A stretch of DNA of 32,000 nucleotides from Ignicoccus hospitalis KIN4/I. GTDB taxonomy: Archaea > Thermoproteota > Thermoprotei_A > Sulfolobales > Ignicoccaceae. How positions within the stretch are numbered: position 1 is the first letter of the stretch; each line of letters begins with the position of its first letter. The notes under the pieces were generated by a model. It was not told where the DNA came from. It saw only the letters and a program-made list of their open reading frames with translations, and did not search any database. The position numbers and the translations under genes were made by a program. Shown piece after piece: positions 1 through 32,000 of this stretch. The stretch is taken from positions 300,001 to 332,000 of the forward strand of contig NC_009776.1 of assembly GCF_000017945.1 (NCBI RefSeq), in the 5' to 3' direction.

Positions 1-146
1 TCGTAGTCCACCATCTTCTCGTCGCAGCCCCTCCCGCCTTGGTCCAGCGGGAGGACGTCTTGGATTGCTTCCTCCACCTCGTCTTGCGGCATGAGGACTA
101 CTGTGCTGTCTGGGTGCTGGGTGGCCATCAGCTTGGGAACCTTCAC
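1..146 (-). CDS. ppcA: archaeal-type phosphoenolpyruvate carboxylase, N-terminal fragment (gene continues past the left edge)
   Basis: Minus-strand translation from GTG (146-144) reads VKVPKLMATQHPDSTVVLMPQDEVEEAIQDVLPLDQGGRGCDEKMVDY. The LM(A/S)TQHPD and xDExMxD(Y/F)E motifs match the conserved N-terminus of archaeal PepcA as I remember it. It is absent from the ORF track because it is truncated. ATG at 128-126 is an alternative start. Confidence 0.6.
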   Translation of the reverse strand, partial: MKVPKLMATQHPDSTVVLMPQDEVEEAIQDVLPLDQGGRGCDEKMVDY

Positions 147-182
147 CGTCCCTACCTCTAGCGGGCCTTGTGTAAATGTGGG

Positions 183-189
183 TATATAT
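183..189. promoter_or_regulatory. TATA-like element (tatatat) in the short divergent ppcA / pus10 intergenic region
   Basis: AT-rich heptamer in an otherwise GC-rich spacer. It lies about 37-43 nt from the ppcA GTG (146) and about 50 nt from the proposed pus10 TTG (240). Position only, no experimental support. Confidence 0.3.
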
Positions 190-239
190 CCACTGCTTCA
201 GCGGCTATAACCGCTCCGACGGAGGGCGAGGGGGAGCGC

Positions 240-1523
240 TTGAGGATAACGGAAGAGGCCTTGGAGGTGGTGAAACACTACCCCCTATGCGACCACTGCT
301 TGGGCTCCTTGTTCGCCAGGCTGGGCAAGGGCTTGGGGAACGAGCACAGGGGAGAAGCCATAAGAAGAGTAATTATCATGGAGTTGGATAGAATGGTCAG
401 AGAAGGGGAAATAAAAAAGGAGGAGGCAGAAAAGATAATGAGTAACTTCGATTCTGACGAGGTGGAGGAGCTGGCTAAGAACATGGGCTACTCCGTCCGG
501 AGGAGGAGCTGTTACGTCTGCGGGGGCAAGTGGAGGGAGCTGGTGGAGGAGTGGAGTAAGAAGGTAGTAGACGCCTTGAAGGAGTACGAGTTCGACACGT
601 TCTTGGTGGGCTGTTCGGACTGCGGGGGAATGGTCGAGAGGCAGAGGGAGATAATAAGCGCCTTTAGGCTCCCGTACGCCGAGAGCGTGAAGAACTCGCT
701 GAAGAGGGAAGTGGGCAAGAGGGTCAAGGAGCTCCTCGGAAAGGAGCCGGACTTCGAGGACCCGCACGTGGTCGCAATAATGAACTTGAGGGAGGACAAG
801 GTAGACTTACAAATAAAGCCCGTGTTTATATACGGCATATACAAGAAGAAGGCGAGGAACGTCTCCCAGAGCGAGTGGAAGTACCCGTATTCGGTGGAGA
901 GGGCGGTTAGGAAGGCCCTATCCCCCTTCGGAGGGGAGGTGGTCCTCCACGCCTCCGGGAGGGAGGACGTGGACGTGAGGGCCTTGGGGACGGGCAGACC
1001 CTTCGTGGCGGAGGTGAAGAGGCCTAAGAGGAGGAGGCTCCCGGTAGAGGGCTCGGAGTACGAGGACGAGCTGGTGTGGCTCAGGTTCGAGCGCTACGTG
1101 AACCGCGACTGGGTACAGAGGGTGAAGGGCGACGAGTCCAAGAAGGAGAAGGTCTACTTGGCCTTGGTTTACGTGCCCGAAGGCGTGGACGAGGGGGACT
1201 TGAGGGCCCTAGAGGAGTTCTTCGAGGACGTGACGATAAAGCAGAGGACGCCCAAGAGGGTGCTCCACAGGAGGGCGGACGTGGTGAGGGAGAGGAAGGT
1301 GTACTGGGTCAAGGCAAGGAAGCTCAACGACAAGTCCTTCGAGGCCCTCATAAAGGCCCAAGGGGGCCTCTACATAAAGGAGCTGGTGAGCGGGGACGAG
1401 GGGAGGACCGAACCCTCCTTCAGCTCCTTCTTAGGGAAGGAAGCGACCTGCGCGAGCTTGGACGTTGTCTGGGTCTCCTTGCCACAGGCCGAGCTTCGAG
1501 GCGGAGGAGAGGAGCGCGGATAG
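240..1523 (+). CDS. pus10: tRNA pseudouridine(54/55) synthase Pus10
   Basis: The translation has the N-terminal Zn-binding motif YPLCDHCLGSLFARLG and a second Cys pair CYVCGG. It also has the catalytic-region motif GREDVDVRALGTGRPFVAEV and the C-terminal GGLYIKELVSGDEGRT, all typical of archaeal Pus10. The track start (168) lies only 22 nt from the divergent ppcA start. TTG at 240 gives MRITEEALEVVKHYPLCDHC, the usual Pus10 N-terminus. Confidence 0.85.
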   Translation: MRITEEALEVVKHYPLCDHCLGSLFARLGKGLGNEHRGEAIRRVIIMELDRMVREGEIKKEEAEKIMSNFDSDEVEELAKNMGYSVRRRSCYVCGGKWRELVEEWSKKVVDALKEYEFDTFLVGCSDCGGMVERQREIISAFRLPYAESVKNSLKREVGKRVKELLGKEPDFEDPHVVAIMNLREDKVDLQIKPVFIYGIYKKKARNVSQSEWKYPYSVERAVRKALSPFGGEVVLHASGREDVDVRALGTGRPFVAEVKRPKRRRLPVEGSEYEDELVWLRFERYVNRDWVQRVKGDESKKEKVYLALVYVPEGVDEGDLRALEEFFEDVTIKQRTPKRVLHRRADVVRERKVYWVKARKLNDKSFEALIKAQGGLYIKELVSGDEGRTEPSFSSFLGKEATCASLDVVWVSLPQAELRGGGEERG

Positions 1524-2267
1524 CACCCTTTCGTCCCTCCCGAAGAACAGGTTGCCCACCACGCTCACCTCGTCCGTGGGGAAGGACTCGTAAACCTCCG
1601 GCACGGGGACGCCGGCCCTCTTGATAATCAAGTAGGCCCCGGCGACGTCCACGTTCCTTATCTTGTTCCTAACGTCCACGAGCGCCAACAGCTTCCCCCT
1701 CGCGACGTTTACCATGTCGAGCGCTATGGCCCCTGGCACCCTTACCTTGGGCCTTCCCAAGAGCTTCCTCAGCTCTACTAAGTACTTGCTCTGCCTCTCG
1801 TCCTCGGGCTCGCCGTAGAATACCAACACCTTCTCCGGGGCCCCGGGAATAACCTCGCCCTCCCCGGAGTAGGCCTTGTCGGAGGCGGAGTAGCAAGGGT
1901 GCCCGAAGCCCGGGCAGACGGCCGAGGCCACCAAGGTTGAGAAGTCCTCCCCCTCGGCTATGGCCACGCTCACCGCCCAGTGGGGGGAGCCCACGGCGTA
2001 GTTCAAGCTCCCGTCCAAGGGGTCCACCACAGCGTAGGGAGGCCCCTCGCCCACCACCCCCTTCTCTTCGGTAACTATACCCCCTTTGAAGCCTTCTTCT
2101 CTCAACGTTTTTATTATTAAGTCCTCCACTTCTAAGTCTATTTTCCTGCTCACGTCGCTCTTGTGCTCTTCTACGACCTTCAAGTAACTTTCGTCTAAGA
2201 ACTTAGACCTCAAGAAGTCCCTAGCCCTTTCGGCTACCTTTAAGGCGAGCTTACGGGGTCCTTCCAA
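1431..2267 (-). CDS. suhB: inositol monophosphatase / fructose-1,6-bisphosphatase family protein
   Basis: IMPase-family motifs are present: EEKG...PYAVVDPLDGSLNY and WAVSVA. At 278 aa the size fits the archaeal IMPase/FBPase type. TTG start at 2267. The 3' end overlaps pus10 convergently by 93 nt. Confidence 0.8.
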   Translation of the reverse strand: MEGPRKLALKVAERARDFLRSKFLDESYLKVVEEHKSDVSRKIDLEVEDLIIKTLREEGFKGGIVTEEKGVVGEGPPYAVVDPLDGSLNYAVGSPHWAVSVAIAEGEDFSTLVASAVCPGFGHPCYSASDKAYSGEGEVIPGAPEKVLVFYGEPEDERQSKYLVELRKLLGRPKVRVPGAIALDMVNVARGKLLALVDVRNKIRNVDVAGAYLIIKRAGVPVPEVYESFPTDEVSVVGNLFFGRDERVLSALLSSASKLGLWQGDPDNVQARAGRFLP

Positions 2268-2910
2268 CCTCTCCCACCTCCGCCCCTCTGCGCTCTAAGA
2301 ACTTCACTATTTCCTCAACCGCCTTCTCGACGTCCTCCTCCGGAACCCCGGGGACCCCGGCGCCCGCTACCAGCGCGTTCTTAGTGTTCAAGGTAACCAT
2401 GGTCCTCCTCGAGTCCCTATATGGAAAGAGGTGCATGGGCCCCTTCTCGTCGGCCAAGACTATTTCTATCCCTTTCAGCTCGAAGGGGTCGGAGCCTATG
2501 GGCTCGAAGGGTTCGCCCCTTTCAGCCCTCCTCAGCGTCATATTACCAACTACGTTGTCTAAGTCGTAAATTCCTATAGGTACTAGGTATTTCAAGCTTA
2601 TCGCGTTGCCCAAGTCCACGAGCGAGTTTATCCTCGGCAGCCTCCCCCTCAGGGCCCTCCTCGCGAGGGCCTCGGAGGAGGGCCTCACCTTGGTGGGGTC
2701 TATCCCCATGTCCCACATGAACTTCCTATACGCCCTTACCTTCGGGTCCTCCTTTAGGGACTCTAAGGTGAGCCTCGCGCGGGCCCCCTCCTCAGCTTCC
2801 CTCAATAAGGCCTCGACCTCGTCGTCGGCCTCCTTGACCTCCACGCCCTTCACGACGGCGAAGTAGAGGTAGGCCCCCTTCTCCTTCGAGTACGCGTCCC
2901 TCGATATCAA
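2251..2910 (-). CDS. B3/B4 (PheRS-beta-like) tRNA-binding domain protein
   Basis: 219 aa. The pattern RPSSEALARRALRG..LPRINSLVDLGNAISLKYLVPIGIYDLD resembles stand-alone B3_4 domain proteins. Family call is from memory only. Confidence 0.65.
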   Translation of the reverse strand: MISRDAYSKEKGAYLYFAVVKGVEVKEADDEVEALLREAEEGARARLTLESLKEDPKVRAYRKFMWDMGIDPTKVRPSSEALARRALRGRLPRINSLVDLGNAISLKYLVPIGIYDLDNVVGNMTLRRAERGEPFEPIGSDPFELKGIEIVLADEKGPMHLFPYRDSRRTMVTLNTKNALVAGAGVPGVPEEDVEKAVEEIVKFLERRGAEVGEVGRTP

Positions 2911-2943
2911 GGCTCCCCGTCCGAGGGCGTATGGGGAGGAAAA

Positions 2944-4341
2944 TCAAAGTAGCCTTTCGGCCATAGCCCTCCCGGCTATCACGCCAGTGGCAGCGGCCAC
3001 GTTTATGCCCCTCGAGAGCCCGGCCCCGTCGCCGGCGGCGTAAAGCCCGTCGACCACGGTCTCCATGTTGCGGTCCACCCTCGCCTTCATGCTGTAGTAC
3101 TTTATCTCCGGGGCGTAGAGCAAGGTGTGTGGCGAGAAGACTCCGGGTATTATGTAGTCTAAGCTCTTCAGGCCCTCCAGTATGTTGGTTATCACCCTGT
3201 ACGGGTAGGCCATGCTTATGTCGCCGGGCGTCACCTCCCTCAAGGTGGGCCTCACTATGCCCCTCTTGATCCTCTCCCAAGTGCTCCTCCTTCCGCTCTC
3301 CAAGTCAATTAGCCTCTGGACCAGCGGGTTCCCCCCTCCCAGCCTCGTGGCGAGCTTGGCTATGTTCTTCCCGTATTCTATGGTGTCTTCCATGGGGTCG
3401 GTTAAGTTTATAGTTACCAAGAAGGCGAAGTTGGTGTTGTCGCTCTTCTTGCTCAAGTACGCGTGGCCGTTTACGCCCACGGTCCCGTCGTCGTAGAGCT
3501 CCTTGACCACGAACCCCCTGTGGTTCGTACAGAAGGTCCTCACCTTGTCGTCGAACGTCTTCGTGTATATGATTATCTTAGGGTCTACTTCGACTTTTAT
3601 GACGTCCTCCATGACCGCCGCCGGGACCTCGACCCTTACCCCCACGTCCAAGGGCCCGGGCTCCAGCTCCACCCCGAGCTTCCGCGACACCTTCACGAAC
3701 CAGTCCGCTCCCCCTCTGCCGGGGGCCAGCAAGAGCAGCTTGGAGGTGAACTCTCCCTTGTTAGTCTTAACAACGAACCGGCTGTTGATCTTGTCCACGT
3801 CTATTGCTGTGGTGCCCACAATGAAGTCCACCCCACGCTCTTGCAAGAACTTAGTCATGTTATCTATCACTTTTACTGAGTTGTCCGTACCTATGTGCCT
3901 CTGCCTTATGGGCACGAACTTGGCCCCTACCTTGGCGGCCCTCTTCTCTATCTCCTTGGTGGCCTCCGGGTCGGGCTCGTGTAAGGTGTCGGGAGGGGCG
4001 CCAAACTTCAAGAACACTTGGTCCACGTACTCTATCAGCTCCCAAGCCTTCTCCCAGCTCCCCACGAGCTCGTGGAGGTCGCCGCCCACGTCGGGCCTCA
4101 AGTTTATCAGGCCGGAGGAGAGCGTGCCGGCGCCCCCCACGCCGTAGATTATGTGGCACGGCTCGCAGTAGGTACACTTCCCGACCTTGGGCTCTTGGAG
4201 CGGGCACTTCCTCTGGTGGGCGAAGTAGCCCTTCTCTATTATCCCTACCCTCAGCTTGCCCTCCCCTAAGGTGGCCAGCTCGTGGGCCGCGAACATCCCC
4301 GCGGGGCCAGCCCCCACTATTAGGACGTCGTACTCCTTCAC
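2944..4341 (-). CDS. FAD-dependent oxidoreductase (COG2509-like uncharacterised dehydrogenase)
   Basis: N-terminal dinucleotide-binding motif [17 protein letters not shown] Cys cluster [17 protein letters not shown] follows, and the C-terminal LYAAGDGAG motif is present. GTG start. Confidence 0.75.
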
Positions 4342-4342
4342 C

Positions 4343-5362
4343 TCAACACACCCCCACGGTCTCCAGAGCTTCCGGGCCGGTTCCCACGTAACAGACCGGG
4401 ACGCCCACCTCTTTCTCTATATCGCTGATCCAGAGCCTCGCCTCGGGCGGCAAGTCGCTCCACGAGGTGACCCCCTTCGCCTTGGGGAACAGTACGTCTA
4501 TCTTCGTTATTGCAATTTTGGTCGCGCCGTTGGCCCTCGCCGCCCTCTTGAGTAAGTCCAAGTTCTCCTCCAGAGGGGCCGCCCTCCTCGGCCTGCCGGT
4601 TACAGTGCCCCTCTCTACCATGCCCCTCCTCTGGAGCTCCTCCAAGCTCAGCTCTCCCTTGAGGGGTCCCTCCCCGACCCTCGTTACGAAAGACTTAGTG
4701 ACCAATATGACGTCCTCCACGTCCGAAGGGGCCAGCCCGGTCTCGCTTAGGAGGGCCCCGGCGGTGACGTCCCTAGAGGTCACGTACGGGTACGTGCCGT
4801 GGAACAAGCTCAACCCGAAGCCTTGTGTGCCCTCCACGTGGACCACTTTATAAGAATCCACCGCGTCGTAGAGCAATGAGGGCACGTCCGTAACCGTTGC
4901 GTACTTTTCAATTTCTTCTTTGAAGTCTCTGGCTAGCTTGAGCCTCCTCATTACTCTGTCGCTCATCGCTGCCCCGACTCCCGTGAGGGTCGAGCCTATC
5001 CTCGACCTCAAGTGGGCGTCCTCCCTCTCCCTCCTGACGTGCTCTTCCTCAATAATTCCGGTATTTTCGTCAACGAATACCCTCTCTTTCGAAATTCCGA
5101 GCTCCTTCACTTCGTTCGCCAGAACCCCTACGCTTATCAAAGCTCCCGGGGCGACGGCGGCCTTGCAGACGTCACACGTCACCGTCCCTGAGGGCAAGGC
5201 CCTAAGCTTGTACTCCTTACCCATGTGTACTACCGTGTGGCCAGCGTTTATCGCCCCGGTCCTCACTAGGAACTCGGGCCTCTCGACGAAGGATAGGTAA
5301 GCCGCTACTTTGCCCTTACCCTCGTCCCCGAAGAGCGCGCCTACCACGAGCCTAACTGGCAC
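4343..5362 (-). CDS. purA: adenylosuccinate synthetase (short archaeal form)
   Basis: N-terminal P-loop [12 protein letters not shown], then GAINAGHTV and the TKIDVL motif. 339 aa. GTG start. Confidence 0.9.
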
Positions 5363-5397
5363 CCAAGTACCCTTGTGGGCGCGCTCGCGCGTCCAGG

Positions 5398-5405
5398 ATA
5401 TAAAA
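5398..5405 (-). promoter_or_regulatory. TATA-like box (minus strand TTTTATAT) upstream of purA
   Basis: Lies 36-43 nt upstream of the purA GTG (5362), in the 45-nt gap directly after the tyrS stop. Confidence 0.35.
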
Positions 5406-5407
5406 CT

Positions 5408-6544
5408 TCACCTAGTTATCTGTATCTCCTTCATTTCCTCGAGGTATTTCTTGCCCGGCCCCTCTACGAAGTACTCCCTAACGGGCTTCAGCATCTCAAC
5501 CAAGTACTCCGCCACGGCCAACTTGAGGTCCAGCGGGTGTAAGGCCTTGGCGGCGAAGTCCCTTTCCACCTCTTGATAACTCTTGTACTCCTTCCTCTCT
5601 CCCGTCTTCTTGTTTACTACTTCGAAGCTCCTCCCCAAGTCCTCCAACCAAGGGAACACCACGTACTTCACTATTTCCAACACCGGGTTCATTTCGACCT
5701 CTCCAATAGGACAGTAGGCCCTCTTCAGTTTCCTCTTGATCTCCTCGGGGGAGTCGTGTACGAATATGGCGCTCTGGGGCACAGACTTGGACATTTTTAT
5801 TTCAACTATCCCTTCCTCGAAGGCCTCTCTATCGCCTTCCCTCTTAGCCTTCAACAGCTTCTCCCTCGTCTCTTCATCTATGTGAAGGCCCAGTAGCAAG
5901 TGGTGGTGGAGCGCCACGGGCTTGTAGCCGAACTCCTTGGGCCCCACCTCTATTGCTATTACGTGCGCCTTCCTCTGGTCCATTCCGCCGTGGGCCAAGT
6001 TAACCCCGAGGGAGAATATGTCGGCCACTTGCATTGGCACGTAAACCAGCTGTCCGAAGTTCACCGACTCGCCCTCCTTCCTCCCCATTATTGTTATGCT
6101 CCTCTTTACCCTAGCTAGCGTTAGCCTGTTGGAAACTCTCAAGAAGTTTTCAAAGTACTTAATCCCGAGCTTCTCGAAGAACTCCGAGGCGAGTATTACC
6201 TCCACGGACTCCGGGTCCCCTCCTACGGCCTTTAGGGACTGGAGCAAGGCCTCCTTGAAGTAGCCCAACGCGACCCTCTTTATGGTGTCCAAGTCCCCGC
6301 CAAGCTTCTTGTTTATCCACGAGTGATAGTCTGCCAAAAACAAGGTCGTCTTAACTCCGGCCCTTTGTAAGTCGGCCACCTTCCTCATGGTAACTATTCC
6401 GGTTCCTAAGTGTACGAAGCCGGAGATCTCGAAGCCTATGTAGTGCTTCAGGGGGACCCCTTGTTCTATGTACTCCTTCAGGAGCTCGGGGGTGAGCACT
6501 TCCTCGGTGGGTTCCCTCATGATGAGTCTTATCTTCTCGTCCAC
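5408..6544 (-). CDS. tyrS: tyrosyl-tRNA synthetase (archaeal type)
   Basis: Class I aaRS signatures are present: [13 protein letters not shown] and KMSKS. Blocks close to M. jannaschii TyrS as I recall it: [51 protein letters not shown]. Confidence 0.9.
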
Positions 6545-6573
6545 CTCGCCTTACCCTGAGCGCGCGCGAAGCG

Positions 6574-6584
6574 AAATTTAATAT
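6574..6584. promoter_or_regulatory. AT-rich TATA-like element (aaatttaatat) in the divergent tyrS / tatA intergenic region
   Basis: Lies 30-40 nt upstream of the tyrS GTG (6544). A second ttataa at 6609-6614 sits 17-40 nt upstream of the candidate tatA starts. Confidence 0.35.
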
Positions 6585-6630
6585 CGACGAGCTCATGGGT
6601 TAGAGCGCTTATAACCTCCAAGGTCGCTCG

Positions 6631-6993
6631 GTGGCCGGTGGCAAGCGAGTGTTGCCCGTAGCCCTCTTCAGCCTAGGGCCCAACGAGATGCTGATACTGT
6701 TAATATTTGCCATCCTCTTGATCTTCGGTCCCTCTAAGATACCTGAGCTCGCGCGCAGCATAGGCGTGGCGGTCAGGGAGTTCAAGAAGGCCGCGGAGGG
6801 CGAGTACAGCGAAGAGGTGGAAGTTAAGAAGGGGACCTCCTCCGAGGGCGTGAGCGACGAGGAGCTCAAGGCCCTAGCTAAGAAGCTCGGCATAAGCACC
6901 GAAGGGAAGAGCGCTGAGGAATTAAAGAAGGAGATCCTCGAAGTGGCCAAGAAGGAGGGCCTCACCGGGGAGAAGAAGGAGGAAGGCTCCTAA
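6631..6993 (+). CDS. tatA: twin-arginine translocase subunit TatA/E with an extended C-terminal tail
   Basis: FSLGPNEMLILLIFAILLIFGPSKIPELARSIGVAVREFKKA is the canonical TatA TM helix, hinge (FGP) and amphipathic helix. The true start is probably GTG 6649 or TTG 6652 rather than 6631. Confidence 0.8.
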   Translation: MAGGKRVLPVALFSLGPNEMLILLIFAILLIFGPSKIPELARSIGVAVREFKKAAEGEYSEEVEVKKGTSSEGVSDEELKALAKKLGISTEGKSAEELKKEILEVAKKEGLTGEKKEEGS

Positions 6994-7009
6994 CCGATAA
7001 CGTCCTTTT

Positions 7010-7714
7010 GTGACCTCTCCTCCGGGGGGCTCAGTGGGCAAGATAATTTACGACCCCTCCTTGAGCGAGAGGGTTAAGGTTTACAAGGACAGGAGGCACG
7101 CCGGGAGGGTCCTTGGCTCCTTCATGAAGTCTCACTCCCTAATCCCAGACCTAATAATGGCCATACCGGCCGGCGGCGTCCCCGTGGCCTTAGAGGTCGC
7201 GAAGGTATTGGGAGTTAAGATGGACATTATTATAGTGAAGAAGGTCTTGTACCCTTGGACTACGGAGGCGGGCTTCGGCGCGGTGGGCCCCTTGGGGACC
7301 GTGGTCTTGGGCCCCAGCCCCCTCAGCGAGGAGGAGGTTAAGCTTCAGCTGGCTGAGGCCTTGAAGAAGGTGGAGGAGAGGGAGAGGCTGTTGAGGAAGG
7401 GGAAGCCCTACCCGGACCTCACCGGCTTGACGGTCGCGGTGGTGGACGACGGCATAGCCGCGGGCTACACCATGTTGGCTGCGGTGGAGGCGGTGAGGAA
7501 GATGGGGGCGAGGGAGGTGTGGGCAGCAGCGCCCACAGCCAGCGTGGACGGCGCCGAGAGGGTGGCCCGGAAGGCGGACTTGGTGATAGTTCCCAACTTG
7601 AGGAGCGGGCCCTACTTCGCGGTGGCGGAAGCCTACGAGGTCTGGTACGACCTGGACGAAGAGGAAGTCCTCCAACTATTAGAGGAGGCTAAAAGCTTAG
7701 GGCTACTTTTGTAA
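7010..7714 (+). CDS. type I phosphoribosyltransferase-fold protein (COG1926-like)
   Basis: YKDRRHAGRVLG..IPAGGVPVA at the N-terminus and the PRPP-binding loop VAVVDDGIAAGYTM. 234 aa. Confidence 0.7.
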   Translation: MTSPPGGSVGKIIYDPSLSERVKVYKDRRHAGRVLGSFMKSHSLIPDLIMAIPAGGVPVALEVAKVLGVKMDIIIVKKVLYPWTTEAGFGAVGPLGTVVLGPSPLSEEEVKLQLAEALKKVEERERLLRKGKPYPDLTGLTVAVVDDGIAAGYTMLAAVEAVRKMGAREVWAAAPTASVDGAERVARKADLVIVPNLRSGPYFAVAEAYEVWYDLDEEEVLQLLEEAKSLGLLL

Positions 7715-7764
7715 CGCAGAACAACTTGGAGTACGGGTCTGTCCTACTGCCCAAGTTCCTTTCC

Positions 7765-7778
7765 GTATATGCTTAAAA
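7765..7778 (+). promoter_or_regulatory. TATA-like element (tatatgcttaaaag) upstream of the disrupted prepilin-like gene
   Basis: The only AT-rich block between the PRTase stop (7714) and the prepilin-like ORF. It sits about 50 nt upstream of GTG 7826 and 30 nt upstream of TTG 7808. Confidence 0.3.
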
Positions 7779-7825
7779 GCGAAAGTAGTAATACGTACCG
7801 AACGGCGTTGAGAAACGATCCCAGA

Positions 7826-8640
7826 GTGGCGTTAAGACGAGGGGGCTTAGGCAGCATAACCTCCATCGTGTTCATAACTCTAATAATACTAATGGCGCTG
7901 TTCTTGTTCGTCAAAATAACAAGCGTGTAGTTGGAAATACTTAAGGGGGTCAAGAAGCTCGTCGTGAAGACCGAGCTAGGGGGCTCGGCCGCGGAGATGT
8001 GTGCGGACGTGGTCTACGCGTGTTCTATAGGAGACCTCACTTTCCAACAGTCCAAGCCCTACCTAGTGTTCCACTGCGCCCCGCCGGAAGAGGGAAGGAA
8101 GATAAGGGCGGTGGAGGTCAAGCTCGAGGTCCTCTACACGACCACCGGGGAGAAGAAGGAGTTCGTGTTGTACATACCTAAGGAAAGGATTACGACCGTT
8201 AACGGGGTGGCCGTAAAGCACGTAAGCGCCCCTGGGGCGGCTTGCGGCCAAGAGGCCTCCGTGCTGGAGGACGTCGTAGGCTACGTCGACCCCGAAGGAG
8301 GGGGCGGCCGACACAATACTAATCTTGGACGACTGCGAGGGCCCCCTAAAGGCCTTAGAACGAGTCTACAGCGAGGTTGGGGTAGTCAAGTTCAACGACG
8401 TGGACGTGAAGCTGGCGCTCTTCGTGAGGGTCCTAGTCCCCGGAGAGCTCAAGGGCCTATCCTTAGAGGTCCAAGGGGAGCCCCAAGGTAGTGCAAGTGG
8501 AGAAGAGGCCCTTAAGCCAAGGGCTCTACTTGTTATGCTTCGAAGGTACTCAAAGGTACAACGTAACGGACGTGAAGCTCCTAGGTTTTCCCGCGTGGGC
8601 TGAGCCTACCTTTAACCCCTCCCGTAAGGCCTTCCCGGGC
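7826..8640 (+). pseudogene. disrupted prepilin-like (class III signal) gene: in-frame TAG plus two +1 frame changes
   Basis: An unlisted short ORF (alternative starts ATG 7769, TTG 7808, GTG 7826) reads ...VALRRGGLGSITSIVFITLIILMALFLFVKITSV and ends at TAG 7928-7930. The same frame continues directly into track ORF 7931-8491. Protein-like translation then moves to frame +1 near the G5 run (8300-8304), track ORF 8325-8603. It moves again to +1 near GGGGAGCCCC (8475-8484), track ORF 8491-8739. Beyond each switch point the old frame becomes R/G/P-rich nonsense. Confidence 0.45.
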
Positions 8641-8647
8641 CTAGGAC

Positions 8648-9364
8648 TTGAAGCCCCAACACTTGACCGCCAAGCCGGGAGAGGTGGCCGAGAAGGTAGT
8701 CGTGGTCGGCGACCCCGCGAGGGCCAGGGACGTGGCTAACAAGTTCTTGGAGGATGTCAAACTGGTGAGCGAGAACAGAGAGTTGCTGGTCTTCACCGGC
8801 ACCTACAAGGGGAGTAGGGTGAGCGTGGCGGTCCACGGCATAGGTGCACCTTCTGCCGCGATAGTGATTGAGGAGCTCGCCATGCTTGGGGCTAAGGAAG
8901 TGGTTAGGTTGGGGACGGCCGGGAGCATGAAGAAGGAAATAGACGTGAAGGACGCGGTCGTGGTCACCGGGGCGGCGCACTACTGCGGGGGCACCTTGGG
9001 CGTCTACGCGCCAAACGTGTGCTTGCCCAACTCCCCGGACCCGTGGCTTACCGTGAAGCTGTACGAGAAGGCTAAAGAGGTCGGGCTGAGGGTCCACTAT
9101 GGCCCCGTGGTAAGCAACGACGCCTTCTACGCTGAAAGCCCGGACTTCGTGGAGTTCTGGACTAAGAGGGGGGTGGTGGCGGTGGAGATGGAGTGTGCCA
9201 CGCTCTTCGCCTTGGGCTGGATGAGGGGTTTAAGGACCGGGGCCTTAGTAGTAATAGCCGACAGCTTAGTAGACCCCAACAAGAAGGACCTCCTCCACCA
9301 CGAGGAGCTCGCGGACGCCATGGACAAGGCCGCGAGGGCGGTGCTGGAGGCGCTCACCTCTTGA
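8648..9364 (+). CDS. PNP/UDP-family nucleoside phosphorylase (purine nucleoside / uridine / MTA phosphorylase, hexameric type)
   Basis: VVVVGDPARA, GTYKGSRVSVAVHGIGAPSAAIVIEEL, VRLGTAGS and VAVEMECATLF are the family's conserved blocks. TTG start. Confidence 0.85.
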   Translation: MKPQHLTAKPGEVAEKVVVVGDPARARDVANKFLEDVKLVSENRELLVFTGTYKGSRVSVAVHGIGAPSAAIVIEELAMLGAKEVVRLGTAGSMKKEIDVKDAVVVTGAAHYCGGTLGVYAPNVCLPNSPDPWLTVKLYEKAKEVGLRVHYGPVVSNDAFYAESPDFVEFWTKRGVVAVEMECATLFALGWMRGLRTGALVVIADSLVDPNKKDLLHHEELADAMDKAARAVLEALTS

Positions 9365-9966
9365 ACTTCAAGGTTTACCTCTCGATTAAGAAGCTTTTGA
9401 GCGAGGGGTGCTCGGAGCTCCCCGCGGCGTGGGCGGCGGAGCTCAAGCTCTTGGACTGTTACGAGGACGGGGGGAAGGTGTGTTGTCCCTCCCCCGAGGA
9501 AGTGGCCCTCTGGGCAGTTATCAGGGGAGTAATGGGCGAGCACGAGGCCGCGAGCTACCTCAACTGGAAGGCCTTCGAATCTTACGTAGCTAGGGCGCTC
9601 GAGGAGGCGGGCTTCGAGACGCTGAAGAACGTGAGGGTCAGGGCGGGCGACAAGCTGGCGGAGTTCGACGTTATAGGCTACGACGGGGACAAGGTGATAG
9701 TGGTGGAGTGTAAGAGGTGGAGCGCCTTCCGGAGGTCTGCCCTCTTGAAGGTCGCGGAGGAACACAAGGCGAAAGTCGAGAGGGCCGCTTACTGGTTGGC
9801 CAAGCTCGGAAAGAGGGCGCTGCCGGTGGTGGTAACCCTAAGGGGGACCCCGATAAGGGAAGGGGCTCTGATAGTTCCCATAAAATCGTTTAAGGGGTTT
9901 ATCGAAGAAGTGGACTTGGCTTTCCTAGAGGGCCCCGTGGTGACGCTCAGCAGCTCACGTTCATGA
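9361..9966 (+). CDS. PD-(D/E)xK nuclease-fold protein (Mrr/Hjc-like restriction-endonuclease fold)
   Basis: FESYVARALEEAGFETLKNVRV..AEFDVIGYDGDKVIVVECKRW fits the helix, then D, then ExK layout. The track ORF starts at 9193 inside the phosphorylase gene. I place the start at TTG 9361, which overlaps that gene's TGA (TTGA). Confidence 0.55.
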   Translation: MNFKVYLSIKKLLSEGCSELPAAWAAELKLLDCYEDGGKVCCPSPEEVALWAVIRGVMGEHEAASYLNWKAFESYVARALEEAGFETLKNVRVRAGDKLAEFDVIGYDGDKVIVVECKRWSAFRRSALLKVAEEHKAKVERAAYWLAKLGKRALPVVVTLRGTPIREGALIVPIKSFKGFIEEVDLAFLEGPVVTLSSSRS

Positions 9967-10510
9967 ACTTCATGTGCTGTATCAAGGGCTCTCCCTTCTT
10001 CATCACTTCCCTCGCGAGCTCCCTGAAGGCCTTCCTTATGTAGTACGAGTTCTCATATACTTGGTCGTAGTCCGCGTACCTCCCCTTGACCTCTAACTTG
10101 TCCCTCCTGATCTCGAACTCCGAATTGGTGAGCACAGCTTCCCTCTTTATCTCCTTGTCTTCCTTGGTTCTGGTGGCTATCCTCACGCTCTCGGGAGTTA
10201 CGGTTATGGTCAAGGCGGGGTTGAGCCTCTTGAGGACCACCCCTCCGTCGGCGACCTCCACGAACCACTTGGAGTCCCTCACCCTCAAGTAGTTCTTGCC
10301 CACGCTCACCGCGTTGGTCTCTTTAGCGTTGCCCAAGCACTCCAAGATAGAGCTTATCCTCTCTAGGACGTCGATCATGTACGTGTAAACGTTAGCCAAG
10401 TTTACAGCCTTGGCCCCCTCGAAGGGTATCCTCTCCCTCACCCTCTCCAGGGCCTCCACCTTGGCGTTCACGGATGCCTTAGCGTCCTCCAAGGCCTTCC
10501 AGACGTCCAC
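9947..10510 (-). CDS. hypothetical protein (N-terminal helical region, C-terminal beta-rich region)
   Basis: 187-aa ORF with host-like codon use and protein-like composition. I recognise no family. Its 3' end overlaps the nuclease-fold gene by 20 nt. Confidence 0.55.
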   Translation of the reverse strand: MDVWKALEDAKASVNAKVEALERVRERIPFEGAKAVNLANVYTYMIDVLERISSILECLGNAKETNAVSVGKNYLRVRDSKWFVEVADGGVVLKRLNPALTITVTPESVRIATRTKEDKEIKREAVLTNSEFEIRRDKLEVKGRYADYDQVYENSYYIRKAFRELAREVMKKGEPLIQHMKFMNVSC

Positions 10511-10554
10511 CGCCCTTTACCCCGGCCGCTCTGGGGGGCAAAGGTAAAAGGCCT

Positions 10555-11283
10555 TCACGCCACAACTTTAGGCAAAGGCTCCTCGCGGCCCTCTAGGAGC
10601 AAGGCCGGCAGCTCCGCGTAGAGCACGACGGAAGAGGTGAGGGGTTCGAAGTACATCCCCACCGCGCGCAGCTCCAAGTCCAACTTCGCCAAAAGCTCGC
10701 AGACCCGGGGGTCGCCCTTGCAGTAGGGCACGAAGCCCGAGGCCTTCGGGAAGCCCACCACGAAGACAACCACCTTCCTCCCCTCGAAGGCGCCGAGCTC
10801 CTCCAAGTGCCTAACCCCCCTGTCCGTAGGGCAGTCCGGCCACATGCCGAAGCCCCTCCAAGATGCCAAGTCCGCGCTCTTCGCCTCCACCAACGCCCTC
10901 CCCTCCGGGCACCGGAGCTCGAAGTCGAAGGTCGAGCTGCCGTAACGGGGCCTCCGCTTGACCTCGCACCCCCTCGCCCAGCTCAAGTAGCCGAGCTCGA
11001 AGGCCCTCTCCAAGGCCCTCTCTTGCAAGTTCGTATCAGTTACCGCGAAGCCGAAGGGGGTTTTGGCCGCCACTAGCTTGTACTTCAACTTCCCGCCTCC
11101 CTTAGGTGAGCAGTAGGCCTCGTTGCCCTCCCAGATCAAGTCCTCCAAGCGGCCGGTGTTGGTGTTGTGTACTAAGAGCTCCTCCTCCCCCACGGAGGCC
11201 CTCACCACAAACCTGTTTACCTTTTCCTTTACGGTGCAGTGGAAGGCCTCGAGCTTGAGCAAGGGCCTCTCCGGGACGATCAA
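10555..11283 (-). CDS. sfsA: SfsA-family protein (sugar fermentation stimulation protein homologue, nuclease-fold)
   Basis: VNRFVV..., HNTNTGRLEDL, FDFEL....VEAKS and TDRGVRHLEEL match SfsA signatures. The TTG start overlaps the hypB TGA. Confidence 0.85.
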   Translation of the reverse strand: MIVPERPLLKLEAFHCTVKEKVNRFVVRASVGEEELLVHNTNTGRLEDLIWEGNEAYCSPKGGGKLKYKLVAAKTPFGFAVTDTNLQERALERAFELGYLSWARGCEVKRRPRYGSSTFDFELRCPEGRALVEAKSADLASWRGFGMWPDCPTDRGVRHLEELGAFEGRKVVVFVVGFPKASGFVPYCKGDPRVCELLAKLDLELRAVGMYFEPLTSSVVLYAELPALLLEGREEPLPKVVA

Positions 11284-11921
11284 AGGCCCAAGGCCCTCTG
11301 GAGCTCCTCTAAGCCCTCGCCGGTCTTGACCGAGACCAACACTACCGGCGCGCGGGGGTTGAGCGACTTGGCGTCGTTCACCATCTTCTCCACGTCCACT
11401 CCCAAGGGACCAGCCATGTCGACCTTAGATATCACTATTACGTCTGACCTCTTCGTGCTCATCGGGTGCTTCACGAACTTGTCCTCCCCCTCCGCTACGG
11501 AGACTACCATGACCCTCTTATGAGCGCCCAAGGGGAAGTTGAAAGGACATATCAAGTTGCCCACGTTCTCTATAAACATGATATCGTACTTGCTGAGGTC
11601 GACGTCCTTGAGAGCCTCAAAGATGTGGTCTGGCTCCAAGTGGCAAATACCACCCGTGTTTATCTCGACGCCCTCCACCCCGTGCCTCGAGACCCTCTCG
11701 GCGTCTAGGGTTGAGGCCACGTCGCCCCCCAAGTACAAGATCTCGTACTTGTCCTTCAACCTGTCGACCAGCGCCTCTATGAGCGCGGTCTTCCCGGAGC
11801 CCGGGCTACCCAAGAACTCGAACACCTTGACGCCGTATTTGTCGTACAGCCTCCTCAGCTCGGCCGCTTTGTCCAAGTACTTCTGGTTGACGTCCACCTT
11901 TATGGTGACCAGGCGGGGCAC
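11280..11921 (-). CDS. hypB: hydrogenase nickel-incorporation GTPase HypB
   Basis: P-loop GSPGSGKT, CHLEPDHI, the ENVGNLICP motif and SKVD. 213 aa. Confidence 0.9.
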   Translation of the reverse strand: MPRLVTIKVDVNQKYLDKAAELRRLYDKYGVKVFEFLGSPGSGKTALIEALVDRLKDKYEILYLGGDVASTLDAERVSRHGVEGVEINTGGICHLEPDHIFEALKDVDLSKYDIMFIENVGNLICPFNFPLGAHKRVMVVSVAEGEDKFVKHPMSTKRSDVIVISKVDMAGPLGVDVEKMVNDAKSLNPRAPVVLVSVKTGEGLEELQRALGL

Positions 11922-12096
11922 TGCGCTTACCCGCCTTGTGCACGGATTAGGGATTATTGTGTGTAACGTACGTCAAACTAAATAACTGGGCGCCGGCGTC
12001 TCCCGGAGGGGCGCTTGATCTGGGGTAAGAGCGGCGAGGACAAGATAAGGGAAACCTTGAGCTTATTGGAAGAGCTGAAGGAGCTGATAGAAGAAC

Positions 12097-12621
12097 TCAA
12101 GTGCTCCTCCAACAGATCCTCTCGTAACCCCTAACTTCCTCTCCCTTGCGGCACCAAATCCCCAAGGCCCTCCCGTCCTCCGAGACCTCGTACTCGCAAG
12201 AGGTTTGTACCTCCGAGAACCGGTAGCCCGGGGGCAAGTACCAGAAGGCCTCGTAGTCGTACTCCGCCACCCAGTCCTCGAAGCGGTTCTCGAAGCAGTT
12301 GGTCCCCTCCCTAGAAGGGCCCTCGAACTCTATCAAGAAGGTGTAGTAAGGAAGTTCGGCGAAGGCGAGGAAGTTCAAGGAGGCCCAGTTTACCTTAGGG
12401 ACGGTCTTTACACCGTTTATCATGACCTCTTCCTTCTCCAACTCCTCTTGCATGACCTCCCAAGCCCTATACACCTCCTCCTCATACTCGGAGGGCTTGT
12501 GCAACAGCTCGCTCATCTCGCCCTCCTCGTCGTAGTAGTAATAGTTGACGACCTCGTGGACCCTCCACGAGTTCTTCAAGGGGATTAGGAAGTAGTAGCC
12601 TTGGGCGTAGACCGGCCTCAA
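12097..12621 (-). CDS. hypothetical aromatic/acidic-rich protein
   Basis: 174-aa ORF (YYYYDEEGE, many W/Y/F/E). The TTG start overlaps the TGA of the upstream 74-aa gene. No family recognised. Confidence 0.55.
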   Translation of the reverse strand: MRPVYAQGYYFLIPLKNSWRVHEVVNYYYYDEEGEMSELLHKPSEYEEEVYRAWEVMQEELEKEEVMINGVKTVPKVNWASLNFLAFAELPYYTFLIEFEGPSREGTNCFENRFEDWVAEYDYEAFWYLPPGYRFSEVQTSCEYEVSEDGRALGIWCRKGEEVRGYERICWRST

Positions 12622-12842
12622 GCGCTGCCCCTCCGGAGGAGGTACAAGTTCCTTAAGAGGGAGAGAGCGGCCTCCGGCTCCTCGTCCAACAGCCTCGCAA
12701 ACGTTTTGTTAAACTCGACCACCCCTAGGTTAGTTATTTTCAACTCGTCGTTTATTTTTAACAACCCTTCCTTCTCCAAGTCGTGTAAGGCCTCCAAGAG
12801 CGAGTCCTCGCGCTCCGCGCTGGTCACCAGCCGGAAGAGCAC
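12618..12842 (-). CDS. small protein, possibly winged-helix-like
   Basis: 74 aa. LLEALHDLEKEGLLKINDELKITNLG resembles the recognition-helix/wing part of small archaeal wHTH proteins. It is translationally coupled to the 174-aa gene. Confidence 0.45.
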   Translation of the reverse strand: MLFRLVTSAEREDSLLEALHDLEKEGLLKINDELKITNLGVVEFNKTFARLLDEEPEAALSLLRNLYLLRRGSA

Positions 12843-12966
12843 TTGTGGGGTTAGCCTCCCTCCCTAGCAAGTGCAAGGCGACCTTCACTAGCTCTTTGAA
12901 CTCCGCCAACGGCAGCGCCCGGAGAGCCTAAAGGGCCGGCCTAGTTAAGTCGCGAAGCGTGGGAGC

Positions 12967-13521
12967 TTGGAGAGGTACAAGACCATAAAAGTGGACTCCA
13001 AGTTCCGCTTCAAGTGTACGAGGAGGGCCTTCTGCTGTAGGGGCGGCCCGAACGTGTCCTTGACGGTACACGACCTCATAAGGATAGCGAAGTTCCTGAA
13101 GAAGGACTGGAGGGAGTTAATACCGACTTACGTCAAAGTGATAGTAGCGGACTTCGTGCCGTTCTTGGCCTTAAGGGGGGTGAGGGGGGAGTGCGTGTTC
13201 TTGAGGAAGGGGGAGGAGGGCTACGAGTGCGAGATCTACCCCGTCAGGCCTTACCGGTGTAAGCTCTACCCGATAATCCCCAAGGCTATAGGCTCCGAGG
13301 AGGTCTACCTCGACTTGAAGTGCCCGGGCCTCTGGGAGGGGCCGGAGAAGGGAGTACCTAAGGAGAGTCTCGAGAGGTATTACAAGGAGGTGAAGGAACA
13401 CTATGAAATAATAATGAAGTATATACTCCAAGGCTTAGAACCGGAAGAGGCCTTGGAGAAGGCTGTGGAAGAGTTATGGTCAAGAGTAGAGCCTGTGGAG
13501 GACGAGGGGTTGCCTCCTTGA
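12967..13521 (+). CDS. YkgJ-family cysteine-cluster protein (UPF0153, putative Zn/Fe-binding)
   Basis: FKCTRRAFCCRGGPNV plus a downstream C.IY..RP..C..YP pattern (ECEIYPVRPYRCKLYP) is typical of the CxxCxxCC family. Confidence 0.7.
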   Translation: MERYKTIKVDSKFRFKCTRRAFCCRGGPNVSLTVHDLIRIAKFLKKDWRELIPTYVKVIVADFVPFLALRGVRGECVFLRKGEEGYECEIYPVRPYRCKLYPIIPKAIGSEEVYLDLKCPGLWEGPEKGVPKESLERYYKEVKEHYEIIMKYILQGLEPEEALEKAVEELWSRVEPVEDEGLPP

Positions 13522-14198
13522 GCGAAGAGGGGGTCGCGACCTTCGATTGGAAAGAAACACTGAAGGAGTACTTGGAGGGCGAGGTGTTCCTCAAGGACGA
13601 GTTGATAAAGTTCATTGACAAGGCCTTGAACAAGGAATTCGAGGGGGTGGAGCGGGCCGACATATTGGCTCTTTACTTGCGCGGCTTCGTAAACGTCAAG
13701 AGGTACCTAATACACGGGATCAACATGCTCCTCAACAACTTGGAGCTAGAGAGCTCCCGGGAGAAGGACGAGCCAGAATTGCTCTCGTTCGTGTTCCCCC
13801 ATAGGGTCCCCGACTCTTGCGACTTGCGCCTACTCCCCCTTTCCCTCTCCGTTGCCGTCGCGGACCACTCGGACTTGTGCTGGATCTCCAGCAGCTTCAC
13901 CGTCAACAAGGGCGGGGTGCCGGAGGAGACGAGGGCCTTTAGGTGCCTCAAGTTCCTAGCCTCCACCTACCTCTTGGTCAACGGCGTCCCCGGCATAGCG
14001 TTCAAGAAGGGTTCTGATTGCATCCTACTGTTGGAATTCATAGCCTTGAGGATGCCACAGCCCTTCATGTTCAACGCCAGTTTGGCCAGCGCGGTTTCTG
14101 CCAGGATGACGGAGGATTTGAAGGAGATATTGGAAATAGTGGACGCGGTGATAGTCCGGAAGGCCGACGAGGGTCTGCCCCCCGAGTACATAAAGTAA
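13518..14198 (+). CDS. hypothetical protein coupled to the YkgJ-family gene
   Basis: The track ORF begins at 13476 inside the upstream gene. TTG 13518 overlaps the upstream TGA (TTGA) and gives 226 aa. No family recognised. It ends in DEGLPPEYIK. Confidence 0.55.
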   Translation: MSEEGVATFDWKETLKEYLEGEVFLKDELIKFIDKALNKEFEGVERADILALYLRGFVNVKRYLIHGINMLLNNLELESSREKDEPELLSFVFPHRVPDSCDLRLLPLSLSVAVADHSDLCWISSSFTVNKGGVPEETRAFRCLKFLASTYLLVNGVPGIAFKKGSDCILLLEFIALRMPQPFMFNASLASAVSARMTEDLKEILEIVDAVIVRKADEGLPPEYIK

Positions 14199-14235
14199 AA
14201 CTTTTAAGGGATACTGGGGAGGGGAGCCCGGGTCC

Positions 14236-15068
<833 letters not shown>

Positions 15069-15141
15069 AGTTCTCCTTACCTTGAAATGCTTCAGCAGAT
15101 AATAGGCTTCGTAGCGTCGAGCGTACGAGAGGGGCTAGCTG

Positions 15142-15642
15142 GTGAGAGCGTGCGCCTCTTTGGAGAGCCGAGAGGCCCCTTGCTTAGAAGGAGAGTTGAA
15201 AGTCTACGACCTGCGGAAGGAGTTGAAAGAAGGCTTCTGGAGGGCTGCGTTGAAAGTTTACTTCGACGAGCCGTGCGAAGCTCTCTGCTTAGGCGGGGGC
15301 CCGACCTCCATAGTGCTCTTCGCGGCCTCCATGCTGAGGAGGGACGAAGCGTGCGTATTGCTGGAGGGGCAGCGCTTCAACCTGAAGGGCCTCTGGACCA
15401 TAATGCAGTTGAACGAGCCGTTGAGGACTGTGGCCCTCTACGTGGTGGCTAGGGGAGAAGCCTCGCCCAAGGACGTGGTCGAAGAGATCGGCGAGAGGAT
15501 AGGGTTGACCAAGTCCCAGAAGTCGCTGAAGCTCGCTTGGAGCTACTTGAACGAGCTGGAGAAGAAGGGAATAGTAGTAAAGGTCTCCAGGGGGAGGTAC
15601 AGCCCTAGGGAGGAGCTCTTCTGGTGTCCCGACAACCAATAA
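15142..15642 (+). CDS. winged-helix DNA-binding-like protein, N-terminal part unknown
   Basis: The C-terminal half [61 protein letters not shown] fits a wHTH layout. The start is uncertain: GTG 15142, or ATG 15331 for a 103-aa product. Confidence 0.5.
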
Positions 15643-15650
15643 AATTTTTA
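15638..15650 (+). promoter_or_regulatory. TATA-like box (aataaaattttta) upstream of proS
   Basis: Lies 27-39 nt upstream of the proS GTG (15677), consistent with a leaderless or near-leaderless transcript. Confidence 0.4.
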
Positions 15651-15676
15651 GCACTACCTCGGGCTGGGAGGGGCGC

Positions 15677-17113
15677 GTGAAGCTTAACAAGGAGGAGAAC
15701 TTCAGCGAGTGGTTCGATACGGTCCTAAGGGAGAGCGGGCTCTACGACTACGGCCGTTACCCGGTTAAGGGCATGGGGGTGTGGCCCCCCTTCGGCTTCA
15801 AGCTCAGGAAGTTGGTCCTAAACATAATAAGGGATCTCTTGGACTCCACCGGTCACGAGGAAGTGTTGTTCCCGGTCCTAATTCCCAAGACGTTATTGGA
15901 GAAAGAGAGCGAACACATAAGGGGCTTCGAGGGCGAGGTCTTCTGGGTGACCAAGGGAGGACACGAGGACTTGGACGTCCCCTTAGCTCTGAGGCCCACG
16001 AGCGAGACCGCTATAAGCTACATGGAGTCCTTCTGGATAAGCAGCTACAAGCAACTCCCCATGAAGCTTTACCAAATAGTCCCGGTGTATAGGTACGAGA
16101 CCAAGGCTACGAGGCCGCTGATAAGGCTGAGGGAGGTGAGCACCTTCAAGGAGGCCCACACAGCTCACGAGAGCTTCGAGGGGGCTGACTCTCAGTGCGC
16201 CGAGGCGATAGAGATCTACAAGAAGGTCTTCGATAGGCTGGGAATACCGTATATGATAAGCCAGAGGCCCCCTTGGGACAAGTTCGCGGGGGCCCTCTAC
16301 ACGGTGGCCTTCGACACCGTTATGCCCGACGGGAGGGTGCTCCAGATAGGCACGGTCCACCACTTAGGCCAAAACTTCTCCGTGCCCTTCGAGGTCAGGT
16401 TCCACACGGAGGACGGGGACAAGGACTACGTCTGGCAGACCTCCTACGGGCTGTCGGACAGAGTGATAGCGTCGTTGGTGGCCGTGCACGGGGACGAGAG
16501 GGGCTTGGTCCTCCCTCCGGAGGTCGCCCCCGTACAAGTGGTGATAGTTCCCATACCTCAGAAGGAGGAGGAACAACAGAGGAAGGTCTTGGAGGAAGCC
16601 AAGAGGGTGGAGGAGGAGCTCAAGGCTCGGGGCTGGAGGACGGTGCTCGACGACAGGGACGAGCTGACTCCCGGAGCGAAGTACTACGAGTGGGAACTCA
16701 AGGGAGTCCCATTTAGGATAGAGATAGGTAAGAAGGAGGTTGAGGGGGACGAGCTCACTGTGGCGCGCAGGGACTTGAAGAAGAGGGTGAAAGTGAAGAA
16801 AGGTGAGATCCACCAGAGGTTAAAGGAAATGAGCGACGACATGCTCAACAACATGAGGGAGAGGGCGTGGAGCTTCATGAAGAGTAGGATAAAGAGGGTG
16901 AGGAGCTTGGAGGAGGCGAAGGAGTTAGTGGAGAAGAGGTACGTGGTGGAGTTGCCGTGGTGCGGCTCCAAGGAGTGTGGGCTGAGGGTGGACGAGGAGG
17001 TGGGGAGGGTGTTAGGGGTGCCGCTGGACGAGGATGCGGAGGCGAAGGGCGAGAGGTGCGCGGTCTGCGGGAGGGAGGCGAAGTGGTGGATAAGGGTAGC
17101 AAAAACCTATTAG
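15677..17113 (+). CDS. proS: prolyl-tRNA synthetase (archaeal/eukaryal type)
   Basis: [35 protein letters not shown], the class II motifs, a C-terminal Zn-binding region ([13 protein letters not shown]), and the protein ends in Y. 478 aa. Confidence 0.95.
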
Positions 17114-18282
17114 TCGTGCGCTTCTTCGGCCCCACTCAACATTTCGGAGTGCTTTACCTTCGGGACGGGCAAGTCCTTGACGGGCTTGAACCTGTCCTTG
17201 AGCCTCTCTAGCACTTGAGGCAAGGTGGTGTACTCCATCTCGCTGGGGTCCAGCCTGTGCGGCATGAACGGGCCGTGCCTCCTTATGTAGTCCGCCACCT
17301 TGTTCGCGGTCCTCCTCGCCTCGTCGAAGGCGGGGTCGTCGAAGAGGTCGCTGGGGCCTACGAGCTTGGCGTTCTTCACTTGGAAGCCCAGCGCTATCAC
17401 TCTCGGGGGCCCGTCGAACCTGGTGGGCCTGGCGTCCCTCACGGGGACGGGCATCAAGGGGCCGTTGTGGGAGCCCCTCATCCAGCCCGCCACCAAGTGG
17501 GGGAAGGTGAAGGGCTCCAGCACCTCGCCCACGGCGGGGAAGCCGCTCTGGGCCCTAACTATCATTACCGGGTCGTCCTTGCCCACGTACTTGCCGGCTA
17601 TCAAGTTCAGCCTCTCGACGCTGACCACTGCCGCTATCTTGCCGTCCTTGCGGAACACCCTCCTTATCACGTACCTCGAGGGGGTGCCTATGAGGGCCAG
17701 CAAGTCGTAAAGCTCTTCGGGGGTGTTCAAGTGGACTCCCTTGTCCTCGAAGACGTCCACTACCTCGAACACGAAGCCGTCGTGGAGCCTCGGGTCAATG
17801 ACCAGGCCGGCGGTGTTGAAGGGGTCTGCGAAGATCTTGTACAAGGGTAGGTTGAAGGCCCCAGGCTCGGTCTTGTCTGCGGCGAATATCACTATGGGTT
17901 CGCTCGGCCTCTCCTCTATCTCCATCTCGGCCGCCGCGGGGCCCAGGCCCCTCACGTTGCCGGAGAACGCGTCGCTGAGCAAGTCTTGCCCGGCCGCGTA
18001 GAGGCCGAGCTCCTTAGCCACTTCCGCGGCCTTCTTGAAGGCCTCCCAAGCCAAACCGTGTACGTCCGGGTGGTCCACGCCTTTGGTGTGGGTCATTATT
18101 AGGATGAGGTCGTCGCCCACGTGGGTTACGTAGAAGTCGTTTATGACGCCGTTCTTCTTCGCTTCGGCGAGGACTCTGGAAGCCGCCGCCATGCAGTCCG
18201 GGTGGACGGTGTGGTGGCCAGCCAAGGAGCCGATATCGGCTTTAATCACGCTTATGGTCGTCTTCTGGGCCACTAGGGGCAC
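17110..18282 (-). CDS. fbp: fructose-1,6-bisphosphate aldolase/phosphatase (class V FBPase)
   Basis: [56 protein letters not shown] and [13 protein letters not shown] are characteristic of the archaeal bifunctional enzyme. Confidence 0.95.
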
Positions 18283-18374
18283 CGAGGCCGGTTACCAAAA
18301 GAGGTTTTTCTGGTTTTAGGGACGATGAGGAACCGATAGGGCTCTGAGCGGTGAGGAGTCCCACGGTCGCCGAG

Positions 18375-19964
18375 TCAGCCCAGCTTGACATAGCCCCCGG
18401 GCGCGGCGGCCTTGGCTAACTCCTCCGCTACCACGTTTCTTATCAACATCACCAGCACTGAGTAGTTGGAGAGCAGGCGCTCGGCCACCATCTTATCGAT
18501 CTTGTACTTCTCTATCAAGTTGTTGTACAAGGCTTCCAGTATCTCCGGCCTGTTCAACAGCTCTACCATTATCAAAGTTAAGTTGGACTTAAACGCTTCG
18601 AACTTGTCCTCCAACGAGTTCAACCTCGAGACGGTCGTGTTGAGGATTTCCCTGGTCTTTAAACTCTCCAGCCTCAGTTTCTCTATATTGTTCTTGATTT
18701 CGGTTAATTCCTTGGAGATGGAAGTTTGATTCGAGATTACTTGGGCTAACGTAGCGTTGAGCCTAGCGTACCCAGACTTCAAATTAGCTATTTCCTCCTC
18801 TACCTTCTTTATTTCCGACAACTTCGCCCTGAGTTCTTCCAGGTAGCTGGACACTTTCTTTAAGCTTTCTAACTCCTTCTTCACTGCGTTCAGCTCTTCC
18901 CTCGCGGTCCCAAGCTCCAACGCTAAGTTGGTTACGTTGGATATAAGGATCTTCAAGTCCTCTTTGGTTGCGAATGTCGCTTGGGCTACCTCTAAGTCCT
19001 TCACTTCCTTGTAAAGTTCGTTCAAGCTCTTCTCTAAGGTCTCTACCTTAGGCACGAACGAGGTCAGCTTCAACTCCAACTCTGAGGCGCGCTTCGCGAA
19101 GGTCTGGTTGAGCGCTTCTAACGAGGTCTTGAGCTGGTCCAAGGTCCTTTGCATTTCTATTACGGCGGAACTCAAGGACGCCATCTCTCCCTTAGTCTTC
19201 ATTAGGTCCGTCTTCGTCTTGTTAAGTTCTATGTTAAGGGCTATAATCTTCGTATTGAACTGGTCTTTGAGTTTGTTCAAGTTTTCATTTAATGACTTAT
19301 ATTCCTTCATAATTTGCGTTAGCTGATTCCTCAAGCCTTTTATCTGGGCCTCGAAGGCGCGTTCCAGCTCGTCCAACCTATTCATTATTGTGCTGCTCTC
19401 ATTCTTCAAGAGCTCGACGTCTTTCAACTTTAGGTTTATAGGTATTCCTTGTACTAGTCCAACTAGCGTTCCTAGCGCTAAAGCGGAGAGCGCGAGGGAT
19501 ATTATAGATAAAACGATTGGTGCCTTACTGGTCTTGGTAACTACCTTGACCTCGCGGATCGGTGCCTTAGGGGCTTCGGCAACCGTCCCGAGGGGTCCCT
19601 GCTCTGGAGTTCCCGGAGGGGCCTCCGGCTCCGGAGGGGGAGGAGGAGAAGGAGGGGCCTTCTCTAGGGTCTCCTCTACGAACGGCTTGGCCTCCTCTTC
19701 CTCCTCCCCTCCCATACCCCTCAGGGCGTCGGCCGTCTTGTTCAAGCCCACTCTCTCCGCCTTCTCGGCCAGCTCTTGGGACTTCAACCTCTGTTTGCTT
19801 ATCTGCTCGGCCAAGCTCTGGTCCAAGGCAGCCTTCTCTTCCTCGTCCAACTTTGGGTACTTGTTCTCGGAAACCAATTCCAATATGTTGTTTATGCAGT
19901 TTACGTCGAACCTCTCACAGCCGGCGTCTTCCATCAATATCCGGAGCACGTCCACTACCATCAC
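18375..19964 (-). CDS. bitopic membrane protein with a long extracytoplasmic coiled coil
   Basis: 529 aa. It has an N-terminal domain of about 100 aa and a Pro-rich linker PPSPPPPPEPEAPPGTPEQGP. A single TM follows (aa ~149-172, nt 19449-19520). Then comes about 320 aa of heptad-like K/E/L/N-rich sequence carrying 9 N-x-S/T sequons. Confidence 0.8.
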   Translation of the reverse strand: MMVVDVLRILMEDAGCERFDVNCINNILELVSENKYPKLDEEEKAALDQSLAEQISKQRLKSQELAEKAERVGLNKTADALRGMGGEEEEEAKPFVEETLEKAPPSPPPPPEPEAPPGTPEQGPLGTVAEAPKAPIREVKVVTKTSKAPIVLSIISLALSALALGTLVGLVQGIPINLKLKDVELLKNESSTIMNRLDELERAFEAQIKGLRNQLTQIMKEYKSLNENLNKLKDQFNTKIIALNIELNKTKTDLMKTKGEMASLSSAVIEMQRTLDQLKTSLEALNQTFAKRASELELKLTSFVPKVETLEKSLNELYKEVKDLEVAQATFATKEDLKILISNVTNLALELGTAREELNAVKKELESLKKVSSYLEELRAKLSEIKKVEEEIANLKSGYARLNATLAQVISNQTSISKELTEIKNNIEKLRLESLKTREILNTTVSRLNSLEDKFEAFKSNLTLIMVELLNRPEILEALYNNLIEKYKIDKMVAERLLSNYSVLVMLIRNVVAEELAKAAAPGGYVKLG

Positions 19965-19965
19965 C

Positions 19966-20622
19966 TCAGAACCCGAACTCCGCTTGGAAGCTGGCCTCCT
20001 CGGCGCCGGAGGTGATAACGGTTAAACCTATGCTGCTGCTCGCCACCGCCACCAAGAACGGGTCCGTAAAGCACATGGGCTTCAACGCATTGGAGCTCCC
20101 CCTGGCAGCCGCAGCGGCGAAGGCGGGGAGGTCGTTGAGCACATCTTCCAAGTTAACGTAGATGGGCGAGGAGCAGACCCCCTCTACGCCGTTAACTATA
20201 GTTTTCAGCTCTATGGCGTCGGGGACCTTCTGGAAGTCCCTTACGTCGCACATGTTAATGAGGTCTACAGTCTTCCCCTCTAAAGTTATTTTCGGCTCGC
20301 CCCCGCTCTCGACCTCGGCGTTTTCGTACGCGTTTATCGCCATCTTAGCAGCCTCCGCAGCTATCGCGGACAAGTAGGAGGGCCCCCTCAAGGGCTTGGG
20401 GGTGGGGAGCTTGGTCTGGACCTCGACCACGCCCATGTAGTCCGGGCTCTCCACGTCCAAGAATATGGCTATGGTAAAGTCAGACAAGTTCTTGACGTAT
20501 ATCGCGGCGCTCACGTCCATCCCCAGGAGGTTTATGGTCCTCCACATGTCCCTCGCTCCGGTGCAGCCGGTGCCGTCCTTCTTCACGAAGCCCACTCGGC
20601 GCGTGAATATCTGGGCGCTCAA
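19966..20622 (-). CDS. hypothetical soluble protein, first gene of the coiled-coil operon
   Basis: 218-aa ORF with a TTG start and no TM segment. Its stop lies 1 nt from the start of the coiled-coil gene. No family recognised. Confidence 0.6.
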   Translation of the reverse strand: MSAQIFTRRVGFVKKDGTGCTGARDMWRTINLLGMDVSAAIYVKNLSDFTIAIFLDVESPDYMGVVEVQTKLPTPKPLRGPSYLSAIAAEAAKMAINAYENAEVESGGEPKITLEGKTVDLINMCDVRDFQKVPDAIELKTIVNGVEGVCSSPIYVNLEDVLNDLPAFAAAAARGSSNALKPMCFTDPFLVAVASSSIGLTVITSGAEEASFQAEFGF

Positions 20623-20647
20623 AATCGGGCCCCGAGGTGCGTTGCTC

Positions 20648-20661
20648 TTAAGATATATTTA
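20648..20661. promoter_or_regulatory. TATA-like element (ttaagatatattta) in a divergent intergenic region
   Basis: Lies 26-39 nt upstream of the TTG start at 20622 (minus strand). It is the only AT-rich block between that gene and the Zn-ribbon gene at 20726. Confidence 0.35.
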
Positions 20662-20725
20662 CGGTTAGTTCTCAAGACTTATTACCCCTTGGATCCCTAC
20701 CTCCCCTCAGCTGGGTGGTGCTGGA

Positions 20726-20995
20726 TTGAGCGTCACGTTTTGTCCCAAGTGTAAGGCACTGATGCAAGTGGTCAGAAAGGACGGTAAGGTGGTACTCAAG
20801 TGTCCTAGGTGCGGCTACGAGGTGGAGGTGAAGAAGCCCGCCAGGATAGTGAGGGCCGTGGAAAAGGACAAGCACATAATAACAACTTCCAAAGTAGTGA
20901 AGGCCGAGGAGAGGAGGACCCTGACGGAAGAAGAGAAAGAGATGCTGCAAGACTACTACAGAGACATCTTCCTGGAGAACTTCGGCGGGGAGTGA
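20726..20995 (+). CDS. small Zn-ribbon protein (TFS/Rpb9 N-terminal-type C4 ribbon only)
   Basis: FCPKCKALMQVVRKDGKVVLKCPRCGYE is a CxxC-x15-CxxC ribbon like the N-terminal ribbon of TFS/RpoM. The remaining ~55 aa are charged and helical, with no second ribbon. Confidence 0.6.
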   Translation: MSVTFCPKCKALMQVVRKDGKVVLKCPRCGYEVEVKKPARIVRAVEKDKHIITTSKVVKAEERRTLTEEEKEMLQDYYRDIFLENFGGE

Positions 20996-21034
20996 GTTTT
21001 TGCTTCCTCCCCGAAGGGGTTAGGGGAGCTAGAG

Positions 21035-21334
21035 ATGAACCCCCTCGCCGCGTTGTTAGCCTTCATACTTACCGTAATGTTCCTGGAGAGCGGCCACTTC
21101 GAAATACTATTGGTCCTCCTCATAGCTATCGGGGCCTTGCCCCCCGAGCACGCGGCCGCGCTGGCGAGGAGGCTCGGCAAGCTGTATTACGAAGTTAACA
21201 AGGCTCTGGACTCCTTAACTAAGGGCGGGCCGGCGGAGTGGCTGGGTAAGGTGGGCTATTGGAGGGCCAAGAGGGCGGCCGGCGCACTAAAAGGGAGCCC
21301 TTATGAGGTCCTAAAGGAGACCAAGAGGCCTTGA
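21035..21334 (+). CDS. small membrane protein (two predicted hydrophobic helices)
   Basis: ATG start. PLAALLAFILTVMFL and FEILLVLLIAIGAL are followed by a basic tail. Its stop overlaps the TTG start of the radical SAM gene. Confidence 0.5.
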   Translation: MNPLAALLAFILTVMFLESGHFEILLVLLIAIGALPPEHAAALARRLGKLYYEVNKALDSLTKGGPAEWLGKVGYWRAKRAAGALKGSPYEVLKETKRP

Positions 21335-22596
21335 AGCCCCTATACGTACACTTGTTGAGGAAGGACACTAAGTACAGCGCGTATTCGGTAGTGGCGATAG
21401 TGGAGAGCTCCGGCTTTGAGGCTACCTTGGTCAAGGACCCGGCCCAAGCGCTGGAGCTAGCTAAGAAGAGGCCAGTGGTCTTCGGGGTTTCTCTCATGAC
21501 CACCGACCTCCTCGACGAGAACCTCTTAAGGTGGATCAAGGCGCTGAAGGGGAAGGCCTTCTTGGTGGCCGGGGGGCCCCACGCGACTGGGGACCCTTGG
21601 GGCACCTTGAACTTGGGCTTCGACGCGGCCGTCCACGGGGAGGCGGAGGAGACCTTACCGGAGCTGCTGAGGGCCCTCGAGGAGGGCTCGGACTGGAGGA
21701 GGGTTAAAGGGGTATACAGCGACGAGGGCTTCTCCGGCCCCAGGGGGTTGGCGGACCTAGACCGCTACCCCCCGTGGCCTCACTGGAGGGGGCTGGTCGG
21801 GCCGATAGAGATAACTAGGGGCTGTCCCTTCGCTTGTTCCTATTGTCAAACTACCTTTATGTTCAAAGCTTTTGTAAGGCATCGATCTATAGAAAACGTA
21901 ATCAAGTATGCCTCAATAATGAGGGATATGGGACTGAAGGACATGAGGTTCATAACGCCTAACGCTCTCTCCTACGGAGGGGACGGCAGGAGGCCTAACT
22001 TGGAGGCGGTGGAGGAGCTCTTAGCGAGGCTAAAGAAGCTGGGCGTGAGGACCTTCTTCGGCTCCTTCCCGAGCGAGGTGAGGCCGGAGTTCGTAAACGA
22101 GGAGAGCATAAAGATCTTGAAGAAGTACGTCAGCAACAAGAGGCTGGTCATAGGTGCCCAGAGCGCCTCCGACGCGGTCCTCAAGAGGATCCACAGGGGG
22201 CACGCTTGGGAGGACGTGGTAAACGCGGTGGAGGTGAGCGTCAAACACGGCTTCGTCCCGGAGGTGGACTTCATACTCGGGCTTCCGGGGGAGAGCGAGG
22301 AGGACATGATGGAGACCTTGAGGGGGATGAGGAAGTTAGCTTCCATGGGCGCTAGGGCACACTTGCACTACTTCATGCCCCTCCCCGGGACCCCCCTCGC
22401 GTACGCCGACCCGACCCCGCTCCCGGAGAGGGTGCGGAAGGAGGTCGCCAAGCTCGTGGGCGAGGGCAAGGGCTGGGGGCAGTGGTTAAAGCAAGAGGAG
22501 GTCTCTTGGAAGATAGTGGAGCTCCGTAGGAAGGGGGTGATCCTCCCCAAGAGGAGGGCACTCATTTCCTCCCCCGGCCTTCCAGCGAGGGGCTGA
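21331..22596 (+). CDS. radical SAM protein with an N-terminal B12-binding-like domain
   Basis: ITRGCPFACSYCQ (CxxxCxxC). A Rossmann-like N-terminal region with GGPHATG precedes it. 421 aa. Confidence 0.85.
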   Translation: MKPLYVHLLRKDTKYSAYSVVAIVESSGFEATLVKDPAQALELAKKRPVVFGVSLMTTDLLDENLLRWIKALKGKAFLVAGGPHATGDPWGTLNLGFDAAVHGEAEETLPELLRALEEGSDWRRVKGVYSDEGFSGPRGLADLDRYPPWPHWRGLVGPIEITRGCPFACSYCQTTFMFKAFVRHRSIENVIKYASIMRDMGLKDMRFITPNALSYGGDGRRPNLEAVEELLARLKKLGVRTFFGSFPSEVRPEFVNEESIKILKKYVSNKRLVIGAQSASDAVLKRIHRGHAWEDVVNAVEVSVKHGFVPEVDFILGLPGESEEDMMETLRGMRKLASMGARAHLHYFMPLPGTPLAYADPTPLPERVRKEVAKLVGEGKGWGQWLKQEEVSWKIVELRRKGVILPKRRALISSPGLPARG

Positions 22597-22626
22597 GGGC
22601 TGCTGCTGGACCACAAGAGGCTCAAG

Positions 22627-23802
22627 GTGGAGGGAGGCAAGTACTTGGAGGTCACCGGGCCGGCAGCGGTGAGGTTAGTAAGGGGCAGCGCGGTCCTAAT
22701 GGGGAAGACGTTAGAGGAGAACGACGTCATAGTGGTTCCCCAGTGGAGGACTTACGCGTTCAAGGCTATAAAGGACTCCGAGCTGGACGTTTCAATTACA
22801 TCGACGACGAAGGTAGAAATTAAGGACAAGAACGTTATGGACGAGTGGGTAAAGGGGCTCTCGAAGATCGTGGGAGCGAAGAGGGTTGTGATACTGGGCC
22901 CCACGGACTCCGGGAAGAGCAGCGCGACTGCAACCTTAGTTAACATGAATTTGAACGAGGGCTACGAGGTCAGCGTGGTGGACAGCGACGTTGGCCAGAG
23001 CAACTTGTGCTTCCCCACTATGGTGTGCAAGGCGAAGGTCAAGGGTTACGTCTTCACGTTGAGCGACTTGGAGGCCGAGGAGCAACGCTTTACCGGCACC
23101 ATAACCCCGGCGGTGGAGAAGAGCCGGATAATCTCCTCCGTCTCTTCCCTCTCCAAGGGGAGGGTAATAGTTGACACCGACGGGTGGGTGGACGGCTTCG
23201 AGGCCGGCTGCTACAAGCACGAGCTCCTCCGGGCGGTCTCGCCGGAGGTCGTTGTTTACATGGGTAAGGCCCCCTGGTGGGCCAAGGGCCCTTGGGAGCT
23301 GGTGGAGCTTCCCCCCTCCACGGGCAAGGAGAGGAGTAGGAACGACAGGAGGAGCATAAGGAAAAATAAGTACAGGAAGGCCCTAGAGGGGTGCAAGACT
23401 AAGGACATAGACCTAACTAAGGTTAACGCACTCATGTCCGTTATATTCAACAACCCGTGGGGCGACGAGGTCCTTAAGGAGGGCGTGAAGGAGCTCATAG
23501 GGGTCAAGCCGTTATTGGTGGTGCCTTGGGGCAACAAGGTAGTCGCCGTAATAAAGAGGGGCTTGAAGTACAAGAAAGTACCGAACGTCGAGGTGCTGGA
23601 GGAGGGCGAGGAGAGGGGGCTGTTGGTAGGCTTGGGGGACGGCTCCGGCAACGAGCGGCTGGGCGTCGTGGTGAAGATAGACCACTTGAAGAAAGTTATG
23701 AAAGTAAAGACTTGTATGGAGGAAGAGCCCCTTTACGTTATATTCGGGAGGGTCAAGCTCGAAGAGGACTACAGCGACAAGGTTGTAAAAAAGCCCTTTT
23801 AG
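22627..23802 (+). CDS. Clp1/Grc3-family polynucleotide 5'-hydroxyl kinase
   Basis: P-loop ILGPTDSGKSS followed by VSVVDSDVGQS (the Clp1 DxDxGQ motif), preceded by an N-terminal beta domain. Confidence 0.75.
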   Translation: MEGGKYLEVTGPAAVRLVRGSAVLMGKTLEENDVIVVPQWRTYAFKAIKDSELDVSITSTTKVEIKDKNVMDEWVKGLSKIVGAKRVVILGPTDSGKSSATATLVNMNLNEGYEVSVVDSDVGQSNLCFPTMVCKAKVKGYVFTLSDLEAEEQRFTGTITPAVEKSRIISSVSSLSKGRVIVDTDGWVDGFEAGCYKHELLRAVSPEVVVYMGKAPWWAKGPWELVELPPSTGKERSRNDRRSIRKNKYRKALEGCKTKDIDLTKVNALMSVIFNNPWGDEVLKEGVKELIGVKPLLVVPWGNKVVAVIKRGLKYKKVPNVEVLEEGEERGLLVGLGDGSGNERLGVVVKIDHLKKVMKVKTCMEEEPLYVIFGRVKLEEDYSDKVVKKPF

Positions 23803-26800
23803 CTACACTTGACGCAGTAAGGCCCGTTGACCAGCACGTGCCAGTTCGCCTTGTTTATCATTATTATGCTCGTGCCGTTCAGTTCGCTGGGCTTGGTCAA
23901 AGAGCTCCAAGTCAGTATAGCATCAACGTTCTTAGAGGTGTTGTTTGCGTAGCTCCTCATGATCACTATCAGCGGAGGTACCGCGCCGTAGTCGTCGTTG
24001 CTCAGCCCTATCACGAAGGACTTCACGTCGTCAACCTTCGTCGTCATGTTGTTGAACGTAATCAAGTAGTCGTCAGTCAGCGAGACGGCCAGCGTCAAGT
24101 TGTTATAGTAGTTAGTGACGTTCGTTGATAAGAGCTCTGCGGTCTTGTTGAACGCTACCGCGTTCCACTTGTCCGCGCTGCTGACCGGCAAGTTGAGCTT
24201 GGCCGCGAAGACTGTCGGCAAGCCGGAGGTGGAGTTGTGCCAAGCTAGTTCGCCGTTCCAGAAAGCCGCCACCGTTACGTTGGTCATGAAGTCAGTGTAG
24301 TTGTAGAACGGATTCTTGGTGGTGGCGTAGGAGCCGTACTCGTTCAGCTGCAATGACGTCAAGTTGCCCAGCACGTCCACTTGGAGGGTGGCGTTGTAGG
24401 GCCCGGTGACATTGATTACCGCGTATCCCTTGCTCTTGACGTATACGATTGGCGCGTCCACCTTCGGAGAGTACACGTCTGGCACTTCCACGGTTACGTA
24501 GTCGTCCAGCGGTATCTTCGGTAAAGTCCTCACGAACATGTAGTAGTAAACCCTGTCGTCCGTGCCAAGCTTGCTTACGGTTGTAGCGTTGTTCCTGTCA
24601 GCGTAGCTGAAGCCTATGTACTTCACTTGGTCAGGCAACAGCTGGCTATACTCGACTTTCAGCTTGTATGCCGAAAGGTCGAGCGTGCCGTAGTAGAACA
24701 GCTCGCCCAGGGGACCGTTCTCGTGTATGTTGAAGTACACAGCCGGCGTGCTGAGGTCATACTTCACCACGTTGTAGTATACCTTGTCCGGGGAGCTGAG
24801 CTTGTATGCCGGCTCGCTGGCGTACTCTACCAAGTAGGACCTCCAAGCGTTGGACCAGAAGCCGTTCCTCGAGGTCACGAAGCGGTGCCAGTCGTCCACG
24901 TCCTCGTAGAGCATCCACTTCAACCAGCTCTTGCCGTCGCTCACCGCCCCGGGGACGTAGGGGTAGATTATGTTCCAACCGCCGAAGTAGTCGCCGTAGC
25001 TGCCGCCGTTCATGCCCACCCTAACTTCGTAGAAGCTCCCCCTCGGCACTTCCGGCCACAGCCAGAAGTTCCATACCACCCTTTGACTGAGCCAAGTGCT
25101 GTTTAGTACTATGCCGTTCCTCTGGGCGTTGATTATGCCGGCCCTTACGGTCTCAGCCGCCTTCCAGAGCGGCGTACAAGTCACCACGCCGGGCTCCCCG
25201 TTCAGCGGCGCGCCGTAGATGGTCGACTTGACCACTTGTAAGCCCTTGACTATGGTTGCATTTATTTGGCCCACCAGCGGCAAGCAGCCGTCGCTATTGG
25301 AGTAGTCGTAGAGCTGCGGGAAGCTGATCCTCGGTCTGCCCAAGCGGTAGGGGTACCAGTACAGCATGTACACCTTCGCCTTCTCTTTGCCAGCCCCGGC
25401 TACGTATGCGTAGAGCCCGTGCGCGTCGGGCTCGAGCGTGTAAGCGTAAACCGGAGGGCACTGAGCCGCGTCGTAGGCCTCGAAGCACTGGAACGCCGTC
25501 TGCAAGCTGTCGAAGCTGTCTCCGTACACGGTTACGTTGTATATCACTCCGGAGAACGCTGCCATGGTCTCTTCGTCTATGTTGTAGTCGTAGTACCTGC
25601 TTGCGTCCGATATCACGAAGGCCGGAGTATTACCGTTAAACAACTCGTACATTAAGGAAGCTAGGCCCCCTCCACTGCTAACTTGGTTTATCTCACTCAG
25701 AACGTCGCCCAAGACCGGGGAGGGCGGCAACGAGCCCTCGAGCGTTTCCAAGGACTTGACGTATACCTCCCACTTATCGGTGGCGTTGTTGAAGGTGGCG
25801 ACTATCATGTACTTCTTCCCGGGGACCAGCGTGGTGGGTGCCACAGCCTTGGGTATTATCCTATAGCCGTAATTAGTTATCTGGAACAGCGCCGGCGCGC
25901 CTCTGTAAATCGCCAGCATCCAGCCAGTGCCAGTAGTTGGGTCCGTTTGGTAAGCTATGGGGAACAGCCAGTAGCCGACGTAAGGCGCTCTGATGAAGAA
26001 GCTGTCGTCACGCCAAGTGGGGTCTATGTAGTAGTTCAGCTGGTCCTCGTCGGCGAAGTTGAAGGCCCCGTCCCACCTCACTACGGCCACCACGCTGAAG
26101 GAGTTCCTGTTCGCGACGAAGTTAAGCTTGTTCTGCGGGTCATCGAACACAACTCCGGTCATGGTGAAGGCGTAGCCGGGGAAGTTCCAAGTCCAAGAGT
26201 AGCTATCTAGCTCCACCCTCGCTCCGTAGAAGTCAACGTAGACCGGGAACACCTCCCTCGGGTCGGAGGCGCCGTTCTCCCCTACCAGTACGGTGAGCGT
26301 CACCTTTCCGCCGGCCGGCAAGTAGGGCACCTTGACCCAGACGTAGCCGTCGCTCCTCGCGGGCCCATTCCTTTGTACGGGGACGCTGGTGCAGTTGCCC
26401 ACGACGGTCTCGTAGCAGAACTTCACGGGCGCGCCCAGCTCGTCTATGATGGTTATGGGGGTGGCGTTCAGCTGTGCCGGTAACTTGACCCTAATCACTT
26501 GGTCGAACAGCGCCTCGGAGTTGGGGTTCTCTATGGTTATCTTATAGCTCCTAACGGTGCTGTCCACCGGATACTGGAGGCCCAAGAACTTCAGCCCGGA
26601 GGCCGTGGTAACATTGACCGCGTAGGTGGTAGTTAGGTTGGCGGCGGGGGCGTAACAGACGTCGTAGCCGCTGAAGCTCGCGCACGGGTAGGCCAGCCCG
26701 GGGAACTTTACCTCGTGCTCTAAGATCTTGCCGTCGAACGGGGTCCCGTCGGAGCCCTTGGGGTACTGCCCGGCTATGCCTAGGTAAAGGCAGACCACCG

Positions 26801-27824
26801 CGCTGTACTGGACCAAGGAGTCCGGCCTCATTGGCGCGGGGGCGGTGAAGTTGAACGTTAGGACTCCGGAGCTCCTCCACAAGGGCTTCTCGGCGGTTAA
26901 GTTAGTGAAGGTGTAGCTCCAAGGCAAGTAGGAGCCGGCGCTCCAGCTCACTTGGTATACTTGCGGCGTGGAAGTTATCCTCATTACCGTTATGTTCCTC
27001 AGGTACACGTAGTCCAAGTAGTACCTCAAGGGGCTGCTCGCCGGGGCGGCCTTCTCCACTATATCTTTGAGGTCTATGACTACGCTGGTGGGCACGTAGT
27101 TCCTAGTCCCGCTGAACTCTGGGTTCAGTATTAGCGCAATTTGGTAGGCGTAGTTGTCGCCTACCACGGTCTTGGGCGGAGGGCATATGTACTGCAGCGG
27201 GTTAACGTTCCCCCCGGCCAGCACCGTTATCGGGCCTATTGAGAACACCGTGGTAGTTTGCTGGATCGTGGTCTGCTGGAGGACGCCGCCCGTGGTCTTT
27301 AAGCAGTCGTCCACCTCTTTCCACCCCACGCCTTCTATCAACATCCTGACCGAGTAGACCTTATCTCCCTCTCCCAAGTTGATAACCAAGGCTGCTGGTA
27401 TCTTGAGCGTACCAAACTCTTTGTATATCGGCTCGTAGTTGTGCTGGCAAGCGCTAGTTACTTTAGTGTTGCTAGAAATCCACTTGTCCTTAGTGTAAAT
27501 CTTCGAGACGTTCGACGTCCCCGAGCTCATGTAGACTTGAATGGCCTTCACGTATTGGCAGAAGGCCGGTATGTCGTTGGTCTTTATCACTAGGACTGGG
27601 CCCTCGGCCCAGGGGTCCTTCTTAATGAACACGTAACACGCGGACAAGCTCTGAGCCACGCTCGTGGCCAGCTGCTGCCTCTGGACCGCTTGAACGGTCT
27701 TCTCGCTTATCGCTACTTGTTTGCTGAGCACGTTTACCATTAGAACTACAGCCGCCAGCAGTATGCTAACTATCACTATGAGCGCTATTAGCCCCGCTAC
27801 CCCGCCCTTCTTTACTTCCGTCAC
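23799..27824 (-). CDS. 1341-aa surface protein: prepilin-type N-terminus, DUF2341-like and LamG/concanavalin-like modules, sequon-rich C-terminus
   Basis: GTG start. The N-terminus MTEVKKGGVAGLIALIVIVSILLAAVVLMV is the only hydrophobic segment. The block YKITIENPNSEALFDQVIRVKL...DGYVWVKVPYLPAGGKVTLTVLVGENGAS spans aa ~424-535. SFSVVAVVRWDG...KKYMIVATFNNATDKWEVYVKS lies within aa ~545-770. I count about 27 N-x-S/T sequons by hand. Confidence 0.85.
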   Translation of the reverse strand: MTEVKKGGVAGLIALIVIVSILLAAVVLMVNVLSKQVAISEKTVQAVQRQQLATSVAQSLSACYVFIKKDPWAEGPVLVIKTNDIPAFCQYVKAIQVYMSSGTSNVSKIYTKDKWISSNTKVTSACQHNYEPIYKEFGTLKIPAALVINLGEGDKVYSVRMLIEGVGWKEVDDCLKTTGGVLQQTTIQQTTTVFSIGPITVLAGGNVNPLQYICPPPKTVVGDNYAYQIALILNPEFSGTRNYVPTSVVIDLKDIVEKAAPASSPLRYYLDYVYLRNITVMRITSTPQVYQVSWSAGSYLPWSYTFTNLTAEKPLWRSSGVLTFNFTAPAPMRPDSLVQYSAVVCLYLGIAGQYPKGSDGTPFDGKILEHEVKFPGLAYPCASFSGYDVCYAPAANLTTTYAVNVTTASGLKFLGLQYPVDSTVRSYKITIENPNSEALFDQVIRVKLPAQLNATPITIIDELGAPVKFCYETVVGNCTSVPVQRNGPARSDGYVWVKVPYLPAGGKVTLTVLVGENGASDPREVFPVYVDFYGARVELDSYSWTWNFPGYAFTMTGVVFDDPQNKLNFVANRNSFSVVAVVRWDGAFNFADEDQLNYYIDPTWRDDSFFIRAPYVGYWLFPIAYQTDPTTGTGWMLAIYRGAPALFQITNYGYRIIPKAVAPTTLVPGKKYMIVATFNNATDKWEVYVKSLETLEGSLPPSPVLGDVLSEINQVSSGGGLASLMYELFNGNTPAFVISDASRYYDYNIDEETMAAFSGVIYNVTVYGDSFDSLQTAFQCFEAYDAAQCPPVYAYTLEPDAHGLYAYVAGAGKEKAKVYMLYWYPYRLGRPRISFPQLYDYSNSDGCLPLVGQINATIVKGLQVVKSTIYGAPLNGEPGVVTCTPLWKAAETVRAGIINAQRNGIVLNSTWLSQRVVWNFWLWPEVPRGSFYEVRVGMNGGSYGDYFGGWNIIYPYVPGAVSDGKSWLKWMLYEDVDDWHRFVTSRNGFWSNAWRSYLVEYASEPAYKLSSPDKVYYNVVKYDLSTPAVYFNIHENGPLGELFYYGTLDLSAYKLKVEYSQLLPDQVKYIGFSYADRNNATTVSKLGTDDRVYYYMFVRTLPKIPLDDYVTVEVPDVYSPKVDAPIVYVKSKGYAVINVTGPYNATLQVDVLGNLTSLQLNEYGSYATTKNPFYNYTDFMTNVTVAAFWNGELAWHNSTSGLPTVFAAKLNLPVSSADKWNAVAFNKTAELLSTNVTNYYNNLTLAVSLTDDYLITFNNMTTKVDDVKSFVIGLSNDDYGAVPPLIVIMRSYANNTSKNVDAILTWSSLTKPSELNGTSIIMINKANWHVLVNGPYCVKCS

Positions 27825-27879
27825 TGTAAAGCCACCGTAGGACCGCTGTGCCGACGAGAGTTTTAATGGAGGAATTGCC

Positions 27880-27895
27880 GTTTTCGTACGGAAAC
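27880..27895. promoter_or_regulatory. 16-bp near-perfect palindrome (GTTTTCGTACGGAAAC) in the divergent promoter region of the pilin-like module
   Basis: 7 of 8 half-site positions are complementary; the exception is a T/G pair. It lies between a minus-strand ATTAAAA (27861-27867, 37-43 nt upstream of the giant gene's GTG) and TTAAAG (27921-27926, 23-28 nt upstream of the TTG at 27949). Confidence 0.3.
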
Positions 27896-27948
27896 ACTTG
27901 CTGGCACTCCTAAAGCTCGGTTAAAGGCGGCGGAGGGGGAGCTCGCGC

Positions 27949-28521
27949 TTGAAGAGGGCTCAGAGCGAGCTGCTGGCGGCGATGCTGCTAGCAGCCATAG
28001 TGCTGGGGGCCCTCACTTGGTTGGTGGCCCAGTGGGAGAAAGGGGTCGGGAACTTGATCAAGAGGGTAAACGAAGTGACCGTCCGTTCCGCCAAGCTCTC
28101 TATAAGGATAGACTGCAGCGGGAACTACCTCGTCTTCCTAGACCCTACGGTCCCTTCCGTCATTGACGCCGAGTCCACAGAGTATAACAACTTACGCTAC
28201 TGTTACGCGGAACTGGGAGCTAGCTCCTACAAGGCCTACTTCGTCCTGCCCTTCTATTGCAACGGGGAGCCCAGCGCCTACTTCATCTTCGGCACTTTCT
28301 CGAGGAATCCAGTAGACAACGTGACTTTGTACACCTTTAAGCCCTCATCGTCCAGCGCCGTAGTGCCTCAAGTGGCCTGCGACAAGATAAACTTCATGCC
28401 TTTCGCGACTTTACACATAGTCTTTCCCGACTCAAGCGAGAAGGTGGTTTCTTGCTTCACTAACATAACTTTGGTCAACGGCGAGTACTTGTGGGGTGTG
28501 TCCTCATGCGTAGGGGCCTAG
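27949..28521 (+). CDS. prepilin-like protein (class III signal peptide)
   Basis: MKRAQSELLAAMLLAAIVLGALTWLV has a short basic N-terminus, a small residue, a QSE motif and a hydrophobic helix. The mature part has 6 Cys and 2 sequons. TTG start with GGAGG 12 nt upstream. Confidence 0.65.
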   Translation: MKRAQSELLAAMLLAAIVLGALTWLVAQWEKGVGNLIKRVNEVTVRSAKLSIRIDCSGNYLVFLDPTVPSVIDAESTEYNNLRYCYAELGASSYKAYFVLPFYCNGEPSAYFIFGTFSRNPVDNVTLYTFKPSSSSAVVPQVACDKINFMPFATLHIVFPDSSEKVVSCFTNITLVNGEYLWGVSSCVGA

Positions 28522-29006
28522 GCGCTCTGGAAGTGGCGATACTGAGTGCGGTGACCGTGGTCGCGGCGGCGCTGTTGGGCTCCGCGCTCTTGCGCCCGCC
28601 GGCGGAGCCGCAAACGCCAGCGCTCGTAGAGGTGGAAGCGGCAGTGGCCCTAGGGCCTCAGAAGGACTCGGCGGGTCAGACGGTGAGCGCGTCTCAGCAG
28701 TGCTCGGAGCTGGCGTCCGCGCTCTACGCCGAGGGCCTCCTATCGTCAAAGAAGATCATCGAAATTGGAAACTCCGGCGCGACCTACGCTTACGCAGTCC
28801 TAATACGCGTGATGAGCCCCGGGGAGGTGAAGGGGGTGAAGCTCAGCAGCTTGGAGACCGGACAAACCCTATTCGTCGCTCAGAAGAGGGTGGCGCTCTC
28901 CCCCGGGAGGTACTTGTTGTGCGTCTATCGCGACAAGTACTACCCGAGCTCAGTGGTGGAGCTCCTCGGGGCCTCTGAGGTGTGCGTCAGCTGCGCAGTG
29001 CGCTGA
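28506..29006 (+). CDS. prepilin-like protein (class III signal; twin-arginine signal is an alternative reading)
   Basis: From ATG 28506 it reads MRRGLGALEVAILSAVTVVAAALLGSALL. A cut after RRG would put Glu at +5, as in type IV pilins. It overlaps the upstream gene by 16 nt. The track start at 28491 (GTG) is also possible. Confidence 0.6.
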   Translation: MRRGLGALEVAILSAVTVVAAALLGSALLRPPAEPQTPALVEVEAAVALGPQKDSAGQTVSASQQCSELASALYAEGLLSSKKIIEIGNSGATYAYAVLIRVMSPGEVKGVKLSSLETGQTLFVAQKRVALSPGRYLLCVYRDKYYPSSVVELLGASEVCVSCAVR

Positions 29007-29595
29007 GGACTTTTTGTATCTCCTCCTCGCTTATGGGCCCCCTCCTCAAGACCTTTACCTTCTTACCCTCTACCTCGACCACAGTTGACGGCGTGCCCTC
29101 GACGGGGCCCATGTCTATTAACAAGTCGGCCTCCACGGTCACCTCTTCCGCGCTCTTGGGACTCTTGCCCCCGCTCAGGTTGGCAGAAGTGACCGCCAAG
29201 GGGCCCACGAGCTCCAAGAGCTTGAGCGCGAACGGGTGGGCGGGCACCCTCACCCCGACCTTGCCCGTCCCCGCGGTGACGGCCTCGGGGAGCCAAGGCT
29301 TGGCCTTCACCACTATGGTCAGAGGCCCGGGCCAGAAGGCCTTGGCCAGAGCCTCCGCCGCCTCGTCGAACTCGCCGACCTCCCGGTGCCTCCCCAAGGG
29401 CGTCTGCACGGGTAAGGGCTTGTCCCTCGGCCTCCTCTTGGCCTCGTATATCTTCTCCGCGAACTCCAGCTTAGACGCTATGCCGTAGACGGTCTCAGTA
29501 GGGATGATTACGAGCCCCCCGGACTCCAAAACTTCCTTCGCCTCGATTAAGGCCCTCCGAACATCCTCCTCGCTCCTAGGCCTGAGGACCCTCAA
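28987..29595 (-). CDS. tsaC: L-threonylcarbamoyladenylate synthase (YrdC/TsaC-type, single domain)
   Basis: IIPTETVYGIAS, KRRPRDKPL, PGPLT and VTSANLSGG motifs. 202 aa. The TTG start overlaps the tatC TGA. Confidence 0.85.
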   Translation of the reverse strand: MRVLRPRSEEDVRRALIEAKEVLESGGLVIIPTETVYGIASKLEFAEKIYEAKRRPRDKPLPVQTPLGRHREVGEFDEAAEALAKAFWPGPLTIVVKAKPWLPEAVTAGTGKVGVRVPAHPFALKLLELVGPLAVTSANLSGGKSPKSAEEVTVEADLLIDMGPVEGTPSTVVEVEGKKVKVLRRGPISEEEIQKVLSALRS

Positions 29596-30527
29596 CTCCC
29601 TCCCTTGTAGTTGAACTCGAACGAAGGGGTTTTTTGTTGCCTCTCCCTCAGAGCCCTCTCAGCCATAATTATTGCCAAGTAATAGAGCACGAACATGGGT
29701 ATGCCTATCGCCAGCATGCTTATCCCGGTCCCTCCGGGGGTTATTACAGCGGCCAAGAACATTATCGCGAGGAACGCGATTCTCAAGTTCCTCCCCTTGA
29801 GCTGTTCCGGCCTCAAGAGCCCCAACAAGACCAAGTAGTAAACCACTATAGGCAGCAAGAAAGAGAGGCCGGTTATTATAGCCGTCATGACGGCGAACTC
29901 TATTATGTCGGAGAGGCACCAGATGCTCTGGGCGCCGGCGGCTTGGCCGAAGAACACCACGAGCTCGAAGCCGAAGGGGACCACGACGGTGAAGGCGAAC
30001 AGCTCGCCGAGCAAGAACAGCCCGAAGGTGGCTAGGACCCCGTTGCGGAGCATCCTCCTCTCGTGCTCGTGGAGCGCGGGCCACAAGTAGCACAAGAACT
30101 GGTATATTATATAGGGGGCAGAAATCACCAGGGCGCCCCAAATTATAACCATGACGTAGGCGTTGAACAAGCTCTCAGCGTGACATATTACGGGCTTAAC
30201 CCCCATGTGCATAATTGCCAACGTTATTATTCTGAGGAGCGCAACCATCGCCGGTACGTAGCCTATCCACTTTATCAGCTCCGCTATGTACTGGGCCCCT
30301 ACGGCGTTGCCCACGTCCTCGGGGCTGCAGTACAAGTGCATGAGGGGACACGTGACCCAGTTTATGGGGAAGAGGGCCACTAAGAGTAAGGCTAAGAAGA
30401 AGGCGACTATGGACCTCCTTATAGTCTTTAACAACTCCTCCAAGTGGTAGGTGATGTCTTCTACCCTCTCCGCCTCTTCAACGTTGCACTCGAAGGGGGA
30501 CTTCAGCTTCTTTATCAATGACTTCAA
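29592..30527 (-). CDS. tatC: twin-arginine translocase subunit TatC
   Basis: ITYHLEELLKTIRRSIVAFF (HLxELRxR-like), YLWPALHEHERR (the PALY..E motif) and six hydrophobic segments. 311 aa. Confidence 0.85.
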   Translation of the reverse strand: MKSLIKKLKSPFECNVEEAERVEDITYHLEELLKTIRRSIVAFFLALLLVALFPINWVTCPLMHLYCSPEDVGNAVGAQYIAELIKWIGYVPAMVALLRIITLAIMHMGVKPVICHAESLFNAYVMVIIWGALVISAPYIIYQFLCYLWPALHEHERRMLRNGVLATFGLFLLGELFAFTVVVPFGFELVVFFGQAAGAQSIWCLSDIIEFAVMTAIITGLSFLLPIVVYYLVLLGLLRPEQLKGRNLRIAFLAIMFLAAVITPGGTGISMLAIGIPMFVLYYLAIIMAERALRERQQKTPSFEFNYKGGS

Positions 30528-30675
30528 CGCTTCCGTGTCCCAGCCCCTTGGGGGCTAGCTAGATTTAGGCTTGCGGGTCGGTCGAGGCTCTCCGTTCACC
30601 GCCTCACCCCTTACGAGCTACCTCATCCCCGCGGGCGCCTCAAAAGCTCTCGTCCGGCCCCTCGGGGGGCGGGCG

Positions 30676-31179
30676 TTGAAGGTAGTTGTGGGGAGCGCCA
30701 ACCTCGTCAAGGTGAGAGCCGTAAAGGAGGCCTTGGAAGAGCTGGGGATAGAGGCGGAGGTGGAGGCCTTAGAAGTCCCCAGCGGGGTGCCCCCGCTCCC
30801 AGTGGGGGAGGAGGTCTTCCGGGGGGCGGAGAACAGGGCCTCGGCCGCCGCCGAGCGCGGCGACGTAGGAGTGGGCTTGGAGTCTGGACTCTTCCTCTTG
30901 AATGGGAAGTTGTTCATGATATCGGTGGCAGCCGTGAAGGCAGAGGGACTCCACTTCGGCCTGTCCCCAGGCTTCGAGCTGCCGGAGTCGTGGGCCCCTA
31001 AGGTACTGAAGGACACGTCGGAATTCTACAAGATGATGGAGGCGTACGGGGGGAGGGAGTTGGGGAAGGGGAAAGGGTTGGTGGGGGTCCTCACGAAGGG
31101 CGTGGTGACGAGGAAGGACTTCTGTAAGATGGCCGTCATAATGGCGTTTTCAAAGGCGTTTAACGAGGTTTGGCGGTAG
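30676..31179 (+). CDS. yjjX: inosine/xanthosine triphosphatase (YjjX / DUF84 NTPase)
   Basis: VVGSANLVKVRAVKEAL, VPSGVPPLPVGEEVFRGAENRA, GLVGVLTKGVVTRKDF and AVIMAF parallel E. coli YjjX as I recall it. The start is moved to TTG 30676, because the track's N-terminal extension from 30571 is not protein-like. Confidence 0.8.
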   Translation: MKVVVGSANLVKVRAVKEALEELGIEAEVEALEVPSGVPPLPVGEEVFRGAENRASAAAERGDVGVGLESGLFLLNGKLFMISVAAVKAEGLHFGLSPGFELPESWAPKVLKDTSEFYKMMEAYGGRELGKGKGLVGVLTKGVVTRKDFCKMAVIMAFSKAFNEVWR

Positions 31180-31245
31180 TCGAACATAATATCAGACCAG
31201 CGTCTTAACTCCGCCTCCCCTTAGAGGGCGCGGAGCGGTGAAACC

Positions 31246-32000
31246 TTGGTCGGCATAGCGGGCTGGGGGGCCTACGTGCCCCTCTACAGAGTCTCCACAG
31301 AAGAGATAGCGCTTCACTGGGGCTCCGACCCTAAGGTCCCCTTATCCTTGGGCGTGAAGGAGAAGTCCGTCGCGGGGCCTGACGAGGACTCGGTAACCAT
31401 AGCGTGGGAGGCCGCGGTAAACGCCTTGACGAGGGCCCAAGTGGACCCTAAAGACGTAGGGATGGTCTTCATAGGCTCCGAGTCCAAGCCCTACGCGGTC
31501 AAGCCCTCCTCCACGATAATTGCCGACGCCCTAGGGATAGCTCCAGAGACCATGGCAGTGGACGCGGAGTTCGCTTGCAGGGCAGCAAGCGAGGGCTTGC
31601 GCCACGCGCTGGTCTTGGTGAGCGAGGGGGCGGTGAGGCACGCGTTGATAATAGGGACCGACACCGCCCAAGGGGCGCCCGGGGACGTCTTGGAGTACAC
31701 GGCCGCCTCCGGCGGGGCGGCCTTCGTGGTCTCCAACGAAAACGTCGTCGCCAACTTCCTCGACGCCTACACCTTCGTTACCGATACCCCGGACTTCTGG
31801 AGGCGCGACGGGAGCCAGTTCCCCGCCCACGGGGAGGGCTTCACCGGGGAGCCGGCCTACTTCTACCACTTGTACAACGCCATAAAAGAGCTGATGGAGA
31901 GGAACTCGTTAAAGCCCTCGGACGTGGCCTACTTCGTCCCCCACCAGCCCAACGTGAGGTTCCCCATGAAGCTGGCGAAGATGTTGGGCTTCAAGAGGGA
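31246..32000 (+). CDS. hydroxymethylglutaryl-CoA synthase, archaeal type (partial, runs off the right edge)
   Basis: My own translation from TTG 31246 reads VGIAGWGAYVPLYRVSTEEIALHWG...GSESKPYAVKPSSTIIADALG...AVDAEFACRAASEGL...GTDTAQGAPGD..EYTAASGGAAFVV...PHQPN. This is a thiolase-fold condensing enzyme with the archaeal HMGCS pattern. It is not in the ORF track because it has no stop inside the window. Confidence 0.85.
   Translation, partial: MVGIAGWGAYVPLYRVSTEEIALHWGSDPKVPLSLGVKEKSVAGPDEDSVTIAWEAAVNALTRAQVDPKDVGMVFIGSESKPYAVKPSSTIIADALGIAPETMAVDAEFACRAASEGLRHALVLVSEGAVRHALIIGTDTAQGAPGDVLEYTAASGGAAFVVSNENVVANFLDAYTFVTDTPDFWRRDGSQFPAHGEGFTGEPAYFYHLYNAIKELMERNSLKPSDVAYFVPHQPNVRFPMKLAKMLGFKR

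Follow-up and report, generated by a model that had tools for sequence, protein, structure and literature searches.

Igni_0370 of Ignicoccus hospitalis lies in the 32,000-nucleotide stretch of DNA analyzed here as a whole (the window), and we lean somewhat towards regarding it as an archaeal modular type IV pilin-like glycoprotein predicted to act with two minor pilins. In broader terms, we think it likely that the gene encodes a pilin-like, PibD-processed, extracytoplasmic glycoprotein predicted to work with two small partners. To judge from its sequence, a pilus-subunit-type N-terminus most likely fixes the protein to a filament or to the cell envelope. The original prediction stands in its core, namely that a large extracytoplasmic DUF2341 protein, rich in sequons and bearing a prepilin-like N-terminus, is encoded beside pilin-like genes; the low G+C content described with it is refuted, and the LamG domain has at best a weak structural hint behind it.

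The ORF at 23799-27824, first noticed as the largest of the window with 1341 codons for amino acids, is a real gene, with 100% identity to I. hospitalis Igni_0370 (ABU81553.1 / WP_011998405.1 / UniProt A8A9F1), annotated as "DUF2341 domain-containing protein", and no ORF of the window is larger. It starts with GTG, and an SD-like GGTG is found 8-10 nt 5' of the giant-gene start in four of five related loci. Its locus tag follows from the order of the genes listed in PMC3149612 Table S1, where it has no arCOG assignment, and Igni_0370 itself is not known to have been the subject of a study. Its relatives span 1283-2088 aa and the family alignment displays nine invariant cysteines.

Features of the Igni_0370-0372 locus, in window coordinates
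Feature	Position	Strand	Basis
Igni_0370, 1341-aa giant pilin-like glycoprotein (predicted)	23799..27824 (stop codon included)	-	ORF and translation
C-terminal region, aa 801-1341, beta-rich	23802..25424	-	Sequon counts; HMM; AF2
Conserved C-terminal CxxC, C1337-V-K-C1340, after INKxNWxVxVNGP	23805..23816	-	Sequence comparison
Middle domain, aa 548-800, family-specific; ends with conserved FSGxIYNxT	25425..26183	-	No Pfam match; weak Foldseek
DUF2341 beta-sandwich block, aa 424-547; Pfam core aa 484-545	26184..26555	-	PF10102; phmmer; AF2
Conserved N-terminal carrier module, aa 1-423: helix and beta-rich domain	26556..27824	-	Alignments; HMM; AF2
Predicted N-terminal alpha-helix, aa 9-59	27648..27800	-	Hydropathy scan; AF2
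Predicted class III leader, aa 1-8, MTEVKKGG	27801..27824	-	Motif conservation; register with archaellin 8cwm
Divergent intergenic (promoter) region, 124 bp, Igni_0370/Igni_0371	27825..27948		Locus comparison
Igni_0371 (ABU81554.1), 190 aa, minor-pilin-like, N-terminus MKRAQSELLAAMLLAAIVLGALTWLV	27949..28521	+	7-locus conservation
Igni_0372 (ABU81555.1), 166 aa, minor-pilin-like, MRRG|LGALEVAIL	28506..29006	+	Alignment

The N-terminus of Igni_0370 displays a brief basic leader whose last residues fit [KR]-[GA] and which runs straight into a hydrophobic segment (MTEVKKGG|VAGL). All relatives, at 30-60% identity, keep both the [KR][KR]GG motif and the hydrophobic helix, with G7 invariant (across 29-66% identity) and G8 nearly invariant in the alignments, and a putative PibD cleavage site can be placed after G7 or G8. 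The first ~23 residues of the helix are uncharged and hydrophobic and the remainder is amphipathic. The 19-residue Kyte-Doolittle mean reaches 3.4 over aa 3-40 and exceeds 1.6 in this single segment of the protein (windows starting at aa 3-22), so that the basic leader and the sole hydrophobic segment described at first sight are borne out by the hydropathy scan as well as by the conserved motif. Of the 746 candidate starts that the window contains, only two fit a strict class III-like N-terminus pattern, one of them being that of Igni_0371. The sole PDB sequence match of the Igni_0370 N-terminus (aa 3-67, obtained with aa 1-180 as the query) was the archaellin 8cwm, which is not significant (E = 0.21) and whose prepilin cleavage site KRKG|LAGL is in register with VKKGG|VAGL. 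AF2 predicted a helix at residues 8-59 (52 residues, pLDDT 40-69) followed by strands at 62-173 (pLDDT 70-83), in an N-terminal model of overall pLDDT 59.7 and pTM 0.36. Searched against the PDB with Foldseek, this model of pLDDT 59.7 retrieved no pilins or archaellins, the matches being generic beta-sandwich proteins at TM ~0.12. Igni_0370 has neither Phe at +1 nor Glu at +5, and gave no Pfam N_methyl-type match at E <= 1; a Gly at +1 is atypical of the FlaFind consensus.

These features could also belong to an ordinary Sec substrate or to an uncleaved signal-anchor, Igni_0370 then being an S-layer-like glycoprotein or a type II membrane protein, and the pilin-like appearance of its N-terminus and of its two neighbours would be without functional meaning. 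SignalP, PredSi and TMHMM all flag the protein as carrying a signal peptide and a transmembrane segment (PMC3149612 Table S1), and neither pilin families nor pilin folds gave a significant match. However, its hydrophobic run is too long for signal peptidase I and no AxA-type site is conserved, whereas the Gly at the charged/hydrophobic boundary is invariant across ~30% identity, for which an uncleaved anchor provides no reason. Both co-conserved neighbours furthermore display canonical N-termini, RRG|LxxLE and [KR]GxSE, in seven loci, and we consider the Sec or anchor explanation very unlikely.

In these seven loci, the giant gene lies head-to-head with the homologues of Igni_0371 and Igni_0372 while all other flanking genes differ, and the adjacency to pilin-like genes is supported in the form of a pair of divergent pilin-like genes. 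The loci belong to I. hospitalis, I. pacificus, I. islandicus, three MAG/metagenome contigs and L011, and therefore cover all three Ignicoccus species in addition to metagenome contigs; in L011 the trio is present with a giant protein that differs in its middle region. The spacer between the giant gene and the Igni_0371 homologue measures 116-142 bp in all loci, conservation within it being limited to the SD-like GGTG and the start context. Homologues of Igni_0371 share an invariant Glu and a conserved Cys in the alignment. Igni_0372, which overlaps Igni_0371 by 16 nt, carries the canonical prepilin motif RRG|LxxLE with Glu at +5, and motifs of this type are also found in I. islandicus (after start correction) and L011; its best PDB match, Thermus PilA 6xxd, is not significant (E = 0.35). 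No type IV pilus (T4P) ATPase (PF00437), TadC (PF00482) or PibD gene was found beside the trio, be it in the window itself or at the related loci.

Behind the signal, the protein is modular. Its N-terminal ~420 aa, in which cysteines 63, 126, 174, 214, 345, 381 and 390 are invariant, are reused with different middle domains among relatives: the carrier-module HMM matches P0018, P0037, P0016 and P0008, each of which has different downstream or middle domains. The DUF2341 domain, initially placed at aa ~424-535, was recovered with PF10102 at aa 484-545 (E = 9.2e-7, 29.7 bits for a gathering score of 23.4), and phmmer delimits a homologous block at aa ~424-550, in agreement with the extent originally drawn. 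It is present in seven of eight family members (best E 3.5e-30), and about 30 unrelated proteins match Igni_0370 at aa ~424-550 only in an exhaustive phmmer search; the AF2 pLDDT of the block is 71-79.

The LamG domain previously assigned to aa ~545-770 was not substantiated. No Laminin_G or ConA-like Pfam match (PF13385, PF02210, PF00054) was obtained at E <= 1 in Igni_0370 or in its six closest relatives, and hhalign of the middle domain with the domains located C-terminally of DUF2341 in other proteins gave a probability of 0.04. A Laminin_G_3 match exists in one of eight family members, presumably P0008, for which a PF13385 match is precomputed, and it lies outside the region aligned to aa 548-800. 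The AF2 model of aa 540-1341 has a mean pLDDT of 35.7, with only aa ~570-695 reaching 55-83. Using this low-confidence model of the middle domain, Foldseek retrieved mainly neurexin LNS, Gas6 LG, legume lectins and CBM66, at E-values of 3e-3 to 0.3 (none <= 1e-3) and with probabilities of 0.6-1.0 for these matches. The middle domain is possibly a LamG/ConA-like beta-sandwich according to this model, the assignment being at best a weak structural hint. In the C-terminal region, AF2 pLDDT is below 40, no internal repeats were found and the family HMM matches close relatives only. The protein ends in ...GPxC[VI]KC in seven sequences and in ...GPYCANC in P0016.

An extracytoplasmic location agrees with the sequon content. 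Igni_0370 carries 26 N-x(not P)-S/T sites as compared to 10.6±2.9 in composition shuffles (maximum 22 in 2000; z ~5), and its last 205 aa carry 13 as compared to 4.8±1.9; the enrichment reported earlier is real, the exact counts of ~27 and 14 given with it being slightly too high. N-x-T accounts for 24 of the 26 sites, 15 are located in the C-terminal region, and 12 occupy positions common to at least four of six homologues. Sequons are likewise enriched in all eight relatives (z = 2.7-5.4), and their density in Igni_0370 is 1.94 per 100 aa versus 0-0.5 in cytoplasmic neighbours. The base composition, by contrast, is unremarkable: a G+C content below that of the flanking genes (43-53% versus ~68% for proS) had been claimed, and it is refuted by values of 56.3% for Igni_0370 (GC3 79%) and 57.7% for both the window and proS (GC3 82%).

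According to the literature, Igni_1405 is PibD and the only prepilin peptidase, Igni_0016 is AglB, Igni_1009 is the pilus ATPase and Igni_1010/1011 are TadC; I. hospitalis has one T4P ATPase, of clade 4, and no archaellum (Makarova et al. 2016, Table S3, PMC4858521). We propose that the N-terminal hydrophobic segment would insert Igni_0370 into the cytoplasmic membrane, that PibD would remove the 7-8-residue leader at the conserved [KR][KR]G(G), and that AglB may N-glycosylate the large extracytoplasmic body at many of the 26 sequons. The retained N-terminal helix would then associate with Igni_0371 and Igni_0372, and the three-subunit pilin complex could pass to the sole type IV pilus machine of the genome, Igni_1009 with Igni_1010/1011. 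From there, the complex might either cap or prime the Iho670 fibre, so that DUF2341 and the beta-domains after it would be displayed as an adhesin, or constitute a short bindosome-like anchor in the envelope.

Published proteomics bear on this choice. Igni_0370 is made in culture, with 220 and 276 adjusted spectral counts, and zero spectra were recorded for Igni_0371 and Igni_0372 (PMC3149612 Table S1). After length normalization, these data give an abundance of ~0.2-0.45 relative to the Iho670 fibre protein, far above one tip copy per micrometre-long fibre, and argue against a strictly tip-only Igni_0370. The very stable Iho670 fibre may be under-counted by spectral counting, which would inflate this ratio. 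A location specifically at Iho670 fibre tips is possible and rather doubtful. Somewhat unlikely too is a PibD-processed envelope protein, helix-anchored in the cytoplasmic membrane instead of at a filament tip, perhaps on a short pseudopilus with Igni_0371 and Igni_0372, which would be exposed to the large compartment between the two Ignicoccus membranes and serve there, in abundance, for structure, tethering or binding, on the model of the Sulfolobus class III sugar-binding proteins and BasABC. Its abundance would fit such a role, as would the report of purified fibres as a single 33-kDa protein, the occurrence of the trio never beside an assembly ATPase or TadC, and the conserved C-terminal CxxC, which could be a second attachment point; in Sulfolobus, large globular proteins with class III signals and small pilin-like proteins provide a precedent (PMC3047682; Makarova et al. 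2016, PMC4858521). However, neither a solute-binding nor another bindosome-type domain was found in Igni_0370, large DUF2341 proteins are predicted to be pilus adhesins (PMC4858521), and the abundance ratio is subject to the Iho670 under-counting mentioned above.

Compatible with pilin-like anchoring would also be a host-side factor acting at the site of contact or attachment of Nanoarchaeum equitans, which we regard as highly improbable. A fast-evolving surface protein, with just 36-42% identity between Ignicoccus species, could fit this role, but the trio is also present in I. pacificus and I. islandicus, which to our knowledge are not hosts of N. equitans. Igni_0370 is moreover absent from the named surface proteins enriched in purified N. 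equitans (Iho0670, 0759, 0981) and is not discussed there. In favour of such a role, its RSpC rises in co-culture from 48.0 to 91.4, a nominal 1.9-fold change (PMC3149612 Table S1).

The preferred modular pilin-like reading allows a bolder extension, to which we assign a low likelihood: in an archaeon with two membranes, the trio would be the adhesive tip or an inter-membrane tether of the sole type IV filament system. Together with Igni_0371 and Igni_0372, Igni_0370 would be anchored through its pilin helix in the Iho670 machinery, at the base or at the tip, and its sequon-dense C-terminal half and conserved terminal CxxC would extend to, or become attached to, the outer cellular membrane or external partners including N. 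equitans. If true, Igni_0370 would be the first modular pilin of an archaeon to be given a defined role in the cell, and it would offer a handle on the passage of filaments and proteins through the Ignicoccus outer membrane.

Within the same organism, Igni_0370 can be compared to Iho670 (Igni_0670), whose class III signal is cleaved in experiment according to the literature and which presumably uses the same peptidase and assembly machine, but which has 310 aa and forms the filament body of an adhesive fibre. The structure of this fibre is presumably in the PDB; we found no sequence similarity between the two proteins, PDB sequence searches having given 8cwm only. The Sulfolobus bindosome (BasABC, BasEF) likewise combines large globular glycoproteins bearing prepilin-type signals with small pilin-like helpers, abundant in the envelope instead of forming a long filament. 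It differs in that Igni_0370 has no solute-binding domain and no dedicated ATPase/TadC beside its genes, and in that Ignicoccus has no S-layer and possesses an outer cellular membrane. Large DUF2341 proteins beside pilin-like genes were mentioned in the original prediction as known from surveys of archaeal pilus loci, and those encoded in methanococcal Epd-type T4P loci (arCOG03508 and others) are indeed proposed by Makarova et al. 2016 (PMC4858521) to be tip adhesins of the PilY1 kind. As in Igni_0370, DUF2341 is there part of a very large archaeal protein with class III-signal partners, the function being predicted in both cases; Igni_0370 nevertheless lies outside any T4P locus, has its own N-terminal module and C-terminal region, is without an arCOG and shares with these and other DUF2341 proteins the ~120-aa DUF2341 block only.

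Another comparison is with the GspK-GspI-GspJ pseudopilus tip complex of type II secretion and the FimU-PilVWX priming complex of T4aP with PilY1, with which the trio shares the joint encoding of a large pilin-like protein and two small ones. Here the pilin-like genes are co-conserved in seven loci with differing flanks, and as in GspK-I-J the large protein lacks the Glu at +5 that a small partner (Igni_0372) possesses, in a two-membrane organism. There is, however, no sequence similarity or demonstrated fold similarity, the complex of the trio is a predicted one, the trio is unlinked to ATPase and platform genes, and the Glu5 logic is not established in archaeal pilins. Finally, bacterial modular pilins comprise Streptococcus sanguinis PilB (vWA) and PilC (ConA-like lectin), CofB/TcpB and ComZ (Raynaud et al. 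2021, PMC8179133). Igni_0370 is archaeal, without the N-methylation/IPR012902 signature (G|FxxxE), and is much larger than these, with a carrier of ~420 aa as compared to ~100-150 aa; it is also loaded with sequons, encoded outside a pilus operon and known here from sequence. It has no Phe at +1, no Glu at +5 and no N_methyl match; the likeness is one of architecture, not of family membership: a pilin-type carrier fused to bulky effectors, reused across relatives and predicted to present binding modules.

The giant ORF Igni_0370 most likely encodes an archaeal modular type IV pilin-like glycoprotein, a reading inferred from its sequence, from synteny and from a single set of proteomic data. 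ORF calling bore out that it is the largest ORF of the window, and its product matches the NCBI "DUF2341 domain-containing protein" of Ignicoccus hospitalis (ABU81553.1, WP_011998405.1, UniProt A8A9F1) with 100% identity; the locus tag Igni_0370 (Iho_0370) was assigned from the order in which the genes are listed by Giannone et al. 2011 (PMC3149612, Table S1). Apart from this ORF and its two divergent upstream neighbours, the window carries housekeeping genes (Pus10, a TrpRS/TyrRS-type synthetase, TatA, ProRS, FBPase, radical SAM, Clp1-like, Sua5, TatC and an NTPase). Base composition disposed of the low G+C content that the original prediction had ascribed to Igni_0370, and with it of horizontal transfer: GC is 56.3% in the gene against 57.7% in both the window and proS (all within 56-58%), and GC3 is 79% against 82% in proS.

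The predicted N-terminus, MTEVKKGG followed by an uncharged hydrophobic run, is present and contains the sole hydrophobic segment of the protein. A strict class III-like pattern was detected at 2 of the 746 candidate starts in the window, those of Igni_0370 and of its neighbour Igni_0371. Throughout the family the N-terminus reads [KR][KR]GG[IVL] and continues into a hydrophobic helix, with G7 invariant. A mediocre AF2 model of aa 1-560 (pLDDT 59.7) displays a 52-residue helix (aa 8-59), a beta-domain at aa 62-173 (pLDDT 70-83) and a beta-sandwich in the DUF2341 region. Foldseek retrieved no pilins with this model, its matches being uninformative (integrin alpha legs, TM 0.12).

Comparison with related genomes revealed that the giant gene and two small pilin-like genes, Igni_0371 and Igni_0372, form a trio conserved in seven loci: I. 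hospitalis, I. pacificus (L004), I. islandicus (L013), the JGI contig L005, the MAGs L006 and L007, and contig L011, where the giant is the divergent-cargo protein P0037. In all seven, two small mutually overlapping genes stand head-to-head with the giant gene across a spacer of 116-142 bp, and every other flanking gene differs among the loci. The small genes overlap by 16 nt in I. hospitalis and by 13-31 nt in four of the five other loci, which suggests that their translation may be coupled. When the divergent spacer was compared across loci no shared regulatory motif emerged, conservation being confined to the SD and start context, and no T4P machinery genes were found near the trio in the window or in related loci. 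In I. islandicus (CP006867), the Igni_0372 homologue (149 aa; L013:6836-7321, minus strand) apparently has its start called too far downstream; an in-frame upstream ATG yields MRRGLGTLETLV..., which brings back the prepilin motif and lets the gene overlap the one before it, as is usual.

Proteins of the 190-aa Igni_0371 family begin with M[KR](R)[GA]x[SA]E[LVI][LF], the Glu being invariant, and have conserved cysteines, whereas those of the 166-aa Igni_0372 family begin with MRRG/L[GT][AT][LI]E, a canonical prepilin motif with Glu at +5. Matches to PDB sequences lend weak but on-target support to a pilin-like trio: aa 1-180 of Igni_0370 gave one weak match, to archaellin 8cwm (E = 0.21), aligning VKKGG/VAGL with the archaellin KRKG/LAGL, and the 166-aa family weakly matched Thermus PilA 6xxd as its best hit (E = 0.35). 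Igni_0370 is unlikely to be an ordinary Sec or signal-anchor protein instead, because the Gly at the boundary is invariant and the co-conserved partners carry canonical prepilin N-termini.

Coordinates of the trio and of other features in the window
Feature	Position	Strand	Description
Igni_0370	23799..27824	-	GTG start, 1341 aa
C-terminal CxxC (CVKC, CIKC or CANC) after INKxNWxVxVNGP	23805-23816 (aa 1337-1340 of Igni_0370)	-	conserved in most members
Igni_0371	27949-28521	+	190 aa, upstream of and divergent from Igni_0370
Igni_0372	28506-29006	+	166 aa, upstream of and divergent from Igni_0370; 16-nt overlap with Igni_0371
Igni_0364	18375-19964	-	529 aa
TatA/E (PF02416)	6631-6993	+	
TatC (PF00902)	29592-30527	-	
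Nuclease-like ORF	9193-9966	+	Mrr_cat/NERD nuclease domain matches

TatA/E and TatC are ~23 kb apart in the window; in I. hospitalis and L005, but in none of the other loci, TatC is found two genes away from the trio, so that this proximity is probably coincidental. Igni_0364, whose synteny with the trio is limited to I. hospitalis and L005, is the window's only clearly low-GC gene (49.9% overall, down to 45% at 18501-19500). Its product combines an N-terminal region of ~155 aa with a single TM (aa ~158-180) and a long coiled coil that bears 10 N-x-S/T sequons (1.9 per 100 aa). Proteomics detected this protein (32 and 21 ASpC), which looks like a glycosylated extracytoplasmic coiled-coil stalk. 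The nuclease-like ORF, amid purine/nucleoside metabolism genes, may encode a restriction-type or defence-related nuclease.

Database searches indicate that the Igni_0370 family is small and lineage-restricted. Eight proteins in all match Igni_0370 among 5.8 billion sequences, and a profile search with the alignment of relatives returned the same eight; the 45 matches among 1.84 billion representatives lie mostly in DUF2341 alone. A search with the alignment of the N-module (aa 1-423) returned P0015 only, and a scan of genome contigs for the family 2 loci only. Full-length relatives, at 32-59% identity, occur in I. pacificus (P0003), I. islandicus (P0013, CP006867) and a few MAG or metagenome contigs. 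Nine cysteines within aa 63-478 are invariant across the family, and most members terminate in ...INKxNWxVxVNGPxCVKC, whose CxxC could form a disulfide, bind a metal or serve for attachment. Neither self-BLAST nor segment-versus-segment hhalign found internal repeats in Igni_0370.

An HMM of aa 1-423 also matches P0018 (1023 aa), P0037 (920 aa), P0016 and P0008 (2088 aa), whose middle regions are unlike that of Igni_0370 and which often retain the C-terminal strand motif. In the middle of P0037 (L011:1082-3844), numerous GN[VI]-type repeats suggest a beta-helix, and P0008 contains three DUF2341 copies and a Laminin_G_3 match. Because these relatives keep the N-module and differ in the middle, Igni_0370 is regarded as built of separable parts, its conserved N-terminal ~420 aa behaving as a carrier on which variable cargo is swapped.

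The DUF2341 domain was recovered by Pfam (PF10102) at aa 484-545 (E = 9.2e-7), its 29.7 bits exceeding the gathering score of 23.4. The wider boundaries originally proposed for this block were also right, since ~30 otherwise unrelated proteins found by exhaustive phmmer among 1.84 billion representatives match just aa ~424-550. The LamG pattern claimed at aa 545-770 fared differently: no LamG/ConA-like family matched in Pfam at E <= 1 with Igni_0370 and its six closest relatives, or in NCBIfam with Igni_0370; the family profile found no related solved structure among PDB sequences; and hhalign of aa 546-800 against the "DDF...WIRVRKY" domains that trail DUF2341 in other proteins gave a probability of 0.04. 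For aa 540-1341, AF2 yielded a poor model (mean pLDDT 35.7, with aa ~570-695 alone reaching 55-83). Foldseek with this model returned mainly neurexin LNS, Gas6 LG, legume lectins and CBM66 at E 3e-3 to 0.3 and nothing at E <= 1e-3, a hint of a LamG-like fold in the middle region rather than a confirmation.

The sequon enrichment originally noticed is real, with slightly corrected counts: Igni_0370 has 26 N-x(not P)-S/T sequons (~27 claimed) against 10.6±2.9 in shuffles, 24 of them N-x-T, and 13 (14 claimed) against 4.8±1.9 in its last 205 aa. Enrichment extends to all relatives (z = 2.7-5.4), 12 of the 26 sites are common to at least four of six homologues, and the density of 1.94 per 100 aa compares with 0-0.5 in cytoplasmic neighbours.

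Ignicoccus lacks an S-layer, possesses an outer cellular membrane and a single type IV filament machine, and is the host of Nanoarchaeum equitans. We propose that Igni_0370 would be inserted into the membrane in a Sec-dependent manner, cut by PibD after G7 or G8 and N-glycosylated on its ectodomain, its N-terminal helix then joining Igni_0371 and Igni_0372 in a pilin complex of three subunits, for which the single T4P machine would work. The genome of I. hospitalis encodes one prepilin peptidase (Igni_1405), an AglB homologue (Igni_0016) and, as Igni_1009-1011, the T4P ATPase and TadC. According to Table S3 of Makarova et al. 2016 (PMC4858521), its T4P ATPase is the only one and an archaellum is absent. 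Its known filament is the adhesive Iho670 fibre, reported to contain a single 33-kDa protein, the class III signal of which is cleaved experimentally. The adjoining Iho_0669, outside the window, is a 548-aa hypothetical protein, SigP/PredSi/TMD positive and undetected in the proteome (PMC3149612 Table S1), and is a candidate for another accessory or minor pilin-like protein.

In whole-cell proteomics, the adjusted spectral counts of Iho_0370 were 220 in pure culture and rose to 276 in co-culture, its RSpC going from 48.0 to 91.4 while that of the fibre subunit Iho_0670 went from 227 to 204; Iho_0371 and Iho_0372 yielded zero spectra in this 2011 proteome, while their giant partner was abundant (PMC3149612). 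Iho_0370 is not mentioned in the text of PMC3149612. Although its expression is of similar magnitude to that of the fibre subunit, no discussion of Igni_0370 was found in the searchable literature. A specific role in N. equitans contact, to which the 1.9-fold rise in co-culture would point, is possible but weakly supported; against it, the trio also occurs in I. pacificus and I. islandicus, which to our knowledge do not host N. equitans.

The trio may sit at the Iho670 fibre as a tip/priming complex displaying DUF2341 and the beta-domains as an adhesin, a placement we hold to be less likely than not; it is in keeping with precedents in other systems and with the want of Glu+5 in the largest subunit, a residue that GspK is likewise not known to carry. 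Large DUF2341 proteins of methanococcal T4P loci were predicted to be PilY1-like tip adhesins (Makarova et al. 2016, PMC4858521), and bacterial modular pilins, in which a pilin carrier bears an effector such as a vWA or ConA-like lectin domain, are widespread and probably tip-located, with the GspK-I-J trimer cited as precedent (Raynaud et al. 2021, PMC8179133). The high abundance of Igni_0370 relative to Iho670 and the single protein reported in the fibres would better fit a bindosome-like structure, either membrane-anchored or a short pseudopilus, that would lie in the envelope or the intermembrane compartment, a placement that seems only slightly less probable than the first.

Neither the annotation of the gene nor the general idea is new; what the analysis adds is the conservation of the trio, a reusable carrier module of ~420 aa, the conserved CxxC at the C-terminus, a size of 1.3-2.1 kaa and the setting in a two-membrane archaeon. 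The trio of a giant modular pilin and two minor pilins is a testable candidate for a fibre adhesin/priming complex or a bindosome-like envelope structure. Compared with methanococcal DUF2341 proteins, which are encoded within T4P loci, Igni_0370 lies outside any. It would resemble bacterial modular pilins and minor-pilin complexes in its way of working and not as a family member, being without the N-methylation signature and Glu5 of bacterial pilin families and without detectable homology outside DUF2341. If this likeness is true, archaea would share with bacteria the "carrier plus effector" principle of modular pilins and apply it in proteins of two to three times the size.
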